The notes under the pieces: model-generated | What the model saw: only the letters and a program-made list of their open reading frames with translations | What the model was told of the DNA's origin: nothing | Database searches by the model: none | In this document: in pieces, positions 1 to 64,000 of the stretch | Layout of the letters: each line of letters begins with the position of its first letter | Numbering within the stretch: position 1 is the first letter of the stretch | Made by a program: the position numbers and the translations under genes | Assembly: GCA_048885925.1 (NCBI GenBank) | Contig: JBHLLG010000004.1 | Coordinates: 41,617-105,616 of the forward strand | Source: Candidatus Hermodarchaeota archaeon | Lineage (GTDB): Archaea > Asgardarchaeota > Lokiarchaeia > Sigyniarchaeales > SOKP01 | Length of the DNA: 64,000 nucleotides | Direction: 5' to 3'

Positions 1-2
1 GT

Positions 3-116
3 GGAGGACTATTAGCCTTAGCTCAAGAAGGCGCTAAGAGAGCAACCCGAAAAGTTCCTATAAAATATATGGTTGTAGGGATTCAAGGAAATATAATAAA
101 AGAAGAATGGATCTAA
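3..116 (+). CDS. C-terminal end of a gene running in from the left edge (possibly an Fe-S cluster protein)
   Basis: Open frame GGLLALAQEGAKRATRKVPIKYMVVGIQGNIIKEEWI* ending in TAA at 114-116; truncated by the window. Confidence 0.55.
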   Translation, partial: GGLLALAQEGAKRATRKVPIKYMVVGIQGNIIKEEWI

Positions 117-133
117 TTTTTTTTTAATAATTT

Positions 134-787
134 TTATTTTTTAAGCAAAACTTTTTTCTTAATGATTTTTCTTAACATTACTGATAAAGCTGCCTTAGAT
201 TTCCCTATTTGGTTAGCTAATTCTTCTAATGAAATCTTTCGAGGAACTTCGAAAAATCCTGAAGTGATGGCTTTATCGAGAATACTCAATTCATCATAAG
301 TCAATTTGTTTTTATCATTTTCAAGGATGTATGGGGAAACACCAATCCTTAATAATTCAAAATCAATTCTTTTTTGTTCAAAAAGAGTTAATAGCTGATC
401 TATCCGTTCTCTACTTGCTATCAACCTCCAATAAGCAAATCCCTCTTCAACTCTTACGGGAAAGTCTACAAGAACACCACACTTTATTATGGCATACAAC
501 AAATAAGGATCCTTTGTTTTAACATTGAATTTAACTCGACTTTCTTCCTTTTCTATGATATTCAGTTCAAAAACTGAGGGATGATTTCTAACTTGTTCAA
601 GAATAGAATCAATATTATAATGCAGAATTTCAATTACACTGTTACCAATAGATTTTTCAAGATCATAAGGAAGAAAATGTGAAATCTCCATCTTGATATC
701 AGGAAAATTTTTGAAAATTTCAGAAATCCATATTTGTTCTGGAAACTTAATCTTTATTCTTGCTAAGCTTGGTTTTTCCGTAGCCAT
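134..787 (-). CDS. Helix-turn-helix regulator, bacterio-opsin activator (HTH_10)-like C-terminal domain
   Basis: C-terminal LT..E..IL..A...GFFEVPRKISLEELA..IG.SK motif. Confidence 0.85.
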   Translation of the reverse strand: MATEKPSLARIKIKFPEQIWISEIFKNFPDIKMEISHFLPYDLEKSIGNSVIEILHYNIDSILEQVRNHPSVFELNIIEKEESRVKFNVKTKDPYLLYAIIKCGVLVDFPVRVEEGFAYWRLIASRERIDQLLTLFEQKRIDFELLRIGVSPYILENDKNKLTYDELSILDKAITSGFFEVPRKISLEELANQIGKSKAALSVMLRKIIKKKVLLKK

Positions 788-873
788 CTTGAAATATTAA
801 TGTTTAAGATTTTAAAACTTTATTTTTATACATAATGATTAATTATTAATAAAAACAATTTAAATGCATTATT

Positions 874-1473
874 ATGGTAGAAAAGAAGAATTTATTACTT
901 GGAATATCTGGTAGCCCAAGAAAACAGGGGACTGAATATGCTATCCAATATGCTTTAAATTATGCTGCTGAAAAGTTTGGATTTGAAACGGAATTTTGGA
1001 CTGTCAGAAATAAGGATATTAAGTTTTGTCTACATTGTGATTATTGCATTCGAGAAAAAAAGGGGTGTGTAAATAAAGATGATATGGAGGAACTCTATAC
1101 TAAATTAGAACAAGCTAATTTTTTTCTGTTTGGAACTCCTGTTTTCCAAGGAAACTTATCAGGACAAATTAAAACCGTTTTAGATCGATGTCGTGCAATG
1201 GTCGCTAAAACTCCCAACGTATTCAAGAATAAAATTGGAGCAGCACTAGCTGTTGGGGGAGATCGAAGTGGAGGACAAGAAATTGCAATTAGAGGTATTT
1301 TAGATTTTTTTCAACAAAATCATATAATAAGTGCTTCTGGTGGTGCTTTTGGGGCTAATTTAGGTGCTAGTCTGTGGAGTAGAGATATGGGAAAAGAAGG
1401 GATTGAAAAAGATGAAGAAGGTTTACGCACCATCCGAAAGGTAATAAAAAGATTAGTAGAATTTAAAAAATAA
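874..1473 (+). CDS. Iron-sulfur flavoprotein / NADPH-dependent FMN reductase (flavodoxin family)
   Basis: GISGSPRK, CLHCDYC....C cluster motif, GTPVF, RSGGQE. Confidence 0.9.
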   Translation: MVEKKNLLLGISGSPRKQGTEYAIQYALNYAAEKFGFETEFWTVRNKDIKFCLHCDYCIREKKGCVNKDDMEELYTKLEQANFFLFGTPVFQGNLSGQIKTVLDRCRAMVAKTPNVFKNKIGAALAVGGDRSGGQEIAIRGILDFFQQNHIISASGGAFGANLGASLWSRDMGKEGIEKDEEGLRTIRKVIKRLVEFKK

Positions 1474-1523
1474 TATTGAATTTTCCTAATTTATATTTAA
1501 ATTAGAATTTTTGTATTCAAATA

Positions 1524-1994
1524 ATGGAGAATGTGAAAGAAAAACAAAAAAAAAAGAAGTATCAGATAAAGATTCTTTTGTTAATAGAATCAATTTTATT
1601 GATTATAGGGATATCATTTACAATGATCTCTAATATCTTGGACAATGAGTCAATTTTTCATAAATTATGTGGAGTTACATCCGGATTAATTCTTTTTATA
1701 TTTATAACCACTTGTGTTTTTTATATAGACATTAGATCACCAGAAGAAGTGAAAGTACCAATTGATAAGAAGAAAAATTTAACAAAAAATATTATTGTTG
1801 CAACTCTAGTCTTTAGCGGATTTGGACTAATGATAATAACAGTATATTTAAATATTTTTATCGAAGATCATCCAACTATTGCTCAATTTTGTTCTTATGG
1901 AGGGGAACTGGGTTTTATTATTATGATTTCTGGATATGTTTTAGCGATAATTCTTTTTATAGAAAAACCAAAAAAAGAAAAACCAAAAGAATAA
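1524..1994 (+). CDS. Hypothetical 4-TM membrane protein (two similar hairpins)
   Basis: Four hydrophobic segments flanked by Lys-rich ends. Confidence 0.7.
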   Translation: MENVKEKQKKKKYQIKILLLIESILLIIGISFTMISNILDNESIFHKLCGVTSGLILFIFITTCVFYIDIRSPEEVKVPIDKKKNLTKNIIVATLVFSGFGLMIITVYLNIFIEDHPTIAQFCSYGGELGFIIMISGYVLAIILFIEKPKKEKPKE

Positions 1995-2035
1995 ATAAAG
2001 AATTAGATAAAAAATTTCAATGTATTTAAAAAAAT

Positions 2036-2329
2036 CTATTTCACTCCGAATAATTTTTTTGCTTCTTTTTCTCTAAGACCAGAAACACCCCAGAGTTCTT
2101 TAAACCAATATTTTCCTTTATGTATTACCACTGGTGTGTTCACAATACATCCATCAACATCACAGAAGGTTTTTAGAAAGTTGTCATCATGTAATAGCTC
2201 ATGTACAAATTCCTCATCATTTATGTCTCGTTCAATATATCTAACTTCATTCTTATTTAACCAGTCCTTTAGATCATGACAAAGGTGACAGTCCTCTTTT
2301 GTTATTACGATAGGTGTTTTAGCTTCCAT
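2036..2329 (-). CDS. Glutaredoxin-like protein
   Basis: TKEDCHLC active site, TPVV cis-Pro motif. Confidence 0.8.
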   Translation of the reverse strand: MEAKTPIVITKEDCHLCHDLKDWLNKNEVRYIERDINDEEFVHELLHDDNFLKTFCDVDGCIVNTPVVIHKGKYWFKELWGVSGLREKEAKKLFGVK

Positions 2330-2542
2330 ATTAAAAAGATAACTAAAAATAATAAAAAAGCTTTTTCTTCTGAATTATAAATTGTATAAGGTAAAATTGA
2401 TTAGTTAAAAAATTTTAAAATAAATCTTATTGAAATTAAAAATAAACCATGAATTTTTACTTTTTTTTTACTTCATTTTCGAATAAATTTAATAAATTAT
2501 TATAATTAGATTCTTATTTCTTATTCTTATTTTTATCTTAAG

Positions 2543-2992
2543 ATGGATCAAAAAACTCGGAATGAAGTATTTAATAGTCATATAAAAATACTATTTCATA
2601 GTACTGATTGGAAAGAAAGAGCATTCGCAGCGCAAAATCTTGGTCAATTAGGAGAAGCTAGGGCGACTAATATGTTAACAAGAGCTTTAAAGTCTGAAAA
2701 AGATGCTGGTGTCATTAATCAAATTATTAAAGCGATGGGTGAGATTGGTGATTCAAAAGCTACTATGATAATAATAGATTATTTGAAAAAAGAATTGGAA
2801 AAACCCGAAAAAGAACAAGATAAAACGAGGCTATTTATTATCTTAGAGAGTCTTATGAAAATTGGAGATAAGCGAGCGCTTGAACATTTAGGAATACTAT
2901 TAGATTCTTGTCATAGTGATATTAGAAAACTCACAGAAGAGGCTTTTGATTGTATCGATCCAAAATGGAAACTTAATATTAAATCCATTTAA
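2543..2992 (+). CDS. HEAT/PBS-lyase repeat protein
   Basis: Repeated A..LG.LG..RA / MGEIGDSKA / LMKIGDKRA units. Confidence 0.85.
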   Translation: MDQKTRNEVFNSHIKILFHSTDWKERAFAAQNLGQLGEARATNMLTRALKSEKDAGVINQIIKAMGEIGDSKATMIIIDYLKKELEKPEKEQDKTRLFIILESLMKIGDKRALEHLGILLDSCHSDIRKLTEEAFDCIDPKWKLNIKSI

Positions 2993-3030
2993 TTCAAAAA
3001 TTTTTTAAAAAATGAGGAGAAAATAAAAGT

Positions 3031-3342
3031 ATGTCTGAAATTATTAATAAATTAGCACAAACCGTTGATGGTTCCAAGAAAAGTAGAGATATTACTATTT
3101 TAACATTATCTACTTGTATGTGGTGTAAGAAATGCAAGGCGTGGTTAAATGAGCGTGATGTTAAATATAGATATGTTGATGTTGATAAAATAAATTTTGA
3201 TGATAAATCAAAAATAATGGATTACTTAATAAATAAATACAATTCTCGTGTGTCTTATCCATTTATGATCTGTGATGGTGAGATTGTAGTAGGCTATAAT
3301 CCAAATAAATACGAAGAATTATTAAAAGCTGGAGGAAATTAA
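3031..3342 (+). CDS. Glutaredoxin family protein
   Basis: LSTCMWCKK, SYPFMICDGEIVVGY; adjacent to FTR. Confidence 0.9.
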   Translation: MSEIINKLAQTVDGSKKSRDITILTLSTCMWCKKCKAWLNERDVKYRYVDVDKINFDDKSKIMDYLINKYNSRVSYPFMICDGEIVVGYNPNKYEELLKAGGN

Positions 3343-3343
3343 G

Positions 3344-3709
3344 ATGGATATGAAAACTAAGGAAGGAATGAAAGAGTATTGTAATAAGGTATGTAAAACC
3401 AATAATTGGATATTAAATAAAGATCAAGAAACACTCAATAATTTAATCGATGGTTTAGTAGATAATAAGAACAATATTGGTTACCAATCCTGTCCTTGTC
3501 GTCTTGCCTCAGGTAATCGAGATTTAGACAGGGATTTAATATGTCCTTGTGATTATGCTCCATTAGATATAAAGGAATATGGCGCATGCTACTGCAATTT
3601 ATATCTGCGTTCAGATTTCTATGATACAATAGGAAAAAAGTATATCGTTGTTCCTGAAAGAAGACCTTTAGAGAAAGAAAAAGCTGTTTTAAATTATTTT
3701 AAAAAATAA
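3344..3709 (+). CDS. Ferredoxin-thioredoxin reductase catalytic subunit
   Basis: CPCR...ICPC...GACYC signature. Confidence 0.92.
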   Translation: MDMKTKEGMKEYCNKVCKTNNWILNKDQETLNNLIDGLVDNKNNIGYQSCPCRLASGNRDLDRDLICPCDYAPLDIKEYGACYCNLYLRSDFYDTIGKKYIVVPERRPLEKEKAVLNYFKK

Positions 3710-3818
3710 ATCTCAATAATATTTCCCTTTTTTTCGGTTAATGTGATATAACTAATTTTAAATTCACTTTTTTTCTATAAATAAAATCCTTAAATATTAC
3801 ATTTTCTCTTTGTTAATT

Positions 3819-3977
3819 ATGCCAGATAAAGAAATTACTGATGATGAATTAGAAAAGGAACTCGATAAAGCATTTAAAGAAAGCGAAAGATTAAGAGATC
3901 ATTGTGGAACCCCTTTACCAAGTAATAAAGAGGTGGGTGTTCAAAGAACAGATGTAAAATTGAAAAAGGATAAGTAA
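3819..3977 (+). CDS. Small hypothetical protein (52 aa), not in ORF track
   Basis: ATG..TAA: MPDKEITDDELEKELDKAFKESERLRDHCGTPLPSNKEVGVQRTDVKLKKDK; coding-like composition in an otherwise empty gap. Confidence 0.55.
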   Translation: MPDKEITDDELEKELDKAFKESERLRDHCGTPLPSNKEVGVQRTDVKLKKDK

Positions 3978-4070
3978 ATATTAATATAATTTAATTTTTG
4001 TTTATTTTTTTATCTTGTCTATCTTGATTCGACATTTGAATTTTAAAAAAAAGAATTTAATAAAAAAGCT

Positions 4071-5120
4071 TCAATCTATCTTTTCAACAATTTTTAATTT
4101 AGTAATAGCACCAATCTCATTAAATTCACTAGGACTTAGTTCAATATTTTTTCCTGTTAAAGTATTTGCTATTGTAGCTGCTAATATTCCCCATGGACAT
4201 ATAGAGTTAATTAATTCTTCAGGTTTCATATAAGATCTAACAACTGATGTAGAACAGTTTATTGATTCGACAGTAAATTCATGTTCAGAGATCCATTTTA
4301 TTTTTAATTTCTCAGCCATACCGATTTTTTCAAATTTAGTCATTGCGATTTCCATAGCTTCATTTAAATTATGGCTTTTTAATTCCTCTAGATTTAATCC
4401 AATTTTTTCAGCATATCTTTCCAAAAATTCATAAGTTTTTGGAAAAACATATTTATATAGTACTGGAGTTCCAACTAACTCCTTAGCACTCCCTTCATAG
4501 CCAAATGTAATTCCGTGCAAAATCATAGAAACACCATGTAAATTTCTCATTTTTTCAGGTCTTCCAAATATTGTTCTTCTAAATAAAGATATAAGGAATA
4601 GACAAGTTCCGCCTAAAAATGGAATGAGAGCTGTCCATAGAAATGAATCAGGGACTAAGCCTAATGTAATTGGATAGATATAAATTTTTGCATCATAATA
4701 ATTATAAATACTTGTCCAATAGGACATACTCCATCCAATTACACCTAATGGTCCAATAATATGCCCATATTTGTAGATCTCATCTTTTTTAAATTTAGCG
4801 ATAATTATTTTTATGGTAATTAATACTAACGCACCAAAACCCCCGATCCAAGTGTGTGCCCATAGTCCAGAAGGTGTAAATAAATATGGATTATTAGATT
4901 TTATATAAGAATCTAACATAATTAAACATAATATCATTGCTACGTAAAAGATAATAATTTCGATTCGCCCATACCATTTATGAAATTTTATTAAGGGAAT
5001 ATCTCCCTTCATATTGTTTAAATCTCTGATATTCGAGAGTCCAATTAAAGAATTTGCAATAACAAAACAATAGCCTATTAATGACATGAAAACCATAAAT
5101 TCTATTAAAACTTCTGACAT
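4071..5120 (-). CDS. Membrane protein (His-bearing TM helices, cytochrome b-like) fused to a V4R/methanogen-output-like domain
   Basis: About 5 TMs with FHKWYG, WAHTW, YGHII; C-terminal INC...ICPWG..A...TG. Confidence 0.6.
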   Translation of the reverse strand: MSEVLIEFMVFMSLIGYCFVIANSLIGLSNIRDLNNMKGDIPLIKFHKWYGRIEIIIFYVAMILCLIMLDSYIKSNNPYLFTPSGLWAHTWIGGFGALVLITIKIIIAKFKKDEIYKYGHIIGPLGVIGWSMSYWTSIYNYYDAKIYIYPITLGLVPDSFLWTALIPFLGGTCLFLISLFRRTIFGRPEKMRNLHGVSMILHGITFGYEGSAKELVGTPVLYKYVFPKTYEFLERYAEKIGLNLEELKSHNLNEAMEIAMTKFEKIGMAEKLKIKWISEHEFTVESINCSTSVVRSYMKPEELINSICPWGILAATIANTLTGKNIELSPSEFNEIGAITKLKIVEKID

Positions 5121-5253
5121 TTTCCATCTCTCAAGTACATTTTAGATTTTTTAAAATTTAATCAAATAATTTTTAATTAATAACTATGTTTTACGACAAT
5201 ATTAAGGTTATATCTATAATTTATGTAGTTAAAATAAAAATCAAGAGAATGTT

Positions 5254-6357
5254 CTAAAACTGTTTAAAAATAGAAAAACATAAGTTTTGAATTACTTCAA
5301 AATTGTTATAATCTTCAACATTTCCTATCAATATCAACGCATAATTATTTAAGTTCAAACAAATCGTAGTAATCCTTTCTCCTCCTATAGAAGCATTATA
5401 TAATGTTCTATTATATATTTCTTCACTAGTTTTTTTTGAGGCGGTTAAAAAACTGATAGTTTCAGGAATAAAATTAGAACAATCATATGTAGAATCAAAA
5501 ATTCTAGAAAATAATATTTTCCCTAATAAATCAACTAAAAAAACTTGCTTAATTTTAGTATCCCATTTAACACTCTCGAATTTTTCTTCTAATTTCTTTG
5601 GTTTTTTAATGTATTTTTCCTTAGCTCTAAAAAAATCCAAAGATAAATATTGATTTTCATAATTTTCTAACAATTGATATTGTCTAATGATTAAAATTGC
5701 ATCTCGTTTCTCAACAAGTAGATTCTCATTTCGAACAGTATTAAGTAAGATCCATTTTAACTTCTCATTTAGATTATTATAATATAATAAGTTTGCAGAA
5801 TTTATAATAAGAGGAATAAGAAAACTTAATCTATCTTTATTAATATATTGTTTAGCATATATATAGTAAATGATTCCACTTTTATGTTCAAGAAAAATAA
5901 TTGATTTTAAAATTCCAAGTTTTTGGATCTTTTTTATAGAGTCTTCTAAAACATCAATTCCATGTGAGTATAAAATATCTTCTACATTTTTATCAAATTT
6001 TTGAAATTCAGAAATTTCACCATCAAATTCTCGATTTAGTATTGAACTAAATTCTATTGTAAAATCATCCATAATTTTATGGATTAAAGAATGTAATAGT
6101 TCAATAAATTCTTCATTTTTAGTTGTTACTACAAAGGTCAGTTTTTGGTGATATTTTTCAAATTTCTCAAAAATTATTTGAGTTTCTTTTAATTTTAAAG
6201 ATTTGATATCTTCTCCTCTTTCAAAGACTGCAAATGTATTTATTGCGGTTAAAAAACCGCTAAATAAATCATCATCAGTAGAAGTTCCTTTTCCTGAAGG
6301 ATGCCAATTATATAATAATGTTCCCGCTTCATTGAAAATTAATAAATCTTCAATCAT
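5254..6357 (-). CDS. Longin/roadblock multi-domain protein (eukaryotic signature protein)
   Basis: MIEDLLIFNEAGTLLY...DDDLFSGFLTAINTF longin start; two further beta-turn-beta starts (IIFLEHKSGIIYY; VFLVDLLGKILFS). Confidence 0.75.
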   Translation of the reverse strand: MIEDLLIFNEAGTLLYNWHPSGKGTSTDDDLFSGFLTAINTFAVFERGEDIKSLKLKETQIIFEKFEKYHQKLTFVVTTKNEEFIELLHSLIHKIMDDFTIEFSSILNREFDGEISEFQKFDKNVEDILYSHGIDVLEDSIKKIQKLGILKSIIFLEHKSGIIYYIYAKQYINKDRLSFLIPLIINSANLLYYNNLNEKLKWILLNTVRNENLLVEKRDAILIIRQYQLLENYENQYLSLDFFRAKEKYIKKPKKLEEKFESVKWDTKIKQVFLVDLLGKILFSRIFDSTYDCSNFIPETISFLTASKKTSEEIYNRTLYNASIGGERITTICLNLNNYALILIGNVEDYNNFEVIQNLCFSIFKQF

Positions 6358-6528
6358 TTCATTTGGTATATATGATTTTTCTATTAAAAATTATCCTTAA
6401 TTTTGGATAAAATTTTAATTTAATAATTAATAACAATGATCTTTTTAAATCAATAATTAAAGCTTTTCTTAATAAACTTTTAAGTTTTAAAAATAAGTAT
6501 TCTAAGGATTAATAATTGTTAATTAATT

Positions 6529-7518
6529 GTGATATTCATGGAAGAGAGAATAAAAGGAAGAAAGAATTATCCTACTGATGAAATAGATCCGAAAAACTTT
6601 CTAAGTGATGAGCTTGTAAAGGATATGATTAATAAGAAAGATAATATTCATTTTAATTCAAATGATTTTTATAAACTCTACAATTGTGTCCATTGTGGAG
6701 AATGTGAAACTGAAATGGAGCGAATTTCATTAAAAGAAAAATATATCGAAGAAGGAAATATATTTGAAGGAGTTGATGAGATGAGAGATTATTTTAACGA
6801 ATTTAGATCACCATATCCTAGTAATAAGATGCGAATTAAAAGACTAAAGGGAATTTCTAGAGATTCTGATACTCTCTTTTTCATGGGTTGTCTCTCCACG
6901 ATAAGGATTCCTCAATATACTCAACATGCACTTCAATATTTAATACAACAAGAGGTAGATTTCACTATTTTAAATACCGAAATTTGCTGTGGATGGCATC
7001 TTAAGATTAGTGGATTAAAAAAGGAATTTGAAACATGTATAAATGAAAATATAAATATTTTTAATTCAAAAAAATTCAAAGAGATAATTTGTTTATGTCC
7101 TGCGTGTTTTTATCTATTTAAAAATGAAATGGATGGTTTAAACGCAGAAGTAAAATATATTTCTGATTATATAAAACCTTCAAATCTACATAAATCAGGT
7201 AGAGTAGGAGTGCAACATTTGTGTCAATTAATGAACAGAGATAAAGAAGGAATAGATAAATTTATAGTTGACATACTTAAAAGTGCAGGTTACAAAGTTG
7301 TAGATATCCCCCATTGGTGCTGTGGTGGAGGATCTGGTTGGATGGGACGAACAGATGTAATAGAAAAGATTGCTCAAAAAAGAATGTCTGATTTTGATCG
7401 AGAAGATCTTGACTACGTTACAAGTTATTGTCCTTCTTGCTGGTGGATATTAAGGAGATTTAGTAAACAATGTAAAATTCACCCTAAAGCTATCGATCTT
7501 TTTGAATTATTACTCTGA
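6529..7518 (+). CDS. CCG-domain Fe-S oxidoreductase (HdrD/GlpC-like)
   Basis: CVHCGEC, FFMGC, EICCG, CPAC, CCGGGSG, CPSC. Confidence 0.85.
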   Translation: MIFMEERIKGRKNYPTDEIDPKNFLSDELVKDMINKKDNIHFNSNDFYKLYNCVHCGECETEMERISLKEKYIEEGNIFEGVDEMRDYFNEFRSPYPSNKMRIKRLKGISRDSDTLFFMGCLSTIRIPQYTQHALQYLIQQEVDFTILNTEICCGWHLKISGLKKEFETCINENINIFNSKKFKEIICLCPACFYLFKNEMDGLNAEVKYISDYIKPSNLHKSGRVGVQHLCQLMNRDKEGIDKFIVDILKSAGYKVVDIPHWCCGGGSGWMGRTDVIEKIAQKRMSDFDREDLDYVTSYCPSCWWILRRFSKQCKIHPKAIDLFELLL

Positions 7519-7560
7519 AACCAAAAAAATACGGTATTATATATTAATATAAGAAAATTT

Positions 7561-7799
7561 CTATTTATATACCTCAGGAATTACAATAATAAAATAAATA
7601 CCTTGTCTATAATTATTTTCAATACGATTTTTAACCCAAATTTTACCATGATAACTTTCTATTATCTTCTTTACTAAGGTTAGTCCAATTCCCATTCCTC
7701 TTACACTATTTTCTTTCTTATATCCTTTTTGAAAGATTAACTCTTTTTTTTATCTGTAATCCCAATTCCATAATCCTTAATTTCTAATTTGATTTTCAT
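7561..7799 (-). pseudogene. Frameshifted remnant of a histidine kinase ATPase (HATPase_c) C-terminus
   Basis: KDYGIGITDKK / (frameshift in 8-A run) ELIFQKG..RGMGIGLTLVKKIIESYHGKIWV: G1, F and G2 boxes. Confidence 0.75.
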
Positions 7800-8170
7800 C
7801 AAAGAGGAATAAAGAAACACAGTCTGCTTTGGTTAGATTACCTATGTCTTCAAAGGAGAAATTGATAGCTTTATCAAGATTTATTCTAACTACAAATCGA
7901 GAAGAAATTATAGATATGACTTTTTCAAATTTTAATCGACTTTTAAGCGACACTTTAGTACATCTTGATGAAGAGATTTAAAAATAAATCTGATATTATT
8001 AATAGTCTATAGATAAAGCTTAATCTGAAAATATGATATAGTAAATATTTTTAAATTTGTTGAGAGGTAAAAATGGTTTTTTAAAAAGGAGAATCTCTCA
8101 ATAGATTGTTAGTATTAGAAATTAATTTAAGAAATTTAATAAATTTAGGAAATTTTTTAAATTTGATTGG

Positions 8171-9323
8171 TGTGGAAACTAATAATAATATTATAGAAAA
8201 AACTGTTGAAAAAAAGTCGAAAAAGTTTACTTTAAGAGAATTTGGTGGTGCATTTGGAGATTGGGGTACTTTAATTCCATTTGTGATTGGTTATATTTCA
8301 ATAGTAGGATTAAGCCCCGCTGGAATATTCTTGACATTAGGTTTAACCAATATCGTAATGGGGATAAAATTTGACCTTCCTCTTCCAGTACAACCGCAAA
8401 AAACAATTGGGACTGTTGCTATATCAAAAAAATGGGATCCAAATATAGTCATCTCAACAGGATTTGGTACTGGAGTAGTATGGTTTATTCTGGGATTTTC
8501 AAAAAAACTCAATCAAATTGTGAGTAAAGTTCCAATTATTGCGGTGAGAGGTATACAACTAGGATTAGCATTGATATTAGGATGGACGGGAATTAAATTA
8601 TTCTCAGATAATCTAATACTTGGGTTTATCTCAATTCTAATAATATTAATTTTAATTAAAAATAAACCTATTCCATCTGCCATTATTCTTACCTTTGGAG
8701 GAATATTATTAATGTTCTTTTCTGGTGTTGTTAATTTTTCAGAATTAGAATTTGGGGTCCCATTGTTAACTTTTCAGATCCCTTTATGGAATAATCTTTT
8801 AATTGGGATGTTATATGCAGGAATTGCGCAAATATTTCTAACTCTGACAAATGTTATGGTTGCAACGGTTGTATTAATTAAAGAACTCTTTCCAGAGAAA
8901 GAGTTTGTTGATGCAAATACTTTAGCTTTTAATATGGGTGCTATGAATTTGATAAATCCCTTTTTAGCGGGAATGCCTTTATGTCATGGATCAGGCGGAT
9001 TAATGGCACAATACGCTTTTGGAGCTAGAACTGGTGGTTCTATGATATTGGAAGGAATAATGGAAATTATTCTAGGATTATTTTTTTCTGAAACGTTACT
9101 TTTACTTTTTATAAAGTTTCCAATGGCAATTTTAGGAGCTATGTTAATTTATACCGCTATTTTATTAGGAAAAATAGCATTTAAGGATTTTAATATAAAA
9201 TCATTCCCTATTGTATTAATCTCTGCTTTAATATGTCATTTCTTAAATATTGCTTTAGGTTTTTTAATTGGACTGATATTGTTCTACATTTTTAAAAACA
9301 AAATTGAATCTCCAAAAAATTGA
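8171..9323 (+). CDS. Putative molybdate/sulfate transporter (MOT1-like)
   Basis: EFGGAFGDWGT, PLPVQPQK, MPLCHGSGGL.AQYAFGARTGG; GTG at 8171 is a more likely start than 8106. Confidence 0.88.
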
Positions 9324-9462
9324 TTATTAAAATTGATCTTTTAAAATATTAATGTGATTTTATCTCATTTTATTCAATAATAAATTAGAAATATGTTTTT
9401 TTATAATTTAAACGAAAAATTCTTTTAAGTATGAAAGCAAATATTCATAATAGAATGAATTA

Positions 9463-10167
9463 ATGGGTGATTTTATGTTATTTTCTGAAAATGAGATAGG
9501 TAATATTAAAAGAGAAATGGGTAAATTAAAGGATAAAGTTATTTTAAAATTGTTTACTGATTTCAAAATCCAAGAGGATGGAAAAAAAGTAAGAAAATGT
9601 ATGGCTTGTGAAGGAGCATATGAGTTATTGAAAACTTTAGAAGATCTATCTGATGGTAAATTAAAAATAGAGGAAATATCCACGGAAGAAAATGAGGAAG
9701 AAGCAAAAAAGTATAATGTAACCAGAATTCCTGCTATATTATTTGTTGATGAAAATGATAAAGAAATAATTCGATACTCCGCTTATCCGACTGGATCAGA
9801 ATTTGTTCCTTTTCTTAACAGCATTCAATACTTCTCAGGTGTTAGACCTTATTATGCAGATCAAATCATTACACATCTAAAAAAGATAGATAATTCGAAA
9901 ATGAAGATTTTTATTACTCCAACTTGCCCGTATTGTCCCGCAACAGTACCAGTTCTTACATTATTTGCGATAATTAGTAAAGGAAAGGTTTCAGCCGAAG
10001 TAATTGATGTTGACTTAAATCCTGATATTGCTATGAAATATCAAGTTCAAGGAGTTCCGCACACAGTTATAAATGAGAAGGATCATATTTATGGAATGTT
10101 TACCCCTCAAGATCTTTTAGATAAACTTACAAAAGGTCAGAGAGATTTTGGAGGGATGTATGCTTAG
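9463..10167 (+). CDS. Protein disulfide oxidoreductase (two thioredoxin folds, AhpF-NTD-like)
   Basis: CMAC and TPTCPYCP motifs, QGVP. Confidence 0.88.
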   Translation: MGDFMLFSENEIGNIKREMGKLKDKVILKLFTDFKIQEDGKKVRKCMACEGAYELLKTLEDLSDGKLKIEEISTEENEEEAKKYNVTRIPAILFVDENDKEIIRYSAYPTGSEFVPFLNSIQYFSGVRPYYADQIITHLKKIDNSKMKIFITPTCPYCPATVPVLTLFAIISKGKVSAEVIDVDLNPDIAMKYQVQGVPHTVINEKDHIYGMFTPQDLLDKLTKGQRDFGGMYA

Positions 10168-10186
10168 GAAAGGTGATTCATAAAAA

Positions 10187-10870
10187 ATGCTTTCAGATGA
10201 GAAATATAAAGAAATAATTAGAAGAGAGATTGCTAAACTAAAAAAGCCTGTAAGATTAAAAGCTTTCACCTGTAAAAGAAGACCCCCCAATGGAAGTCCA
10301 ATTAGAGAATGCATGGATTGTGGTCAAATTATGTCCTTGTTAAAGATCTATGAGGAAAATTCAAATGGGATGCTTAAAATCGAAGAAATGTGTATAGATG
10401 ACAATCCTGAGTTTTCCAAAATGTATGACATTCAAAGAGTTCCAACAATTCTCTTCATTGATGAGAATGGGAAAGAAATAATCCGTTATTTGGCAGCACC
10501 TCAAGGGGGAGAGATTCAACCTTTTGTTCAAGCCATTTTTGCTTTTGCTGGAGGGAACAATTATTATGAAGCAACAATTAAGCAAAATTTAGATCGAATC
10601 CAACCAAGTACCATTAAGATTATGCTCACAATGTCTTGTCCTTATTGTCCACAAGTTGCATCTATAGCTAATTTATTTGCGATTGCCTCAAGAGGAAAGA
10701 TAAGATCTGTCATTGTAGATATAATGGCTAACCCGGATATTGGTCAATATTATGACGCGGCAGGTGTTCCATATATAATTATTAATGATCAAAAAACTTT
10801 AGTTGGAATGGTTGGACCAAATGAAATATTAAGAGCTCTGATTGGAGGTAATATACGTGTTCAATATTGA
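10187..10870 (+). CDS. Protein disulfide oxidoreductase, paralog 2
   Basis: CMDC and SCPYCP motifs; paralog of upstream gene. Confidence 0.88.
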   Translation: MLSDEKYKEIIRREIAKLKKPVRLKAFTCKRRPPNGSPIRECMDCGQIMSLLKIYEENSNGMLKIEEMCIDDNPEFSKMYDIQRVPTILFIDENGKEIIRYLAAPQGGEIQPFVQAIFAFAGGNNYYEATIKQNLDRIQPSTIKIMLTMSCPYCPQVASIANLFAIASRGKIRSVIVDIMANPDIGQYYDAAGVPYIIINDQKTLVGMVGPNEILRALIGGNIRVQY

Positions 10871-11801
10871 TATGGATAGTATCGATTTAGATAAAATTTA
10901 TGATCTTATCGTTATAGGAGGAGGACCTTCTGCAATTGGCTGTGCAATCTATGCAGCACGATTTGCTATGGAAGTATTAATTGTTGGAAAAATATTTGGA
11001 GGATTAATTGCTACAACTCATATTGTTGAGAATTATCCTGCGATTACATCAATAAGTGGTCAGGGATTAATGGATATGTTTAAAGAGCACATGGATTCTT
11101 TAAATATCCCATATATATCAGATGAAATAAGGAGTATCAACAAAATTGATGATCATTTCGAACTTTATTCTTTCTTTCAAAAATTTAAAGCCTATTCTAT
11201 TTGTATAGCAACAGGTTCAGAGAGGAAAAAACTTGGAATTCCTGGAGAAGAAGAATTTGCGGGACGAGGAGTGTCATATTGTGCAACATGTGACGGTCTT
11301 TTTTACAAAGATAAAATAGTATGTGTAATAGGAGGAAGTGATTCTGCTGCCAAAGAAGCATTATATTTAGCTCAAAACACGAAAAAAGTATATATTATTT
11401 ATAGAGGAGAAGATATTAGAGCTGAACCAATAAATAAAAAACGTGTTCTTGAAAATGAAAAAATAGAGATTATTTACAAAACTAATGTTACTGAAATAAA
11501 GGGGGAAGGGATTGTAAAATCTATAGTTTTTAATAATGGAAAAGAACTCAAGGTTGATGGTGTATTTATTGAGATTGGATCAATTCCTAAATCTGATTTA
11601 GCTAAAAGAATAGGAGTAGTAATAAATGAAAAGGGAGAAATTAAAATCAATCGTAAATCAGAAACAAATGTTAAAGGTATTTTTGCTGCTGGAGATGTTG
11701 CTGATGCACCTTTCAAACAAGCCATAACGGGTGTAGCTGAAGGAGTTATAGCTGCTTATTCTGCTTTTGATTATGTTAAAGAAATGAATATCGAATATTG
11801 A
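10842..11801 (+). CDS. trxB: Thioredoxin reductase
   Basis: IGGGP, GRGVSYCATCDG, VIGGSDSA, FAAGDV; true start may be ATG 10872. Confidence 0.92.
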   Translation: MEVIYVFNIDMDSIDLDKIYDLIVIGGGPSAIGCAIYAARFAMEVLIVGKIFGGLIATTHIVENYPAITSISGQGLMDMFKEHMDSLNIPYISDEIRSINKIDDHFELYSFFQKFKAYSICIATGSERKKLGIPGEEEFAGRGVSYCATCDGLFYKDKIVCVIGGSDSAAKEALYLAQNTKKVYIIYRGEDIRAEPINKKRVLENEKIEIIYKTNVTEIKGEGIVKSIVFNNGKELKVDGVFIEIGSIPKSDLAKRIGVVINEKGEIKINRKSETNVKGIFAAGDVADAPFKQAITGVAEGVIAAYSAFDYVKEMNIEY

Positions 11802-11853
11802 TGATATTTGAATATTTTACTTAAATTTAAAATAGAAAAAAGAAAAAATGAAT

Positions 11854-12177
11854 TTACTCAACTTTTATCTCTACACTGTGAAACTCGGGCTCTTTAAAGG
11901 GAACTTCAACTTTTAATAAGCCATTTTTATAAGTTGCTTTTGCTTCTTCTGGGTTTATAGGACAACAAAGACCATAGGAACCTATATATATAGTATCTTC
12001 AGTTTCTCCTTTTATGAAAAAACTATCATCATGCATCTTAAGTTTAATTGATTCTTTCTCTACTCCAGGTAATTGTATTTCAATTTTGTAAATATTTTTT
12101 TCATCATCAGCCCAAGAACATACCTCTGGAGATGTTAAAAATTTTTCCGTTTCTTTTACTTCAGACAAATTTTTCAC
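11854..12177 (-). CDS. Small heat shock protein (Hsp20)
   Basis: LPGVEKESI...AKATYKNGLLKVEVP. Confidence 0.9.
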   Translation of the reverse strand: MKNLSEVKETEKFLTSPEVCSWADDEKNIYKIEIQLPGVEKESIKLKMHDDSFFIKGETEDTIYIGSYGLCCPINPEEAKATYKNGLLKVEVPFKEPEFHSVEIKVE

Positions 12178-12351
12178 CTTAAAAGTATAATTTGGAATAT
12201 ATTTATTAATTAATGCAACTAAAATAGCGAATTTAAAAGTTCTTTCTATAGATTATTATGAGATGGACTTTTTCTCACTTATTTTTTAGACTAAAAGGAA
12301 AATTTGTTTTTATTTTATAATATTTTTAAGTTGTTTTTAAGAAGAAACTTT

Positions 12352-13275
12352 TTAATTATGGAGTAAAACTGAGTTTGTAGATAATAGATCAGATAATTTT
12401 TCCCAGTATTCTCTTATTTCCCAATTTTGTCGATCTTTAATTTTTTCAGAGATTTCTTTTAAAATTTCCCTAATTTTAAGAGAATAAAAATAAGTTAAAT
12501 TTGAAGAGATTACAGATAACATATATTGCTTTTCTCCATATCTTTCTTTGTTATCAGGAAAAGAATCAAAGAATAAATATCCTTTATTTTGAATATTTTC
12601 AATATTAAGTAATATACTTTGAGCTTTTGTAATTCGATCATGTCCATAAATTGAAGTGGCAGCATGAAATAATTGCTTACCTATGGTGTTAATTGAATAA
12701 GGGAGATCTTTATCAGGAGGGTAAACTTTTTTTACAATGGGACCTGTAATATCGTCCCAATAGACCAATATTAAACATAAGAGAGGTTGATCTTTTTTAT
12801 TAATAGCTGATGTTATTTTAATATTTAATGATGAAAGTAACTTTTTTATCTCTTTGTCAATAAGATTAGATTTTTTAATTCGTTTTATTTTTCCAGAAAT
12901 TGATGCTAGTAAATCTTCTTTATTAAAGGGTTTAGTTATATAATCATCAACTCCTAACATTTTGCCCCATCGAATATCTTCAGGAGTAGATTTTGCAGTT
13001 AGAAATAAGAATGGAATACGATTCCAATGAGGATTATTAGAAACAACACTAAAAAAATCATAACCATCCATTTCTGCCATCATTATATCACTAATAATTA
13101 GATCGGGATTTCGTTTTAAGTCCGATAAAAGTTTTAAAGCATCTTTGCCATTTACCGCAGTTTTGACTTCATAATTATTATCTTCTAATAAGAGTCTTAA
13201 ATGAAATAGGATATCTTCGTTATCATCAACTACAAGTATTAATGAGTGGGATATATCTTGCATATTGATTTGCAT
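12352..13275 (-). CDS. Response regulator: receiver domain + C-terminal longin/uDENN-like domain
   Basis: VVDDN, ISDIMM, LTAK, YITKPF; C-terminal LVYWDDITGPIVKKVYP. Confidence 0.85.
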   Translation of the reverse strand: MQINMQDISHSLILVVDDNEDILFHLRLLLEDNNYEVKTAVNGKDALKLLSDLKRNPDLIISDIMMAEMDGYDFFSVVSNNPHWNRIPFLFLTAKSTPEDIRWGKMLGVDDYITKPFNKEDLLASISGKIKRIKKSNLIDKEIKKLLSSLNIKITSAINKKDQPLLCLILVYWDDITGPIVKKVYPPDKDLPYSINTIGKQLFHAATSIYGHDRITKAQSILLNIENIQNKGYLFFDSFPDNKERYGEKQYMLSVISSNLTYFYSLKIREILKEISEKIKDRQNWEIREYWEKLSDLLSTNSVLLHN

Positions 13276-13324
13276 AGCACTCTTATAGTGAAACTATCAA
13301 TTAAAATTATATTTAAATTTTACT

Positions 13325-15502
13325 TTATAGATTATCTATTCTTGGAAAAAAAATTGAAAAGGTTGTTTCATTTCCTAAATTGCTTTCAACAAAAATTTCT
13401 CCGTGGTGAAGTTCTATTATATCCTTTGCTATTGATAAACCTAATCCAGTTCCAGAAGTATCTCTAGCATTAGAAGCTCTATAAAATCTTTCAAAAATAT
13501 GAGGGAGTTCTTCTTCACTAATTCCTATACCACGATTTTTAAATTGAAATAAAGTCCCATTTTTTCCTTTAGGATTAAATCTTCCTTTGTAATTTTCAAT
13601 CACATTTATCTTGATAATTGTATTTTCATGTGAATATTTTATCGCATTATCAAGAAGAATTCGAAAAACTTGATCAATCCTTTTAATGTCCCCTTTCATA
13701 TTGATATCTTCATTAATATCAATTTGAAAAGAAATGTTTTTTTCTTGAGCAAAAGGAGAAAAGAATAATTCTATATCTTGTAATAATTTTAAGGGATTAT
13801 AGTTTTCTAAATTAAGCTCTATTTTTTTTTCATCAATTTGAGAGAGCATGAGAATATCTTCTGATAAATCTTTTAGAATTGAAATATTCTTTTCTTCTAT
13901 CTCAATAATGTAGTTTTGTAGTTCAGGGGTTAGTGAATCTTGTTTTTGCTTGAATAAATCTAAGGACATCATTAGAACAGTTATAGGTGTTCTCAATTCA
14001 TGAGAAACTGTCGATACTAAATTCTTAATTCTTCTTTCTGCTAAAATTCTTTCTGTGATATTAAGACCATAAATATTAAGATATTTTTTTTCAGTTATAG
14101 GGGTTATAGTAAACGAGTAAAATTGATTATTTAGTTCAAGCTCAACCTGTTGAATTATTTGAGTATGAAAGACTTCCTCGACTACATTATTTAAACTAAG
14201 AGGTAATTTATTCCCAATCTCAATATTAAACAATTTTTGACCAGCATCATTTATATATAGGACAATATCATTACCAACTCTTAATATTGGATTTGGATTC
14301 TCCGAAGGAAACTTTGCTATACTCTTAATTTCTTCTTCTGCTTTTTTGCGTTCAGTAATATTTCGACCAACTGCAACTATATAATTAATATCTCCTTGAT
14401 CATTCATAATAATTGATCCTAAATATTCAAAGGGTATTTTTTTCCCATCCTTCGTAATTAACTCCATTTGAACCGTAGTATTGCCAGTTTCAATGGCATT
14501 ACGTATAGCCTCTTCAGCTTTTATTAAATCTTCTTGACTGTAATAAGAATCAGGTGCTTTCATAGATAATATCTCCTCATCAGTATACCCACTAATCTCA
14601 TTAAAAGCTTTATTCCAGCTTATCGCTTTACCGTTCTTTGGATTAAATACAAAAAAAGTATCCATTTGAGCATTTAATGCAGTTGCCGTAAATTGCTCAC
14701 TCTGTTTTAATCTTGTGAATAATGTATTTAAGGGATCTTCAAGTCCCTTTTGGACAATTGCTAAATAAATGAGATAGAAAGAGGTTATCTTAAAGAGATG
14801 GCCTATTAAATTAGATAGGTCATATACACCAACATAAAAAGTAAAAGCTAACTCTGCTACTATAGTTGATAAAATAGAAAACATTTTCAGATGAAACGTT
14901 GTTAAATTAAGCCCTTTTCTATTTTTATATAATATTATTATAGATACTGCTAAAATTCCAATAATTATATATTCGCTGATTATCTTAAACTCGGTGAGAC
15001 CAATCCCTTCAATATAACAAACTGGAAAAACCCTAGCGAAAATTAATATCAGCAAAAGTGTAGTAACAACTGTATATCCAATTAACAGATGATTTGGATT
15101 AACTTTTTTATGCATTAAAAGAAATGCCATGAGAAATGATCCTGCTTGAAGATATCTAGCAGCGATCCATAATTGAGTAGGTAAATTTGCGTTATATCCT
15201 TCAATTATATTCATCCCCCTATATGCTAATGTATGGATTAGATCAATTGAGCCTATATATAATAAGCTAACCCCCAGAACTAAAAATATTGAGCTCTCTA
15301 TATTTTTTCGAGTATTCCATCCAATGACAAAAATTCCAAAGGCTATAACTACACTAAATAATTCAGCTATAGTATGAAATAGAAGAAAACTATAGAAGTT
15401 TGTTAGATAAATAAAAAATAATATTAAAGTAAAAACAATTATAGATGATTTACTTTGGTATCGCCTTGGAATTTCTTTTTTTGCTTCTTGCGACACAAAC
15501 AC
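13325..15502 (-). CDS. MASE3-PAS sensor histidine kinase
   Basis: FLLFHTIAELFS / QLWIAARY (MASE3), PAS, VSHELRTP H-box, NAIKYS, GTGLGL. Confidence 0.92.
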   Translation of the reverse strand: MFVSQEAKKEIPRRYQSKSSIIVFTLILFFIYLTNFYSFLLFHTIAELFSVVIAFGIFVIGWNTRKNIESSIFLVLGVSLLYIGSIDLIHTLAYRGMNIIEGYNANLPTQLWIAARYLQAGSFLMAFLLMHKKVNPNHLLIGYTVVTTLLLILIFARVFPVCYIEGIGLTEFKIISEYIIIGILAVSIIILYKNRKGLNLTTFHLKMFSILSTIVAELAFTFYVGVYDLSNLIGHLFKITSFYLIYLAIVQKGLEDPLNTLFTRLKQSEQFTATALNAQMDTFFVFNPKNGKAISWNKAFNEISGYTDEEILSMKAPDSYYSQEDLIKAEEAIRNAIETGNTTVQMELITKDGKKIPFEYLGSIIMNDQGDINYIVAVGRNITERKKAEEEIKSIAKFPSENPNPILRVGNDIVLYINDAGQKLFNIEIGNKLPLSLNNVVEEVFHTQIIQQVELELNNQFYSFTITPITEKKYLNIYGLNITERILAERRIKNLVSTVSHELRTPITVLMMSLDLFKQKQDSLTPELQNYIIEIEEKNISILKDLSEDILMLSQIDEKKIELNLENYNPLKLLQDIELFFSPFAQEKNISFQIDINEDINMKGDIKRIDQVFRILLDNAIKYSHENTIIKINVIENYKGRFNPKGKNGTLFQFKNRGIGISEEELPHIFERFYRASNARDTSGTGLGLSIAKDIIELHHGEIFVESNLGNETTFSIFFPRIDNL

Positions 15503-15614
15503 CTTTTTTGAATCTGAAATTTTATTATTCTTAGATCATATTTAATATTTTTTTCTATAATATTAAAAAATTCTTACATATTAAAAAAAGCTGAAATTAA
15601 TTACTGAAAATGAT

Positions 15615-16163
15615 TCAACTAATTGTAGATTTTTCAAACATAGCGTATATTGTTGTCTTATGAATCGAATAAATAAACTCTGGAGGAATAGTCTCTTTTA
15701 ACTTTTTTATAAAATCGTTAATAACTTTTTCATTAAACTTATCATCATATGCCAAATCAGGGTCAAATTTGTGCAGAAAAATAGAAAAATCGAAGCTACC
15801 AATTTCATTAACTGAATTAATCACCTTTTTCAAATAATCAAGTGCAATATTATAACGCTTGACGTCTTGAATATCAATAACATATATAATTTTATTAGCG
15901 CCCTTTACATATTTACTAAAATTATTAAAATAATCATCAAAGTAGGCCTTCTGACCTCCAAGATCCCAAATTGCATAATTTGAATTTAAAGCTTCAAATT
16001 CTTGTACATTAAGACCTTTTGTAGGCATCGGAGAATTAAAAGCAGATATACGTTTAATACCCTTTAAACAATTTAAAATTGATGTTTTCCCACTATTATC
16101 TAATCCTATTAAAACAATTTTTATAGAACCTTCAGCAAAATCGTTATTTTTTAATCTCTTCAT
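15615..16163 (-). CDS. Small GTPase, Rag/Arf-like
   Basis: G1 GLDNSGKT, G2 PTKG, G3 WDLGGQ, G4 HKFD, G5 TTIY. Confidence 0.9.
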   Translation of the reverse strand: MKRLKNNDFAEGSIKIVLIGLDNSGKTSILNCLKGIKRISAFNSPMPTKGLNVQEFEALNSNYAIWDLGGQKAYFDDYFNNFSKYVKGANKIIYVIDIQDVKRYNIALDYLKKVINSVNEIGSFDFSIFLHKFDPDLAYDDKFNEKVINDFIKKLKETIPPEFIYSIHKTTIYAMFEKSTIS

Positions 16164-16204
16164 CCTTTTTAAAAAAGATTTTCAAACTTTATATTTTCAA
16201 TGAG

Positions 16205-16540
16205 TTAAGTTAAAGTATCAATAACATCGACATCTCTTATATCTTTGAATTTTTCTTTGTAAAGAGTTCCTACTATTGAATTTATGCTCGATAGAAGAGT
16301 AAAAACATCCAAATTCTTTATCTTATAATATTTTACATTATCCTTCTTCTCAAAATCTATAATATTGTTTTCTGAGAGCATATTAAGATGTTTAGAAATA
16401 GTTGATTGAGATCTTCTTAATTCTTTTTGAATTTCTGATGAATTTTTATTATTTTTTCTTAATATGTCTAAAATTTTTAATCTTGTTGGATGGGCTAACA
16501 GCTTCAAAAATTCAATAGTATATTTTCTTAATTCACTCAT
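16205..16540 (-). CDS. ArsR/SmtB family transcriptional regulator
   Basis: LKLLAHPTRLKIL...SQSTISKHL..L. Confidence 0.9.
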   Translation of the reverse strand: MSELRKYTIEFLKLLAHPTRLKILDILRKNNKNSSEIQKELRRSQSTISKHLNMLSENNIIDFEKKDNVKYYKIKNLDVFTLLSSINSIVGTLYKEKFKDIRDVDVIDTLT

Positions 16541-16660
16541 CGATTTATTATAAGATTTTTTTTACTAGTTTTTAAAGCTTATTTTAATGGTTTATTAATG
16601 TTGCTTTATTAATAGGAGAAACACAAAGATTTAAATATGATGAAATCGTAATATTCTTAT

Positions 16661-16676
16661 ATCGTGGTATCGCGAT
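16661..16676. promoter_or_regulatory. Imperfect palindrome (candidate operator) in the divergent ArsR/Lrp promoter region
   Basis: ATCGTG-GTAT-CGCGAT, CpG-rich in an AT-rich gap, about 25 bp after a TTTAAATA TATA-like box at ~16630. Confidence 0.35.
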
Positions 16677-16732
16677 TTATGAATACCTTATCTTCAATAT
16701 TAAATGAAGAAAAAAAACTATTTTGAGAGAAA

Positions 16733-17260
16733 ATGATAAGCGAGAAAATAGGAATTGATGATATTGATTGCAAAATTATGGATTTAATTCAGAGAGCGCC
16801 AAATCTTACTCACACAGAAATAGCAGAACATGTGAATCGTAGTCAACCAACTGTAGGTATGAGAATTAAGAAGCTTGAAAAATTAGGTGTTTTAAAATAT
16901 CAAGCGGGTATAAACATAAAAGAAGCAGATCTCTGTTTTGCAAGGATTGAACTTCAAACAAAGAATCCAGATAATGCTATTGAAAAAATAAAGAAATGTC
17001 CTTTTCTTTTAAATGCATTTCGATTATCCGGAGACTCAAATATTAGTATTTTAACTATAGGCTTAAATGTTAAAGATCTTGATAGAATTGTAAATCAAAA
17101 TTTTAGAAATGACCCTGATGTTATTGATGTCCATATTGATGTAATTTCTGATATTGTAAATGATTTTGTCTTGCCAATGGACCTACAGCTTGAATATGGA
17201 GAATTAGTATTACATAAGAATTGCTGTGGTAAATGTAATTGTAAAAGCAGAATTTGTTAA
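16733..17260 (+). CDS. Lrp/AsnC family regulator with Cys-rich tail
   Basis: HTH RSQPTVGMRIKKLE, RAM domain, tail CCGKCNC...C. Confidence 0.9.
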   Translation: MISEKIGIDDIDCKIMDLIQRAPNLTHTEIAEHVNRSQPTVGMRIKKLEKLGVLKYQAGINIKEADLCFARIELQTKNPDNAIEKIKKCPFLLNAFRLSGDSNISILTIGLNVKDLDRIVNQNFRNDPDVIDVHIDVISDIVNDFVLPMDLQLEYGELVLHKNCCGKCNCKSRIC

Positions 17261-17275
17261 AAGAATTCAATAAAT

Positions 17276-17415
17276 TTAATCTATTTTTAAATCTTTAAAT
17301 TTATATAACGTATTACAGATGTGATATTTTTCAGATCCATCCTTAAGATTTTCAACTATAATAGATTTGGGTGTAGAATCTTTATCAATATATCTTGGTT
17401 GTCTAATTTACTCAT
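17276..17415 (-). pseudogene. Degenerate copy of the ferredoxin at 19403-19642
   Basis: DNA aligns to 19403-19660; translates IDKDSTPKSIIVENLKDGSEKYHICNTLYKFKDLKID vs INKDSTPKCVVVEDREDRCVKCHICTTACKLKALRID; internal deletion and frameshift. Confidence 0.8.
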
Positions 17416-17464
17416 TAAGATTATTCAAATAAAAGATTTTAACAATAAACAACAAATCTGACTG

Positions 17465-18562
17465 TTAGAAGAAGTTACATCCATAACATCTCTCATTACT
17501 ATATGCTTCACATCTTAAGCAATTTCTACCACATGGAGTATCTCGATTATCAATGTCAAATAAATTAATCGGGAAAAATTCTGGTTTAGATAAATCAGAT
17601 GCAAATATAATTTCTGTTGAATTAATTTGGTTTTTATCAACTAATAGACAATAATTAATAAAACTATTCAAATCATCAATATTTCTCCCAATTATTCCAA
17701 ATTTTAGATGAAATCGTCCTGTTATTCTTGATATTAGAAACACTCTGGGACATTTTGTAAATATGCTAACGAACTTTTCAATATAGTCATAATTTTTTAA
17801 TTCAATATTAACATAAGCTGCTCTAATACCAAGCGAATTAAAATTAATATTTCCTTGAATTTTCAATGTATTAGATTCTGTTAACTTTTTAATTCGGTTT
17901 TGTATGCCTGTATGACTCATTTCTAAATTTTTTGCCATTAAAGGTTTGCTTTCTCTTCCATCTAAATGTAATTGAAGGAGAATATGTTTATCAATATTAT
18001 CTAATTTTATCACTTTATCTTCCCAATCTCTTTTTTTTTTAAGTTTTTTCAGTTCTTCTAATTGCTTTTTTCCCTCTAATCTGGCATATAAAATAGGAGA
18101 AATATATTCTGCAATTTTCTCTAATCCTTTAACATCTTCTTTTGTATAATTTGATTTCTTATTAGCTACACTAATCATTCCAATAACTCTCTTTTGATAT
18201 AATAAAGGTACTGCTATCGCCCGATTCATAGGAATATGGCCTTCAGGTGGATTCAAAGGTTGATTGGATTGAAATGTTTTTCCCTGTACTATAGATCTAG
18301 CCCAAAGTCCGTTACTATTAGCCCAATCTCCACGAGGAAAAGCAATGTCTTTACTAGGAATTTCGCATCTTTCCCATACTTCCTTAGTAAATGAAGGTAA
18401 AACCAAATCACCATCTTCCTTTATATAACCAAAAATACCATAATCGCTCTCAATTACAGAAAGTATAATGGTTAAAACTTTAGAATAAACTCGATCATCC
18501 TCAAATCTAGTAAATGTTTCAATAATTTTATCTCTGATTTTTATTCCTAATTTTGGACTCAT
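17465..18562 (-). CDS. GAF domain + Lrp/AsnC regulator with Cys-rich tail
   Basis: GAF (PEGHIPM..AIAVPL..VIGMISVANK), HTH, tail CGRNCLRC...CYGC. Confidence 0.88.
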   Translation of the reverse strand: MSPKLGIKIRDKIIETFTRFEDDRVYSKVLTIILSVIESDYGIFGYIKEDGDLVLPSFTKEVWERCEIPSKDIAFPRGDWANSNGLWARSIVQGKTFQSNQPLNPPEGHIPMNRAIAVPLLYQKRVIGMISVANKKSNYTKEDVKGLEKIAEYISPILYARLEGKKQLEELKKLKKKRDWEDKVIKLDNIDKHILLQLHLDGRESKPLMAKNLEMSHTGIQNRIKKLTESNTLKIQGNINFNSLGIRAAYVNIELKNYDYIEKFVSIFTKCPRVFLISRITGRFHLKFGIIGRNIDDLNSFINYCLLVDKNQINSTEIIFASDLSKPEFFPINLFDIDNRDTPCGRNCLRCEAYSNERCYGCNFF

Positions 18563-18864
18563 TTATTGAAATTGCTCTTTTATCACTTTTATAAAATATA
18601 GACAAGAGTGTTACTTTTCATCATTTAAAAAAGATTTATGTTAATATAAATAAGTAAAGTAATTATATAAAGACATTAATTTAGACAATCTTACCGACAT
18701 TTTTGAGTTAATAATTTTTGACAAAAAGTTCAACTTAGGCATAATGAAGCTTTTTCTTTTTTTTTAGTTTCATTTTGAAAGTAAAAAATGAATAAAGCTT
18801 TATAAATGAAAGCGATCTATATTTTAAATAATAAGTCAAAGTTTTTACTCACAAAATTAAGTGA

Positions 18865-19392
18865 TTGTTGATGATAGCTGAAAAAATGGGCGTAGATGAT
18901 ATCGATTGCAGAATAATCGATTTACTACAGAAAGAACCAAATCTTACACATTATCAAATTGCAGAATATGTAAATCGTAGTCAACCTACGGTAGGAACAC
19001 GAATAAAAAGGCTTGAAAAAATTGGAGTATTAAAATATCAAGCTGGAATAAATTTGAAAGAAGCAGATCTCTGTTTTGCTCGAATTGAGCTTCAATCAAA
19101 AAAGCCAGAAAGAACAATTGAAATCGTGAAAAATTGCCCATTTTTACTGAATGCTATAAGGTTGAGTGGTGATATAAATATTAGTATTATAAGCGTAGGA
19201 TTAAATTATCTAGATATCGACCATATTGTTAATTGCCATTTTCGAAATGACCCAGATGTGGTTAGCGTCCACATCGATATAATCGCTGATGTTCTTCATG
19301 ACCTTGTTTTACCAATAGACTTAAATCTTGAATATGGAGAATTAGATTTACGAAATATGTGTAATGAAAGATGTAGGTACTATTCTTTATAA
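18865..19392 (+). CDS. Lrp/AsnC family regulator (close paralog of 16733-17260)
   Basis: Shared GVLKYQAGIN.KEADLCFARIELQ. Confidence 0.9.
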   Translation: MLMIAEKMGVDDIDCRIIDLLQKEPNLTHYQIAEYVNRSQPTVGTRIKRLEKIGVLKYQAGINLKEADLCFARIELQSKKPERTIEIVKNCPFLLNAIRLSGDINISIISVGLNYLDIDHIVNCHFRNDPDVVSVHIDIIADVLHDLVLPIDLNLEYGELDLRNMCNERCRYYSL

Positions 19393-19402
19393 TAATAGGA
19401 AT

Positions 19403-19642
19403 TCAATCTATTCTTAACGCCTTCAATTTACATGCTGTAGTACAGATGTGACATTTTACACATCTATCTTCGCGATCTTCAACTACAACACATTTAGGTG
19501 TAGAATCTTTATTAATAACCTCATAGATTCCTCTAAAACATGCTTCTTCGCAAGAAAAATCTTTGCATTGTTCACATTTGGAGGTATCTATATGATGGAA
19601 TTTATAACTTTCAATAGTGACTGGATCGTCTGCTTCACTCAT
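19403..19642 (-). CDS. 2x[4Fe-4S] ferredoxin
   Basis: CEQC....C...C and CVKCHICTTAC. Confidence 0.88.
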   Translation of the reverse strand: MSEADDPVTIESYKFHHIDTSKCEQCKDFSCEEACFRGIYEVINKDSTPKCVVVEDREDRCVKCHICTTACKLKALRID

Positions 19643-19763
19643 TATGATTATTCAAATAAATAACTCTTTTTATCTATTAAGGTTATATTCAATAACAAAG
19701 TCTCTTAATTTAAGAATAAGTTTAACCTTAATATTATTGATTACAGATTTTAAAACAAGATTC

Positions 19764-20432
19764 ATGGAATATTGTAAAAAAGTTCTTTTTGAAATACCAA
19801 ACCTTATGAAAGGTAAATTTGTATCAAGACCAAATAGATTTATAGGAGAAATTATGTACAACGGACAGATTGAAACTGCTCATATACATGATCCTGGCAG
19901 ATTGAAGGAATTACTTATTAAAGGAGTGGAAGTGTTATTTACACATTCACAGGGTAAATTGAAATATTATATTAAAGCTGTTCATACCAACAACGAATGG
20001 GTCCTTATTGATACCGCATTACATTCCAAGATTGCAATGAAAGTATTTGAGTATTTACCCGAAATTTCAAATGTGAAAGAAATTAAAAAAGAAGTAAAAA
20101 TAGGTAATAGTAGATTAGATTTTTTACTTGACCACACACCATTAGAAGTAAAAGGTGTAACATTAGTAAAGGATGATATAGCCCTTTTTCCTGATGCTCC
20201 TACTGAGCGTGGAGCAAGACATGTAAAAGAAATTATAGAGCATAATGGAATTATATTATTTTTAATTCTACGTAAAGCTAAAAAATTCAAACCATATCTA
20301 AAGATGGATCCTAAATTTTCAAAAATTTTAAGCCAAGCAAGAAAAAAACGTATTAAAATTTTTGCCGTTCGAGTCAGTTTTGATGGAAAAACTATCTATT
20401 ACAATGGGAGAATACCCTTAGATGATTTTTAA
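19764..20432 (+). CDS. sfsA: DNA/RNA nuclease SfsA
   Basis: RPNRF, HDPGRLKELL, SRLDF, EVKGV, FPDAPTERG.RH; ATG 19764 is the probable start. Confidence 0.92.
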   Translation: MEYCKKVLFEIPNLMKGKFVSRPNRFIGEIMYNGQIETAHIHDPGRLKELLIKGVEVLFTHSQGKLKYYIKAVHTNNEWVLIDTALHSKIAMKVFEYLPEISNVKEIKKEVKIGNSRLDFLLDHTPLEVKGVTLVKDDIALFPDAPTERGARHVKEIIEHNGIILFLILRKAKKFKPYLKMDPKFSKILSQARKKRIKIFAVRVSFDGKTIYYNGRIPLDDF

Positions 20433-20579
20433 TCAGCTTGTAAAAAAAATTGTTCATTTATTTGTGATTAGAACTTAAAATAATAAATACTAATTTTTTA
20501 TAAATTTATACTAATATTTTATAAATTGTAACCATTATAAATTATTAGAAAAGAAAGAAAATTATCTTTCGTGATTTTT

Positions 20580-21128
20580 ATGATTTCAGAAAAATTAAAG
20601 CTTGATGATATAGATAGGCAAATTATTTCTCTTGTTCAAGAGGATCCAAACCTGACACACACAGAGATAGCTACTAAAATAAATAGATCGCAACCAACTG
20701 TCGGTATGCGTATAAAGAAGCTGGAAAAAAACGGAATATTGCAATTCCAGCCGGGAATCAATTTTAAGAAAGTTGATTTAAATCTCGCCACAGTTGAGAT
20801 AAATTCTAATAATCCTGAAGAAATTATGGATATGGCTAAACACTGTCCTTTTATGCTCAATGCATTTAAACTCACTGGTGATCATAATGTTTGTATTTTA
20901 CTTGCTAGTTCAAAGCTTCAAAAGCTTGATAATATTGTAAATTACCATTTTCGGAATAATCCTGATATAAGCAGTGTTTCTATGGAAATTGTCCTTGATT
21001 TTGCAAAGGATTTCGTTTTACCAATTGATTTTGATTCGGAAGAACATGATCCAACCTTGGAAAATGGTTGTGGGGAAGCATGTAAATATAAAATTGCCAA
21101 AGCAAAAGGTTTGGTAAAAAATTCTTAA
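20580..21128 (+). CDS. Lrp/AsnC family regulator
   Basis: RSQPTVGMRIKKLE, CPF, tail CGEAC. Confidence 0.9.
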   Translation: MISEKLKLDDIDRQIISLVQEDPNLTHTEIATKINRSQPTVGMRIKKLEKNGILQFQPGINFKKVDLNLATVEINSNNPEEIMDMAKHCPFMLNAFKLTGDHNVCILLASSKLQKLDNIVNYHFRNNPDISSVSMEIVLDFAKDFVLPIDFDSEEHDPTLENGCGEACKYKIAKAKGLVKNS

Positions 21129-21202
21129 GAGTTAATATGTTTTATTAACTTTTTATGATTTTATTTAATTTCCATAATAAAGTAAATTAGAATAAAAAAT
21201 AG

Positions 21203-21778
21203 TTAATCTACTTCTTCCTTATCTTCTTGAGTAAATTTAAATTTTGGAAGATCAGCTTTCATCGAGCAATCTGGCCCACAATATCTTCCATCGAAATTCT
21301 CAATTTGAAAATCTATAGGGACAACAAAATCATGAATTGCTTCAATCAAGATGTTTGTTTTTACATTAATCACATTTTTATCTCTTCGAAAACATAAATC
21401 TACAAGTTTTTCAATAGTTTGTAAGTCTGAAGCAGCGATAAAGCATAGTAGGTTAAACTCCCCAGAAATTTTAAATGCGTGATTGATAAATGGGCAGTTT
21501 TCAATCTTTTTAACGATATTGTCAACATCTTTAGTAGATATGTAAACAATCGCAACTTTTATATCAACTTTCCTTATATTGAAACCTACTTGTTTAGTAA
21601 GCAAATTCTTTCTCTCTAATTTAATAATCCGAGCACCTACAGCTGGTTGAGATTTATCTATTTCTTTAGCAATATCACTATGAGTTATATCTGGATTTTT
21701 TTCAATCATTTCGATGATTTTCTTATCGTCATTGTCTATGCTTAGTAACTCATTAAAATTTTTTTTCTTCATATCCAT
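21203..21778 (-). CDS. Lrp/AsnC family regulator
   Basis: KSQPAVGARIIKLE, CPF, tail CGPDC. Confidence 0.9.
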   Translation of the reverse strand: MDMKKKNFNELLSIDNDDKKIIEMIEKNPDITHSDIAKEIDKSQPAVGARIIKLERKNLLTKQVGFNIRKVDIKVAIVYISTKDVDNIVKKIENCPFINHAFKISGEFNLLCFIAASDLQTIEKLVDLCFRRDKNVINVKTNILIEAIHDFVVPIDFQIENFDGRYCGPDCSMKADLPKFKFTQEDKEEVD

Positions 21779-21936
21779 TATATTTCATAACCTCAAATTA
21801 ATTTAAACTTAGTTTTAATAAATATAAATCTTTATAAAGAGTCCAATTTAAGTAAATAAGAAAACTCATACTATTTATTTTGTTTTATAAATTTCAGATT
21901 TTTACACGACTTTAAGATTAAAACTATTGTATTTAA

Positions 21937-22899
21937 TTACAAAACATTTGTAAAGATGTTAATAATAATTATTATTGTAGAAAATCCAATTAATCCAATT
22001 AAGAATTTCATTGGATTTCCCTTCTCTTTTTCAGGGATGACTTCCCTTACAATAACATATAAAATTACCCCAGAGATGAAAGAATAGAATATAAACAGAA
22101 GTTCTAAATTAACGGGTATAAATGAATTTATTATTAATCCAATTAAAATACCGGTTAGCGCGGAACCACAGGATATGTACATAAGAATCGGTTTTTTCTC
22201 AAGTCTTTTTTCTTCATAGATTTCCAAATCGGTAAATATAAGATGTGCTTCAGATCTTTTTGTAACAACAGTTCTAAAAAAGGCATAGATAAAGAAAAGT
22301 ATGCCTCCAACAAGCTCAATGATTAATAATCCTATTAAAATAATACCAACAAGAAAGTGGTAAATATAGTCTGTTATAAATCTAAATCTCGTTAAATCTT
22401 CATTAACATGGTTTTGAATTTTTATTTTGTAATTGTTTATTTCTATTTTCATTCCTTCTTCTTGTTCATTTAATTCAGATAATGTTCGAGCTATTTCTTT
22501 TAATGCGGGTTCGTCTAAATTTTCGCGTGTTAATTCTTGAGTTAGAATTTTTTCCATATTTCGCTCAACACTTTCTAATACTTTTTCTTTTGCGAGCAAT
22601 TTCCTCATTTTTTTTTGAGTATGTATTTCAACTTTCTGTAGAATAAGCTTTTCACTTAGATGAATAAAAGAAAACCCAATTAGTACAAAGAGATATTCGA
22701 ATAATTTTAATTCGAAAGGAAAAACTGGTAATCTTTCGGCAATTTCAGGAAGGACTATAAGGAAAAAATACGACACTGATATTCCGGCAATTAAAGACGC
22801 ATGTGCTTGAATAAGTTTTTGCTCAAAATAATCTGCGATAAAAAAAAAAATACCAAATACTATAGCAAGAATTGTAACTATTATTAAATTAACACTCAT
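21937..22899 (-). CDS. ZIP-transporter-like membrane protein with coiled-coil insertion
   Basis: AGISVSYFFL..LPE and SGVILYVIVREVIPE ZIP-like ends. Confidence 0.65.
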   Translation of the reverse strand: MSVNLIIVTILAIVFGIFFFIADYFEQKLIQAHASLIAGISVSYFFLIVLPEIAERLPVFPFELKLFEYLFVLIGFSFIHLSEKLILQKVEIHTQKKMRKLLAKEKVLESVERNMEKILTQELTRENLDEPALKEIARTLSELNEQEEGMKIEINNYKIKIQNHVNEDLTRFRFITDYIYHFLVGIILIGLLIIELVGGILFFIYAFFRTVVTKRSEAHLIFTDLEIYEEKRLEKKPILMYISCGSALTGILIGLIINSFIPVNLELLFIFYSFISGVILYVIVREVIPEKEKGNPMKFLIGLIGFSTIIIIINIFTNVL

Positions 22900-23012
22900 T
22901 AATATTGAAAATAGATTTAAAATTTTATAAATGTGTAGTAATAAATTAAATTATAATATTTGTTCTGATTTTAATAAAAATATAGGAAATAAAGTTTCAC
23001 AGGTGTAATTTC

Positions 23013-23888
23013 ATAGAGTTCCTAATAATCACTTCAGCTGAAGATAAAGCGTCAATGAATATACGAAAAAATTTTTTAAACTCTAAATTCTACAATTTCG
23101 AAGATATGAATTTTACCTGGCATAACAATCCAGTCTTTAAATTGAAAACTGATGTTCCTGAAAATAAAATATTTCTTGGGCTTACAGATGATTCTTTGAT
23201 ATTTTTAAATTCTCTAAAGTTAGATGATTCCGAGTTAAATCCAGATTTACTTATTTTTGCTAGTCGCCACACCTCAGAAACAGGTCGACCAGCATTTTTA
23301 GTACATACAACGGGGAATTGGAGCACAGAAGCGGATTTTGGAGGAGATCCTCGTGAATTATCAAAAACAAGCGCATTATTACAGAAAGCGGCAGTTTTTT
23401 CATTTGCTGAACAAGAATTTCCAACACAATTAAAAAATTTCTCTCTTGATATTGAAGTCACACATCATGGACCTACAAATTTGGAGAAACCATTGATATT
23501 TATGGAATTGGGAAGCAGTGAAGTTGAATGGATTATGAATAACGCCGGAGAGTTAATTACAAAATCAATCATTACTACCATATTCAAATATTTAGAATGT
23601 AGGGAAAGAAGGATTGGAAATATCGGATTAGGATTCGGTGGAACTCATTATGCTCCAAATTTTCATCGATTGATTAAAAATAAAGACGTAGCAATGTCAT
23701 TTATTTGTCCTAAATATTATATACAACAATTGGATGAAGAATTAATAAATAAAATGATTAATAATACTCTTGAAAAGGTTGATTATTTCATAATAGATTG
23801 GAAAGGTACTAATTCTGATGATAAGAAATATCTAATACCTCTTTTGGAAAATTTCAAAATCCCGATAAGGAAGACAAAAGAGTTCTAA
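23013..23888 (+). CDS. dtdA: D-aminoacyl-tRNA deacylase (archaeal DtdA/DTD2)
   Basis: FASRH, VHTTGN, EVTHHGP, FMELGS, GGTHYAP; conserved IITS.ED.AS.NI lies upstream of ATG 23055, implying an ATA start at 23013. Confidence 0.9.
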   Translation: MEFLIITSAEDKASMNIRKNFLNSKFYNFEDMNFTWHNNPVFKLKTDVPENKIFLGLTDDSLIFLNSLKLDDSELNPDLLIFASRHTSETGRPAFLVHTTGNWSTEADFGGDPRELSKTSALLQKAAVFSFAEQEFPTQLKNFSLDIEVTHHGPTNLEKPLIFMELGSSEVEWIMNNAGELITKSIITTIFKYLECRERRIGNIGLGFGGTHYAPNFHRLIKNKDVAMSFICPKYYIQQLDEELINKMINNTLEKVDYFIIDWKGTNSDDKKYLIPLLENFKIPIRKTKEF

Positions 23889-23931
23889 ATGTTTAGAATT
23901 AATAAAATTTACCTAGGATTATTTTCTTCTT

Positions 23932-24810
23932 CTACTTCTTTTTCTCTTGTTCTTCCTTAATTTTTTCAAAATATTTTACTAAATTTTTAAAAACATAATT
24001 AGTTGCTGAAAAACCTTGAGTGGCCGTTCTTAGTAGAATTTTCTGAAGAAAATCATAATATGGCACATCCTGATCTAGAGTAACATTTAATTCTCTAATA
24101 TTGAAAAAACTCCTATAAAATAACGTTGGCCAGTCCACTAATGGTTGAAGTACTTGACTATAATGTTTTTTTCCTTCTTTACTTAGCTCTAATTCTTTTT
24201 TTAACTGATAATGATATTCATTTCCTTTTTTATTAATAAATATTATGCCATCAGATTCAATTTCTTTCATAAGATTATTAAAATCAGTTAATTTTATATC
24301 TGAAATGTTCAATTTTTTTAAATTCTCTAGTATTTCGTTGTTTGTCATACCAATTGACTTAATCATTTGATAATGTCTAGCTATTATATTGTATTTCAAT
24401 GGGACGGATTCATGATCTAATTTATTATATTGTATTAGATTGCCTAGGATTTCTTTTGATATTAGATATTTTAAAATAAGTTGATCTTCTTCCGAAAAAT
24501 CCTTTTTGAATAAATCAGAATTAAGATATATACCATATAAAGTTTGTAATAATGTCTTAACTGCATAAAATCCATCAAGTGTTGCTTGTTCAACGATTTT
24601 TAAAACATTAATTCTGTATTCTATATCATTTAAGAATTTATCTTTATCAAGCGGTATTTGACGGACAATATGAGGTTTTTCATTTAAAGGCTGTAAATAT
24701 TCTTCCCATTTTTTTTTTAAACGAGGAGATTGGGTTTTTACGATGGTAGAGAGTTTATATACAACATCTAAAAGTTTATTTAGAAATTCCATTTCAGAAA
24801 CCTGAGTCAT
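23932..24810 (-). CDS. Hypothetical protein with probable winged-helix segment
   Basis: 292-aa ORF; LMKEIESDGII...YQL wing-like segment. Confidence 0.7.
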   Translation of the reverse strand: MTQVSEMEFLNKLLDVVYKLSTIVKTQSPRLKKKWEEYLQPLNEKPHIVRQIPLDKDKFLNDIEYRINVLKIVEQATLDGFYAVKTLLQTLYGIYLNSDLFKKDFSEEDQLILKYLISKEILGNLIQYNKLDHESVPLKYNIIARHYQMIKSIGMTNNEILENLKKLNISDIKLTDFNNLMKEIESDGIIFINKKGNEYHYQLKKELELSKEGKKHYSQVLQPLVDWPTLFYRSFFNIRELNVTLDQDVPYYDFLQKILLRTATQGFSATNYVFKNLVKYFEKIKEEQEKKK

Positions 24811-25156
24811 CCTCTAAATACCTTAACCATATTTCTATTTTTTTAAATTACTAAGAATATTATCATTTATATGTTTTATAAATTTTCAATAAAAACTATA
24901 ATTAATATTAATTTGAATAAACAATTATATTATTGTAGTTATTATAGAAATATTACATAATTTAAACGCCTTTTCCTTAGAAATCTTGATCAATTTTTCG
25001 CAAAATTTTATTATATATTCAATTTACAATATTTACTTTTAATTTTAAAAAATGATATAAATTATATACTAAGATCTTAAATAAATCAATATCTGATTTT
25101 TGTCTTTATATAAATTAGGAAAAAATGAAAATTATATTAGATAAGGATTAGTTAGT

Positions 25157-25555
25157 ATGAATGAAAAAACTTTAGAACATATAGCTATTGCTTCAAATAA
25201 CGAATTTGAATCTGATAAGTTTTTTATTGAATTATTAGGTTTTGAAAAAATTAGAACTTTCACAGTCTCAGCTGAGTTGATAGAAAAATTTTTTGGTATA
25301 AGTAAAGAACATAAAATTTTAAGATATGAAAAAGGATCTCTTAGTTTTGAAGTCTTTATAACTAATGATAAAAGTAGATCAAATGACATTTTTACACATT
25401 CTTGTTTATTAATAGAAAATCGAGATGAGTTTGTTATTAAAGCAAAATCAATGGGATTTGAGGCTATTAAAGTTCCGAGAAAAGATAGCGATAACTATTA
25501 TCTTTTTATTAAAGATAACTTTCATAATCTTTATGAAATAAAGGAAAAGGTATAA
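25157..25555 (+). CDS. VOC/glyoxalase family protein
   Basis: EHIAI...FF..LLG, HSCL, FIKD...NLYEIK. Confidence 0.85.
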   Translation: MNEKTLEHIAIASNNEFESDKFFIELLGFEKIRTFTVSAELIEKFFGISKEHKILRYEKGSLSFEVFITNDKSRSNDIFTHSCLLIENRDEFVIKAKSMGFEAIKVPRKDSDNYYLFIKDNFHNLYEIKEKV

Positions 25556-25566
25556 TTGGATTAATT

Positions 25567-25986
25567 CTATTTATTTAAAATTCCTGAGGTTTTAATTATT
25601 TCCATATGATCAAAAGCTAGTTTCAAAGAAGCAATATTTGATATGGAAATAATTTCTAGAGCAGCAGCATCGTCTTTAGCTTTTGGCTTTTCATTTTTTG
25701 TCAATGGTTCACATAGAAAAGCAATAGTTATGGTGTGACCCCTTGGATCACGTTTAGGGTCTGAAAAAACACCTATAAGTTTAACGATTTTAACATTTAT
25801 ATTAGTTTCTTCTTCTACTTCACGGATACAGGCATCTTCTACTGTTTCTCCAATATCTACAAATCCACCGGGTAAAGCATATTCTCCTTGGAAAGGAGGA
25901 TACTTTCTACGTATTAAAATAATATTATTTTTCTCATATAAAATTACAGCATCAACAGTTAACAAAGGTGTCTTAGGGGGAGGCAT
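25567..25986 (-). CDS. NUDIX hydrolase (ADP-ribose pyrophosphatase-like)
   Basis: PGGFVDIGETVEDACIREVEEET, RDPRGH, LAFDH. Confidence 0.92.
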   Translation of the reverse strand: MPPPKTPLLTVDAVILYEKNNIILIRRKYPPFQGEYALPGGFVDIGETVEDACIREVEEETNINVKIVKLIGVFSDPKRDPRGHTITIAFLCEPLTKNEKPKAKDDAAALEIISISNIASLKLAFDHMEIIKTSGILNK

Positions 25987-26028
25987 ATTATATCCTTTAG
26001 TTAAATAACCTCTTATTACTTTTTAATA

Positions 26029-26850
26029 TTATTCATCCCAGACCTTAGATGCGAGTAAATGTTCAATTCTAGCTTTCCTTGGTCTTATGAATTCTGTATG
26101 ATGTTCTTTACGTTCTAATAATAAACTCTTCTCTAGATTAACAGAATTAACCATATAAACTTCCAAGTCTCCTTCATTCAGATAAATATGATTAAAACTT
26201 GGTGTATCATCTGCGCGAACCTTATTTGATGTAGAAGTGCCACAATAAAGAAAGGTGGTATTGAATGAATTTTTCCAATTTATTACATACGCATGAGGAA
26301 CATGACGATGTCCCATTAATACTAAATCTATTCCAAATACTTGAGTAAATTCTATAATTTCTCCAGCATCACGAACAGTCGTGAATTTTTGGCCAGACAT
26401 TGGAATTGGGATTAAATGATGATGTAGTGCCAGAATTCTATTTTCTAAATTCTTATTAAAACATCTTCCAGCCCAATCCAATTGCTCGTCACCAATCATT
26501 CCCTCACTCATATCATCTCGAGAAGAATTCAGTCCTACTATAATCGTATCTTTATCATCAAGAAGTAATCGTGAACGTCTTGGGCCAATAAATTTTTCAA
26601 AAAAGATTAATCCTGAATTTTTAGAATCATGATTTCCTGGTATTGCTAAAAAGTTAGTAATTTCTTTAATTTTGTCAAGATATGGACGAGCTGCTTGAAA
26701 TTGAACAACTCTACCCTTGTGAACTATATCTCCAGTACAGACAACAACATCAGGTCGAGTTTGTTTAACATATTGAATTACATTCTCAATATACTGTACT
26801 ACAAAATCACTTCCAAAATGTAAATCTGAGATTTGTATTATTTCAATCAA
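26029..26850 (-). CDS. Metallophosphoesterase (Icc/CpdA-like)
   Basis: SDLH, TGD, GNHD, LHHH, GHRH. Confidence 0.9.
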   Translation of the reverse strand: MIEIIQISDLHFGSDFVVQYIENVIQYVKQTRPDVVVCTGDIVHKGRVVQFQAARPYLDKIKEITNFLAIPGNHDSKNSGLIFFEKFIGPRRSRLLLDDKDTIIVGLNSSRDDMSEGMIGDEQLDWAGRCFNKNLENRILALHHHLIPIPMSGQKFTTVRDAGEIIEFTQVFGIDLVLMGHRHVPHAYVINWKNSFNTTFLYCGTSTSNKVRADDTPSFNHIYLNEGDLEVYMVNSVNLEKSLLLERKEHHTEFIRPRKARIEHLLASKVWDE

Positions 26851-27012
26851 TTTCTTACACCCTCTTCATTTAAATTCATAGTCAAAATGAAAGTTTCTAT
26901 TATTTATAAACTAAATTTAATAATAACTATTAAATTTAAAATCTTTTTAGTGCTGAATTTAAAATTAATTAAAACTGAAAAATAAGAATAGATAAATCCA
27001 AATAAAAAAATA

Positions 27013-27159
27013 TTAAGAAGTTTGTAGTAAATTTTTACGTTCATATATTATTTGTTCAAGGTCATTTTTGGTTCGACAACTAGAACAAATACCCTCAACG
27101 TAAATAAAACGATTTGTTCTACATTGAGGACAATAAAACTCTTCATAAATTGCTTTCAT
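27013..27159 (-). CDS. Small zinc-finger protein (48 aa), not in ORF track
   Basis: MKAIYEEFYCPQCRTNRFIYVEGICSSCRTKNDLEQIIYERKNLLQTS: two CxxC knuckles. Confidence 0.6.
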   Translation of the reverse strand: MKAIYEEFYCPQCRTNRFIYVEGICSSCRTKNDLEQIIYERKNLLQTS

Positions 27160-27288
27160 ACTTAATTAGATCAAGAGAGTAAAAAAATTTAAGCTCTTTC
27201 GATATAATATATAAAGAATATATAATCTATATAGAGAAAATTAAAGAATTTTTTAGAAAATTCAAAAAACTTTACGAATGAATATAGA

Positions 27289-30276
27289 TTATCTTTTTCC
27301 TGTTTCCTTTTCCTTTTCAAAAAATCTTTTATAAAAATGATTTATAATATCATTAGTTGGGCCATTTTCCTTATCAATAAATCCTTGACCATAATCGTAT
27401 TTTCCCCCTCCTTTTCCCTTAAAATGAGCAGTCTCTTCCTTAATAAAGTCACCCATATTAAAATTAGTAAGTTTTGCAGCTGTTCGATCAACCATTCCTG
27501 TTACGGCTGTACCTTTATTACTTTCATTAAAGAATAGAGTTATTGTATTATCTGAATATTTCATTACATTGGAGCTAATATTTTGAATATCCTTTTGATC
27601 TAAATTAGTAAAAGTTGCAGTTATTAATTTCGAATTCTTGAAAACTTTACTATCTTTAATTAATTTATCTGCATAGTCTTTACTTAAATATTCTTCAACT
27701 TTTCTTAATTTGTTAATTGCTTCATTCCATTCAGAATAAAATTTTCGTACTTTATTTGGAATACTTTCTTTTTTTGTATTTAAAAATTGAGAAACTTCTG
27801 ACAACACATCACCTTCAAATGTTTCTGAAGAAGTTAAAAGTAAATCTTGCTCATCTACTTTGCCAGATTTAAGTGCTTTATTGACATTTTTCCACTTTTC
27901 AAGTAACTCTTTTACACGTCCTACAAGTTGTTTACGATCAACTTTTAATATACCTTTTAGTTCCTCAAGAATCCTTTTATGTTTTTCTTTTAGCTTATCA
28001 GTGGCGCTCCCTGCGACAAATGTTAACCTAACAATACCATCTTGAATCTTTTGTGATTTTGTAATATGAATATAGCCTGTTTCTGAAGTATTATTTAAAT
28101 GAGTACCTCCACATGCTTCAACATCTACTCCTGGAATATCAACGATTCTTAAGTTCTTACCTGGTACTGCACCACCTTGATATATAGTCATGCCATATTT
28201 TTTTTCTGCTTCTGAACGTGGAATAAAACTTAGATTAAGATCTAATTTTTGTTCTACTATTTTGTTTGCTTTTTTTTCAATTTCAAGAATTTTTTCTTTT
28301 GGAATCTGTTCATAGTGAGTTATATCTAAATGTGAGTTTTTTAAAGTCTTTCGAGCACCTGCTTGATTAACGTGACTACCTAAAACTTCACGAGCGGCAG
28401 CATTAACGATATGTGTGGCAGTGTGATGTTGAGATAGTTGTTGACGCCATTTTTTATCTACCTCTAACTTTACTATATCACCAACTTTAAATGTAGGTTT
28501 GTTATTTAAGACATGTACAACATAATTACCTTGCTTGAACACATCATTGAATTTTTGATTATTTATTTTTCCTACATCATGTAACTGACCACCAGAAGTA
28601 GGATATGCTACAGATTGATCTAAAATAACCATATTATCAAATATTTTCAATACTTTTGCTTCATTAGTAGTTTCGGTATAATCATAATAGTATAGCGATC
28701 TTGTTTCAGGAATATCTTTCAAGTCAAGTTCAATTTCCTTTCCTGTGGCATGAATTTGTTCTAACTTTTCATGTTTTTCAACAACTAAATTATAGAAATT
28801 CTCAGGGATTTTGACTTTTACTCCATATTTTCTAGCTGTTATCTTGACCATATCAGGACTTATACCGTTAGAATCATATAATTCTATCAAAAGATCATTA
28901 GAAATTTCCCCTTTCTCCAATACTTTTTCTAAAATTTTTCCTGCTTTTTCTTTTGTAGCATAAAATTTATCTTTTTCCACATTTAAGATCTCTCTTATTT
29001 CACTTAAATGTTCTGATACTTCAGGAAATAAGTCTTTTAATTCTTCGGCGTGCCATACACATACATCAGCCATATCAATATTCCATTTGAATTTGTCAAT
29101 GTAACTGATTGCTCGCCTAAAAATAACTCTTAAATTATATCCACCTCCTACGTTCGAAGGTAATTTTCCATCATTTATTCCGAAGAGTAAAGTTCTAGCA
29201 TGTTCTGCAATAGAATAAACTGCTGTCATTGGCATAATCTTACTTTTAAGATCTTTTACACCTAGATTTAGTTCAACAGCCACGCGATTCCATGCTTCAT
29301 CCATGTCCTCGACTTCATCAACATTCAAATAAGCAGAATATTTAGAGAATTTATTATATAATTCTAAATCTAATTCTATATTTGTAATCTCTCTTAACTT
29401 TGATAATACAAATGGAAAAATAGCTTCATACATATTTGGAGTTCCTTGAGAAAACCATGCAACACGTTCTTGACCTAAACCCATATCAAGAACTTTGAGT
29501 TTCAATTCTCTTGGTCCATCTGGAGTTTGTTCAAACATTGTATAAACTTGATTAAATAATTCTACACCCCTACTAAAGAATTCAAGACTACAACCGAAAG
29601 ATCCTCCACCTGCCCATGAATCTTCATGGATGGTAATCTCTTCTTTAGCAAGTCCTACTCCTTTATGTATGAAATCGTGTATATCCATGAAAAGTTCACT
29701 TTGATTCCATTCTTCAGGTGTTACAAATGTGTGTTGCCCAATCATTACGAAACCAGTGTTATGGGCCCCTGTTATCCCAACATTTTCGATATCATTAAAT
29801 CTCAAACAAAATTGAGGTATTATTAACTTTTTAGCTGGGGGTTCTACTTCACCAGTTATGACATAAGGTTGAAAGGCTGAAATTGATGCAATAGTGAATT
29901 CCGACGTAGGGTTCCATCTAGCTACACAGGGATACCTTTTAATAGGAACGTAACCCCGAGGTTCTAAAATCTCAACAATTTTCTCCCAAACTCCAATAAA
30001 GGAGAGTTTTACCTCAGAGGGATTATCTATAACGACATTAAAACCTCCTGAACAAGTGGGATCTCCACATACCTTTCGTAGCTTAAGAGTTGTCCAAAAG
30101 AATTTCCCACAGCATTCACAGTTCTTTCTCATATATCCTAGCTCTCGAAGTTCCTTTGTAGGAAAATAAGCGTCAGGATTTTTTGAAGCAATCTTTTTAA
30201 AAATTTGCTTTAACTCTTTATCAGTATGAGCGTTCTTTAGTTCTAACTTTTCTTTTTCTGAGAGCACTTTAATCAA
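27289..30276 (-). CDS. alaS: Alanine--tRNA ligase (archaeal type)
   Basis: ASISAFQP, QFCLRFNDI, DMGLGQER, HHTATH editing site, ACGGTH, GKGGG. Confidence 0.97.
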   Translation of the reverse strand: MIKVLSEKEKLELKNAHTDKELKQIFKKIASKNPDAYFPTKELRELGYMRKNCECCGKFFWTTLKLRKVCGDPTCSGGFNVVIDNPSEVKLSFIGVWEKIVEILEPRGYVPIKRYPCVARWNPTSEFTIASISAFQPYVITGEVEPPAKKLIIPQFCLRFNDIENVGITGAHNTGFVMIGQHTFVTPEEWNQSELFMDIHDFIHKGVGLAKEEITIHEDSWAGGGSFGCSLEFFSRGVELFNQVYTMFEQTPDGPRELKLKVLDMGLGQERVAWFSQGTPNMYEAIFPFVLSKLREITNIELDLELYNKFSKYSAYLNVDEVEDMDEAWNRVAVELNLGVKDLKSKIMPMTAVYSIAEHARTLLFGINDGKLPSNVGGGYNLRVIFRRAISYIDKFKWNIDMADVCVWHAEELKDLFPEVSEHLSEIREILNVEKDKFYATKEKAGKILEKVLEKGEISNDLLIELYDSNGISPDMVKITARKYGVKVKIPENFYNLVVEKHEKLEQIHATGKEIELDLKDIPETRSLYYYDYTETTNEAKVLKIFDNMVILDQSVAYPTSGGQLHDVGKINNQKFNDVFKQGNYVVHVLNNKPTFKVGDIVKLEVDKKWRQQLSQHHTATHIVNAAAREVLGSHVNQAGARKTLKNSHLDITHYEQIPKEKILEIEKKANKIVEQKLDLNLSFIPRSEAEKKYGMTIYQGGAVPGKNLRIVDIPGVDVEACGGTHLNNTSETGYIHITKSQKIQDGIVRLTFVAGSATDKLKEKHKRILEELKGILKVDRKQLVGRVKELLEKWKNVNKALKSGKVDEQDLLLTSSETFEGDVLSEVSQFLNTKKESIPNKVRKFYSEWNEAINKLRKVEEYLSKDYADKLIKDSKVFKNSKLITATFTNLDQKDIQNISSNVMKYSDNTITLFFNESNKGTAVTGMVDRTAAKLTNFNMGDFIKEETAHFKGKGGGKYDYGQGFIDKENGPTNDIINHFYKRFFEKEKETGKR

Positions 30277-30510
30277 ATTATGATAATCAATACTACATTA
30301 TAAAATAATTAAGAAAATTATAATTCTCGTATAATAATTTCAATAAAAATTTCATTTCTTAACAATTTTACTATAAATTATCTTAATAAAGCCTCTAATA
30401 AAAAAATGAACCGTTATCTATATTACTCTACTGATAAAGCTTTTAAACTATTGAATTAATGTTTACATACAAAATATCTAATTTTGAATTATAAATAAGG
30501 TAGAAATCAA

Positions 30511-30813
30511 ATGGCTCATATGTTAGTTACAGCTTGGTATCCACCAAATAAGGCGCAAGAATTACTGAAGGTCTATATGTCTAAAGATAAACCAAAATAC
30601 CCTGATTTCGTAAAGAAAATTCATCACTGGACTGTAGTCGCATCAGATGGGCATTATAAAACGTATGCTGTTTATGAATACCCAGATGATAAAATGAAGG
30701 AAACATTTAAGGCAATTGGAAAGAGATACACTTTATATGCAACAGTGGAAGGTTACAGATACTATCCTGAATTACTAATGGATGCTGAAGAAATGATTAA
30801 GATTTTTCTTTAA
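30511..30813 (+). CDS. Hypothetical small alpha/beta protein
   Basis: 100-aa ORF with VTAWYP start; possible dimeric alpha-beta barrel. Confidence 0.7.
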   Translation: MAHMLVTAWYPPNKAQELLKVYMSKDKPKYPDFVKKIHHWTVVASDGHYKTYAVYEYPDDKMKETFKAIGKRYTLYATVEGYRYYPELLMDAEEMIKIFL

Positions 30814-30880
30814 AATTAATAAATTATTCTTTAATTAAACATTAAATTTTTTTTTATGTTTTAAGTAAAATCGGATATCT

Positions 30881-31423
30881 TCAGAAAATACTCGATTTAA
30901 ATTTATTATCAATATTATTTAGATTTATATTTTCGATAAAGTCAATCTCACCAGAATTCTTTAATGTTAGCACTGTGTTTGGTTTAATTACATATTTCGA
31001 AATCTCAATACTCGTAAATAAATTTGGTAAAATATCTATAATTTTATTCCCATAAATCATATTCCATTCATAAAATCTCAAAAATATTATATTGGTTAGA
31101 AATTTTAATCCTTTTTCTCTTGATTCGATTGGTTTTTCTCGGTCTAAAAAATAGAATTTATAATCTGAGGATGGAAATATGTAAATTCCATGTACTCTCT
31201 TATCTATTTTATAAGTTTCTTTTGCTTTAAATACCTGTAATGAAATAATTACATTCTTATTCCTTTCGTCAAAGAGCTTTCCATCTTCTTCTACAAATAT
31301 AATACAATCATTTTTAAGGGCAATATAATGCTTTCGAGAGGTATCATCAGTAATTTTTTGAACGAGGAGATCATAATATGAACTATATATTTTATTATTA
31401 TAGACAATTTCAATATCATTCAT
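30881..31423 (-). CDS. Hypothetical protein
   Basis: 180-aa ORF, no recognised motif. Confidence 0.55.
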   Translation of the reverse strand: MNDIEIVYNNKIYSSYYDLLVQKITDDTSRKHYIALKNDCIIFVEEDGKLFDERNKNVIISLQVFKAKETYKIDKRVHGIYIFPSSDYKFYFLDREKPIESREKGLKFLTNIIFLRFYEWNMIYGNKIIDILPNLFTSIEISKYVIKPNTVLTLKNSGEIDFIENINLNNIDNKFKSSIF

Positions 31424-31553
31424 TACTTTTAAGACTCCATTATCTTTTGACTACTTTATAATAATTAAAAAAAGGATTAAGATAAAGTTAATTAAATATA
31501 GAAAAAAATATGTTATTTAGGTTAAAGTTTATGCTAGAAAAACTTGTGAAGAT

Positions 31554-31700
31554 TTAAAAGTCATCATCTTCAAAATCCATTTCTTCGTCTAATAAGGATT
31601 TTTTTGGACTAGAAATAGGTTTTTTTGCCTCTTTCTTTTGTTGAGGCTTCTGTGGTTCTTTTTTAATTTGTTTTTTCTTATCGTCAAATTTTTTTGACAT
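31554..31700 (-). CDS. Small disordered protein (48 aa), basic N-terminus and acidic C-terminal tail; not in ORF track
   Basis: MSKKFDDKKKQIKKEPQKPQQKKEAKKPISSPKKSLLDEEMDFEDDDF; GGGTGA SD-like motif upstream. Confidence 0.65.
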   Translation of the reverse strand: MSKKFDDKKKQIKKEPQKPQQKKEAKKPISSPKKSLLDEEMDFEDDDF

Positions 31701-31783
31701 ATTTTTCACCCTATTTTTATTTAATAGAGTTATAATAAAATAATTTAACCTGCTATTTAAAGATTTTCCTCAACTATTTCTTC

Positions 31784-31825
31784 ATTTAGGTTAATCTCTG
31801 GGCGAATAGTTTGCCCTTCCTAAAT
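31784..31825. other. Nested inverted repeat / RNA hairpin
   Basis: ATTTAGG..GGGCGAA-TAG-TTTGCCC..CCTAAAT. Confidence 0.4.
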
Positions 31826-32133
31826 CTAATTTACTCTACTCTAGTTTATATTTCAGAGAGTTTTGTTCATTCGTAGAATGTTTATTAAGGCTAACTTTAG
31901 ATATAAAATAAACATTTCTTAAATTTTATTTAAATTCTGAACAAACTTAGAAAAATATTAATCTCTTTTAGCCTAAAGAATTCAATTTTCAAAGAATTTT
32001 TGTTTCTAAGATATTATATTTTCAATTATCTACAATAAAGCAAATTGATGATCAAAATCCTATAATAGAAAATATAAAGATTATAAATTTATAAAAAAAA
32101 TTAATAATATTAACCAATTTTTTCAATTTTTTA

Positions 32134-32580
32134 TTATAATTCTAGAGATTGAAGTCGTGCATATCCTTTCTTAAGAAAATCATAATCAAGTAATTCTATT
32201 TTCTCTGGAATAATTTTTAGTATTAATTTTCTCTTTCCCCTAACAATTTTTTGAGCGGTTTCGAATTCTTTATCTCCTTCTCTTAAAAAAATTAATCTAT
32301 CTTTACCAGAAGCAGTGATTTGCATGCCTTGAACTTTACCTTCGGATAATGGTGTATATATACCAATACTAATATTTGGATTTTCTTCTATATTTTTTAC
32401 TTTTCTTCCAGGAGTAGGAGCTATATAAATGTTAAAGTTATCTTCTTCTATATAAAAGTCCATGGGAGTTGCTCGAGGGATATTATTGCTACAAGTGCAA
32501 AGAACTAGTTCTTTCCTTTTGTTTAAAAATTTACTTATTTCTTTTTTTAGGTCTTCCTTTGGCATTTTCTGCTGGCTCAT
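32134..32580 (-). CDS. Pyridoxamine 5'-phosphate oxidase-like split-barrel protein
   Basis: LCTC...PRATP, RKVKNIEENPNIS. Confidence 0.85.
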   Translation of the reverse strand: MSQQKMPKEDLKKEISKFLNKRKELVLCTCSNNIPRATPMDFYIEEDNFNIYIAPTPGRKVKNIEENPNISIGIYTPLSEGKVQGMQITASGKDRLIFLREGDKEFETAQKIVRGKRKLILKIIPEKIELLDYDFLKKGYARLQSLEL

Positions 32581-32677
32581 TTAGAGATCACTGACTTTTT
32601 CAATTTTATTAATAATTAAAAGTAAAGAATTGAAAATAAATCTTTAAAGAATAAGAAGAAAATAGTTACTCTTGGGT

Positions 32678-33829
32678 TTAAAATCCAACTATATTAATGG
32701 GTGTAGAATCATTATTTGAATCTACAGCAGCTCTAACATACGGAGAAACGGGACCATTAGCAAGAACCATTATTTTTATTTTTGAGCCCATATCAGGTTT
32801 ATTTTGAACTCCAAACTTTAATTGGGCTTGTTCAGGGATTTGATGCGAAATAGTAGAAACTACTTTATCAACTTTTGATAAAGTTAATGTGTGATCACCA
32901 GTAACAGATACTAAGCATCTATTTACCTGGTTTGGATCTGGCTTAAGAAGGGGATTATTTAATGCTAATTTTGCTTTATCGATTAAATCTGGTTCTTCAC
33001 CTAAGGATTCGGCAATACCAACTAACCCCGAAGGATATTTTCCATGCGGATTTTCCAGCAATGTTTTTTTCACATCTGCAAAATCTATATTTACCAAACC
33101 GCAATTATTAATTAAATTGACAACTTCTCCTATATTTCTTATTAATATTTCATCCATAATTTTGAATCCGGTTATCATAGGAATCTTACCAACAATTTCT
33201 AGTAAATTGTCATTTGGAATTGGAATTAGAAAGTCAGAGTATTTAGCGAGGTTTTTTAGACCCAGATTCGCTCTTACTGATCGTTGTTTGCCCTCAGAGT
33301 TAAATGGAAGTGAGCAAAAAGTAACAACTATTGCATTATTTTGCTTTGCTTCTTCCGCAATAATAGGAGCCGCTCCAGTACCAGTACCACCACCTAAACC
33401 ACAAGTCAAAAAGATGATATCTCCATTTAATGCTTGATTTATCCTTTTTCGGTCTTCTTCTGCTGCTTCAGCACCGATAATAGGATCATTTCCAGAACCC
33501 AATCCATTACATCGTTCCTTTCCTATTAATATTTTATATTTTGAATTTGAGTAATATAAATCATGAGCATCAGTATTGATATTTATAGTTTCGGCATTTT
33601 CTATACCCATATCTTCTAATCGTGAAACTGTATTATTTCCCGCACCTCCAACACCAACCACTAATGTTTTAATTTTTAAAACTTTTAATAAATCTGCTAA
33701 ATACTTATCATCATCACAATTTGGATTTGAATTAGGATTTTGATTGTATTGAGCTATTTGGTTAAATCGATCTCTTACTGATGCTCGGGATTTTGCCAAT
33801 TCAACTAAATCAAATATATCATCTGTCAT
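32678..33829 (-). CDS. ftsZ: Cell division protein FtsZ (divergent)
   Basis: VGVGGAGNN, NTD, GLGGGTGTGAAP, PFNSEG, T7 loop NIDFAD. Confidence 0.92.
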   Translation of the reverse strand: MTDDIFDLVELAKSRASVRDRFNQIAQYNQNPNSNPNCDDDKYLADLLKVLKIKTLVVGVGGAGNNTVSRLEDMGIENAETININTDAHDLYYSNSKYKILIGKERCNGLGSGNDPIIGAEAAEEDRKRINQALNGDIIFLTCGLGGGTGTGAAPIIAEEAKQNNAIVVTFCSLPFNSEGKQRSVRANLGLKNLAKYSDFLIPIPNDNLLEIVGKIPMITGFKIMDEILIRNIGEVVNLINNCGLVNIDFADVKKTLLENPHGKYPSGLVGIAESLGEEPDLIDKAKLALNNPLLKPDPNQVNRCLVSVTGDHTLTLSKVDKVVSTISHQIPEQAQLKFGVQNKPDMGSKIKIMVLANGPVSPYVRAAVDSNNDSTPINIVGF

Positions 33830-34033
33830 AAGACATAATCACAAAAAATAAGTTTTATACCTTATAATACGAGAAAGATATCAGAATAATATAATTGAGA
33901 AATATCTAGATAATATGAAGGGAATACCTTAGCTACAAAAAAGCATAAGGTTTTAAATACCATTCTTAATATTTACTTACAACAATAAATTTCATTTAAG
34001 AAATTCAATACTAAAACAATCAAATTGATTTAA

Positions 34034-34588
34034 ATGAAAGCTAAATGGGAAATTTTACTGATTTTAATTTTTTTCGTAATTTTATTATTAATCGTAGTTC
34101 TAATATCGGTGTTGATTGATTGGCCTCTTATAACAGAAAATTCTACTTATCTTTCAGAAGCTACATTTGATTTTTGGAGTTTAGGACATTTTCTAGCGGG
34201 ATTGGGAATGTTTATGCTTGTCTTTACATTATATTTTATAATAAAAAATGTAATAGATAAACCTGGAGAACCTCCTGGTTTAGAAATTCCATCATCAAAA
34301 AATATTCGCATTACATGGTTGATTACACTAGTTGCATCAATATTATGGGAGATTATAGAAAATACTTTACTTTTTGCTTTAGGTATTAAAGCTAAATTTG
34401 ATAGTATTATTAATGCAACTACAGATATTCTTATATGGGGTATTGGAGGTCTTATCGCATGGTATCTTACCCATTTGATGTTTGTTAGTCATGATGACGT
34501 ACACGCATACTACTTATTTACTTTCATAAATTTAGCTGCCTTCTTCATAGTTTTCATTCTTTTTGGGTATCTGACATTCAATATTTAA
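34034..34588 (+). CDS. Membrane protein (DWS.GH...WE..EN type)
   Basis: 5 TMs; FDFWSLGHF, LWEIIEN, DS..N...D. Confidence 0.75.
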   Translation: MKAKWEILLILIFFVILLLIVVLISVLIDWPLITENSTYLSEATFDFWSLGHFLAGLGMFMLVFTLYFIIKNVIDKPGEPPGLEIPSSKNIRITWLITLVASILWEIIENTLLFALGIKAKFDSIINATTDILIWGIGGLIAWYLTHLMFVSHDDVHAYYLFTFINLAAFFIVFILFGYLTFNI

Positions 34589-34727
34589 ATCTTTATTTTT
34601 ATTCTTTTTTTTTATTAAATTGAGAACAATAGAGTAATTTTTATATTACCTGATCTATTAAATCTTTTTTTTGTTTGAAAAATAAGACAAATCCTTGTAG
34701 AGATTAAATTTATAAACTATTATTTTC

Positions 34728-34994
34728 ATGACTATCATGCTTGGGGTTAAAAATATGGAAATTGATAATACAAAAAATAGTAGCGATAAATCTATAACCG
34801 CTTCTGAAAGCGATGATTTAATTAAAGTAAGAGCTACAATTACGTGTCCAAATGGCGATTACAAAAAGAAGTTTAGAAATCAATTTCTAAGGAAAGAGAT
34901 TGATCTATTAATCCCTTGTCTAAAAATATTCGATTGGTTAACATGTAATAAATGTGGTGAACTCTTAAGATTAGATTTAGAGTTCAATATTTAA
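34728..34994 (+). CDS. Small Cys-containing (Zn-ribbon-like) hypothetical protein
   Basis: TCPN...CNKCGE. Confidence 0.6.
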   Translation: MTIMLGVKNMEIDNTKNSSDKSITASESDDLIKVRATITCPNGDYKKKFRNQFLRKEIDLLIPCLKIFDWLTCNKCGELLRLDLEFNI

Positions 34995-35066
34995 AATCTC
35001 AAAAATCTGGACTAATTTTTTTATCATTACTTATTTTAGGTTAAGATTTTAACTTTTAGTTCTTCT

Positions 35067-36377
35067 TTATATTTTAATATTAATATGACCATAAGTGCCA
35101 CCACCTCCAGGAGTATATTCAATTTCATTATTTCTGAGAGCTTTTACGACTAAAGCTATATTAACGTCAAGTTTTTCAATTTTACTTATTGGAATATCTA
35201 TTAAAATTTCAAATTCAGTTCCTAGTTCTCTGATAATTTTATTATATTCGTTTAAAACCGTCTTACTTGTTAAGCTTTTAATGTTTTTAATAGAACGGAT
35301 AATATCTATTAATGGAACTGCATTAATATATGGAGGTCTATGATCGGGATGTCTAGGCTCTTTATATGTAGAAATTTTTTCAATCCTTTCACTAACTCCT
35401 AATTTAATTTTAAATGATTTATTTAATTGTTCTTTACAAGCTGAACAGATCATCTTACTATTTGAAACTTTTTCTAAATAATCTAATCTTGAAGCTATAG
35501 GATCTACTGAGTAGTAAGTAATAAAATTATCATTAATTGAATATTGATTAAAAATCAAATCCGTTTGTTTTTTTGTTTTCTTAAACATTATCCTTCTCCT
35601 ACATTTACTACAGAACATAACATAATATTTCCCTAGTTTAGGATTTAAACCAACATTTAATATTATTTTTCTTCCATTTTTTCTCTCTATTGCTTGTACA
35701 ACTTCAACAAATGATGGATTATCAATATCAAACCTATTAAATTCTCTTCCCAAAGATCGTGGATCTTGTGAATGTGCATCACTATTACTTAGAAATGTGA
35801 CATTTTTTAGACATTCTAATCTGTCTGCAAGTTCAGTATTGGCAGAAAGTCCTAACTCAATAAATTTAATTTTCTGAGCAGCATTAGAATAACAATCCTC
35901 AAGAGTTTTGAATTTATTTTGTCGAAAGATTGCTTTAAAAGGTGTGAAAGCATGAGCAGGACCAATCAACCCCCCCTCATCCGAAATAATATCAGTTAAT
36001 TCTGCTGGAGATAGATTTACTCTTGGTCGCCCACCCCACTCACCTAAAATATTACTTGAATAAGGTTCTAATTTTTTTTGAATAGCCTCTACCATATTGA
36101 AATCTTCGAAAAATATTACTTCATGAACATTTTCTTTATCCTCTATTTCAGTTTGAAGAATAAAATAAATATCCTTATAATAATAAGCTCCATCTCTATT
36201 TTTTTCCAAATTACTTTTTAAGTGTTTAAGCCAATTTGGTTGTAAGACATCACCCGTACCTAGAATATGCAAACCTTTTTTTTTACAAGTATCGAACATT
36301 GTATCTAGATTTAATGATTTCGACACTCCTATTGAATGTGGAGAATGTATATGTAAATCTGCGTTAAAAAAATCCAT
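35067..36377 (-). CDS. Endonuclease Q family (PHP domain) protein
   Basis: ADLHIHS, GTGD, PAHAFTP, ELGLS, SNSDAHS, LGRE, C..C/C..C, PGGGGTYG. Confidence 0.9.
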   Translation of the reverse strand: MDFFNADLHIHSPHSIGVSKSLNLDTMFDTCKKKGLHILGTGDVLQPNWLKHLKSNLEKNRDGAYYYKDIYFILQTEIEDKENVHEVIFFEDFNMVEAIQKKLEPYSSNILGEWGGRPRVNLSPAELTDIISDEGGLIGPAHAFTPFKAIFRQNKFKTLEDCYSNAAQKIKFIELGLSANTELADRLECLKNVTFLSNSDAHSQDPRSLGREFNRFDIDNPSFVEVVQAIERKNGRKIILNVGLNPKLGKYYVMFCSKCRRRIMFKKTKKQTDLIFNQYSINDNFITYYSVDPIASRLDYLEKVSNSKMICSACKEQLNKSFKIKLGVSERIEKISTYKEPRHPDHRPPYINAVPLIDIIRSIKNIKSLTSKTVLNEYNKIIRELGTEFEILIDIPISKIEKLDVNIALVVKALRNNEIEYTPGGGGTYGHINIKI

Positions 36378-36445
36378 TTAATTCATGAACTATTAATTTT
36401 ATTTATATTTTTATTTTAATATAATTAAGATTCTTTTATTTACGT

Positions 36446-37492
36446 TTAAATAATGATCATTTTATCATAGATAGGATCAGTTAATAGAATTCTAAAATAA
36501 GATAATGTATTTTTATAATTTATTTGTTCTAACTTACCTTCAACTAATACATCCTCACCTTTTTTTGCATGTTCGCAAAAACGACCCCTGAATGATATAA
36601 TTTCAATTATATCTTTTTCACGTATTTGATTTAATTTAAATTTGGTTTCGAGCATTTTTTTAGTATTTATTTTATATGAGCAAGGTGTAAAAAGAGAGTC
36701 TGTTGAATCTAAGATATTCGCTTTGAGTTTCACATGTCCATAATTTTTAAACTGATAATCATAAAAATTTCCTTTCCAGTCTCTAGGGTTTTTTATATAT
36801 CTAATAAAAAAATTACGATCCATAAATTTACCTTGATGTTGCTTCCTTTGTTCAATTTTCAGAAAATTTTCAAATGAAATACTGGATCCACCAGCTCTCC
36901 ATTGATAATGAGATTTATATTCATCTAAATTATACTTCCGAAAATTACCTGATTTTTTAAATAATTCTGTCAATTTATCTTGAAAGTTCAAACTGGTTTC
37001 AGTACCATATATGATTACATCTATATCTGAATTGTTAGTATCTAACCCAACCATTGTTGACCCAGTAATTCCTATTGAATTCTGAGAAAGGTTCCCTTCA
37101 TTAATAAAAAACTCGCATAAATCTTTAGAAATTTTTTGAATTATAGATAAATTTTTTTCATTTAATAATTTTTTAAAGAAGCTGCTTGGAGTATAAATTT
37201 TTTTGATATCTTTTATTTTAACTCCTTGGACCTCCATATCGAGTTCTTTAGAAAAAAAAAGATATTTTGGATATTTCTCTCTTAAAAAATCATATCTTTC
37301 GTATAAGTTGTAAATTTTTTGAAACTTTATACCATCTTTCTCTCTATCTCCATCTGGATGAGGATAAAATCTTAAAAAGCAAATCTTACGTTCTTTTGGA
37401 TGAAGTAAACCTTTTACATCAAAAAATAAGTTATCTTTTTTTGTTTCTATATAATCCCCTTCAATACCTTTGATAATTTTCATTAATTTCAC
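36446..37492 (-). CDS. Archaeal nucleotidyltransferase domain protein
   Basis: GITGS..VG....SDIDVIIYG, FTPCSY, VEGKLE. Confidence 0.82.
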   Translation of the reverse strand: MKLMKIIKGIEGDYIETKKDNLFFDVKGLLHPKERKICFLRFYPHPDGDREKDGIKFQKIYNLYERYDFLREKYPKYLFFSKELDMEVQGVKIKDIKKIYTPSSFFKKLLNEKNLSIIQKISKDLCEFFINEGNLSQNSIGITGSTMVGLDTNNSDIDVIIYGTETSLNFQDKLTELFKKSGNFRKYNLDEYKSHYQWRAGGSSISFENFLKIEQRKQHQGKFMDRNFFIRYIKNPRDWKGNFYDYQFKNYGHVKLKANILDSTDSLFTPCSYKINTKKMLETKFKLNQIREKDIIEIISFRGRFCEHAKKGEDVLVEGKLEQINYKNTLSYFRILLTDPIYDKMIII

Positions 37493-37503
37493 AATAAATC
37501 TGA

Positions 37504-38640
37504 TTAATATTTTGAAGGAGTTTTCGATTTAATTTTATGCTTTGGTATAGTTTTAGTTTTCTTTATTTCCCTTTCAAAGTTTCTTTTTTCATTTAGAAAT
37601 CTTTGCTTATCCTGTTCTAATTTTTCTCTTTCACGTCTGATGATACTTTTCTCATTTTCTAAGTATGACTTTTCTTTTTCTAATTGTCTATAATCATTAT
37701 TTAATTTACTAAATTTTTCTTCTAATTTTGGGATTTTAGAGTTTAAGGAGTGATAAGTACTTTCTGCTCGAGGTAGCTTTTTCTCTAATTCATTTAATCT
37801 TGCTTCATGTTGCTTTCTTCTTTTTTCTAAATCTTTTACATCTTTTTCCATCTTTTCTTTAGCTTTTCGGAGATCTGCATTCTTTTTATCAATTTCACGA
37901 GCTTTTAGATCTAAATCTTGTTTTCTATAACGAGTTTTTTCTCTTTCTTCTTTCAATTTTTTTTTCTCGTCAGAGATTCGATTTTTTTCATCATTAATTT
38001 CCCTTTTTAAATTACTAATTTCTCTATCTAAATTATCTCTCTCTTTAGTTAAGTGTTTAATTTCATTTCTCAAATCCATTAACTTATCTTCTAAATTATT
38101 TATAGTTCTATTTAAAGCATCCTCTCTTCTTTCCATTCCGGGAAGTTTTGTTTTAATTTCTTTAATGCGATTTTCTGTGTTTTCTTTTTCTTTCTCTAAT
38201 AAATTCTTTTCTTTTCCTATTTGTTCTCGAACTTTATTTAATTTTTCTTGGAATGTTTCTAATTCAGCTTTTTTTTGATTTAACTCTTCATTTCTTCTTC
38301 TGAATTTTTCTTTAAATTGTCTTTCTTTATTAGTTAAATCATCATTTTGCTGTTGAATTTTACTCTTTAGATAATTTAATTCTTTTTCTAGCTTATCGCG
38401 TTTTTCAAGAAGATCTTTGATTTCTAATTCTCGATTTTTTCTTTTTTTTTCAAGATCTTGGACATTATCTTTATAATCTTGAATTTGTCTAACAACTTTT
38501 TCCCATTCGGTTTTTTCTTTATCTAATTTAACTCTTTCTTTTTTTATTTTTTTAAGTAGTTTTTTATCGGAAATTACTTCAATTTCCTCTTCGGGTGTTT
38601 TTTCTCGAATTTGATATTTAGGAATAGTTTCGTCATTCAT
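37504..38640 (-). CDS. Long coiled-coil protein
   Basis: Heptad-rich K/E/R sequence across about 330 aa, no ATPase motifs. Confidence 0.8.
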   Translation of the reverse strand: MNDETIPKYQIREKTPEEEIEVISDKKLLKKIKKERVKLDKEKTEWEKVVRQIQDYKDNVQDLEKKRKNRELEIKDLLEKRDKLEKELNYLKSKIQQQNDDLTNKERQFKEKFRRRNEELNQKKAELETFQEKLNKVREQIGKEKNLLEKEKENTENRIKEIKTKLPGMERREDALNRTINNLEDKLMDLRNEIKHLTKERDNLDREISNLKREINDEKNRISDEKKKLKEEREKTRYRKQDLDLKAREIDKKNADLRKAKEKMEKDVKDLEKRRKQHEARLNELEKKLPRAESTYHSLNSKIPKLEEKFSKLNNDYRQLEKEKSYLENEKSIIRREREKLEQDKQRFLNEKRNFEREIKKTKTIPKHKIKSKTPSKY

Positions 38641-38850
38641 AATAATTTTATACTATTCTTACTTTTTTAATAAAATTATATAATTACTAACTCTAAAGTG
38701 TTTGCAATCTAAAATCTTAATATTTATTTTTTCTGCTCTATGGAATCTATTTATATATTATAATTTCTATTATCCTCACAACAGAAAATAGAAAAAAAAC
38801 CATAAAAATAATATCTAAAATTATTAATTCTAAAACTTGGTGTTGAATAT

Positions 38851-39252
38851 ATGGGTTTTGATGATGATTTTGATGAAGATTTTGATGAAGAGCTAGACGA
38901 AGATTTGGATGAGGATTTGGATGAAAAAATAGAAGAACCTGCTTCAAAAGCTCCTACAGAAGTAGTTGAATCAAAAACTCCTGCAACTAAAGTTATTGTT
39001 GAGGGAAAAAAGATATCATTATATTTTATGTCGACAATAGGACCTGGAGAAAAAAAGCAAAAATTACTCGTAAATACTGGAAATAATGTTGGAGATGTTA
39101 AAGAAACTGTAGCAAACTTATTTGGATTAGATCCTGCTGATTTTCATTTATCATCTGGTGGAGTTACAATGGATGAGAATTCATATTTAAAAGATTATAA
39201 TATAAGTGATGGTGACGATATACTTTTAATTCCAGCGAGTACAGCTGGTTAA
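38851..39252 (+). CDS. Ubiquitin-like modifier 1 with acidic N-terminal extension
   Basis: Beta-grasp pattern LYFMST...VGDVKE..A...L..GG.TMD...LKDYNI.DGD.ILL ending STAG. Confidence 0.85.
   Translation: MGFDDDFDEDFDEELDEDLDEDLDEKIEEPASKAPTEVVESKTPATKVIVEGKKISLYFMSTIGPGEKKQKLLVNTGNNVGDVKETVANLFGLDPADFHLSSGGVTMDENSYLKDYNISDGDDILLIPASTAG
38857..38928 (+). repeat. Six degenerate 12-bp coding repeats, (F/L)D(D/E)(D/E/K)
   Basis: tttgatgatgat tttgatgaagat tttgatgaagag ctagacgaagat ttggatgaggat ttggatgaaaaa. Confidence 0.75.
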
Positions 39253-39297
39253 ATATTTAAGTTAAAATCAGTATATTTAAAATAAAAAATCTTTTTT

Positions 39298-40092
39298 TTA
39301 ACTCTTTTCTTTTCTTGAGGGAATTAGAGCAATTTCATCATCTTCGCTTATATCATAATCTTTTATTTGTAAGGTTTCATTCAATAATATTCCTCCAGAA
39401 GAAAGAAGAAAAGATTCTAGATCATAATCAAACAGTTTACCAATTCTCTCCTTAATTAAACTTAGTAATTCCATTCTCTCAATGATAATTATTTTTGTTT
39501 TTTCTCCAGGTTCAAGTAAAGACCTTACATAAACGCGGGTTTGATCTTCAAGGTCAATAGGATTTATAGGTGGTGTATATACAATATCTTCATCAACTCT
39601 ATCTCTATTCTTTAGCATATTTTCAATCAATACTTTTCTTTCATGTGAATTAAAATAAATCATTTCTCTAATAAACAAAATCTTATCCATTTTTGATAAT
39701 CCGAGAAGATTTATCTTATCCAATTCTTCTTGGCTAAAAATTGAAAAAATATATTTATCAATTATCGGCTTATCCTTATATGATTCATTCGATTCAATAT
39801 ATTCTTCTATTGAAGGCATAGCTTCAATATAATCATCAAAAATGCTAGTAGGTATCCTTTTAATTGATTTTTTTTCTGCAATAAACTTTTTTTTTCGTAC
39901 CTTGTCACCCCAATTATCTTGAGATTGAATAATAGTATAAATGGTACTTGTAGATAATATTGCTACACTCCCAATTGTGAGAGAAAAAAATAATGGAATA
40001 CTGTCTATACGATAAAAGAAAAAAGCTACATAAGCTAAAATAAAAAAAATATAAAGTGCAAAAACACTAAAAATTCTATATTTTTTCCTCAT
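39298..40092 (-). CDS. 2-TM membrane protein with C-terminal ubiquitin-like domain lacking a terminal Gly
   Basis: PGEK...IKE...LF..D...F.LSSGG..L.E...IKDYDISEDDEIALIPS matches the flanking Ubls; ends RKEKS. Confidence 0.8.
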   Translation of the reverse strand: MRKKYRIFSVFALYIFFILAYVAFFFYRIDSIPLFFSLTIGSVAILSTSTIYTIIQSQDNWGDKVRKKKFIAEKKSIKRIPTSIFDDYIEAMPSIEEYIESNESYKDKPIIDKYIFSIFSQEELDKINLLGLSKMDKILFIREMIYFNSHERKVLIENMLKNRDRVDEDIVYTPPINPIDLEDQTRVYVRSLLEPGEKTKIIIIERMELLSLIKERIGKLFDYDLESFLLSSGGILLNETLQIKDYDISEDDEIALIPSRKEKS

Positions 40093-40177
40093 AATTTTTT
40101 AAATAGATTTTGTTCTGAATTCTAAATATTTAATTTGACATATAAATTCCATTGGAATAAATTTGAAGTTTTAATAT

Positions 40178-40849
40178 TCATACTCCTTGAATTGATTTTT
40201 TAACTTGAGAATATTTTTCTCTATCTAACCTAAATAACTTTCTTTTTCCATCTTCTTCGATTCTTATCAATTTCAGATCTTTTAGAATATCTAAATATTT
40301 TTTTATAATATTATGATTTTTTTTCAAATTGACAGATATTTCTGTAATTTTCAGTTCTTTATTTGCTTCTTCCATAAAATTAATTATTTTTTGAACGATT
40401 TTCTTCTTCAAATAATAATATAATTCATCAAATTCAGGATTTGAATCAAATTTAAAGAAAATTCTGTGATTATTGATTTTTTTTGATCTAACAAAATTAA
40501 ATTTTTCTAAGCAGGATAAATGCCATAAAACTTGGTTGCTTCCGATATTTAAAACTTTCATTATTTTGTTAATATTAGATGGATTCTTTTTAATATAATT
40601 TAGGATCTCATTTCTAGTAGGATTTTCAACTATATTATTTTTCATTAGTCTAGTTCCAGGGATAATAATACGTCTTTTTAGTAACTTCTTTAAAATTAAC
40701 TCTATACTATTTTCGTTAATATTAGGATTATATTTTACCCTATTATTTATATAGGATATAATGTCTCTTATCGAAAAAAAGCTCTTTTTTGTTAAATACT
40801 CCTCTACTAATTCAAGAACAATAGGTTCAATATTATTAAGAGAAGTCAT
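40178..40849 (-). CDS. Tandem winged-helix transcriptional regulator
   Basis: ENPTRNEIL.YI..NP...WHL..LEK and a second wHTH. Confidence 0.8.
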   Translation of the reverse strand: MTSLNNIEPIVLELVEEYLTKKSFFSIRDIISYINNRVKYNPNINENSIELILKKLLKRRIIIPGTRLMKNNIVENPTRNEILNYIKKNPSNINKIMKVLNIGSNQVLWHLSCLEKFNFVRSKKINNHRIFFKFDSNPEFDELYYYLKKKIVQKIINFMEEANKELKITEISVNLKKNHNIIKKYLDILKDLKLIRIEEDGKRKLFRLDREKYSQVKKSIQGV

Positions 40850-41118
40850 AATCCTATATTATTAATATGTTGAAATTTAATGGGTTTTATAATTAAATAT
40901 TCTCTCTAATACAACATTTTATATTTTATATATATTAATAGGCATTCATACAATTTATAATATAATTTATTGAAATTCATAATTTCTCCATTTTATTCGG
41001 GATAAAGATCTGAAAAAACTTCAAAATCATTCCAAAGGGTTTTATAATATTTTTTTAACGCTATTTTATTAAATTTAACAAAATTAAAAAATCAAATAAT
41101 TAAAAAAAAGTGATATGA

Positions 41119-41451
41119 ATGAGTTTTGATGAATTTGATGAGGATTTAGGGATGGAGGAACCAGTAAAATCTAAAACTCCCGCTACTAAAATTCCTTCCG
41201 CAGGAAAGAAATTGACTTTATATTTCATGTCTACCATCGGACCTGGTGAAAAAAAGGAAAAATTAACTGTTAACGATAACAATCGTATAAGAGATATTAA
41301 AAATACATTAGGAAATTTATATGGACTTGATCCTAATGATTTTCATTTATCTTCGGGTGGAGTTACAATGGATGAAAATAGTACATTAAAAGACTATAAT
41401 CTTAATAATGGTGATGATATTCTTTTAATTCCTGCTAGCACAGCTGGATAA
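41119..41451 (+). CDS. Ubiquitin-like modifier 2 with acidic N-terminal extension
   Basis: Close paralog of 38851-39252; ends ILLIPASTAG; directly upstream of E1. Confidence 0.88.
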   Translation: MSFDEFDEDLGMEEPVKSKTPATKIPSAGKKLTLYFMSTIGPGEKKEKLTVNDNNRIRDIKNTLGNLYGLDPNDFHLSSGGVTMDENSTLKDYNLNNGDDILLIPASTAG

Positions 41452-41529
41452 ACTTATATAATTTTTTTCATAAACTATAATGTAAGGGCTTTAAGCCCTT
41501 AAATTTTTTTTATTTTATAATGATTATTA

Positions 41530-42765
41530 TTGGTGTTTATATTGAAAAATAGGTCAGATTTTTTTAGTAAAGAGCTAACAACGGAAGAGAAAAAATTATA
41601 CGACCGCCAATTTAGGCTTGAAGGATGGTCGCAAAAATTAGTAAAGAATTCTCGCGTTTTAATGATAGGTGTAGGAGGATTAGGGTGCGAAATTGCAAAG
41701 AATCTAGCAATGCTAGGAGTAGGGCATTTAGATTTAGTAGATCTTGATATCATTGAACATTCAAATCTAAATCGCCAAATCTTATTTGCTGGAGCAAAAG
41801 TAGGAGAATCAAAAGCACTTGTTGCAGCAAGAAAATTAACTGAAATTAACCCTAATACTATAATAAAAGGTTATCAAACTTCCCTAGAACGATTAGATCC
41901 AAGAATATATCGCGCTGCAGATGTTGTTATTGGTGGGCTTGATTCCATGAATGCTCGGTTGAATTTAAATGCTCAATGTATAAGATTTAGAAAACCATTA
42001 GTCGATGGAGGTGTATCTGGCTATCATGGTCATGTTTATACAATTTTTCCATTTAAAAATGCATGTTATGAATGCAATCCACTTCCGGTTGGAGAAAGTG
42101 ACGAAATGGCAGCGTGCACAGTAGTAGGCGTTCCTAGAAAGAGAATCCATTGCGTTTTTAAAGGAGACATGGCGTTTAAAGAAAATTTTGATAGAGATCC
42201 TAATCCAAAAAATATCAATGATATCAAATTTATACAAAAAGTTGCTAATGAATTAGTAAATAAACATAATTTTCTTCCGGAGTATACCGAAGATGATATT
42301 GTAAAGATAATTGATCGACATGATCCAGGAATAATTACCATAAATGCTGTCATTTCTGCGTTACAATCACATGAAGTTGTAAAAATCCTTCATTGGAAGA
42401 AAGGTCATACAGGTTTAGGTGAGCCTATTACTGATTATGTTATTTTCAATGCAATGACAATGATGTTTTATCATATTGAGAAAAAAAAAAATCCAGAATG
42501 TTCCCAATGCGGAAAAAATGTCCGGAGATTTTTAGTTAAATTAAGAAAAACTTCCCCTTGTATTAATATAATAAAAACTTTAGAGAAGCGTGGTTTTAAG
42601 CTAGATTCTGATCTAGAACCAGTATTAACATTAGTGGATTTTAATGATGTTAAGATGATAGATTTAGACCAGAATCCAATTGAAAATTGCTTAAGAGATT
42701 ATGAATTTATGACGGCTGCTGGATTTAAGGAAGGAGAAATTTTTGTAACTTTAAAATTGAAATAA
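41530..42765 (+). CDS. E1 ubiquitin-like activating enzyme (UBA3/UBA2-like)
   Basis: YDRQ, GVGGLG, DLD..E.SNLNRQ, CYEC/CSQC Zn site, catalytic AACTVVGVPR...HC, C-terminal extra domain. Confidence 0.9.
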   Translation: MVFILKNRSDFFSKELTTEEKKLYDRQFRLEGWSQKLVKNSRVLMIGVGGLGCEIAKNLAMLGVGHLDLVDLDIIEHSNLNRQILFAGAKVGESKALVAARKLTEINPNTIIKGYQTSLERLDPRIYRAADVVIGGLDSMNARLNLNAQCIRFRKPLVDGGVSGYHGHVYTIFPFKNACYECNPLPVGESDEMAACTVVGVPRKRIHCVFKGDMAFKENFDRDPNPKNINDIKFIQKVANELVNKHNFLPEYTEDDIVKIIDRHDPGIITINAVISALQSHEVVKILHWKKGHTGLGEPITDYVIFNAMTMMFYHIEKKKNPECSQCGKNVRRFLVKLRKTSPCINIIKTLEKRGFKLDSDLEPVLTLVDFNDVKMIDLDQNPIENCLRDYEFMTAAGFKEGEIFVTLKLK

Positions 42766-42875
42766 AAATTCTGTTTGAAAAGGTTTTATATGAAAATTTT
42801 ATGAAATAAAAAGAAATATAACTATAAATTTAGATATTTAAAATAAACGATAGAAAAATAAAAAGGGTTGAGAAT

Positions 42876-43403
42876 ATGAGTATAAGAAGTAGTCGAATAT
42901 CTCAAGATTTTGCGGGATTAAAAAAGTTATATAAAGATGGAACTATTGTCCAGTTAAAACCATTTAATCCCAATAGAAAGAGTATTGATCATTTAGCTAT
43001 CACTATTAAAGGTCCTAAAGGTACTGCCTATTCAGGAGGTCTTTTTAAATTAGAAATGAGATTCCCTGCACAGTATCCCAAACAGCCACCTTTTGTTAGA
43101 TTGCACACTCCAATCTGGCATCCGAATTTTTGGGCAAAACCTAGTGAATATAAAGGCCAGAGGAATATTTGCTTAGCATTAGTAGATCCCTCATTAGTAG
43201 GCAAAAAAGGAGGATGGAGCCCATCAAAAACAGCTGTGACAGTTGTTCAGGCTATAATTGCTATGCTGAACACAAGGGGTAAATATGTAAATCCCACTGA
43301 TGTTTTTAATAAAAAAGCAGCGATAGAGATGATGAAAAATCAAAAATTGTTCGAGAAAAAAGTAAAAAACTTAGTTAAAAAGTATGCAAATAAAAAGTGG
43401 TGA
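42876..43403 (+). CDS. E2 ubiquitin-like conjugating enzyme
   Basis: GP.GT.Y.GG.F, FP.QYP..PP, WHPN...ICL, WSP. Confidence 0.93.
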   Translation: MSIRSSRISQDFAGLKKLYKDGTIVQLKPFNPNRKSIDHLAITIKGPKGTAYSGGLFKLEMRFPAQYPKQPPFVRLHTPIWHPNFWAKPSEYKGQRNICLALVDPSLVGKKGGWSPSKTAVTVVQAIIAMLNTRGKYVNPTDVFNKKAAIEMMKNQKLFEKKVKNLVKKYANKKW

Positions 43404-44227
43404 AATTTAAGATGGGAGAGGATAATTCACATTTAGACTCTATTAAAGAAACAATAAAGAAGAAAATTAAAGATGTAATTAAGAAGGAATTGTTAGAAGA
43501 AATCTATGAAGAATTAAAAATGGAAGAGAAAGAGTTAGTAGATGAAATTAGTTCAATGATCTCTAAAAAAGATCCTGAAACCCAAACGATAAAGCATTCA
43601 ACTACTCCAGCCAATTCACAATCAATAAAGGAAGAACAAAAAATTATTTTTGAAGATAAAATAGAAAAAGAAGTATATATTTCAGTCAAGGCAATATTAA
43701 AAGTAGCTAGTCATGCTCTTAAATACGCTAATTCTAAAATTCCAAAAAAAAGTTGGGTGGAAGTAATAGGATTACTAGCAGGTAAATTAGATAATAAAAA
43801 TGGTATTTTACACATTGAGGATTATTATCCAATGGGTCATGGAACAGCTGTTTATGCTGAAATAAAAGATTATCGAAACTATGCTAGGGCATTCCGAGAT
43901 ATTAAAAAACAACAGTTATTTATCTGTGGTTGGGCACACAGCCATCCTTCTTATGGTTGTTTTATGTCTAATGAAGATATTGGTACTCAAGCAAGATATC
44001 AAAAGCTCTGGGATAAAGCTGTTGCCCTAGTTATCGATCCGTATCTTATTGATGGAACTTCAGCTGGTTTTGAAATTTATCGTGCTGATTTAGCTTCAAA
44101 AACGTGGTATCCTTTAGTATATGGTATTAAAGGTTCATTAGATATTCGGATGTTACCAGAAATACTTAATTTTATGAATCCAATAATTGAAGGCAAACCC
44201 GTATATCTCGAATATGATGAAAATTGA
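43397..44227 (+). CDS. JAMM/MPN+ isopeptidase (Rpn11/CSN5-like) with helical N-terminal extension
   Basis: EVIGLL.G, GWAHSHPSYGCFMS.EDI.TQ..YQ, ALVIDP. Confidence 0.92.
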   Translation: MVKFKMGEDNSHLDSIKETIKKKIKDVIKKELLEEIYEELKMEEKELVDEISSMISKKDPETQTIKHSTTPANSQSIKEEQKIIFEDKIEKEVYISVKAILKVASHALKYANSKIPKKSWVEVIGLLAGKLDNKNGILHIEDYYPMGHGTAVYAEIKDYRNYARAFRDIKKQQLFICGWAHSHPSYGCFMSNEDIGTQARYQKLWDKAVALVIDPYLIDGTSAGFEIYRADLASKTWYPLVYGIKGSLDIRMLPEILNFMNPIIEGKPVYLEYDEN

Positions 44228-44255
44228 AACAGATAATTTTGGTGATGAATAAACT

Positions 44256-45413
44256 GTGGCTAAAGTTAAATCTGTTGCAATTGTTCTAGGGATATTTTCA
44301 TTAATAGGCATAATACATGGTGTTATTTCAAATTCTTTTAACATATTTATAACTTGGGTATTAATTGGAATCTGGTTGATTTATTCTTTTAAAGTATTTA
44401 AAAATATTAAGCAGTATCGCGAATTTAATTCTCCTCATAATACTGCTTTCTTTATTATAAGTCCTATTTTTGTTGGAATTTTTTATTCAATTTGGAGTAA
44501 TTTTACTGGTATATTGGGAGAGAATCTTTTAGAAGGTTCAGATTTATATTTAAGTTGGTGGAGTATATTATTTGGTTTTCCGTATGTGTTATATGGTTCA
44601 ATATCATTATATCGTTGTTTTAAAAAATACCATGTAATTTATTTTGGTACAAAATCAATAAAAGCCCGTACTTTTGGATATATCTTAGGTCTATCAACTA
44701 TAATTTTTATAATTATCTATTGGATAAGTTTTTATTCTGTTGTTGACTTTAGTGAATCTTTACTAACACCTCTCCATTTTCTAATAGATCTCAATCTTCT
44801 CATATTCCTTATTAGTACTATTTTAATATTAATTGTCCCCGGATTAATTGGAGGTCAAACCCGTCTACCACAATTAAGTAGAGACTATATTTCACAACGA
44901 ACACGTAGATTAAGCCGATTAACTTCACCTAGAATAACCTCAACTCCTCGTAGGCAGAGAGAAAGTTCTCGTAGTTCATCTAGATCTTCTCCCTCTCCTT
45001 CAATTAGTACAAGTACTCGCACATCGAGATCAGTAACTCATTCAGTAAGATCCACACCAAAAGCAAACAGAACAACTGTAAGTTCAAGAGCTAAAGCATC
45101 CACTCGAACTGTACATAGAAAAAATTTAGATCTATACAAACCTAAAGCCGCAAGTTTATCACCGGAAGACTTTAAATGCATTTTTTGTTTTAAATTACCG
45201 GAATTACCTAAAGATAATGGTAGAGGCATAGTACTATGTCCAAAATGTAGGTATCCTGCCCATGCAGATGAATTCAAAGATTGGCTTTCAAACTCTAACC
45301 TTTGCTCTCGATGTAATGCACCTATTTCAGGAGGTTTTAGAAGAAATCCTAGAATTATTAGTGTAAAAAATTATTTAATAATTTATAGAGATTTTCTAAG
45401 GAGAGGAAGATAG
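44256..45413 (+). CDS. Polytopic membrane protein with C-terminal RING-like domain (putative E3)
   Basis: About 6 TMs, S/R/T-rich linker, CIFC-x16-CPKC-x4-H...W...CSRC. Confidence 0.8.
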   Translation: MAKVKSVAIVLGIFSLIGIIHGVISNSFNIFITWVLIGIWLIYSFKVFKNIKQYREFNSPHNTAFFIISPIFVGIFYSIWSNFTGILGENLLEGSDLYLSWWSILFGFPYVLYGSISLYRCFKKYHVIYFGTKSIKARTFGYILGLSTIIFIIIYWISFYSVVDFSESLLTPLHFLIDLNLLIFLISTILILIVPGLIGGQTRLPQLSRDYISQRTRRLSRLTSPRITSTPRRQRESSRSSSRSSPSPSISTSTRTSRSVTHSVRSTPKANRTTVSSRAKASTRTVHRKNLDLYKPKAASLSPEDFKCIFCFKLPELPKDNGRGIVLCPKCRYPAHADEFKDWLSNSNLCSRCNAPISGGFRRNPRIISVKNYLIIYRDFLRRGR

Positions 45414-45445
45414 CTTATCATAATATTTTTGAGCTTATTGGAGAA

Positions 45446-46390
45446 TTAAATTTTCATTTTCAATTGTTTTTTTAACTCCCCTATAGTGGTTTTTAGCTCC
45501 GCATAAACATTATGAGGATGGATAGACTCAAGACTTTCAATTTTAAATTTAACTTTAAAATTATCTTCGAGATTTGGAAAATTTCTCGAAATGAAATTTT
45601 TTGCCATTTCTCTAACAACATCTTCAGAAAATAGAGGTTTCAAGTGAGCAGTTCTTACTAATTCGGCTTCTTCAGGTCTTTTTAAAACAGATTGAATTTT
45701 ACCACTCATTGATTCCTCTATAACATCAATAATGTCCAAAACATCTATCTTATGATTATTTAAATCTTTTATTTGAACTATAATTGTTCCAATAGATCTT
45801 TGATTATGTGAGGAAAAGGGAAGGATATTTAAAAGTTTATTAAGATCGTCTTCTGTAACTTTGATATCTTTTCTAGATTTAACAACTTCTTGGGCGTATT
45901 CTAATGAGAGTTCTTTTGCACATGGACAAACTGTCATTCCAACTGCGCTTGCCCCTATGAAGTAATTATAATCGATATGATAATGACTATCTCGGTTTGC
46001 TTTTACAAAGGAACTAATATCATAGGATTTTTGAATAATCCTTTCATCATTTTCTCGTACTTGAACGATAATTTTTCCTTCCAATTTGACTTCTGCTTTT
46101 GAGGTATATGGATGGCGTTCCATTAATTTTTTCACTATTCTATCTCCAACGAGTTCAATAGTAGGAGTAGGTTTGAAAATTACTTCATTAATTACTTCTT
46201 CTATTGTTTCTGAAGTACGAGACATATGAATCCCTCGTTGTTCAGCGGGTAGATTAATTAATGCTGATATTCTTGGGTAGAAAGAATATTTCTTATTCTC
46301 TTGTACAATCTCAACTTTTTTTTCTAATTCTACAATACCGACTTTATCAATTGGTATATCTATTGCTGAACCAGAATCCTGTAAATCCAT
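45446..46390 (-). CDS. mptA: GTP cyclohydrolase MptA/FolE2
   Basis: DLQ, RGIHMSR, GMTVCPCA, SHNQRS, LKRPEE, EDVVR, ESIHPH. Confidence 0.93.
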   Translation of the reverse strand: MDLQDSGSAIDIPIDKVGIVELEKKVEIVQENKKYSFYPRISALINLPAEQRGIHMSRTSETIEEVINEVIFKPTPTIELVGDRIVKKLMERHPYTSKAEVKLEGKIIVQVRENDERIIQKSYDISSFVKANRDSHYHIDYNYFIGASAVGMTVCPCAKELSLEYAQEVVKSRKDIKVTEDDLNKLLNILPFSSHNQRSIGTIIVQIKDLNNHKIDVLDIIDVIEESMSGKIQSVLKRPEEAELVRTAHLKPLFSEDVVREMAKNFISRNFPNLEDNFKVKFKIESLESIHPHNVYAELKTTIGELKKQLKMKI

Positions 46391-46500
46391 TTTAAACTTA
46401 TGAATTTTGACTCACCAGAATCAAAAAATAATTTTATTTTGTTCTATTCATAAAAAAGATTAGATAAAATATAAAATAATTTGAATTTTTTAAGAGTAAA

Positions 46501-47673
46501 ATGCCTCATAAAAGTATTTTTAGCAATTTTGCATTAATAGGGGAAGATTTAGCATTAAAGCAAGATGTGTTTTTAGAAATTGATGAAGATGGAAAAATTT
46601 TAGAAATAATATATGATGATTTAGATACATCTAATATAACTACTGATAGTAGTCAAAATTACTTACTTTTACCTGGGTTTATCAATTCACATACTCATAT
46701 AGGGGATAATTTCGCTAAAGAATTAGGCTTTAACAAAGAATTAGTAGATATAGTTGCCCCAATGTTTGGTCTGAAACATAAACTATTAAGACAGACGCCG
46801 GACACGGTTAAAATTAAAGGAATTCAAAATGCTGTCTTAGAAATGCTTTCAAATGGAATTACATTTTTTATTGATTTTAGAGAAGAAGGAGTTGAAGGTT
46901 TGAATCTTCTAAAAAAAGCACTTATGGAAAGTCCAATGAATTATATGCTTTTAGGTCGGTTTATGGATGAGAGTGAAATAGAATCTATTTTTGAATTAGC
47001 AGATGGAATGGGATTATCTAGTTATAAACAAATTACTTCAATAAATAAAAAATTAATTATAGAAGCTAAACAAAAATTCAATAAAATTATTGCTTGTCAT
47101 TGTGCTGAAAATACCCGTAATATTAATCTAATAAATGATATGTTTAATGATGATTTTATTGATGTAATTATCCATGCGACAAAATTTATCAAAGATGATT
47201 TAGAAGAAGTAATTTCAAAGAGTAAATCAGTTGTTTTATGTCCTCGTAGTAATGGGTATTTTGGAGTCGGTTTTCCCCCCATTAACGAAATTATAAAACT
47301 AAAGATTCCAATATCTTTAGGTACCGATAATACAATGGTAAATAATACCGATTTATTTGAAGAGATTCGTTATTTGTATAGAATTTCTAGGATTTTATGC
47401 AATTATAATAAAGAACTTCAATTAACATCTAAAGATTTATTAAAAATGGTTACTATAAATGCGGCTAAGAATTTTCATCTTGAAAATAAGTTGGGTACAA
47501 TTTCTAAGGGAAAATTTGCTGATATTTTTCTAATTGACCTAAGCCACTCAAATCTTTTTTCTACCAATTTAGATTCTAATAATATATATGATTTAATTAC
47601 TCAAAGAACAAAATCAGAAAATATTATTAAGACATATATTAAAGGGGAGGTAGTATTTGAAAGAAGAGAATAA
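46501..47673 (+). CDS. Amidohydrolase/deaminase family protein
   Basis: PGFINSHTHIGD, DFRE, HCAE, CPRSN, LGTDN. Confidence 0.88.
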   Translation: MPHKSIFSNFALIGEDLALKQDVFLEIDEDGKILEIIYDDLDTSNITTDSSQNYLLLPGFINSHTHIGDNFAKELGFNKELVDIVAPMFGLKHKLLRQTPDTVKIKGIQNAVLEMLSNGITFFIDFREEGVEGLNLLKKALMESPMNYMLLGRFMDESEIESIFELADGMGLSSYKQITSINKKLIIEAKQKFNKIIACHCAENTRNINLINDMFNDDFIDVIIHATKFIKDDLEEVISKSKSVVLCPRSNGYFGVGFPPINEIIKLKIPISLGTDNTMVNNTDLFEEIRYLYRISRILCNYNKELQLTSKDLLKMVTINAAKNFHLENKLGTISKGKFADIFLIDLSHSNLFSTNLDSNNIYDLITQRTKSENIIKTYIKGEVVFERRE

Positions 47674-48322
47674 GCCTTATATCATTTTAAGCGCTGCAAT
47701 GACAATAGATGGAAAAATTGCTACTAAAAAGGGTGATTCAGAATTATCGGATAAAATTGATTGGAAAGAAGTCCATAAACTCCGAACCGAAGTTGATGCT
47801 ATAATGGTTGGAAAGGGAACGATTTTAAAAGATAATCCAAAATTGCATATTAAATATTATCATCATAAAGGATATTATAGAATTGTTTTAGATAGCAATT
47901 TAACCATTCCTTTAGAATCCAATATTATCTCTTTTCAACAAGAAATCTATCCCACTATTATTTGTACAACTGAAAATGTTCCAATAACTAAAGTAAAAAT
48001 GTATGAAGAAAAAAGTGTTAAAATAATTAAAGCTGGGGATGGAGAGCGTGTGAATTTGATTAAACTTTTACCAATCTTAAAAGATTTCGGAATAAATTAT
48101 ATTTTACTTGAAGGTGGTGGTAATTTAAATTGGAGTTTTATTGAAAATGATTTGATTAACGAAATAAGGCTGACTATAGCTCCTTGTATTGTAGGTGGAA
48201 AGGAAGCAACAAGCTTAGTAGAAGGAATAGGATTTGAAGAAATAGCTAAAGCTCCTAAATTTGAGCTTTTTGATGCTAAAGTTAGAAATGATTACATTAC
48301 ATTAAGATATAAAAGGAAGTAG
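47657..48322 (+). CDS. arfC: 2,5-diamino-6-ribosylamino-4(3H)-pyrimidinone 5'-phosphate reductase
   Basis: AMTIDGKIA, VHKLR...DAIMVG, LLEGGG.LN. Confidence 0.88.
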   Translation: MKEENKPYIILSAAMTIDGKIATKKGDSELSDKIDWKEVHKLRTEVDAIMVGKGTILKDNPKLHIKYYHHKGYYRIVLDSNLTIPLESNIISFQQEIYPTIICTTENVPITKVKMYEEKSVKIIKAGDGERVNLIKLLPILKDFGINYILLEGGGNLNWSFIENDLINEIRLTIAPCIVGGKEATSLVEGIGFEEIAKAPKFELFDAKVRNDYITLRYKRK

Positions 48323-48324
48323 TA

Positions 48325-49431
48325 ATGAGTGAATATAATATCAAGCAATTAATAGGTTTAACCAATAAACACCTAAGAGAAAAAGTTAAGGAGATAAAAG
48401 CACCATTATCTCATAGAAAACGCAACACAATTACTTATTCGAAAAATTTTACACTCTCTCTTTCGAACTTTTGTATTAATCAATGTGGATATTGTTTTTA
48501 TAATTATAAAATCCCGAAGTTAAGTGGTGAAGATAATGTAATATTGAAAGCAAAAGAGCAAATCGAGACAATAATTCAAAAAGCTATTCAATATGATTGT
48601 AAGGAAGCCCTTGTTATGTCTGGAGAACTTCCTGGTAATTTCATTGAAGTTAAAAAAGAATTAGAAAAAAGAGGCTATTCAGATTTTATACTATATGTGA
48701 CAGAAATATGTAAATATTTACTTGAATTTAATGTTCTTCCTCATACAAATTTAGGATTTTTGACTTATGATGAAATGAAAAAGTTAAAGGAAATTAATGC
48801 AAGCATGGGATTGATGCTTGAGAGCACCAGTATGAGACTTTTTGAAAAAGGAAAGGTGCATGAACATTCTCCTGGAAAATTACCAGCAAAAAGAATAGAA
48901 CACATAAGCAATGCTGGAAAATTAAAAATTCCATTTACTACAGGTTTATTAATAGGAATTGGGGAAACAATTGAAGATATAATAAAAGATTTACATCTAA
49001 TCAAAAAGATCCATAATAAATATGGACATATACAAGAAGTGATAATCCAAAATTTTGTAAATAAACAAGGGATTCCCTATCAACCTAAAAAACCTATTTC
49101 CATTGAAAAGATGCTCAAAATAACAGGAATTGCTCGTATCATTTTTGAAAATGAAATTGCCATTCAAGTTCCACCAAACTTAATAAAAGGTTTTGAAAAA
49201 AATTTTATCGATATAGGTATCGATGATTTTGGTGGAATTTCCCCCATTACGTTAGATTATATAAATCCTGAAAAAAGGTGGCCCCAAATTGATGATTTGA
49301 AAAAAATTTGTATTGATAAAGGTTATTTTCTTAAAGAAAGGCTCCCAATATATGATAAATTTATAAATAAAGAAGGATTTTGTTCAGAAAATATTAAAAA
49401 AATAATTGATAATATAAATTTAAATGCTTAG
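48325..49431 (+). CDS. cofG: FO synthase subunit CofG
   Basis: ITYSKN, CINQCGYC, LPHTN.G, SMGLMLE, PFTTGLL, DDFGGISP. Confidence 0.93.
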   Translation: MSEYNIKQLIGLTNKHLREKVKEIKAPLSHRKRNTITYSKNFTLSLSNFCINQCGYCFYNYKIPKLSGEDNVILKAKEQIETIIQKAIQYDCKEALVMSGELPGNFIEVKKELEKRGYSDFILYVTEICKYLLEFNVLPHTNLGFLTYDEMKKLKEINASMGLMLESTSMRLFEKGKVHEHSPGKLPAKRIEHISNAGKLKIPFTTGLLIGIGETIEDIIKDLHLIKKIHNKYGHIQEVIIQNFVNKQGIPYQPKKPISIEKMLKITGIARIIFENEIAIQVPPNLIKGFEKNFIDIGIDDFGGISPITLDYINPEKRWPQIDDLKKICIDKGYFLKERLPIYDKFINKEGFCSENIKKIIDNINLNA

Positions 49432-50557
49432 TTCTCAGTTTTTCGAGCATATCGACCAACGTGTTAATAAAATTTTACAGAAAGTTTTAGATTCAAAAGA
49501 ATTGAGTTCAGAGGAAGCATTAGAATTATTAAAAGTAAATGGAAAAGAATTTTTTGCTTTACAATATATAGCTGATCAGGTCTGTTTAGAAAAAAAGCAT
49601 AATATTGTAACTTTTGTCGTTAATAGAAATATAAATTTCACTAATGTGTGTTATCAACGTTGTAAGTTCTGTTCTTTCAGTTTACCTGCTACAGATAATG
49701 ATGCTTTTTTGCTTACTATTGATCAAGTTAGAGAAAAAGTAATTAAGGCAAAAAATGCTGGTTGTAGTGAAGTTTGTATTCAAGGAGGTATAAATCCCGA
49801 TTTGACATTTGAATTTTATATAGATATTCTTAAATCTGTCAAAAAAATTGACCGAAATATACATATTCATGCTTTCTCTCCACAAGAAATATTTTATATA
49901 TCCAAATTGTATGATAATTCAATAGAAGATACTTTGAAAGAATTAAAAAATGCTGGTTTAGATTCCATTCCGGGAACAGCTGCAGAGATATTAGTAGATG
50001 ACGTGCGAAAAATTATTTGTCCTAATAAAATTACAACGTCCCAATGGATAAATATTATAACCATGGCTCATAAATTAGGAATTCCAACAACATCTACCAT
50101 AATGTATGGTCATATCGAAAGTTTAAATGATAGAGTTAAACATTTACACATTATAAGAGAAATTCAAAAAGAAACTAAAGGTTTTACAGAATTCGTACTT
50201 TTGCCATTTATAAAGGATAAACCGATTTTGTCAAGACTGGAAAATTTCCCATTGAATCCTAGTTATGGAATGGATGATTTAAGACTATTTTGTGTTGCTA
50301 GATTATTTTTAAATAACTATATTGATAATATTCAATGTAGTTGGGTGAAATTAGGACCCAAGTTTGCTCAAGTTTCTTTGAGTTATGGCGTTAATGACTT
50401 TTCTGGAACTCTAATGGAGGAAAATATATCTAAAAGTGCTGGAGCGGAATTTGGAGAGTATTTATCTCCAGAAGAAATTGTGGAAATTATAAAAGAAGCA
50501 GGAAAAAAACCTGCCCAAAGAGATACTCTTTATAATATTATCAAATATTATAGATAA
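49424..50557 (+). CDS. cofH: FO synthase subunit CofH
   Basis: VNRNINFTNVCYQRCKFC, PGTAAEIL, SWVKLG, GTLMEENIS. Confidence 0.93.
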   Translation: MLSSQFFEHIDQRVNKILQKVLDSKELSSEEALELLKVNGKEFFALQYIADQVCLEKKHNIVTFVVNRNINFTNVCYQRCKFCSFSLPATDNDAFLLTIDQVREKVIKAKNAGCSEVCIQGGINPDLTFEFYIDILKSVKKIDRNIHIHAFSPQEIFYISKLYDNSIEDTLKELKNAGLDSIPGTAAEILVDDVRKIICPNKITTSQWINIITMAHKLGIPTTSTIMYGHIESLNDRVKHLHIIREIQKETKGFTEFVLLPFIKDKPILSRLENFPLNPSYGMDDLRLFCVARLFLNNYIDNIQCSWVKLGPKFAQVSLSYGVNDFSGTLMEENISKSAGAEFGEYLSPEEIVEIIKEAGKKPAQRDTLYNIIKYYR

Positions 50558-50589
50558 AATTAATATAATATCCGTTATTTTAATTTACC

Positions 50590-52455
50590 TTAATGGATTT
50601 CATGTGTCTCTAAGGTTTGTAATATATAACTTTTTGCTATTAAATCAGTACTAACCATTCCTAATACATTTCCATCTTTTACAACGGGCATTGCAGAAAT
50701 CTGATACTGTTCTAATTCTCGAACAATATCAAGAACTGTAAAATCTGGAGAAGCAGAAATAACATCTTTAGTCATTACTTTTTCAATTGTAACCTCACAA
50801 ACTCCTTCAGCGGTAGCTTTAGTAATATCCCAATCAGTTACTACTCCAACAAGCTTACTTTTTGAGAGAACAGCAACAATACCGCTATTCTTTTCAATCA
50901 TTAATGCTGCGCCTTCTTGTATACTTCTATTTTCATCAATTGTCGGTATTTGAATCATGATATCTTTTGCCGTTCGTTCACTTTCTTTAGATTTAAGTCT
51001 TTGTAAACTGATATGCTCTGCTGCTGAACAAGGAAGCATATCTTGGTTTGCTGATAATAAATCAATCAATTCTATCATGTTGTGATGGATAACATCTTCT
51101 CGATATTCCTCTCCAGCTTCTAGACGTTGTTTCGAAAGTAAAGAAAATTCCTTAGCATGATCATTTAACCATTGTTCTACTGCTTTTCTATTACCTAACA
51201 TTTCTTTGGGAATTAACAAATGATCAGGAGTTTTTACTATATGTTCTTGAGCAGCAAATATAACTCCTCCTGAATTTACCAAATAATCATTCGCAATCAT
51301 TACTCCTTTTTCACGATAAACAATCTGCTCCATACGAGTCCTTGATGCTTTTCTATTTGGATCTGGAGAGTATGTATTAGCTCCTTCAATAATTAGAGTC
51401 CAATTCCCCATTCGATCAACAGTTACAGATGGATTTTCAGATGCTCTTACTCCTAAATAGTTAAAAATTGGCGCAGCAGGTATTAAACAAAATGCATTTT
51501 CAAGAAGTAGATTATTTGGATTAGTTGAAAATTTAGTTGGGTGTTTATACCACTCTGAACTTATTTTTTCTTTGAAATAGTTATTAGTAACTAAACGTTT
51601 TTTTTGCCATATTTCAAAAAGTTCTTCGATTGGTAAACCGGATTCATTGTATAAATATCCTTCTAAATCACTTATACCGATTATTTTTACTTCTGGAATT
51701 CTTTGTTTTAATATACGAGCTGCATGAGCCCCAACCGCTCCAAAACCTTGAATTAGCAATCTTAATTCATCAGTTTTGGGAATTTCTAAATTTATGAATT
51801 GTGGAAGAACTCTTAATCGAGGTAATATTTTTAGTAATGTTTGAAATGCAATTATTACGCCTCCAGCAGCAGCACCCAGTTCATCAATTCTATTTCCTCC
51901 CATATCAGCCGGTTTAGATAAAACACTATCCAACCCATTTTCGATCGCAATAGTCTTCATATCAGCATCATTAGTACCAACATCAGGTCCTGGTAAATAA
52001 ATATCTCTATATCGTCTGATTAATTGTGCATAACCTCGAATTACTTCATTACGATCTTCAATAGCGAGATTTCTTTCAGAAACAATTCCAGATTTTCCGC
52101 CACCATAAGGGAGGTTCGCAGCTGCATTTTTTAATGTCATGCCTCTAGCTAAATTATGGATATCTGAAGGTGTAATATCTGGTAACATTCTTATACCACC
52201 CATACTAGGTTTTCCCATACTTAGATTATCAACAACTAAATATCCACCAATTTCATGAGGCGATTCTTCATCCCAGATACATGCAACTAGATGAGGACCA
52301 AGTTTATCGGTAACAATTCCAATTCGAGATAATAGATGTTCATCTACATTACTAAATTCTAAATAACATTTCCCTTGATCTTTTTTAAGGCGAGTTTTAA
52401 GAGTAGTTTCGGGAAGATGTTCATGAAGAAACGAATCCATTTTTTTCGGTATCAT
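50590..52455 (-). CDS. Glu/Leu/Phe/Val dehydrogenase fused to a C-terminal CBS pair
   Basis: GGIRM, MTLK, GGGKS, GPDVGT, QGFGAVG, EGAN, NSGGV; CBS pair at end. Confidence 0.9.
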   Translation of the reverse strand: MIPKKMDSFLHEHLPETTLKTRLKKDQGKCYLEFSNVDEHLLSRIGIVTDKLGPHLVACIWDEESPHEIGGYLVVDNLSMGKPSMGGIRMLPDITPSDIHNLARGMTLKNAAANLPYGGGKSGIVSERNLAIEDRNEVIRGYAQLIRRYRDIYLPGPDVGTNDADMKTIAIENGLDSVLSKPADMGGNRIDELGAAAGGVIIAFQTLLKILPRLRVLPQFINLEIPKTDELRLLIQGFGAVGAHAARILKQRIPEVKIIGISDLEGYLYNESGLPIEELFEIWQKKRLVTNNYFKEKISSEWYKHPTKFSTNPNNLLLENAFCLIPAAPIFNYLGVRASENPSVTVDRMGNWTLIIEGANTYSPDPNRKASRTRMEQIVYREKGVMIANDYLVNSGGVIFAAQEHIVKTPDHLLIPKEMLGNRKAVEQWLNDHAKEFSLLSKQRLEAGEEYREDVIHHNMIELIDLLSANQDMLPCSAAEHISLQRLKSKESERTAKDIMIQIPTIDENRSIQEGAALMIEKNSGIVAVLSKSKLVGVVTDWDITKATAEGVCEVTIEKVMTKDVISASPDFTVLDIVRELEQYQISAMPVVKDGNVLGMVSTDLIAKSYILQTLETHEIH

Positions 52456-52564
52456 AATATCTACCCTTTTAAGAGAATTTTAGTGATAGAAACATATTAG
52501 ATAAGTATAATAATTATATAAATTTCAACCAATTTTATAAAATAATTTTTAGTTTCTTTAATTT

Positions 52565-54136
52565 TTATTCATCCTGTATATAAGGTTTACCTAACTTTAA
52601 ATAAATTTCTGCCTTTTTCAACTCTCTTCCAAGATAATTTAAATGATATATCTCTTTAGTTAATTCATTTTGAATTATTTTTTTACTTAAAGCTTCAGCA
52701 TTGTCTCCAATAAAAGTTTGAAGTAATTTTTCATCATTAGAATAAAAAAGAATGTAAATTTTTTTAGAGTAATGATTAACATAAATTCTAAAATAACCAA
52801 TATCATCAGGAACGTAATCAGGTATTAAATCTTTTACAAATAATGCATTTTTTTCATTAATATAAGGAATCTCTTGATTAATTTTTCCTTTTGCTTTAAA
52901 AAGAGAGATTCCTTGATTTATTGGAGGAGTTTTTTTACTTTTCGCGACATAATTCAATTTTATACTTTCCTTTAATTCTTTTACTCCTCCTATTAATTTT
53001 GTACTATGTTCAACAGTAAAAAGAATTCCAACATCTAATTCAATTGCGATACTTGCTAATAATCCATTAATTCCAACTGAATCGATGTCAATAAGTTCAA
53101 CCACATTTGAAATACCGAAAAATAATGGAAGTTCTAAATGTTTATATTTCTCTTCTGTAACTTTTTTTTTATATAAAAAATAAGTTTCTAAGGAATTACA
53201 AATTCCAGGATTTATAGGCGTTTCTAATAGTGGATCAGCAATTAGTTTTTTAAACCCATTCTTTTGTAATTCTTCTATTAATTGAAATAAGTTATTAATA
53301 CGTGTTTCAGGATCCTTCGGAAAGTAAGCTTTATTAACATTCGTAGGAAGTATGACAATAGGAATGTTTTTTGGAAGACTTAAAAGTTCTTGGTAATTGC
53401 CTAAATCCAAACTAAGGATGAGATCGATTCCCTCATCAACAGCAGCATTTATTTCTTGTGGATCCATAGAATCAATGCTGATTAATATGTCAAAATTAGA
53501 TCCAATTAATTTAATTATTTCACGAATTCTATCCGGATATGGTTTATTTGAAACGCAACCAATATCTATAATATCTGCTCCACTTTCTATATAATGGTTT
53601 ACTTTTTTTAATATCTTATCATTACTTTTTTCAGTACAATTCACAATTTCAGCAATAATTGGGGGTGGCAAATTCCTTCCAATTATAATATTAGATTTTT
53701 TTTCATTAATGTAGAAAGTATGAGTATCTAACTTATTCTTTGCGAGGTCTATTTGATTTTTTATTATTTTAGAAAATTCATTTACTCCTGAAAATTCTAA
53801 TAATCGGTTTGCTGGAATTGAATTGGATAAATCTAAATCTTCTATTTTTTTTAAAGTATTAGGTAAATCAGATGCAAATTCTGGTCCCTTTCTAATTTTG
53901 ATTGAATATTTATCTTCTATATTCTTAGAATCCCATTGTACAAAACCTGGTAATAAAATTACATCATAATTAGAGATTTCTAATGTTTCCAAAATTTCAA
54001 TTGTCAGAGATTCTGTTAGAAAAGCAGAAATTGATATCGGGGCTTTTATTATAAATATTTCGTGATTTTCTATAGACTTGGTTATCTTTTTTATTATATT
54101 ATAACTCTGTTGACCTGTAATTATAAGAATTCTAAT
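52565..54136 (-). CDS. Dihydropteroate synthase-like protein with C-terminal DUF4346-like domain
   Basis: KGP..ASDL, IIAEI, GADIIDIG, SIDS, ADP, NVVEL.D.DS.G.N, HLNYLGREL; frame extends to ATT 54136 (IRILIITG...ISAFLT). Confidence 0.85.
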   Translation of the reverse strand: MRILIITGQQSYNIIKKITKSIENHEIFIIKAPISISAFLTESLTIEILETLEISNYDVILLPGFVQWDSKNIEDKYSIKIRKGPEFASDLPNTLKKIEDLDLSNSIPANRLLEFSGVNEFSKIIKNQIDLAKNKLDTHTFYINEKKSNIIIGRNLPPPIIAEIVNCTEKSNDKILKKVNHYIESGADIIDIGCVSNKPYPDRIREIIKLIGSNFDILISIDSMDPQEINAAVDEGIDLILSLDLGNYQELLSLPKNIPIVILPTNVNKAYFPKDPETRINNLFQLIEELQKNGFKKLIADPLLETPINPGICNSLETYFLYKKKVTEEKYKHLELPLFFGISNVVELIDIDSVGINGLLASIAIELDVGILFTVEHSTKLIGGVKELKESIKLNYVAKSKKTPPINQGISLFKAKGKINQEIPYINEKNALFVKDLIPDYVPDDIGYFRIYVNHYSKKIYILFYSNDEKLLQTFIGDNAEALSKKIIQNELTKEIYHLNYLGRELKKAEIYLKLGKPYIQDE

Positions 54137-55223
54137 CTAAATCACTTATTAGCTTTTCTTTTTCAAATGGAATGAATATATCATCTAATATTGAACCTGC
54201 AGCCTCTTTTATTTTTAAGTTGTTAATTATAGATTCAAATTCTCCTCCTAGAATCCCATTAGCAATAAAAGCAGCTCCTTGTGCTGCACGCTTAGCTATT
54301 TGACTATATGAATTCATTAATCTTACAGGAGCGACATCTTCTAAACCGTGAATCATCTTCTCTCGAAAATAAACTAAACTTGCTCCTCTTCCTGCTAAAA
54401 GGATTTCCTTTATTTTATCTTTTGTTGAAAAAGAAGAAGATATTCCAAAAACAGCTTTTTTGACACTCGATAAATAAGCTTTTAAAGCAATCTTAGTTTG
54501 TTCATCCTTATCAGCAAGTAGCATAATCTCTTTTAAGCTCAAATTAGAATAGCCAGAAATATAGGCAACACCACCCTTATAGATATTTTTTTTATGAATA
54601 GTTTTGATAAGATAAGCTAACTCTCCGTCAAGCGAACCACATGCTCGAAAGCCCATTATATTAGAGCCACCTATTCCATCAATAATTTGACCATTTTCAA
54701 TTGCTAAAACTGCTGTAAATCCGTAACCTATTTCAACCAATATAAAGTTAGTCTGTTCTGGATTAACTTTAAATCTTTCAATTTGATCCCTAATTCCGGT
54801 TACTGCAGTGCAAATTTTATCTGCCGTTCCCATATCGATTTTATTGATTTTACGATATCTAGGAACAGTAGGTAAATGTTTAACTCCAGGAACAATAATA
54901 CCGGGAATATTCTCGGCTTTGATTAGTCTTAATACCTCTCCAAGACCAACTAATTTATTTTTCTCGTGTTGATCAAATTTAAGTAATGTAAAAAAAATAT
55001 CCTTTTCTGTTAATTCATGCACATCTTTTAAGGGAAGTCCAAATCCACTAGGAGCAACCATTAGATCAATATCTTTTACGGATCTTATTATAGTTATAGC
55101 CTTTTGAGGGTTAGAAATTAATTCCTTAGTAGATAAAGATGTATCAAGAATTATTTTTGAATCTTCCATACCGAAGAAATCCCAACTCTTTGATCCAGGG
55201 TCAATTCCAAGAACTCTATACAA
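54132..55223 (-). CDS. DUF1464 family ASKHA kinase-like protein
   Basis: GIDPGSKSWD, APSGFG, PGVKHLPTVP..RK.NKIDMGTADK, DGELAY. Confidence 0.88.
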   Translation of the reverse strand: MYRVLGIDPGSKSWDFFGMEDSKIILDTSLSTKELISNPQKAITIIRSVKDIDLMVAPSGFGLPLKDVHELTEKDIFFTLLKFDQHEKNKLVGLGEVLRLIKAENIPGIIVPGVKHLPTVPRYRKINKIDMGTADKICTAVTGIRDQIERFKVNPEQTNFILVEIGYGFTAVLAIENGQIIDGIGGSNIMGFRACGSLDGELAYLIKTIHKKNIYKGGVAYISGYSNLSLKEIMLLADKDEQTKIALKAYLSSVKKAVFGISSSFSTKDKIKEILLAGRGASLVYFREKMIHGLEDVAPVRLMNSYSQIAKRAAQGAAFIANGILGGEFESIINNLKIKEAAGSILDDIFIPFEKEKLISDLD

Positions 55224-55447
55224 TAATAATCAGACTACATCAATTATTCCATTTAAAAAAATTCTATAATTCTTTTTATATTCTATTTTTTTTTAATAAT
55301 TGTATTTAATTTCTTCCTTTTTTAGAAAATAACTTAAAAATATAAAAATTCTGAAGGTTTTTAATTATTTAATCTATAAATTAATTCTTATACTCATATG
55401 TAAGAAAATAAAAATTTAATAATATCATTTCAAAATGGTGAAAGAAA

Positions 55448-55978
55448 ATTTTTGTAAAAGTATTTGTATGTAAAATATGTGGAGAGGCTTATATTGGAGA
55501 GGAAGCACCTAGTCGATGCCCTTTTTGCGGAGCATTTAAAAAATATTTCGTAGAATCTACTGAATATGATGATACTGGCGCTTGGGATGTTGAATTAAAC
55601 GAAAAAGATAAATCTAATGCTGAAAAAGCTTTGGATGTTGAAATCTCAAATAGTATCTTCTATAGATGTGCAAGTAAAAAAACACCGGAAATAGATGGTC
55701 AAAAGTTATTTAAGATACTTGCTAAGGTTGAAATGGAGCATGCAAGTGTTTGGAAGAAAATTTTAAAGTTAGATGAAGTAGAATTTCCCAAATATGATAA
55801 ATGCGCTATTATGTATAAACCAAACCTTGAAGAATCTCATGCACGAGAGGATAGAGCTATAAAATTCTATGGACAATCAGCTGCTGAAGCAAAAAATCCT
55901 CGAGTAAAAGAAATCTTTCAAGCTTTTGTAGAAGTAGAAACAGATCATCTACATTTATCAGAACAGAGGCTTAAATAA
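55448..55978 (+). CDS. Rubredoxin-domain + ferritin-like (reverse rubrerythrin-like) protein
   Basis: In-frame upstream of ORF-track start 55631: VFVCKICGEAY....PSRCPFCGA; diiron motifs E..H; start uncertain. Confidence 0.85.
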   Translation: MFVKVFVCKICGEAYIGEEAPSRCPFCGAFKKYFVESTEYDDTGAWDVELNEKDKSNAEKALDVEISNSIFYRCASKKTPEIDGQKLFKILAKVEMEHASVWKKILKLDEVEFPKYDKCAIMYKPNLEESHAREDRAIKFYGQSAAEAKNPRVKEIFQAFVEVETDHLHLSEQRLK

Positions 55979-56091
55979 AATATTTATTATTACTATTGTG
56001 AAAAGAGATTATTATATGGAGATCTTCAATAAATTAATAATTTCTTATTTATTTTTTACTATTGATTAGATTAAAGTAAAAATTAAAAAAA

Positions 56092-57081
56092 ATGGCGATT
56101 TCAAAAGCTTTAATTTTTCAAATTCAGAAGTTTTCGACAGAGGATGGTCCAGGTATTAGAACAACTGTATTTTTTAAACATTGTCCATTAAACTGCCTAT
56201 GGTGTCATAATCCTGAATCTATTCTTAAGAGTCCTCAACTTGAATGGTTTAAGTATAAATGCATTTTTTGTGAGACTTGTATAAAGATTTGTCAACTAAA
56301 AGCTTTAACTTTTGAAACTGAAGGATTACACATTGATAGGGAATTGTGTAATGAATGCGGGAAATGTGTAGAGGAATGTCCATCTACAGCTTTAAATATG
56401 TTAGGTAAATGGTGGACGTTAGAAGAATTATTCCATGAAATTGAAAAAGATAAGGTTTATTACATAGAATCTAAAGGAGGTATAACTGCTTCTGGAGGTG
56501 AACCAACAAATCAACCAGGTTTTCTGGTTGAATTTTTAAAAAAATGTAAAGAAAATGGTATATCCACTGCTATAGACACCTGTGGATACTCGTCAAAAAA
56601 CATTTATGAAAAAATCCTCCCCTATGTAGATTTAGTTCTTTTTGATATTAAACATATGTCGTCAGATAAACATAAAATTTATACAGGTGTTCCAAATGAG
56701 GTAATATTAGAAAATGCTATTTGGATCTCTAATGAATTAAAAGAGCAAGGTAAAAAAATATGGATAAGAACTCCAATAATTCCAAATTATACTGCTAATG
56801 AGGAAAATATTAAGGCGATAGCAGAGTTCATTGTGAATAAATTAAATAATTTTCCTGAAAGATGGGATCTTCTTTCATTTAATAATCTATGTATTTCAAA
56901 ATATGAGAGATTAGATATGAACTGGTCATTAAAAAATGAAAAATTAATGAAAGAAGAAGAAATGAACCATTTTCTTGAAATTGCTAAAGCTATAGGTGTT
57001 AATAACCCGCGGTGGTCTGGATTAACAAGTAGAATTGAAAGTAATAGTGAAGAAGAAGCTAAAAACAATACATCTAAATAA
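56092..57081 (+). CDS. Glycyl-radical enzyme activating enzyme (radical SAM with ferredoxin insert)
   Basis: DGPGIRTTVF, CPLNCLWCHNPE, two CxxCxxCxxxC, SGGEP. Confidence 0.92.
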   Translation: MAISKALIFQIQKFSTEDGPGIRTTVFFKHCPLNCLWCHNPESILKSPQLEWFKYKCIFCETCIKICQLKALTFETEGLHIDRELCNECGKCVEECPSTALNMLGKWWTLEELFHEIEKDKVYYIESKGGITASGGEPTNQPGFLVEFLKKCKENGISTAIDTCGYSSKNIYEKILPYVDLVLFDIKHMSSDKHKIYTGVPNEVILENAIWISNELKEQGKKIWIRTPIIPNYTANEENIKAIAEFIVNKLNNFPERWDLLSFNNLCISKYERLDMNWSLKNEKLMKEEEMNHFLEIAKAIGVNNPRWSGLTSRIESNSEEEAKNNTSK

Positions 57082-57119
57082 TGGTAATGTTGAAAAATTT
57101 AATTAAATTTAACTAAATC

Positions 57120-57824
57120 ATGAATAGAATGATTAATTGCAAAGACTTAGGACTTAAAAAAGATTATTTATATGAAATTATAGCAACTACTTATTCAATA
57201 AATGAGAATAATGAAATTAAACCTAATGCCTCGTGTATGGGTATTAGGATGATAGAAGGGGATCATATCCAGATCTCACCTTTCTATGGCACTACTACTT
57301 ATAAAAACTTGAAAGAGTCCAGTATAATTGCAATTAATTTTGTTGATGATGTTTATTTATATGCCTTGGCAGCTTTAAAAGAGCCAAATTCTCCTATTGG
57401 ATTAACAGATTTTCCTTCTAAATATTATGATTTTAAATATTTAGAAAATATGGCGATTGATGTGCCTTATATAAATAAATCATGGGGAATAATGATAGGT
57501 AAGGTCTCACAAGAGTTTCAAAAAACTAAAAGGGATGATTTAGGAGAAATTATGATACCAATAATTAAATTAAGTGTTATTCTTTGTGAAAAACTTCAAG
57601 AATCTAACAAATTATTTAATCGAGCAGAAAATTTAGCTTTAGAAATAATTATTTTAACTACACGTTTAAAAATAGCAAAACAAAACCAAGATCAATCTAT
57701 TTTTTCGAAAATTTATGAAAAGATAGTTGAACATATGAGAGATATTGAAAGATTTGGAAAAAATGAAAGTGTGTTGAAAACCATGGAAATTGTAAGTAGT
57801 TATATCAAAAAGTTAGCAGATTAA
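57120..57824 (+). CDS. DUF447 family protein
   Basis: YEIIATT, NAS.MGI, T..NL, FNRA...ALE..I..TRL. Confidence 0.8.
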   Translation: MNRMINCKDLGLKKDYLYEIIATTYSINENNEIKPNASCMGIRMIEGDHIQISPFYGTTTYKNLKESSIIAINFVDDVYLYALAALKEPNSPIGLTDFPSKYYDFKYLENMAIDVPYINKSWGIMIGKVSQEFQKTKRDDLGEIMIPIIKLSVILCEKLQESNKLFNRAENLALEIIILTTRLKIAKQNQDQSIFSKIYEKIVEHMRDIERFGKNESVLKTMEIVSSYIKKLAD

Positions 57825-58216
57825 TTCTTTTCATGAATTTTTTCAATAAACATTAGTGGATATTCCATCTCTTCGATCCATTCTACCTTTGCAGTAATAA
57901 ATACAGATTCATATTCAATAATTATTTCTGCTTGAATCACTTTTCCTGTAATCTCATCATAGTCAAATTCAGTAATTTTATTTCTCAATATTTTATTTCG
58001 ATCTAATATAATTTTTACAGATTTAACATATGGTTGACAAGAAATTGCTGCTTCAATGCCTTTTTCGAGAGAATTAATAACACTTTCATCAGATCTTACT
58101 GGAATACCACAAAGAATATGATAAAGTGCACCCAATTTAATGCCTGCCTCAAAACAAGCCCTTTCTCTTTCACTTAAATTAGGTGAAAAATATATTTTTT
58201 CATTAGTCTTTGGCAT
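57821..58216 (-). CDS. mptD: Archaeal dihydroneopterin aldolase
   Basis: RERACFEAGIKLGALYH, QPYV, YPLM. Confidence 0.88.
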   Translation of the reverse strand: MPKTNEKIYFSPNLSERERACFEAGIKLGALYHILCGIPVRSDESVINSLEKGIEAAISCQPYVKSVKIILDRNKILRNKITEFDYDEITGKVIQAEIIIEYESVFITAKVEWIEEMEYPLMFIEKIHEKN

Positions 58217-58222
58217 TTAATA

Positions 58223-59230
58223 TCAATTTATATATTCAATTTTTGCTCCATTATTGTTAGGTTTACAAATGTATATATGACTTCCGCTATATTTTTGATT
58301 TTTTTGTATTTTTTTCAATATTGTTTCAGCTTCAAACTCAGATTCGACTATTCCGATAACACTGGGTCCAAATGATGACATACCGTAAGCTTTTAGTCCA
58401 TAATTCTCAAAGAATTTTAGAAGATCTTTGACAATATCGTGTTGTAAATCTATCTCGATTTTTTTAAATCCTATGCTCTGAATTCTTTTTAATCCTTCTC
58501 CAAAACAACTTAAATCATTTTTTAAGATACCAGGAATAACTTTCATTATTATTTGGTGAGAGACTTCATTTACTTCATTACGAGGAATTGGAGCATAATT
58601 TTGAAATACACTTATTTCTTCATCACCATAAGCTCCTTTTTTCACATTAGGGATAACAAGCACAAATCTCCAATTATCAGGTATATCATATCTAAAGATA
58701 GTTAATGCTGGTTTAGCTAAAGATGATGCTGATGATGGTAAAAAAGTTTCCTTTTCTTTTCCTTTCCCAAAATCGTGCCCACCATCCAAAATAAATCCTC
58801 CTGTTTCAAAACCCCTCCAACCAATTCCACTAGTTCCTCCCCTTTCAACTAATTTAGTTAAATCTCCAATGTTTGTATTTAGTTTTTTTAACTTTGTAAT
58901 TGCTGTGGCTATAGCAAGGCTTAATTGAGTTTTTGATCCTAAACCTACATGACTTGGATAATATCTCTTTAAATGAAAATGGAAATTCTTATTGCTAATA
59001 TGAAAATATTTGAATATTTTTGATGCTTTTTCATTAATTACATGTACAGATTCTTTATAATACTTATTACATTCAATAGTAAATTCATCAGCACTATTTG
59101 AAACTTCTAGCACCACATTAGGTCTATCAAGCATAAGACCAATTCCGCCGTCAACCCTACCAGTATACCCATTCTCATCTATCAACGAAAGATGAATACG
59201 GCAAGGAGCTGTTATTTTTAAAGAAGTCAT
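58223..59230 (-). CDS. mptG: Beta-ribofuranosylaminobenzene 5'-phosphate synthase
   Basis: PCRIHLSLID, RVDGGIG, HVGLGSKTQL, RGGTSGIG, DGGH, SSFGP. Confidence 0.92.
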   Translation of the reverse strand: MTSLKITAPCRIHLSLIDENGYTGRVDGGIGLMLDRPNVVLEVSNSADEFTIECNKYYKESVHVINEKASKIFKYFHISNKNFHFHLKRYYPSHVGLGSKTQLSLAIATAITKLKKLNTNIGDLTKLVERGGTSGIGWRGFETGGFILDGGHDFGKGKEKETFLPSSASSLAKPALTIFRYDIPDNWRFVLVIPNVKKGAYGDEEISVFQNYAPIPRNEVNEVSHQIIMKVIPGILKNDLSCFGEGLKRIQSIGFKKIEIDLQHDIVKDLLKFFENYGLKAYGMSSFGPSVIGIVESEFEAETILKKIQKNQKYSGSHIYICKPNNNGAKIEYIN

Positions 59231-59353
59231 ATCAATTTTTTTAAAAGAGAACTTTCAATTATTAAAAGAAATTTTCAAAATAATTTAAATGTAGTATAAA
59301 CTTTTATTCATAAATTTTAATAAGACTTGAATTAATCATACTAGGTTTTTAAA

Positions 59354-60745
59354 TTGAGTGATTTAGAAGGTTTAACAAGGAGATTGATAAATAAAGGATA
59401 TTCTGAGGACCAAATTCTTGAAAGATTAACACAAGAATACCACGATTTTAAAGAAATCGATGAAATTTCAGCCTATAAATTTGCTAAAGCGGTATTTGAA
59501 GAGTGTCAAAAAAGTGATATTCGATTAGTTCTAGATCCTTTTATTAAAGAAATTTTGGATTTTAAAAAAAGTAATGTGACTGTAGGGAAACAAGGAGTGG
59601 GTTGTAGAGGTGCTGGTGATTTTTTTGTTCATAAATTAATCACAGGGTTAGCTGAAACAAATTATAAAGCATTTTTATCACCAACTTCATTAGATGATGC
59701 AGGAGCGGTACGTATGATGGATATTAAAGGATTTAAAAATCAATTATTGAACTTTAAAAATCTTATAATTGTATCAAAAATGGAAGGAATTCATTCTCGA
59801 CTAAGCGATTTCCCTTTCATTTGCGGATTTCATGTAGCGCGAGCTGCTTTAAGAGATTTATATGTTAAAGGAGCAAAACCTATATCTTTAATGATCGATA
59901 CACATCTAGGTGATGATGCTGATGTTAGCAAATTATTTGATTTTATAGCTGGAGTGTCAGCCATTTCTGATTTAACAAAAGTACCAATAACAGCAGGATC
60001 AACTTTAAGAATCGGAGGTGATATGGTAATTGGTAATAGGTTAGTAGGAGGTATAAGTGCTGTTGGAGTATGTAATAGACTTTTAGCGAGAAGAAATATT
60101 AAAGTTGGTGACAAAATACTAATGACTGAAGGAGCCGGAGGTGGAACTATTACGACTACCGCTATTTATTCTGGAAATCATAATGTAGTAAAAGAAACTA
60201 TGAATATCAAATTCCTTGAAGCATGTGAAACTATTTTAAATTCTGATTATATTAATGAAATCAGAGCAATGTGTGATGTTACTAATGGAGGATTAAGAGG
60301 TGATTTATATGAGATTAATCATGAAGCTAATTGTGGAGTTAATGTGTTTGAGGAAAAAGTAAGAAATCTTGTAAATCCAATTGTACTAGAGCTGTTAGAG
60401 AAAGTTGGAGTTGATTATTTAGGAGTTTCTTTAGATGCACTTTTAATATATTGTAGTGACTCTGTGTCAGATAAAATTATCTTTGATCTTAAAAGAAATA
60501 ATATTAAATGCGATGAAATTGGCTATGTAGATGATTCAAAGGAAGTCTTTCTAACCTACAGGGGTAGAGAAAAAAAAGAAATTCTTCCAAAATTCAGAGA
60601 ATCTGCCTATACTAAAATAAAGCAAGAGGTTGGAGAAGATACTCCTGAACCTCTAAAGCAAATGGAAATGAGTATTGAAAAAGCAGCCACTGAAGCATTA
60701 AAAAAGCGTCAAAGGATAATAGAATACATAAAAAAGCAGACCTGA
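59354..60745 (+). CDS. AIR synthase-related protein (HypE/PurM-like, archaeal)
   Basis: GVGCRGAGDFFVH, DDAG, GIHSRLS, GSTLRIGGD, DVTNGGLRGD, FRESAYT. Confidence 0.85.
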   Translation: MSDLEGLTRRLINKGYSEDQILERLTQEYHDFKEIDEISAYKFAKAVFEECQKSDIRLVLDPFIKEILDFKKSNVTVGKQGVGCRGAGDFFVHKLITGLAETNYKAFLSPTSLDDAGAVRMMDIKGFKNQLLNFKNLIIVSKMEGIHSRLSDFPFICGFHVARAALRDLYVKGAKPISLMIDTHLGDDADVSKLFDFIAGVSAISDLTKVPITAGSTLRIGGDMVIGNRLVGGISAVGVCNRLLARRNIKVGDKILMTEGAGGGTITTTAIYSGNHNVVKETMNIKFLEACETILNSDYINEIRAMCDVTNGGLRGDLYEINHEANCGVNVFEEKVRNLVNPIVLELLEKVGVDYLGVSLDALLIYCSDSVSDKIIFDLKRNNIKCDEIGYVDDSKEVFLTYRGREKKEILPKFRESAYTKIKQEVGEDTPEPLKQMEMSIEKAATEALKKRQRIIEYIKKQT

Positions 60746-60757
60746 GTATATAGATTG

Positions 60758-61582
60758 TTAGTTTAAATCTAGGACTTCATTCATTGAGCCAGATCTAAAG
60801 CCCTCAATATCAATGGTTATATATGTAAATCCAATTTCTTTCATTTTCTTTTTAATTAATTCCAAATTTTTCACAGTTAGAATTTTGGATAAATCTTTAG
60901 GCATAAATTCGATTCGAGCAAGAGATTCTTCATGTAATCTTACTCTTAATTGATCTAAATTAAATTTGCTCTTAAGAAATTTTTCAGATTCCCTAATCAT
61001 AAATAACTTCTTTTCATTGATAATTTGACCATAGGGAATTCGAGAAGAAAAACAAGCCATTGATGGCTTGGATTGGACATCAAGTTCATAAAATTTACAA
61101 ATTTCTCTTATTTCACTTTTATTTATATTAAAATCAATATAAGGTGTAGAAATTTTTAATTCTTTTAACGCTTGCATACCGGGTCTATAGTCCGAAAGAT
61201 CATCTATATTTGAACCATCTAATATTAAATCAAAATTTTTTGAATCTCTAATTTCAATTATGTCATTATAGAGACCTGTCTTACAAATATAACATCTATT
61301 TGAGGGATTGCATTGGAACTCTTCGTCTTTTAAAGGATCTCGTTCAATAATCATATGGTTAACACCATGTTTACTTGCAAATTGAGATGCGTTTTTAATT
61401 TCTTCCTCAGGATATAAAATTGATTTTTCAGTAACAAGTAGGGTATCTTTAGCATATTTTTTTGAAAGAAATGCTAAAAGTGAACTATCTACACCCCCCG
61501 AAAAGGCGACAATAACTTTGTTTTCCTTTAAAGAAGTGATAAGTTCTTTAAGTTTTTTATTTAGACTTTCAGATAATTCCAT
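60758..61582 (-). CDS. larE: ATP-dependent sacrificial sulfur transferase LarE-like
   Basis: AFSGGVDS, NP.NRCYICK, DYRPG, KPSMACFSSRIPYG, GFRSGSMN. Confidence 0.9.
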   Translation of the reverse strand: MELSESLNKKLKELITSLKENKVIVAFSGGVDSSLLAFLSKKYAKDTLLVTEKSILYPEEEIKNASQFASKHGVNHMIIERDPLKDEEFQCNPSNRCYICKTGLYNDIIEIRDSKNFDLILDGSNIDDLSDYRPGMQALKELKISTPYIDFNINKSEIREICKFYELDVQSKPSMACFSSRIPYGQIINEKKLFMIRESEKFLKSKFNLDQLRVRLHEESLARIEFMPKDLSKILTVKNLELIKKKMKEIGFTYITIDIEGFRSGSMNEVLDLN

Positions 61583-61686
61583 ATTTAACTTATTTTCTCA
61601 TTTATCTATAAAAAATTTAGTACTACTTTCTTCGAGTTTTTAAAATAAGGAAAAAAAATAAAATTTATGCTTAATAATTGAAGGAA

Positions 61687-62976
61687 TTAGTAAAAATCTG
61701 CTTTGAACTTTTGAAGTTTACTAACTTTATAGAAATTAGTAATCATAGTACCAAAAATTGCAATTATAATTCCAATTATTACCCAGAAATAAATAATATA
61801 AGTCAAATCATTGGTATCATATGGTATTATTGAGATATTTCCCCCCGAAAAAAGTGAAATTGGAAATATTTGGGGATTATTTAAAAGTATTAACAAAAGG
61901 GGTATATAAGCTAATGAATAAAATGCTTCGATTACTAACATTACTTGTTGTCCTGTATGATTTCGTACCCCAATTGTTAATCGAATCAAATTAATTAAGC
62001 CACTGATGATTATAAGTAATCCAAACATTTTTAGCCAATCGAGAAATTCAGGAATAAACATACCCGAGATTTCTGCGAATGGTTGAAGAATTATAAATAA
62101 TCCAAATATCAAACCTGCAATAGTACCAAAAATTAATTCACCAACTGAAACTGGTTGGGCTTTCTTTAAATCTCTTTTTAGTTTAGCTGCTTCTTTTCTT
62201 TCTTCTCTAAGTTGTTTTGCTCTTTCTAATTTCTCTTCTCTCCGCAATTTTGCTTCTAATATTTTCTGTTCTCTTCTTAATTCTGCAGCAGCTAATTTTT
62301 CTTCTGTTATTTCTTTTAATTCAGAAAGTTTTTTTCTTGTTCGTAATCTTGCTTCAGCTATTGTTTCCTTTATCTTTTGTTTTGCTTCATCCAATTGCAT
62401 TTTTGTATATGCTCGAGTTTCTTTTAAACCTTTTTCTGATATATGGAAAGGGAAAATTGAAGCCAATCTTGAAGGGATTACACCAAAATCTTCAGGTAAA
62501 AATCCTTGCATTGAAAAATAAAAAAAGATCAACGTTATCACAAGAGCAGTGATAAAACAACCAATCCACATACCTGAGAACATTTCTCCTAGACTTAATA
62601 GCCAATTCCAAGGTTGAAAAATGAATTTAAAAATGGATACAAGAACATTGATAATAATGACTATAATAAAGAAAAAGAACATCGTTCTTAAATAAAAATC
62701 AAACAGTTCTTCTGTAATATATATTTTCGGTGTTCCTCGCTTTTTATAAATCTTAGCAATACTCTCAGGAGAACCAATTTGTATTAAAGCTTGTTGAATT
62801 TGAAAATCAGATGGTTCTTGTCCTTCTGCAATATTTCTTGCTTCATCCAAAATTTGAATTTCTAAGTCTTTTAAGACTTTTATAACCTCATTTTTCTTCA
62901 GTTTTAACCATTCAGGAAACTTTTTATGCACTTGAACAAGATAATGATTAATCATTTCATTTTCAGAATAGCTCAT
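61687..62976 (-). CDS. Membrane protein with HAAS-like N-terminus and charged helical insertion
   Basis: YL..V...P...E...I.D...IGSP..IA..Y; E/R/K-rich cytoplasmic segment between TM blocks. Confidence 0.75.
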   Translation of the reverse strand: MSYSENEMINHYLVQVHKKFPEWLKLKKNEVIKVLKDLEIQILDEARNIAEGQEPSDFQIQQALIQIGSPESIAKIYKKRGTPKIYITEELFDFYLRTMFFFFIIVIIINVLVSIFKFIFQPWNWLLSLGEMFSGMWIGCFITALVITLIFFYFSMQGFLPEDFGVIPSRLASIFPFHISEKGLKETRAYTKMQLDEAKQKIKETIAEARLRTRKKLSELKEITEEKLAAAELRREQKILEAKLRREEKLERAKQLREERKEAAKLKRDLKKAQPVSVGELIFGTIAGLIFGLFIILQPFAEISGMFIPEFLDWLKMFGLLIIISGLINLIRLTIGVRNHTGQQVMLVIEAFYSLAYIPLLLILLNNPQIFPISLFSGGNISIIPYDTNDLTYIIYFWVIIGIIIAIFGTMITNFYKVSKLQKFKADFY

Positions 62977-63131
62977 TTTAGATCCTTCTTTTTAATCGAA
63001 AATTAAAAATTTTATTTTTAATTTGATTTAATCTTTAGTTTATAATAAAATTAAAGTAGTCCAATTTTAAATTATAATAAAGAAGAAGAATTGAACATTC
63101 TAAAGAGATTTTCATCGATTAATATAAAGGT

Positions 63132-63911
63132 TTACCATTTGAAATCAGGATTGAAAAAAAGCAGTGAATTCAATTTTTGTAGAGTAATAAAAACAATTAC
63201 GTAATACCAAGAAAGAGAGGCAAACATCATGATCCATTCAAGGAATTGTCTTGTTAAAGGAGCAGGAGATAATAGAAATATTATAGAAGCTGTAGATGGA
63301 CCAAATATCATGAAGTAACCAATAGTTTTCGGAAATATTCTTCTTCTTAATACTATTGCTAAACCTGTAAAAAAAGCGCCAGCAGCAAATCCTCCAAATG
63401 CAGATGATGAGAAATAGAAATGTAAATTAAATGGAGAACGATCTAGGCTAAAAACTCCCACAAAAAACATGCCAATAACTCCAATAAAAAGACTTATTAC
63501 ACCAATATAACCAAATATTCTTCTAAACAAAATAATATTGTGCTCTCTTTTTGAATCATCTAATTTATGATTTTGATGTGTACTGTATAATCGACTTAAA
63601 TTTAAGATTAGTGGTATGATAAAAATGGCACTAAGAATACATGTTAGATCCAAAATAAAGGGGGCTGGGGTGTATTTAAGAGACCCTAAGTCGCTTATCC
63701 AATTATACCAAACATTATACTCAATAGGACCATAAGCTATCGCAATAAATAATCCTAAGATTAATCCTGGTAAAAATGTAAGTAAACTAATATAAATAGA
63801 AATTTTAACAATTTTGGGCTCTGTGAGCTTATCATATAGATATTTGCCATTTCTTTTCATCTTTATGAAAATTGGATTCATAAAGTCCTTATATAAACTT
63901 TTTTGGCCCAT
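63132..63911 (-). CDS. DUF998-like membrane protein
   Basis: Y....NWISDLG, VGVFS.D....LH, FLEW. Confidence 0.8.
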   Translation of the reverse strand: MGQKSLYKDFMNPIFIKMKRNGKYLYDKLTEPKIVKISIYISLLTFLPGLILGLFIAIAYGPIEYNVWYNWISDLGSLKYTPAPFILDLTCILSAIFIIPLILNLSRLYSTHQNHKLDDSKREHNIILFRRIFGYIGVISLFIGVIGMFFVGVFSLDRSPFNLHFYFSSSAFGGFAAGAFFTGLAIVLRRRIFPKTIGYFMIFGPSTASIIFLLSPAPLTRQFLEWIMMFASLSWYYVIVFITLQKLNSLLFFNPDFKW

Positions 63912-64000
63912 ATTATTTTACCTTTCTTATTAATTTATTAACATTTCTAAAATATAAAATTTATTCTACTCGGAAACTAAATTTATGATAATCTTAACCC

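Follow-up and report, generated by a model that had tools for sequence, protein, structure and literature searches.

The locus at positions 12352..16540 of the window (the whole stretch of DNA that was analysed, 64,000 nucleotides) raises the question of whether a two-component system is wired to a eukaryote-like small GTPase through a response regulator with a longin output domain. Our answer is that the four genes, arsR-like, Rag-like GTPase, MASE3-PAS kinase and receiver-longin, probably form a signalling cassette in this Lokiarchaeia-type Asgard archaeon, in which the receiver-longin protein regulates the GTPase encoded next to it, probably as a GAP, and is itself controlled by phosphorylation; that it binds the GTPase, acts on it as a GAP or GEF and responds to phosphorylation is what we infer here. 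The cassette is put forward as a matched set of proteins in which a candidate eukaryote-like GTPase switch under phosphorylation control can be tested.

The gene cluster and its signalling proteins

All four ORFs were recovered on the minus strand, as in the original prediction, and Pfam and NCBIfam agree with their assignments. The features of the cluster are the following.

16205..16540, minus strand: ArsR/SmtB-type winged-helix regulator, 111 aa (ArsR/HTH_5), first gene of the cluster
15615..16163, minus strand: small GTPase, 182 aa
13325..15502, minus strand: MASE3-PAS-HisKA-HATPase_c histidine kinase, membrane sensor; Pfam domains MASE3 (residues 35-257), PAS (275-386), HisKA (493-558) and HATPase_c (604-721)
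12352..13275, minus strand: response regulator, 307 aa, with receiver, long alpha-5 helix and longin
12898..13239, minus strand: receiver domain, residues 13-126, with D17, D18, D63, T93 and K115
12361..12780, minus strand: longin domain, residues 166-305 (AF2 pLDDT 90, pTM 0.84)
12739..12759, minus strand: W173-D-D-I-T-G178-P179 motif in the beta1-beta2 loop (domain W24...P30), from conservation
12541..12543, minus strand: R245 (domain R96) in the beta4-beta5 loop, candidate arginine finger, from conservation
11854..12177, minus strand: HSP20 small heat-shock protein (Pfam HSP20, 3.3e-10)

The ArsR-type gene (HTH_5 in Pfam at 3.1e-12; HTH_metalloreg in NCBIfam at 66.3 bits, cut-off 55) precedes that of the GTPase by 41 nt, and the HSP20 gene, a conserved neighbour that is possibly part of the cluster unit, lies on the same strand 174 nt downstream of the response regulator gene. 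The 112 nt spacer between the GTPase and kinase genes contains T-runs of 7 and 6, which could be archaeal terminators, and co-transcription of these two genes is therefore putative.

Pfam E-values for the kinase were 8.8e-83 (MASE3), 7.4e-14 (PAS_9), 1.4e-10 (HisKA) and 7.4e-26 (HATPase_c), with the H-box SHELRTP at about residue 501. The receiver matched Response_reg (PF00072) over residues 13-126 with 89.3 bits (cut-off 30.2), and catalytic residues are intact in both proteins: all five residues of CheY-like receivers given above are present in the regulator, and three of them, D18, D63 and K115, hardly vary in alignment A4. We take D63 to be the phospho-acceptor position and D17/D18 the acidic pocket, with roles of T93 and K115 as in CheY-like receivers. 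In the AF2 model of the full-length regulator (pLDDT 90.4, pTM 0.87), a helix spans residues 119-149 and the longin strands and helices residues 166-305.

The GTPase contains G1 GLDNSGKT (20), switch I PTKG (47), G3 DLGGQ with Q71, G4 HKFD (131) and G5 KTTIY (169). Its G4 is of the HKxD type, which is typical of Rag; G1 and the WDLGGQ of G3 are Arf-like. The Rag-type G4 and G5 of the original prediction were thus found, and the assignment was widened since the Pfam score for Arf (76.4 bits, residues 10-141 only) is above that for Gtr1_RagA (56.9 bits, cut-off 22, residues 15-173). The protein stops at residue 182, right after G5, which leaves no room for a C-terminal roadblock, as predicted, and makes it Rag-like, not a Rag; neither a roadblock domain nor Gly2 nor a C-terminal Cys was found in the 182-aa sequence (N-terminus MKRLKNND). 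Membership in the Arf family was considered and rejected, given the partial Arf match, the missing Gly2, and HKFD instead of NKxD at G4. Judged by its sequence, the protein is best called Rag-like/Arf-like.

Alignments of the GTPase reach residue 177 with human RagC/D and about 134 with Arfs. The nearest solved chains, also the closest solved archaeal GTPase relatives, are the Asgard 'GTP-binding protein' 8yl2 (123.8 bits) and LokiRagM 8zla/9m28 (96.2 bits). Among the 120 homologues listed, length is fixed at 182 aa and identity is 56-78%. The gene is the single copy of its type in its own genome (418 bits versus 104 for the next ORF), which has 20 GTPase-like ORFs in 3.9 Mb.

The longin output domain

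No family in Pfam or NCBIfam matched the C-terminal domain of the regulator. The order of its modelled elements by DSSP is beta-beta-alpha-beta-beta-beta-alpha-alpha, which is the longin topology. Foldseek matches at E ≤0.001 were longins in 7/7 cases. Six of these belonged to entries for GATOR1/SEA or FLCN complexes; the best (E 1e-4 to 5e-4) were GATOR1/SEA and FLCN complex chains and the Loki Roadblock-Longin. VIA-align gave Z 13.1 to 10.2 for FLCN-FNIP2, the Loki longin (8yqg, Z 12.4, the closest solved archaeal relative), Lst4, C9orf72-SMCR8, DENND1A and GATOR1 chains, whereas generic longins gave 8-9.7 and roadblocks about 8; many solved longins were aligned over 109-140 residues with Z 8.6-13.1. 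According to the model, the C-terminal domain is a longin, as claimed in the original prediction, with chains of GAP-type longin complexes on top of the structural search and a sequence identity of 9-16% to the eukaryotic GAP longins.

The earlier label 'uDENN longin' is accurate in its second word and over-named in its first: the tripartite uDENN-DENN-dDENN module was not found in the regulator, which has the longin (uDENN-like) part only. The regulator ends at residue 307, two residues past the final longin helix, and a DENN or NPRL2-specific C-terminal domain is absent from its 307-aa AF2 model. Together with the lack of a second longin gene in the cassette, this places the regulator outside the FLCN, NPRL2, SMCR8 and C9orf72 families proper and in the longin class only.

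Regulator residues 168-186 read LILVYWDDITGPIVKKVYP. The W-D-x-x-x-G-P motif in this segment is not due to chance, since W, G and P are conserved in 97%, 94% and 93% of 102 aligned family members, respectively, and in 56/56 genomic copies. Against 177,635 PDB sequences, a receiver-free profile of the longin family returned C9orf72 as its sole match with WD and GP aligned, at an E-value (1.3) that is weak alone; HMMER set the PDB sequence YWDNILGPRV opposite the family WDDvlGP, so that the C9orf72 string given in the original prediction proved correct. The spacing is identical in C9orf72 (W33-D34 and G38-P39), according to the accessible part of a study of Asgard GP-motif longins (Traffic 2025, PMC12290439). 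There, the GP motif, which closes the beta1-beta2 loop, is described as specific to GAP longins and as present also in Asgard longins; GP and the candidate arginine of the regulator seem to be arranged in the same way. A point against the GAP reading is that the WD motif is that of the C9orf72 subunit, and the arginine in the eukaryotic complex comes from a subunit other than C9orf72. The GP motif of GAP-type longins (FLCN, NPRL2, SMCR8, C9orf72) was found in the regulator as G178-P179.

Domain residue R96 is Arg in 76 of 102 aligned members of the wider family (only 75%) and in 54/56 genomic copies. R245 and the GP loop fall in one predicted interface, and R245 is a putative counterpart of the arginine fingers FLCN R164, NPRL2 R78 and SMCR8 R147. 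Named homologues of the regulator occur in Promethearchaeota, Loki, Thor, Hod and Odin MAGs. In other proteins, longins of this family are joined to PAS sensors, and the domain thus behaves as a signalling output.

Gene linkage, predicted complex and rival explanations

The 182-aa GTPase type was located on the same contig at a distance of ≤3.7 kb for 76 of the 150 longin matches listed (75 genomes), but these 76 pairs are not independent, as most of the linked genomes belong to one family (f1). The two genes were on the same strand in 71/76 pairs, and the GTPase gene was upstream, before the kinase gene, in 72/76. The order ArsR-GTPase-HK-RR-HSP20 was kept in 5/5 informative close loci (L001-L005), and the ArsR-type gene was at the same position in these and in L095, L098 and L100. 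When 20 receiver-longin loci were examined, the gene was directly beside a kinase gene in 14, and no GTPase was nearby in eight, which counts against the preferred reading. Another GTPase-like ORF was within 5 kb in 7 of 16 loci without the 182-aa type, these 16 being hand-picked paralogous or more distant copies. The 12 such ORFs that were scanned were of RagA, Arf or Ras type. The synteny check that accompanied the original prediction thus turned out in its favour: linkage of GTPase, kinase and receiver-longin is conserved and supports contact with the adjacent GTPase.

The predicted complex points the same way. An assembly of two longins, the GTPase, GTP and Mg was modelled with three controls, and returned ipSAE values of 0.57, 0.78 and 0.81 (median 0.78) versus 0.00-0.02 for the controls (best 0.02), with contact agreement of at least 79% between runs and partner pLDDT of at least 78. 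The mark was reached by 58/80 solved complexes versus 2/110 mismatched pairs in a calibration from which this run differs in its custom alignments and riding ligands. As the pass may come from model memory of the solved complexes FLCN:RagC, GATOR1:RagA and C9orf72-SMCR8:ARF1, it shows likeness rather than binding. The predicted interface comprises longin residues 24-31, 51-58, 63-65 and 96-97 (the last of one longin copy only) and GTPase residues 22-23, 44-50, 71-74 and 77-88, and sets the P-loop and both switches against the longin loops that hold WD/GP and the arginine. Confidence was highest for the contacts of the W-D-x-x-x-G-P residues with GTPase Q71 and D22-N23.

Linkage and complex would fit equally well with the receiver-longin binding the adjacent GTPase not as a GAP but as a GEF, as an effector or as a platform specific for a nucleotide state, in the manner of Mon1-Ccz1, TRAPP, MglB-type platforms, or RomR-RomX, which bind MglA-GTP. 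Longins are more often GEFs or platforms than GAPs, according to the accessible parts of PMC10933270 and PMC13408092, the latter with RomRX re-interpreted as an MglA-GTP effector, and a Rab GEF, DENND1A, is among the structural matches (Z 10.2). We nevertheless consider such a role unlikely, for longins that are not GAPs, DENND proteins and TRAPP subunits among them, are reported to lack the GP motif in what is accessible of PMC12290439, and the conserved arginine lies beside the catalytic Gln in the predicted interface.

Alternatively, the GTPase might act upstream of or on the two-component system, gating the kinase or phosphotransfer, or be merely co-regulated, with the longin acting elsewhere (other GTPases, a membrane or a SNARE-like partner). 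The position of the GTPase gene before the kinase gene agrees with this, as do the second receiver-longin of the same genome (C3:86541-87431), which has no kinase or GTPase model match within 8 kb, and the large number of GTPases per Asgard genome (78 candidates in a first look at G000). In the accessible part of Tran et al. 2024, Asgard GTPase genes, those of MK-D1 among them, are generally outside operons with longin or roadblock genes, so that regulators could not be matched to GTPases by gene layout. This explanation is decidedly improbable when the predicted interface uses the very motifs that are conserved in the family, together with the GTPase switches, with controls near zero, and when adjacency recurs with different GTPase types at paralogous loci. 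That the linkage is inherited gene order in one archaeal family, the complex a fold-likeness artefact and the genes functionally unrelated has in its favour the bias towards f1 and the possible model memory, and is very improbable given that the order is held in at least nine f1 genera with proteins diverged to 53-60% identity, that the GTPase and receiver-longin genes are directly adjacent with gaps of 34-170 nt in G148, G167, G168 and G169, and that paralogous receiver-longins of other families adjoin other Rag-, Arf- and Ras-type GTPases.

Proposed mechanism and relation to known systems

Under the preferred reading of a phosphorylation-controlled regulator, the membrane kinase would sense a signal and phosphorylate receiver D63, as the intact motifs and gene adjacency suggest. 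If other response regulators are a guide, phosphorylation may then alter how the regulator dimerises, or the geometry it adopts, by way of its alpha4-beta5-alpha5 face and an alpha-5 helix of 31 residues that would set the pairing of the two longins. The longin dimer would dock with its two W-D-x-x-x-G-P loops on the nucleotide face of the GTPase (P-loop, switch I, and switch II with Q71), a step supported by the gene linkage and the controlled complex prediction. Finally, R245 would serve as the arginine finger and the regulator, as a GAP, would turn the GTPase off; the GAP role is suggested by the GP motif, which is GAP-longin-specific in the literature, the conserved arginine, and the catalytic Gln kept in the GTPase. 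Candidates for functions downstream of the GTPase are the two proteins encoded alongside, the ArsR-type regulator and HSP20.

A bolder and rather doubtful reading is that the cassette is a minimal archaeal counterpart of GATOR1/FLCN-Rag, with a homodimeric GP longin as a His-Asp-switched arginine-finger GAP on a monomeric, roadblock-less Rag-like GTPase controlling the ArsR-type regulator and stress genes. If true, the pairing of longin GAP and Rag-type GTPase would exist in Asgard archaea with prokaryotic input, predating the lysosome or TOR kinase. The best structural matches, FLCN-FNIP2 (acting on RagC/D), GATOR1 NPRL2-NPRL3 (RagA/B) and C9orf72-SMCR8-WDR41 (ARF/RAB), share several features with the cassette: GP in the beta1-beta2 loop together with a WD of the C9orf72 type, an arginine close by (here the candidate R245), two paired longins that face the nucleotide pocket of a GTPase of the Arf/Rag class (here predicted), and Rag-like G4/G5 in the target. 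In contrast to them, the regulator is without a DENN or other C-terminal domain and a presumed homodimer instead of a heterodimer, the input is His-Asp phosphorylation and not nutrient sensors, and the GTPase, having no roadblock, would form no Rag-type dimer through it.

The original prediction stated that DENN/longin fusions to signalling domains had been noted in Asgard genomes, and these are in print: the accessible part of a preprint (Liu et al., bioRxiv 10.1101/2020.10.19.343400) describes 'NPRL2-like longin' fused to two-component signalling domains. The receiver-longin fusion type is therefore already known, and the regulator belongs to that class in combining a two-component domain with a longin of the NPRL2/FLCN kind; the preprint likewise holds the idea of two-component systems feeding 'eukaryotic' regulators. 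That part of the preprint covers domain fusions only, naming no partner GTPase or conserved cassette, and places most ESP genes outside conserved neighbourhoods; new here are the matched GTPase partner, linked with the kinase and predicted in complex, and the conserved cassette. In PMC12290439, as far as accessible, the authors ask whether the partner Asgard GTPases of GP longins are ArfR or Rag/Gtr, and no receiver fusion, operon or partner is named, whereas the cassette gives a concrete candidate partner. It thus addresses two published gaps, this partner question and the operon gap of Tran et al. 2024.

The cassette is a matched set of small proteins (182-aa GTPase, 307-aa receiver-longin and the cytoplasmic part of the kinase) with an on/off handle in acetyl phosphate or BeF3- and point mutants at D63, G178/P179 and R245, and could reveal whether the GAP chemistry of longins is older than eukaryotes and in what way it became connected with signalling of the prokaryotic type. 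The solved archaeal relatives 8yqg, 8yl2 and 9m28, for which no publications were found in a literature search, have roadblock and longin domains fused differently and are longer (GTPases 342-385 aa versus 182 aa). In Myxococcus, MglA-MglB with RomR-RomX is alike in that a small GTPase is under a dimer of the roadblock/longin superfamily with a receiver protein (RomR) in the circuit; there, however, the receiver is on a different protein from the roadblock, the latter being MglB, which is not a GP longin, and MglA belongs to another GTPase family.

Composition of the cassette and its receiver-longin regulator

Five minus-strand genes separated by short spacers of 41, 112, 49 and 174 nt (in the order ArsR, GTPase, kinase, regulator, HSP20) were identified as ORFs with Pfam matches:

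16205-16540, minus strand, ArsR/SmtB-type regulator
15615-16163, minus strand, small GTPase of 182 aa
13325-15502, minus strand, MASE3-PAS-HisKA-HATPase_c histidine kinase of 725 aa
12352-13275, minus strand, response regulator of 307 aa
11854-12177, minus strand, HSP20

The original prediction had placed a two-component system beside a Rag-like GTPase here, and its genes, strand and sequence strings were found to be correct at their coordinates. The G+C content of the window is about 28%, at which intergenic T-runs and TATA-like words were uninformative as operon signals. On the RNA side, the three metatranscriptome datasets listed contained almost none of the sequence words. Named homologues of the window proteins were from Promethearchaeota/Lokiarchaeota and other Asgard MAGs.

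The receiver domain of the regulator covers residues 13-126 (Pfam, 89.3 bits), with D17, D18, D63, T93 and K115 all present, and Pfam and NCBIfam searches gave no match in residues ~140-307. Exhaustive HMMER searching with residues 150-307 returned 151 cluster representatives (E-value ≤0.001), mostly of ~295-300 aa and with the longin domain C-terminal. With a word-indexed search, 128 proteins were found; 120 of them were listed, mostly ~303 aa long and with 53-96% identity in the longin domain; source names, carried by few of the matches listed, were Loki/Promethearchaeota, Thor, Hod and Odin.

The AlphaFold2 model of the domain (102-sequence alignment; pLDDT 90, pTM 0.84) has the predicted element order beta-beta-alpha-beta-beta-beta-alpha-alpha, which is the longin topology. 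All seven Foldseek matches in the PDB at E-value ≤0.001 were longins, that is, six chains from entries of GATOR1/SEA and FLCN complexes, and one Lokiarchaeota Roadblock-Longin protein (8yqg). The independent VIA-align search ranked chains from FLCN, C9orf72-SMCR8 and GATOR1 entries above generic longins and roadblocks.

Structural matches of the longin model in the VIA-align search. The output gives entry titles, not subunit names; the identity of the subunits is presumed, apart from 6lt0_C and 6nzd_G, which were named as C9orf72 and RagC, respectively, in PDB sequence search output.
6nzd_H (FLCN-FNIP2-Rag-Ragulator entry), Z 13.1
8yqg_B, Z 12.4
Lst4 longin, Z 12.1
7o2w_A (C9orf72-SMCR8 entry), Z 11.8
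6ulg_N, Z 10.6
6lt0_B, Z 10.3
DENND1A, Z 10.2
a GATOR1 chain, Z 10.2
generic longins (TRAPP, VAMP7, Sec22, sedlin), Z 8-9.7
roadblocks, about Z 8

At the sequence level, the mixed longin profile retrieved receivers only and no longin match from the PDB. The receiver-free longin profile gave one match in 177,635 distinct PDB sequences, namely human C9orf72 (residues 29-158, E-value 1.3), with coinciding WD and GP positions; this match is insignificant alone, and agrees with the fold result. The C-terminal domain of the regulator is almost certainly a longin of the GAP class. In the full-length model (pLDDT 90.4, pTM 0.87), alpha-5 of the receiver extends as a 31-residue helix (119-149), followed by a short linker and the longin.

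Numbered within the longin domain (plus 149 in the full protein), W24, G29, P30, P37 and F87 were conserved in at least 90% of the domain alignment, D25, D26, Q52-L53-F54, Y61-G62, D88 and M103 in 65-87%, and R96 of the beta4-beta5 loop in 75%. Among 56 genomic copies from the loci, many of them close kin and chosen to exclude a weak 54-bit match and the copy in the window itself, W24, G29 and P30 were present in 56/56 and R96 in 54/56. Of the two exceptions, the close homologous locus L006 has lysine in place of R96, and in the PAS-longin of L086 the loop is shorter and lacks the arginine. Within the accessible part of a 2025 paper in Traffic (PMC12290439), W33-D34 and G38-P39 of C9orf72 are described as essential or highly conserved, and the GP motif and an arginine finger as common to some Asgard longins, with the partner GTPases posed as a question. 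The W-D-x-x-x-G-P spacing of C9orf72 is identical in the window protein.

The 182-aa GTPase and its predicted complex with the longin

With Pfam, the GTPase matched Arf with 76.4 bits over residues 10-141 only, and Gtr1_RagA with 56.9 bits over residues 15-173. The closest solved relatives of its 53-sequence profile were Asgard "GTP-binding protein" chains, 8yl2 (123.8 bits) and 8zla (96.2 bits), the latter being identical in sequence to 9m28, an entry titled [quoted passage not shown]. The alignment with human RagC/D takes in G4/G5 and reaches residue 177, whereas that with Arfs ends at ~134. The motifs are G1 GLDNSGKT, T48, G3 DLGGQ with Q71, G4 HKFD and G5 KTTIY, and the chain ends at residue 182 with no roadblock domain, Gly2 or lipidation Cys. 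On the basis of the motifs and these alignment extents, the protein combines a Rag-like C-terminal half with G1 and G3 which we take to be Arf-like. Assignment as an Arf outright was rejected for want of a defining Arf feature such as Gly2, and as a Rag outright for want of the roadblock domain.

Most of the 120 orthologues listed are likewise 182 aa long, with 56-78% identity, and the type is single-copy in the window's own genome (418 bits, with the second-best ORF at 104). Paralogous GTPases of the 182-aa type with one in-frame TGA each were seen in G178:C377, G177:C37 and G190:C69 (genome and contig handles of related Asgards), and with one in-frame TAA each in G224:C188 and G133:C53. These five (E-values about 1e-49 to 1e-53) may be pseudogenes or recoded genes.

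Two longin domains (mixed alignment) and the GTPase (its own alignment) were predicted together with GTP and Mg. The median ipSAE was 0.78 (individual values 0.57, 0.78 and 0.81), three controls scored no higher than 0.02, and the runs had contact agreement of at least 79% and partner pLDDT of at least 78. The mark applied was reached in calibration by 58/80 solved complexes and 2/110 mismatched pairs, under conditions that differ from this run, with its own alignments and riding ligands. The predicted interface comprised:

longin copy 1, residues 24-31, 51, 54-55, 57-58, 63-65 and 96-97
longin copy 2, residues 26-30, 47, 51, 55 and 63
GTPase, residues 12-15, 22-23 (P-loop), 44-55 (switch I), 64-66, 71-74 (switch II with Q71) and 77-88

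Contacts between longin G29, D25 and T27 and GTPase Q71 and D22 were predicted with the highest confidence. By these residues, the conserved longin motifs would face the nucleotide pocket, as they do in the solved complexes FLCN:RagC, GATOR1:RagA and C9orf72-SMCR8:ARF1. Because such complexes are already solved, the score may reflect a likeness learned by the model. The predicted complex supports longin-GTPase binding, and we regard binding of the longin to the neighbouring GTPase as likely.

Linkage of longin and GTPase genes across Asgard genomes

The order ArsR-GTPase-kinase-regulator-HSP20, together with the neighbouring oxidoreductase, was kept in 5/5 close homologous loci with enough flank (L001-L005), L006 being interrupted by a contig end. 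In the phylum, the longin domain was found in 166/399 genomes (E-value ≤1e-5), including 122/133 in the window's own family (f1) and 22/22 in family f16. The GTPase type was found in 168/399 genomes (E-value ≤1e-30), including 130/133 in f1, 14/14 in f3 and 0/22 in f16.

Pairing by contig, with 150 listed matches from each of the longin and GTPase searches, placed the 182-aa GTPase type on the same contig as at least 76 longin matches from 75 genomes, mostly kin; the figure is a lower bound because 218 and 424 further matches lie beyond those listed. Within the 76 pairs, the gap was at most 3.7 kb with a median of 2.9 kb (roughly one kinase gene in length), the strand was the same in 71/76, and the GTPase was upstream in 72/76. 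Among the matches listed, the two genes were directly adjacent in four genomes, with gaps of 34-170 nt.

Twenty loci were picked non-randomly to span families. A GTPase-like ORF was near the longin gene in 12/20 (no more than 5 kb away in 11, 7.4 kb away in the other) and absent from its vicinity in eight, of which two end at contig ends. Where the 182-aa type was missing, 7/16 loci had another GTPase within 5 kb. The 12 GTPase-like ORFs that were scanned with Pfam were of Gtr1/RagA type (185-469 aa), Arf type or Ras type. As for background density, only 20 ORFs match the same GTPase model in the 3.9 Mb of the window's own genome, and other Asgard genomes have more, with 50-100 GTPase candidates at a first look. 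The enrichment of GTPases near longin genes is real, with its size only roughly known. Counting against the link, a second receiver-longin paralogue in the own genome (C3:86541-87431; longin model 144 bits) had no kinase- or GTPase-model match within 8 kb.

The longin family was also found in PAS-PAS-longin (565 aa, L082:9322-11016) and PAS-longin (342 aa, L086:9068-10093) proteins of genome G128, and by these fusions it behaves as an output domain of sensory modules. Tandem receiver-longin gene pairs flanked by histidine kinases were seen at L091:8746-10620 (genome G060) and G069:C430:1630-3027, with no GTPase within the fetched flank.

Proposed mechanism and genomic context

The computational analysis shows that the parts are intact, that their linkage is conserved and that the predicted interface runs through conserved motifs. 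In the mechanism that we propose, the adjacent kinase would pass phosphate to D63, phosphorylation would make the longins pair by way of the receiver with its long alpha-5 helix, and R245 (R96 of the domain) would act as the arginine finger of a GAP on a GTPase that retains its catalytic Gln. In FLCN and NPRL2, the gamma-phosphate position is reached by R164 and R78, respectively. For the longin itself, the chances are about even between a GAP and the other roles, GEF, platform or effector. Taken as a whole, the regulator is somewhat more plausibly than otherwise a phosphorylation-controlled regulator of the neighbouring GTPase, probably as a GAP.

Liu et al. (bioRxiv 10.1101/2020.10.19.343400) proposed that two-component systems, along with "eukaryotic" regulators, lie at the centre of Asgard growth regulation, and so, going by the accessible part of that preprint, both this kind of protein, the receiver-longin, and the underlying concept have already been published. 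Literature searches found neither the conserved ArsR-GTPase-kinase-receiver-longin cassette nor a roadblock-less Rag-like GTPase as dedicated receiver-longin partner, with the proviso that such architectures or neighbourhoods may be shown in the figures and supplements of the Liu et al. work; an activity assay of such a receiver-longin/GTPase cassette was not found in these searches either. The added value is that the longin and the GTPase here form a matched pair which lends itself to experiment and whose input is defined.

On the plus strand, two paralogous proteins of ~230 aa with thioredoxin-fold matches (9463-10167 and 10187-10870) precede a pyridine nucleotide-disulphide oxidoreductase (10842-11801), which adjoins the cassette with 82-87% identity in L001-L005 too. 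Its retention may point to a redox or stress setting, and from the ArsR-type regulator and the nearby HSP20 and redox genes, a stress or redox response would be our guess for the output of the GTPase. On the other side, the cassette is adjoined by three Lrp/AsnC-type regulators (16733-17260, plus; 17465-18562, minus; 18865-19392, plus), one with a fused GAF domain and all three ending in a Cys-rich tail; Lrp-type genes lie beside the ArsR gene also in L001-L005 and in the further longin loci L095, L098 and L100. A membrane protein at 8106-9323 (plus) matches the MFS_MOT1 molybdate-transporter family with 142.9 bits.

What the first reader, a model, noticed from the sequence alone, without database searches (positions are those of the whole stretch)
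38851..45413. Complete, dedicated ubiquitin-like conjugation system with -STAG modifiers and a membrane E3
Seen: Ubl2-E1-E2-JAMM-TM/RING are co-directional (41119-45413, with E2/JAMM overlapping), and a second Ubl, a membrane Ubl-domain protein and a regulator lie just upstream. Established: Caldiarchaeum and Asgard archaea have Ub-E1-E2-RING-JAMM operons, typically with a GG-type ubiquitin, a small soluble RING and often ESCRT neighbours. This locus differs: the modifiers end in a single Gly (STAG), need no maturation, carry long acidic tails, and pair with a polytopic E3, with no ESCRT genes in the window. Inference: a distinct Ubl pathway, parallel to ubiquitin in the way SUMO, NEDD8 or UFM1 are, that modifies proteins at the membrane.
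Basis: partly seen in the sequence, partly recalled or inferred. Interest (0 to 1): 0.92.

Follow-up and report, generated by a model that had tools for sequence, protein, structure and literature searches.

The report
Conserved Asgard ubiquitin-like tagging operon
This is a real, strongly conserved gene cluster of Asgard archaea that encodes a full ubiquitin-like protein-tagging system whose tag ends in Ala-Gly rather than Gly-Gly, and it sits beside other ubiquitin-type systems in the same genome.

Summary
Ubl2, E1, E2, JAMM and a six-helix membrane protein with a Cys-rich C-terminal domain lie in one co-directional row (41119-45413). A second Ubl, a membrane-anchored Ubl-domain protein and an ArsR-type regulator lie upstream.

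The locus is not rare. The five-gene row is complete in 40 of 80 related loci. The Ubl is found in 193 of 399 Asgard genomes and the membrane protein in 195 of 399, in largely the same families.

The "parallel pathway" reading is partly supported. The same genome holds a second E1/E2 pair that scores higher against eukaryotic UBA1 and UBE2D. It also holds a separate JAMM-E1-E2-Ubl operon whose Ubl ends GG plus two residues.

- "No maturation needed" does not hold across the family. Relatives carry 1-6 residue extensions or are tandem poly-Ubl precursors.
- The RING assignment rests on a conserved ligand pattern and weak but uniform fold matches.
- New here: a K-x-K-T-P motif shared by the Ubl N-terminal tails and both ends of the syntenic coiled-coil protein.
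- Membrane targeting is inference only.

I class it as a new variant of a known kind, of moderate to high interest.

The parts
37504..38640 (-). Lys/Glu-rich coiled-coil protein (378 aa) with a K-x-K-T-P motif at both termini. Candidate substrate or adaptor.
   Evidence: The ORF is. It gives only sub-threshold coiled-coil Pfam matches. It is syntenic in 40 of 80 related loci. [KR][ST]KTP lies in the last 22 aa in 35 of 40 orthologues. [KRE]xKTP lies in the first 40 aa in 37 of 40.
38851..39252 (+). Ubl1: β-grasp modifier (133 aa) with a long acidic N-terminal tail, ending PASTAG.
   Evidence: Pfam ubiquitin 2.8e-5, 24.2 bits, just under the cut-off. It is 67% identical to Ubl2. Among 42 orthologues the endings are PASIAG 20, PASTAG 13 and PASVAG 3.
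39298..40092 (-). Membrane-anchored Ubl-domain protein (264 aa). It has a hydrophobic N-terminus that I read as two helices, and a C-terminal Ubl domain with no terminal Gly, so it cannot be conjugated.
   Evidence: Pfam ubiquitin 7.5e-5 at residues 189-256. It is 36% identical to Ubl2 over 73 aa, E 5e-15. Orthologues end IPSRKEKN and similar, without Gly. The two helices are read by eye from the sequence.
40178..40849 (-). ArsR-type winged-helix regulator (223 aa), divergent from the Ubl2 operon.
   Evidence: Pfam HTH_5 1e-10 and NCBIfam HTH_metalloreg 3.7e-11. Conserved at this position in the related loci.
41119..41451 (+). Ubl2: modifier (110 aa) with an acidic N-terminal tail carrying V-K-S-K-T-P, a β-grasp domain, and the ending LLIPASTAG.
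   Evidence: Pfam ubiquitin 1.6e-6, 28.2 bits, over the cut-off. 894 relatives were found; the best 120 are all at least 83% identical, and 114 of those 120 end PASTAG. The nearest solved sequences are ubiquitins.
41530..42765 (+). E1 activating enzyme (411 aa): adenylation domain, Cys196 in the catalytic position, and CxxC motifs at 179 and 324.
   Evidence: Pfam ThiF 9.1e-59. Best solved relatives are SAE2 (1.6e-38), UBA1 and UBA3. Cys196 aligns with the Cys of the SAE2 stretch 'pgCTirn'.
42876..43403 (+). E2 conjugating enzyme (175 aa) with HPN at 82-84 and Cys99.
   Evidence: Pfam UQ_con 3.7e-26. It matches eukaryotic E2s at up to 59.6 bits. H82, P83, N84 and C99 are invariant in 50 sequences that are 54-97% identical to it.
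43397..44227 (+). JAMM/MPN+ metalloprotease (276 aa) with an N-terminal extension of about 90 residues. Proposed to process and remove the Ubl.
   Evidence: Pfam JAB 5.9e-14. Glu122 and the H-S-H-x7-S-x2-D motif from residue 181 are read from the sequence. The best solved relative is the Caldiarchaeum Rpn11-like protein at 1.3e-14, followed by Rpn11 and CSN5.
44256..45413 (+). Membrane protein (385 aa): six predicted helices, a Ser/Arg/Thr-rich linker of about 90 residues, and a C-terminal RING/U-box-like zinc domain. Putative E3.
   Evidence: The full-length AF2 model shows helices at 2-25, 28-53, 60-84, 101-124, 137-166 and 173-198, with mean pLDDT only 56.7. C308, C311, C328, C331, H336, E339, W343, C350 and C353 are invariant in 43 sequences. 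The domain model has pLDDT 74.7. Its fold matches are RING/U-box domains: best Foldseek E 0.048, best VIA Z 5.6.

Best explanation
The locus encodes a dedicated, eukaryote-type ubiquitin-like conjugation pathway. It is a paralogue of the GG-type ubiquitin systems found in the same genome, not the same system.

Proposed mechanism:
1. The modifiers (Ubl1, Ubl2 and a lone copy on another contig) are made with a free C-terminal Ala-Gly.
2. The E1 adenylates that Gly and takes it onto Cys196.
3. The E2 receives it on Cys99.
4. The RING/U-box-like domain of the six-helix membrane protein promotes discharge onto lysines of targets held near the membrane.
5. The Rpn11-like JAMM protease removes the tag. 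In lineages whose Ubl carries a C-terminal extension or is a tandem precursor, the same protease would expose the Ala-Gly end.
6. The membrane-anchored, non-conjugatable Ubl-domain protein probably docks Ubl-binding components at the membrane.
7. The K-x-K-T-P motif is shared by the Ubl tails and both ends of the syntenic coiled-coil protein. It is either the acceptor site or a docking site, which would make that protein the best substrate candidate and would allow chains to form through the tail.

Shown here: domain identities, catalytic residues, conservation, synteny and paralogy.

Inferred only: every chemical step, the membrane location of targets, and the role of the motif.
For: Domains and catalytic residues:
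- Pfam and PDB matches are given.
- E1 Cys196 aligns with the Cys of SAE2 'pgCTirn'.
- E2 HPN82 and Cys99 are invariant in 50 sequences.
- The JAMM motif is intact.

Conservation and synteny:
- Of the 80 loci fetched, 40 hold the complete five-gene row. Ten more are cut by contig ends, one (L043) has only an E1 fragment, and 29 are lone Ubl copies.
- The same row recurs in three distant families, and in a fourth it is split in two.
- The Ubl is in 193 of 399 Asgard genomes and the membrane protein in 195 of 399. The family tallies run in parallel: f1 118 vs 116 of 133, f13 25 vs 28 of 31, f16 19 vs 19 of 22. Both are at 0 of 89 in the three largest non-carrier families, and genus g2 has 1 and 0 of 5.

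The ending:
- 114 of 120 close relatives end PASTAG.
- All five Ubls of the four distant operons carry ...S[TR]AG, two ending there.

Paralogy:
- C40 carries an E1 (47% identical over 153 aa) and an E2 (39%).
- Those score higher against eukaryotic ubiquitin enzymes than the window's do: UBA1 143.9 bits and Ubc1/UBE2D 73.8 bits, against SAE2 136.2 and 59.6 bits for the window's E1 and E2.
- 39 of 40 related genomes gave an E2 match to the C40 query. Where both are listed, one copy is 68-98% identical to it and a second 40-45%, and in G000 the second is the window's own E2.
- A JAMM-E1-E2-like-Ubl operon on C41 has a Ubl ending GG plus two residues, and a Ubl on C34 ends GG plus one.

E3:
- Nine invariant ligand or contact positions in 43 sequences.
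- Nearly all of the rows listed for the domain model are RING or U-box E3 domains, in both fold searches.

Motif:
- [KR]SKTP occurs 4 times in 5841 ORFs of the genome (1.6 expected). Three of the four are in this system.
- It is conserved in the orthologues.
Against: - No biochemical or expression evidence exists for this system.
- The RING-like domain has only seven Cys/His ligands plus an invariant Glu. It has no Pfam match near threshold: best E 0.053, with 31 of 39 members hitting zf-RING_16 only weakly.
- Foldseek found no match at E <= 0.001. VIA Z values of 5.6 or less lie in the range the tool itself calls middling.
- The full-length model is poor (pLDDT 56.7). Its helical part matches only generic helix bundles.
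- Nothing shows which of the three E1/E2 sets serves which Ubl. The C40 pair has no Ubl next to it and could also use the Ala-Gly modifiers.
- A penultimate Ala was reported to be more restrictive than the last Gly for the Caldiarchaeum protease (PMC6043591, passages read). Activity on an Ala-Gly end is therefore assumed, not known.
- Motif enrichment rests on small numbers, and orthologues are not independent of each other.
Confidence: 0.7

Rival explanations
1. This is simply the Asgard ubiquitin system already described: one pathway, orthologous to the Caldiarchaeum and Helarchaeia cascades. On this reading the Ala-Gly end and the membrane anchor of the E3 are lineage-specific details, and the other E1/E2 genes in the genome serve other roles.
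For: - The Ubl matches Pfam ubiquitin, and solved ubiquitins are its nearest sequences.
- The JAMM's best solved relative is the Caldiarchaeum Rpn11-like protein.
- Surveys that define ubiquitin, E1, E2 and DUB by InterPro domains report a discrete 'Ub genomic region' in Lokiarchaeota (PMC9192718, sections 6 and 12). That region would include this cluster.
Against: - The same genome has GG-ended Ubls, one of them in its own JAMM-E1-E2 operon.
- The C40 E1/E2 pair scores higher against UBA1 and UBE2D than the window's pair does.
- Both E2 paralogues are listed side by side in most of 40 related genomes.
- The characterised archaeal ubiquitins are GG pro-proteins with small soluble RING partners (PMC5654768 and bioRxiv 2023.07.25.550441, passages read).
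Confidence: 0.2
2. An anti-virus defence cassette of the bacterial Ubl-E1-E2-DUB (Bil/CBASS-Cap2) type that tags viral proteins.
For: The gene content (Ubl, E1, E2, JAMM) resembles bacterial defence operons (bioRxiv 2023.09.04.556158, abstract only). The E1 adenylation domain hits PADLOC 'E1-E2' models at up to 63.5 bits.
Against: - Only the E1 hits PADLOC, and far more weakly than it hits ThiF (198.9 bits). The Ubl, E2, JAMM and membrane protein give no hit.
- The cluster sits in one fixed gene neighbourhood across genera.
- Sequence conservation is very high: E2 87-97% identical within the family. That is the pattern of a vertically inherited core function, not of a patchy defence island.
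Confidence: 0.05
3. A sulfur-carrier or SAMP-like system in which the Ubl is thiocarboxylated by the E1 and the E2 plays no part.
For: The E1 also matches MoeB and ThiF models. Archaeal SAMPs are β-grasp proteins activated by such enzymes (recalled knowledge).
Against: - A canonical UBC E2 with an invariant catalytic Cys, a JAMM protease and a RING-like protein are co-conserved with the Ubl.
- The E1 scores far below the NCBIfam cut-offs for MoeB, ThiF and UbaA.
- The genome has two shorter ThiF-family genes on C23 and C34 that fit those roles better.
- The ending is Ala-Gly, not Gly-Gly.
Confidence: 0.03

Closest known systems
Caldiarchaeum subterraneum ubiquitin operon (Ub, E2, E1, small RING finger protein, Rpn11-like JAMM; PMC5654768, PMC6043591)
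   Same: Operon-encoded Ubl, E1 with a catalytic Cys, UBC-type E2, RING-type protein and an Rpn11-like JAMM. The window's JAMM has the Caldiarchaeum enzyme as its best solved relative.
   Different: - There the modifier is a GG pro-protein with nine extra residues and no tail. Here it ends in a free Ala-Gly and has a 30-55 residue acidic N-terminal tail.
- There the RING protein is small and soluble. Here it is the C-terminus of a six-helix membrane protein.
- The extra conserved partners here (TM-Ubl, coiled-coil protein, regulator) are not described there.
Asgard ubiquitin-ESCRT clusters (Helarchaeia, Odinarchaeia, Heimdallarchaeia; PMC9192718, bioRxiv 2023.07.25.550441)
   Same: Asgard E1, E2, RING E3 and Ubl genes of eukaryotic type.
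   Different: Those clusters sit with ESCRT and UEV-Vps23 genes and use a GG pro-ubiquitin. This operon has no ESCRT neighbour, since the Snf7 and Vps25 matches lie on other contigs, and its Ubl ends Ala-Gly. The same genome has separate GG-type Ubls.
Eukaryotic specialised Ubl pathways with their own E1 and E2 (NEDD8: UBA3/UBC12; SUMO: SAE2/UBC9)
   Same: A ubiquitin paralogue with a dedicated E1 and E2 next to a ubiquitin-type system. The window's E1 matches SAE2 best, and matches UBA3 over almost its whole adenylation and Cys region (35-332). If the ungapped alignment is extended, position 72 is Ala, as in NEDD8 (recalled). An N-terminal tail carrying a lysine motif recalls chain formation by SUMO-2/3 (recalled).
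   Different: No orthology to either pathway is shown. The E1 is a single gene rather than a heterodimer, and the ending is Ala-Gly.
UFM1 system (UBA5, UFC1, UFL1)
   Same: The mature modifier ends in a single Gly (recalled). Asgard 'Ufm1 homologues' have been reported from structure searches (PMC12962969, section 9 read). A UFL1-like ORF exists elsewhere in this genome.
   Different: - No Pfam Ufm1 match for these Ubls or anywhere in the genome.
- No UFC1 match (though that search also rang in no control genome).
- The E2 is a canonical HPN-type UBC.
- The E1 matches UBA5 far more weakly (1.5e-16) than it matches SAE2, UBA1 or UBA3.
Polytopic RING ligases of eukaryotic membranes with a UBL-domain membrane partner (Hrd1 with Usa1/HERP) — recalled knowledge
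   Same: The architecture is alike: several membrane helices followed by a cytosolic RING domain, encoded next to a membrane protein that carries a Ubl domain.
   Different: No homology is shown. Hrd1 chains appear at VIA ranks 16 and 37 (Z 7.0 and 6.5) among unrelated helix bundles, which is within noise for helical models. The RING lies at the extreme C-terminus after a long disordered linker.

Membership tests
Eukaryote-type E1-E2-E3 Ubl conjugation cascade | β-grasp modifier with a C-terminal Gly available for adenylation | tested here: met
   Pfam ubiquitin 28.2 bits for Ubl2. The ORF ends in Gly. 114 of 120 close relatives end PASTAG.
Eukaryote-type E1-E2-E3 Ubl conjugation cascade | E1 with an adenylation domain and a catalytic Cys | tested here: met
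   ThiF 9.1e-59. Cys196 aligns with the SAE2 Cys in 'pgCTirn'. That this SAE2 Cys is the catalytic one is recalled, not tested.
Eukaryote-type E1-E2-E3 Ubl conjugation cascade | UBC-fold E2 with an HPN motif and an active-site Cys | tested here: met
   UQ_con 3.7e-26. H82, P83, N84 and C99 are invariant in 50 sequences.
Eukaryote-type E1-E2-E3 Ubl conjugation cascade | Thioester transfer and isopeptide formation | not testable with these tools
   Needs biochemistry.
RING/U-box E3 ligases | Cross-brace domain with eight zinc ligands (RING), or the same fold without zinc (U-box) | tested here: inconclusive
   Seven invariant Cys/His plus an invariant Glu339, and Asp338 (His in one distant homologue), in 43 sequences. 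Best Pfam match is E 0.053. The domain model (pLDDT 74.7) matches RING/U-box domains at Foldseek E >= 0.048 and VIA Z <= 5.6. Atlas feature neighbours are archaeal zf-RING_2 clusters at 0.88 or less, which is lead level only.
RING/U-box E3 ligases | Binds and activates its E2 | not testable with these tools
   Needs a binding and discharge assay. The one complex prediction run is reported under Tried and rejected.
Ubiquitin proper | C-terminal Gly-Gly | tested here: not met
   The ending is Ala-Gly in Ubl1, Ubl2 and the C11 copy. The same holds across relatives.
UFM1 system | Modifier of the Ufm1 family, UFC1-type E2, UBA5-type E1 | tested here: not met
   No Ufm1 match for the Ubls at E <= 0.1 or in the genome. 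The E2 is UQ_con with HPN. UBA5 scores 1.5e-16 against 1.6e-38 for SAE2. The UFC1 search found nothing, but it also rang in no control genome.
SAMP/UbaA (E2-independent archaeal modifiers) | GG-ended modifier activated by a short E1 without an E2 | tested here: not met
   A co-conserved E2 is present. The ending is Ala-Gly. The NCBIfam UbaA model scores 109.3 bits against a cut-off of 450.
Bacterial Ubl defence operons (PADLOC models) | Components match defence-system profiles | tested here: not met
   Only the E1 hits 'E1-E2' models (63.5 bits or less). The Ubl, E2, JAMM and membrane protein give none. PADLOC dates from 2023 and may lack newer systems.
Hrd1-type polytopic RING ligases | Homologous membrane domain | tested here: inconclusive
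   Hrd1 chains score Z 7.0 and 6.5 among generic helix bundles, from a model with pLDDT 56.7. The Atlas search of residues 1-205 gave no usable hit.

The most novel reading that the evidence does not exclude
Asgard archaea carry an ancient third ubiquitin-like pathway that is as conserved as ubiquitin itself and has its own recognition code. On this reading the modifier ends Ala-Gly and is made in some lineages as a poly-Ubl precursor. It is conjugated by a dedicated E1 and E2 and a membrane RING ligase to lysines within a K-x-K-T-P motif. Because the modifier carries that motif in its own tail, it builds chains through the tail, and it also tags both ends of a coiled-coil scaffold. The membrane RING protein and its Ubl-domain membrane partner would then be a prokaryotic counterpart of the Hrd1-Usa1/HERP type of membrane ubiquitylation machine. 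Ubl diversification, and ligases working at membranes, would both predate eukaryotes.
Probability: 0.15. Interest if true: 0.85.

Novelty: new variant of a known kind. Interest (0 to 1): 0.6.

Why it matters
Work on archaeal ubiquitylation has centred on GG-type pro-ubiquitins with small soluble RING proteins. This operon indicates that many Asgard genomes also keep a second, very strongly conserved modifier with its own E1, E2, protease and a membrane-embedded RING-like protein.

If it conjugates as proposed, the split of ubiquitin-like modifiers into parallel pathways, known from SUMO and NEDD8, would have begun before eukaryotes. So would ligases anchored in membranes.

There is also a practical point. 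Trypsin would leave a 19-residue remnant after the last Lys of Ubl2, read from the sequence. Standard di-Gly remnant proteomics would therefore miss these conjugates.

The shared K-x-K-T-P motif gives a concrete first substrate to test.

Tried and rejected
No earlier notes were used.
- UFM1 reading: considered because of the single C-terminal Gly and the 2026 report of Asgard Ufm1 homologues (PMC12962969). Rejected for family membership. There is no Pfam Ufm1 hit, the E2 is canonical, and the E1 is closer to SAE2, UBA1 and UBA3. That paper's text names no accession and its supplements are closed, so I cannot say whether its 'Ufm1' proteins are this family.
- Complex prediction of the E2 with the RING-like domain and two zinc ions (collected). 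Verdict: weak support. Score 0.42 (runs 0.42, 0.51, 0.00); best control 0.01; the runs agree in at least 2% of their contacts; partner pLDDT at least 80. The tool states that this mark was reached by 58 of 80 solved complexes and 2 of 110 mismatched pairs, but that a pass at 0.60 or under is more often wrong than right unless the guess was likely beforehand. The calibration held no small molecule riding along and used other alignments. Many RING-E2 complexes are solved, so the pass may reflect likeness only. I give it no weight either way.
- Full-length model of the membrane protein: pLDDT 56.7. Its fold search returned generic helix bundles, best Z 8.2 to a syntaxin, with Hrd1 at Z 7.0 and 6.5. 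No conclusion can be drawn. The Atlas search of residues 1-205 gave no usable hit.
- Expression: the look-up of sequencing runs listed no RNA holder.
- Defence reading: PADLOC was scanned and the reading rejected as above.
- Phylogeny against named eukaryotic E1 and E2 families was not done. PDB bit scores stand in as a rough proxy only.
- Neighbours of the 29 lone Ubl copies were clustered. The commonest neighbour, a repeat protein of about 235 aa, is in only 10 of 29 loci and was not pursued.
- Literature: six searches found no paper that describes an Ala-Gly-ended Asgard Ubl, its membrane RING partner or the K-x-K-T-P motif. Subscription papers (for example the 2015 and 2017 Asgard genome papers) and all supplements were out of reach, so this is not proof that it is unpublished. 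I recalled an id for the 2015 paper; it was not held.

Full report
**What is there**

The window is AT-rich, 25-33% G+C. It lies on contig C4 of a 3.9 Mb, 181-contig genome rated 95% complete. Between 37.5 and 45.4 kb there are nine ORFs.

On the + strand:
- Ubl1, 38851-39252.
- Ubl2, 41119-41451.
- E1, 41530-42765.
- E2, 42876-43403.
- JAMM, 43397-44227. With its GTG start it overlaps E2 by 7 nt.
- A 385-aa membrane protein, 44256-45413.

On the - strand:
- A coiled-coil protein, 37504-38640.
- A membrane Ubl-domain protein, 39298-40092.
- A winged-helix regulator, 40178-40849.

Pfam supports the assignments:
- ubiquitin for Ubl2 (28.2 bits, over the cut-off), and just under the cut-off for Ubl1 and the TM-Ubl.
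- ThiF 9.1e-59.
- UQ_con 3.7e-26.
- JAB 5.9e-14.
- HTH_5 1e-10.

The last protein has only a sub-threshold zf-RING_16 match, E 0.053.

**Catalytic equipment**

- The E1's best solved relatives are SAE2 (1.6e-38), UBA1 and UBA3. UBA3 aligns over residues 35-332. MoeB, ThiF and UBA5 score lower.
- In the SAE2 alignment, Cys196 of the E1 pairs with the Cys of 'pgCTirn'. A CxxC at residue 179 also aligns, and a second CxxC lies at 324.
- The E2 has HPN at 82-84 and Cys99. All four residues are invariant in 50 orthologues that are 54-97% identical.
- The JAMM has Glu122 and an intact H-S-H-x7-S-x2-D motif. Its best solved relative is the Caldiarchaeum Rpn11-like protease, followed by Rpn11 and CSN5.

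**The modifier**

Ubl1 and Ubl2 are 67% identical. Each has an acidic N-terminal tail, a β-grasp domain and the ending LLIPASTAG.

The nearest solved sequences are ubiquitins. No UFM1 appears among the 60 rows shown. Extending the ungapped alignment (query 47-103 to ubiquitin 13-69) puts Gly110 at ubiquitin position 76, Ala109 at position 75 and Ala106 at position 72.

The family is very conserved. 894 relatives were found. The best 120 are all at least 83% identical, and 114 of those 120 end PASTAG.

In a search of 50%-identity representatives, 449 proteins scored E <= 0.001. From the 150 listed I picked 39 by eye, choosing those with one to three matched stretches and the family's tail. Among these:
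- 13 end exactly at Ala-Gly.
- 23 carry 1-6 further residues.
- 3 lack the ending.

Two of the 39 are tandem precursors. P0121 has three repeats, each followed by a new acidic tail, and P0122 has two.

So a free end is a feature of this genome, not of the family. Processing, presumably by the JAMM, is part of the system.

**Conservation and spread**

A scan of species-representative genomes with Ubl2 gave 132 relatives, of which 80 loci were kept. Their content:
- 40 hold the full Ubl2-E1-E2-JAMM-membrane protein row.
- 10 are cut by a contig end.
- 1 (L043) has only a 136-aa E1 ORF.
- 29 are lone Ubl copies.

The upstream module (coiled-coil, Ubl1, TM-Ubl, regulator) is present in 40 loci.

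Across 399 Asgard genomes the Ubl is found in 193 and the membrane protein in 195, with parallel family tallies. Four distant genomes keep the row, or in one case two half-rows. Their Ubls end in the same ...S[TR]AG tail, with 0-3 extra residues.

**The putative E3**

The full-length model is poor (pLDDT 56.7) but shows six long helices before residue 200 and a disordered Ser/Arg/Thr-rich linker.

In 43 sequences, four of them distant, C308, C311, C328, C331, H336, E339, W343, C350 and C353 are invariant. Asp338 is His in one distant homologue.

A model of the last 96 residues has pLDDT 74.7.
- Foldseek finds nothing at E <= 0.001. Its top rows are U-box and RING domains, best E 0.048.
- An all-against-representatives search gives Z 5.6 (Ring1b) and 5.4 (a U-box), falling to 3.6 at rank 50. 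Nearly all rows are RING or U-box ligase domains.

These scores are individually middling, but their uniformity is the argument. I read the domain as RING/U-box-like and the E3 role as probable, not shown.

**Is it a separate pathway?**

The genome has five ThiF-family genes and three E2-like genes over the cut-off.

- Contig C40 carries a 527-aa E1 and a 173-aa E2. They are 47% (over 153 aa) and 39% identical to the window's enzymes.
- They score higher against eukaryotic ubiquitin enzymes: UBA1 143.9 bits and Ubc1/UBE2D 73.8 bits.
- The C40-type E2 query matched 39 of 40 related genomes. In most of them two copies are listed, one at 68-98% identity and one at 40-45%.
- Contig C41 carries JAMM, a short E1, a divergent E2-like gene and an 86-aa Ubl ending GG plus two residues. 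This is a Caldiarchaeum-like layout.
- Contig C34 has a Ubl ending GG plus one residue.

The Ala-Gly system is therefore one of several, and the duplication is old. Which E1 serves which Ubl is not known.

**A shared motif**

The Ubl2 tail holds V-K-S-K-T-P. The coiled-coil protein ends ...I-K-S-K-T-P-S-K-Y and begins ...I-R-E-K-T-P.

- In 5841 ORFs of the genome, [KR]SKTP occurs four times (1.6 expected from composition). Three of the four are in this system.
- The motif is kept at the C-terminus in 35 of 40 coiled-coil orthologues, often two or three times. It is kept at the N-terminus in 37 of 40, and in 72 of 80 Ubl2-type proteins.
- Distant operons keep it too.

I propose it is the acceptor or docking site. 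This is inference only.

**Comparison with what is known**

The characterised archaeal systems use GG pro-ubiquitins and small soluble RING proteins (PMC5654768, PMC6043591 and bioRxiv 2023.07.25.550441; passages read).

A survey reports that Lokiarchaeota keep their Ub genes in a region apart from ESCRT genes (PMC9192718, section 6). This operon fits that description, so the genes have probably been counted before.

I found no description of the Ala-Gly end, the membrane RING partner, the TM-Ubl, the precursors or the motif. Supplements and subscription papers were not available.

**Verdict**

This is a new variant of a known kind.
- The cluster is a common core operon, not an oddity.
- One claimed distinction, no need for maturation, fails across the family.
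- The membrane-target idea is untested.

Noticed in passing
G000:C41:20900-23389 (outside the window): A second operon of compact type: JAMM (164 aa), short E1 (294 aa), a divergent E2-like gene (192 aa) and, on the opposite strand, an 86-aa Ubl ending GG plus two residues. The contig ends about 200 nt further on, so a RING gene could lie beyond it.
   Followed up: partly
G000:C40:13583-17019 (outside the window): A third pair: a 527-aa E1 and a 173-aa E2 on opposite strands with two unrelated genes between them. These score higher against UBA1 and UBE2D than the window's enzymes do. The E2 is 91-98% conserved in the genus. No Ubl lies next to them.
   Followed up: partly
G000:C34:24257-24445 and G000:C14:55121-55699: A GG-type Ubl ending GG plus one residue, with no obvious start codon in the frame printed. 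Elsewhere, a 799-aa ORF matches the UFL1 family (E3_UFM1_ligase, 8.1e-8), although no Ufm1 or UFC1 match was found in the genome.
   Followed up: no
P0121, P0122, P0136, P0153, P0161; L098:11572-13314: Other architectures of the same Ubl family. There are tandem precursors with two or three repeats. The Ubl is also fused to the C-terminus of a HerA-like ATPase; one such 580-aa ORF lies beside a distant copy of the operon. It is also fused to CDC48_N plus VWA proteins.
   Followed up: partly
G170:C6:374204-375292; G167:C230:2937-3961; G169:C22:2751-3833: In one genus, a lone Ubl copy sits directly beside a short ORF (about 206-233 aa) that matches only the linker and RING-like part of the membrane protein. 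This would be a second, possibly soluble, Ubl-RING pair (coordinates).
   Followed up: no
L089 (record DATKTW010000176.1): A contig carrying this archaeal operon (ArsR fragment, Ubl, E1, E2, JAMM, membrane protein) is filed under a bacterial MAG title (Nanopelagicaceae). The contig is probably mis-binned.
   Followed up: no
L043 (CP070831.1:661503-681832): In a closed chromosome, one copy of the upstream module plus Ubl2 is followed only by a 136-aa E1 ORF, with no E2, JAMM or membrane protein. The same chromosome has a Ubl at 568374-568697 and the membrane protein at 564409-565569 (G189). This could be a partial duplication or decay.
   Followed up: no
window 45446-49431: Downstream genes are cofactor-type enzymes: FolE2-type GTP cyclohydrolase (conserved at this position in the related loci), an amidohydrolase, a RibD C-terminal-domain reductase and a radical SAM protein.
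   Followed up: no
window 35067-37492: Two conserved-looking ORFs on the - strand remain unexplained. One is 436 aa with no Pfam match at E <= 0.001. The other is 348 aa with weak nucleotidyltransferase and DUF4269 matches.
   Followed up: no
29 lone-Ubl loci among L015-L087: Lone Ubl copies have no fixed neighbourhood. The commonest neighbour, in 10 of 29 loci, is a repeat protein of about 235 aa rich in Gly/Ser/Asp repeats. Seven of 29 have an acidic coiled-coil protein downstream.
   Followed up: partly

Follow-up and report, generated by a model that had tools for sequence, protein, structure and literature searches.

In the 64,000-nucleotide stretch of DNA that we analysed (the window), reading frame 39298–40092 on the reverse strand is open and encodes a product of 264 residues, with its stop codon at 39298–39300. 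The product is a small membrane protein of a Loki-type Asgard archaeon, carrying a ubiquitin look-alike that cannot be attached to targets. Two helices at the N-terminus form a membrane hairpin; a linker rich in Lys leads from it to a small module of helices (residues ~85–166), and a ubiquitin fold makes up the C-terminus. Genes for two free ubiquitin-like (Ubl) modifiers lie on either side of it, the second of them opening an operon that continues with E1, E2, JAMM and RING-like genes, and a winged-helix gene lies directly upstream (Table 1).

Table 1. Features of the tethered-Ubl locus; residue numbers refer to the protein encoded by each feature.
Feature	Position	Strand	Basis or remark
Free modifier 1, 133 aa, ends ASTAG	38851..39252	+	Convergent with the tethered-Ubl gene
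Membrane-tethered Ubl gene	39298..40092	-	Translation; full-length orthologues in 23/23 same-genus genomes
Variable basic tail SRKEKS, no conjugatable Gly	39301..39318	-	Replaces the modifiers' ASTAG
Ubiquitin-fold (beta-grasp) domain	39319..39543	-	Residues 184–258; paralogous to the free modifiers; alignments, model, Foldseek
Connecting segment, module to Ubl	39544..39594	-	Residues 167–183; residues 169–184 in the predicted winged-helix interface
Helical 'receptor-tail' module	39595..39840	-	Residues 85–166; predicted winged-helix docking site; interface residues 85–184
Lys/Arg-rich juxtamembrane linker, predicted disordered	39841..39927	-	Residues 56–84; pLDDT <50 over residues 57–114
Two-helix membrane hairpin	39928..40074	-	TM1 ~residues 7–27, TM2 ~residues 32–55; model, hydropathy, flanking charges
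Predicted own promoter of the anchor (tethered-Ubl) gene	40140..40168	-	CTTCAAATTTATTCCAA (40168 to 40152), then TATA-like TGGAATTTATAT (40140–40147); ~50 nt ahead of the start codon
Triple winged-helix protein, 223 aa, middle domain ArsR/SmtB-like	40178..40849	-	Directly upstream of the tethered Ubl; predicted partner
Promoter of the Ubl2-E1-E2-JAMM-RING operon	41019..41048	+	CTTCAAAATCATTCCAA, then GGGTTTTATAAT
Free modifier 2, 110 aa, ends ASTAG	41119..41451	+	First gene of the enzyme operon
E1 (ThiF)	41530-42765	+	Pfam ThiF 9.1e-59
E2 (UQ_con)	42876-43403	+	Pfam UQ_con 3.7e-26
JAMM/MPN	43397-44227	+	Pfam JAB 5.9e-14
Polytopic membrane protein, RING-like finger	44256-45413	+	zf-RING_16 13.6 bits, under cut-off

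This arrangement recurs in related genomes. In each of the 66 orthologous loci with sufficient room, the tethered-Ubl gene is preceded on its own strand by the winged-helix gene at a distance of less than 300 bp, and in 57 of 63 loci with room a convergent free Ubl gene is found within 400 bp of it. E1, E2 and JAMM genes stand beside the tethered Ubl in 46 of the 49 loci with at least 7 kb of room, so that the linkage to the conjugation locus, for which the original prediction had named co-occurrence as a check, is indeed conserved. The RING protein is found there in 38 of these 49 loci at the score threshold used, and in more by tblastn. Three loci retain the winged-helix gene, still adjacent, together with the tethered Ubl and Ubl1, while the E1-to-RING genes are located elsewhere; one of the three (L046) contains 800 masked bases.

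The tethered Ubl is a single-copy gene present in 91 of the 153 genomes of the order, all belonging to four genera of one family. E2 is far wider, being found in 127 of the 153 genomes, including genera that have no tethered Ubl (4/4 genomes of g16, 2/2 of g17 and 5/7 of g23). We therefore regard the tethered protein as accessory, and rejected on this distribution the possibility that it is a core component or core adaptor of the pathway.

Membrane hairpin and ubiquitin-like domain

The AlphaFold2 model places N-terminal hydrophobic helices at residues 2–26 and 32–60, in agreement with Kyte-Doolittle hydropathy, which has a mean of 2.54 over residues 7–25 and marks a second hydrophobic segment from residue 29. 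Net charge is +4 ahead of the hairpin, 0 in the 7-residue loop and +6 past the hairpin, a pattern that, read by the positive-inside rule, would place both the N- and the C-terminus in the cytoplasm. The second helix bears a motif, IGSV..LS....Y, that is common to the single transmembrane helix of surface proteins carrying the same helical module, and an alignment consensus (IGSxxxxSxxxxY) spans the tethered Ubls and these receptor-type proteins. Beyond the membrane, nine Lys or Arg residues fall within residues 60–85 of the linker, and in the segment connecting the module to the Ubl, Y172 and P175 are conserved. A CaaX prenylation box is absent, the C-terminus (RKEKS) having no Cys, and anchoring would be through the N-terminal hairpin.

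The C-terminal domain aligns without gaps to both flanking free modifiers over residues 187–259, with 28/73 identities to free modifier 1 (E 4e-16) and 26/73 to free modifier 2 (E 5e-15), corresponding to 36–38% identity. In the AlphaFold2 model, residues 184–258 form a beta-grasp fold, with strands at 184–191, 200–205, 228–232 and 252–258 and a helix at 210–221 (pLDDT 70–86). The top Foldseek matches are ubiquitin, SUMO, NEDD8 and ISG15, and among PDB entries Caldiarchaeum ubiquitin (6fno_D) ranks first (E 3.9e-7, target TM-score 0.79, rmsd 1.4, 78 columns). Because the Pfam family PF00240 scores 22.9 bits (E 7.5e-5) against a gathering cut-off of 25.4, the assignment to the ubiquitin fold rests on paralogy and fold rather than on Pfam; a precomputed PF00240 label is present on many tethered-Ubl orthologues. 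A Pfam scan of the tethered protein at E values up to 0.1 gave only ubiquitin and DUF2614, and neither a UBX domain nor homology to HERP, Usa1 or TMUB; the domain is nearest to the free modifiers of its own locus. The motifs PGEK, LSSGG, KDY.I and LIP are at least 80% conserved in 68 tethered and in 116 free copies, and the tethered Ubl retains the conserved loops and face of the free modifiers. Lysines K198 and K200, in the loop between strands beta1 and beta2, and K214, in the helix, are likewise conserved in tethered and free copies.

The two kinds of Ubl differ at their ends, the tethered protein finishing in LIPSRKEKS and the free modifiers in LIPASTAG. Among the 68 full-length tethered orthologues, the tail past LIP consists of SRK followed by 0–8 variable residues, and none ends in AS[TIV]AG, a sequence that, with a short extension allowed, is present in 126 of 128 neighbouring free Ubls. 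Three of the 68 end in Gly by chance (e.g. SRKDRG, SRKNRG). Since the reactive Ala-Gly end has been lost, the tethered Ubl can be neither activated nor conjugated. Processing to a conjugatable end was considered and rejected, as the tail has no conserved Gly at any position. The original prediction had described a non-conjugatable copy of the locus's own Ubl, ending in RKEKS, carrying two N-terminal transmembrane helices and lying between the two modifier genes; all of this is borne out here, as is the C-terminal alignment on which it was based, the named motifs being present in both the tethered and the free alignments.

The helical module and its winged-helix neighbour

The helical module, which makes up more than half of the cytoplasmic part of the tethered protein, resembles in sequence the extreme C-termini of many otherwise unrelated surface proteins, which marks it as a separable unit. 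No family in Pfam or NCBIfam covers it (the best Pfam score, for TRI4_N, is 19.7 bits and under the cut-off), and an ESM Atlas search with the module gave no usable match. A structure model of the module by itself has a pLDDT of 76.3. Foldseek against the PDB retrieved nothing for it (best E 2.7), VIA-align wide retrieved generic three-helix bundles only (best Z 5.3, rmsd 2.7, 48 aligned), and the fold searches decide neither for nor against UBA, CUE or anti-sigma folds.

Within this genome, an HMM of the module finds only the tethered Ubl, a 433-aa protein (C104) and, weakly, an 89-aa ORF, leaving C104 as the only other strong module protein. The possibility that the window's RING protein also contains the module was considered, and the module was not seen there in this search. 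Only 4 bp past the C104 gene comes a gene for the winged-helix protein's nearest paralogue (phmmer E 1.5e-28). Across 40 related genomes, and among the matches listed, 20 of 43 non-Ubl module ORFs have a same-strand winged-helix paralogue directly downstream, a figure that becomes 19 of 25 for listed module ORFs of at least 290 aa. The 23 ORFs for which no such neighbour is listed comprise 14 of 71–100 aa, 3 of 164–171 aa and 6 large ones; the one large ORF inspected (L027, 612 aa) has no winged-helix gene within its 5 kb. A further 114 matches fall outside the listing, and the true count of paired ORFs may therefore be higher or lower.

The winged-helix protein encoded upstream of the tethered Ubl matches Pfam HTH_5 over residues 76–122 (E 1e-10; 41.7 bits against a cut-off of 22), and it also matches PDB entry 2p4w, an ArsR-family regulator (E 0.0058). 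All of its best matches fall in DNA-binding families (ArsR/SmtB, SdpR and Sso10a), and DNA binding is presumed, given that the NCBIfam scores for ArsR/SmtB (42.7 bits against 55) and SdpR (33.9 against 100) are under the curated cut-offs.

We predicted the structure of a complex between this protein and residues 78–264 of the tethered protein, obtaining an ipSAE of 0.75 (0.77, 0.72 and 0.75 in the individual runs), compared to 0.01 for the best of three controls. Of 157 solved complexes, 116 attain the score mark applied, as do 2 of 215 mismatched pairs, a calibration that holds only roughly here because our custom alignments, with their rows in the same locus order, lie outside it. The runs share at least 89% of contacts, and the partner's pLDDT is at least 84. 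As the searches brought up no solved structure related to the module, the score is unlikely to stem from a memorised complex. The predicted interface involves residues 85–184 of the tethered protein and residues 15–31, 47–73 and 93–129 of the partner, with the Ubl core (185–258) outside it. In or beside this interface are residues invariant across the module family (K137, F140, R152), residues invariant among orthologues of the tethered protein (F116, Y146, E151) and residues invariant among orthologues of the partner (F24, F25, S26, P64–T66, L108–S112). The modelling supports binding of the winged-helix protein by the helical module and the segment following it, and, together with the gene neighbourhoods, the evidence points to the upstream triple winged-helix gene, rather than E1, E2 or JAMM, as encoding the tightest partner.

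A promoter element shared by tethered-Ubl gene and enzyme operon

The element in front of the tethered-Ubl gene (hereafter the anchor gene) is a copy, with 2 mismatches, of that in front of the enzyme operon, and the spacing from element to TATA box is equal at the two genes. A third free Ubl gene in this genome has the element ahead of it with 0 mismatches. The architecture of the anchor promoter is repeated in 47 of the 68 orthologous loci, and consensus profiles were built from these 47 loci for the anchor gene and from 52 loci for the operon. Across the 68 loci (1.12 Mb), the pattern CAAWWTYRTTCCA matches 107 times, 91 of them at the two promoter positions, with 51 of these at the operon promoter; a degenerate pattern occurs at -50 of the anchor gene in 41 of the 68 loci, and 10-mers of the operon element are present in 39–43 of 58 orthologous intergenic regions. 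In the window by itself, the element does not exceed chance expectation: the 17-mer, with at most 3 mismatches allowed, occurs twice where 1.44 occurrences are expected (at least 2 in 41 of 100 shuffles), and the 12-mer TATA motif four times where 1.2 are expected (at least 4 in 9 of 100 shuffles). The element's weight therefore comes only from positional conservation across loci. The 20 data sets listed for this stretch, from 9 studies, are all of DNA. The factor that reads the element would be the winged-helix protein.

A possible membrane anchor for the regulator of the cluster

Taken together, we judge the chances to be about even that the tethered protein is a membrane anchor for the regulator of the gene cluster, with its Ubl serving as an input handle. 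By sequence and models, an N-in/C-in hairpin keeps the flexible basic linker, the helical module and the ubiquitin fold at the inner face of the membrane, where the module and the following segment, as suggested by genomics and controlled prediction, would clamp the partner's winged-helix domains 1 and 2. The predicted clamp covers the partner's ArsR-like recognition helix, so a protein of DNA-binding type would be held at the membrane, probably off DNA. When free, the regulator would act on four promoters that carry the direct-repeat element immediately ahead of their TATA box, serving the enzyme operon (Ubl2-E1-E2-JAMM-RING), the third free Ubl gene, the anchor gene and one small ORF; with these targets, anchor and regulator would constitute a feedback loop over the whole ubiquitin-like system. 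The weakest step concerns the Ubl, which starts exactly where the predicted clamp stops. It may act as the input handle, read by proteins that displace or remove the anchor and thereby free the regulator; candidates are E1, E2 or the membrane RING protein, building chains on the conserved lysines, as well as an unfoldase or protease.

A further-reaching idea, which we consider unlikely though worth stating, is that the locus represents an archaeal forerunner of the ubiquitin-controlled release of a membrane-held transcription factor, through which the system would gauge how heavily it is loaded and readjust its genes. Here, the E1, E2 and membrane RING of the locus, or an Ubl-reading unfoldase or protease, would act on the tethered Ubl, either through chains built on the conserved lysines or through competition for the Ubl when free modifier is scarce, and the anchor would thereby be pulled off the regulator. 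In addition, receptor-tail modules paired with winged-helix proteins would make up an undescribed family of Asgard transmembrane signalling pairs.

In studies of how eukaryotic ubiquitin signalling arose, Asgard ubiquitin-like clusters serve as models. If correct, the anchor explanation would make this the first such system with a proposed control circuit, one acting via a conserved tethered Ubl protein that docks the regulator of the cluster, and would mean that the ubiquitin fold was already used in archaea as a built-in domain and not as a tag; the pairing of module and winged-helix protein would also offer a testable handle on signalling from large surface proteins to genes in these archaea. 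Searches in literature covering few subscription journals turned up no report of a non-conjugatable, membrane-anchored Ubl from Asgard archaea, and the terms 'membrane-anchored' and 'ubiquitin-like' are absent from PMC9192718.

Three other explanations have to be weighed against the anchor explanation. The protein could be an adaptor in the style of ERAD, a reading close to the original prediction, which had suggested a decoy, adaptor or membrane tether recruiting E1, E2, JAMM or an AAA ATPase. It would work with the operon's polytopic RING-like protein as HERP, Usa1, TMUB and Dsc3 do with membrane RING ligases, and substrates in the membrane would be brought together with E2, JAMM, the proteasome or a Cdc48-type ATPase, in which case the winged-helix neighbour would merely be a conventional regulator. 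A membrane protein bearing a cytoplasmic integral Ubl, the retention of the free modifiers' conserved loops and the frequent presence of E1/E2/JAMM and of the membrane RING-like protein at the locus are all consistent with this; yet the conjugation enzymes are widespread where the tethered Ubl is missing, three loci keep winged-helix gene, tethered Ubl and Ubl1 away from E1-to-RING, the module, with its conserved winged-helix partner, accounts for over half of the protein on the cytoplasmic side, and the Pfam scan described above returned no homology to the eukaryotic adaptors or UBX. On balance we find such an adaptor role improbable. A primer for membrane-anchored chains seems less probable again: E1, E2 and RING would build modifier chains on the tethered Ubl's conserved lysines, producing a membrane-bound poly-Ubl signal with a base that JAMM could not cleave. 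The shared K198, K200 and K214 fit, as does the lack of a Gly at the base, through which the fusion would not be releasable at a Gly end, but chain priming by itself leaves the module and the obligatory winged-helix neighbour unexplained, and it overlaps with the input step of the anchor explanation.

The module and its partner could also form a non-transcriptional membrane platform, a reading that we hold to be about as improbable as the ERAD-style adaptor. The triple winged-helix protein would then be a protein scaffold, in the manner of the tandem winged helices of ESCRT-II and cullins, and the anchor-scaffold complex would show a permanent Ubl to ubiquitin readers such as Asgard ESCRT-I/II proteins. 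In the predicted interface, the 'recognition helix' face indeed makes protein contact, and the partner's NCBIfam matches are under their cut-offs. Tandem winged helices are present in Asgard ESCRT-II, and Asgard UEV-domain proteins are reported to interact with ubiquitin (PMC9192718, in the part accessible). Against a platform, the partner's best matches all belong to DNA-binding families, the conserved element at both anchor gene and enzyme operon calls for a shared transcription factor, and the immediate locus has no ESCRT genes.

Several known systems resemble parts of this arrangement. In eukaryotes, HERP, Usa1, TMUB1/2 and Dsc3 are membrane proteins with an integral Ubl. MUB/UBL3 proteins are membrane-anchored ubiquitin-fold proteins, as described in the accessible part of PMC6158211. 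The archaeal protein shares with these proteins a non-conjugated ubiquitin fold on the cytoplasmic membrane face, together with a membrane RING-type ligase encoded in the system. Sequence kinship is limited to the ubiquitin fold, the Ubl of the tethered protein is C-terminal, no CaaX box like that of MUB/UBL3 is present, and the partner, both conserved and predicted, is a winged-helix protein bound via a separate module and not an E2 or E3. The original prediction's analogy with MUB, HERP and TMUB proteins thus stands as a concept, that of an integral Ubl on a membrane, but not as homology, which was not found, nor with respect to a CaaX end. The closest archaeal comparison is the ubiquitin operon of Caldiarchaeum subterraneum, which contains Ub, E1, E2, a small RING and Rpn11 and, as described in the accessible parts of PMC5654768 and PMC6043591, no such tethered component. 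The beta-grasp fold and the kind of gene cluster are alike, whereas the tethered Ubl differs from Caldiarchaeum ubiquitin and from its own free modifiers in lacking the reactive Gly end and in being fused to a hairpin and a module.

Bacteria also sequester transcription regulators at the membrane, as in anti-sigma/ECF sigma pairs and PtsG-Mlc. For SdpI-SdpR (PMC2910880, accessible part), the likeness extends to a membrane protein gene adjoining an ArsR/SdpR-like winged-helix gene, to binding on the cytoplasmic side, which is predicted here, and to an autoregulatory layout of the pair. Pfam and NCBIfam give no homology to SdpI or anti-sigma proteins, and fold searches only generic three-helix bundles, so that we liken the archaeal anchor to them in function and not by descent; it also differs in having no extracellular sensor and in carrying a ubiquitin-fold domain. 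Ubiquitin-dependent release of membrane-bound transcription factors is known for Spt23/Mga2, Nrf1 and fission-yeast SREBP with the Dsc ligase. Whereas those factors start as precursors spanning the membrane, the archaeal regulator would be soluble and dock on an anchor encoded by another gene, and its coupling to the Ubl system is inferred only. What is alike is the concept of a membrane-held factor whose availability is tied to enzymes of a ubiquitin system, among them a membrane RING ligase, and to a membrane subunit that bears a Ubl.

Anatomy and dead-end tail of the tethered Ubl

The original prediction described the tethered ubiquitin-like (Ubl) protein correctly: its gene lies between two modifier genes, its C-terminal part is a copy of the free modifiers (residues 187–259 align without gaps, with 28/73 and 26/73 identities; E 4e-16 and 5e-15), its N-terminus carries two transmembrane (TM) helices (2–26 and 32–60 in an AlphaFold2 model), and its C-terminus lacks a conjugatable glycine, ending in LIPSRKEKS as opposed to the LIPASTAG of the free modifiers. 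The model, built on 36 orthologues with a mean pLDDT of 64.8, further contains a disordered stretch (57–114), three short helices within 121–161 and a beta-grasp fold (184–258, pLDDT 70–86), for which Foldseek returned ubiquitin-family structures, led by Caldiarchaeum ubiquitin (6fno_D, E 3.9e-7); the Pfam ubiquitin profile scores 22.9 bits, just below its cut-off of 25.4. With charges of +4, 0 and +6 flanking the hairpin, hydropathy and the positive-inside rule put both hairpin ends on the predicted cytoplasmic side.

In 68 full-length orthologues, the tail consists of SRK followed by a variable basic stretch; AS[TIV]AG occurs in none of these and, with or without a short extension, in 126 of 128 neighbouring free Ubls. 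All other N-terminally extended Ubls from our search carry a terminal STAG, in some cases with a short extension added, so the reactive end has been lost specifically in the tethered-Ubl family.

The N-terminally extended types include Roadblock-Ubl, zinc-ribbon plus coiled-coil plus Ubl, and two- and three-fold poly-Ubl proteins. Every copy in the head-to-tail poly-Ubls ends in STAG, and the Ala-Gly end is kept where Ubl is fused C-terminally to a Roadblock/LC7-like domain, to a zinc ribbon with coiled coil, or to a 583-residue protein, which adjoins RING, JAMM, E2 and E1 genes in another family.

The genome, of low GC content (about 28%), is that of a Loki-type Asgard archaeon, and related MAG records bear the names Promethearchaeota or Promethearchaeia. 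Its three free modifiers all end in Ala-Gly (ASTAG), not Gly-Gly, and the first and second share 67% identity. In all three, an acidic extension at the N-terminus precedes a KSKTPATK-like motif. A short (K/R)(S/T)KTP motif is common to several proteins encoded at the locus: it lies directly N-terminal of the fold in free modifiers and N-terminally fused Ubls, and it also occurs close to either end of the conserved coiled-coil protein (..REKTPEEE.. and ..KSKTPSKY). The RING-like finger encoded by the last operon gene stays below the Pfam cut-off for zf-RING_16, at 13.6 bits.

Features of the locus and related genes (G000, the window's genome; C, its contigs; L, loci; P, proteins)
Feature	Position or identifier	Strand	Remarks
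Coiled-coil gene	37504-38640	-	ORF call
Free modifier 1	38851-39252	+	Ends LIPASTAG
Tethered-Ubl gene, 264 aa	39298-40092	-	ORF and translation
Promoter element copy, 2 mismatches	40152-40168	-	Same spacing from TATA-like box
Winged-helix gene, 223 aa	40178-40849	-	HTH_5 match at residues 76-122
12-mer GGGTTTTATAAT, first copy	40882-40893		Near winged-helix gene's start
Promoter element CTTCAAAATCATTCCAA	41019-41035		Directly before operon's TATA box
12-mer GGGTTTTATAAT, second copy	41037-41048		Operon's TATA region
Free modifier 2	41119-41451	+	Ends LIPASTAG
E1/ThiF, E2/UQ_con, JAMM/MPN protease, polytopic RING-like membrane protein			3' of free modifier 2 in window order
Last operon gene	44256-45413	+	Polytopic membrane protein; long Ser/Thr/Arg-rich low-complexity linker; C-terminal RING-like finger
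Third free modifier	G000 contig C11:289-618 (L108)		Operon's promoter element with 0 mismatches
Small ORF, 110 aa	G000 contig C1:302965-303321 (L106:463-795)	-	Element with 2 mismatches and TATA box upstream
Neighbour ORF, 75 aa	L106:147-374		Paralogous to the 110-aa ORF
Poly-Ubl and fused Ubls	P0135, P0145, P0138, P0147, P0160; L021:2624-3454, L022:2353-3174, L025:2213-3961
Surface proteins with shared cytoplasmic tail	P0152, P0158, P0169, P0172, P0176, P0177, P0179, P0181

Distribution and gene linkage

The tethered Ubl is real and conserved, occurring full-length and in single copy in 23/23 sampled genomes of the genus and in 91/153 genomes of the order. Its carriers all belong to one family (90/133 genomes, with the window's genome excluded) and to genera g1 (48/52), g22 (35/42), g21 (4/10) and g15 (3/6); among the 153 genomes of the order, this query detected it, at an E-value of 1e-25 or better, in no other genus and in none of families f2 (0/14), f3 (0/1) and f4 (0/4). 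The operon's E2 is far more widespread (127/153), including genera g16 (4/4), g17 (2/2) and g23 (5/7) and families f2 (7/14), f3 (1/1) and f4 (2/4). The difference between the two distributions indicates that the tethered Ubl is an accessory, added by one subclade to an older conjugation cluster.

Conserved linkage to the locus, the lack of which would have counted against the original prediction, is borne out by a sample of 74 public loci, 68 of them with a full-length tethered-Ubl gene. In 46 of the 49 loci that offer 7 kb or more of room, E1, E2 and JAMM are present (all but L046, L050 and L052); a convergent free Ubl comes after the tethered Ubl in 57/63, the coiled-coil gene is present in 58/59, and the locus of the deepest orthologue (L103, 36% identity) retains the gene arrangement. 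The tightest linkage is to the winged-helix gene, which in all 66 loci with room shares the strand of the tethered-Ubl gene and lies within 300 bp upstream of it, a count that includes L046 (800 masked bases), where the gene is only an 89-residue remnant. The same Loki-type cluster is seen in L049, L073, L080 and L082, some of whose records bear the names of other Asgard phyla and one that of a bacterium (Nanopelagicaceae); these titles probably reflect labelling or binning differences.

The receptor-tail module and its predicted winged-helix partner

A search against 1.84 billion representatives returned 61 matches at E up to 0.001, many of which cover only residues ~78–164, via the extreme C-termini of proteins of 413 to 1912 residues. 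Such surface proteins span the membrane once and have ectodomains of the beta-helix/NosD, laminin-G, WD40-type propeller or Ig-like type. In their tails, a TM helix (IGSxxxxSxxxxY, a motif also found in TM2 of the tethered Ubl) precedes a Lys-rich linker and, in most cases, a Cys/His zinc finger, and the module comes last. The module has no family in Pfam or NCBIfam, and PDB searches with a module-only model (pLDDT 76.3) returned only generic three-helix bundles. Judging from these matches, the middle of the tethered Ubl is a separable module common to receptor tails, and the large Asgard surface proteins sharing this tail could be a family of transmembrane signalling receptors. Their conserved Cys/His finger (C.VHRG...CP.C...YC.RC...CW.C) gives only weak RING, B-box and zinc-ribbon matches in Pfam.

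In the window's genome, the module HMM detected the tethered Ubl (6.7e-32), a 433-residue surface protein on contig C104 (1e-8) and otherwise only a weak 89-residue ORF. The closest paralogue of the winged-helix protein in the window (E 1.5e-28) is encoded in the same orientation, 4 bp downstream of the C104 gene. In 40 related genomes, the module was matched by 43 distinct ORFs that are not tethered Ubls; among the matches listed, a winged-helix paralogue lies directly downstream on the same strand in 20/43 (counts are approximate), and in 19/25 of those with at least 290 residues. The 23 ORFs with no such downstream paralogue among the matches listed comprise 14 of 71–100 residues, 3 of 164–171 residues and 6 large ones, including L027, which had no winged-helix gene within the 5 kb examined.

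Complex prediction with residues 78–264 of the tethered Ubl (39-row alignment) and the winged-helix protein (39 rows) gave a score of 0.75 (runs 0.77, 0.72 and 0.75) versus 0.01 for the best of three controls; the score mark is reached by 116/157 solved complexes and 2/215 mismatched pairs, a guide that is rough here because our own alignments were used. Contacts agreed between runs by at least 89%, and partner pLDDT was at least 84. The predicted interface comprises, on the anchor side, residues 85–184 (the module plus the stretch that connects it to the Ubl) and, on the partner side, residues 15–31 and 47–73 of the first winged helix and 93–129 of the second, the last containing the invariant stretch GSNQALWHLSCLEKF, which also falls inside the HTH_5 match. 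Residues invariant within each orthologue set, as well as the module-family invariants K137, F140 and R152, lie in or next to this interface, while the Ubl core and the third winged helix lie outside it. From the gene pairing and this model, we consider it likely that the module docks the winged-helix protein; the primary partners are probably others than those originally proposed (E1, E2, JAMM or an AAA ATPase). Should the second winged helix bind DNA in the manner of ArsR, module binding and DNA binding would be mutually exclusive.

A shared promoter element and the proposed feedback loop

A copy of the operon's promoter element, together with a TATA-like box, lies in the 85 bp that separate the stop codon of the winged-helix gene from the start of the tethered-Ubl gene, which thus seems to be driven by a promoter of its own. 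Taken by itself, the window contains no more element matches than expected by chance. The 68 orthologous loci, 1.12 Mb in all, contain 107 matches to CAAWWTYRTTCCA, and 91 of these lie at precisely these two sites: 51 at the promoter of the operon and 40 ahead of the tethered Ubl. Consensus profiles from 52 and 47 loci are concordant. The conserved parts are two yTC(C)AA half-sites in direct repeat, about 10 bp apart with a variable spacer. Allowing up to 2 mismatches, the 17-mer has 9 sites in the window's genome, 4 of them directly before a TATA box: those of the operon, the tethered Ubl, the third free Ubl and a small ORF on contig C1. The best family matches of the winged-helix protein, mostly under cut-offs, are to DNA-binding types (ArsR/SmtB, SdpR, Sso10a), and from adjacency we infer that it reads the element.

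In the mechanism we propose, a cytoplasm-facing hairpin anchors a non-conjugatable ubiquitin fold and a receptor-tail module, as sequence and models show; the module would dock the winged-helix protein, and this protein would regulate the element-bearing promoters, anchor and regulator together forming a feedback loop on the ubiquitin-like system. The Ubl would be the input: it begins where the predicted clamp ends, retains the conserved loops of the free modifiers (PGEK, LSSGG, KDY and LIP) and has conserved lysines (K198, K200 and K214), so that its binding or modification could displace or remove the anchor. This weakest step is tentative, with a somewhat less than even chance of being right; the whole chain, from docking to Ubl input, we judge to be evenly poised.

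The tethered Ubl might instead serve the membrane RING protein as an ERAD-style adaptor, an unlikely role that leaves the module and the distribution unexplained. It is similarly improbable that it forms a non-transcriptional membrane platform displaying a permanent Ubl to ubiquitin readers, which would fit protein contact through the recognition-helix face but does not explain the shared promoter element. More doubtful still is a membrane-anchored chain primer, although such an activity would be compatible with the feedback loop, as its input step.

Within an archaeal ubiquitin-like cluster, the protein would be a new variant belonging to two known kinds at once, as an integral Ubl-domain protein and as the membrane anchor of a regulator. 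Its likeness to the eukaryotic integral-Ubl membrane proteins HERP, Usa1, TMUB, Dsc3 and MUB is in concept only; it lacks both a CaaX box and a match to the UBX profile. As proposed, it would work like the bacterial regulator-sequestering anchors (SdpI–SdpR, anti-sigma factors), to which it has no sequence relation. We found no description of it in the literature searched (few subscription journals, no supplements), nor is it described in the available passages of PMC9192718.

The 110- and 75-residue ORFs on contig C1 match no NCBIfam family and have a common ..ERHPVY..LL.EF.. motif. The 12-mer GGGTTTTATAAT has two copies in the divergent intergenic region, and the shared element precedes only the one in the operon's TATA region.
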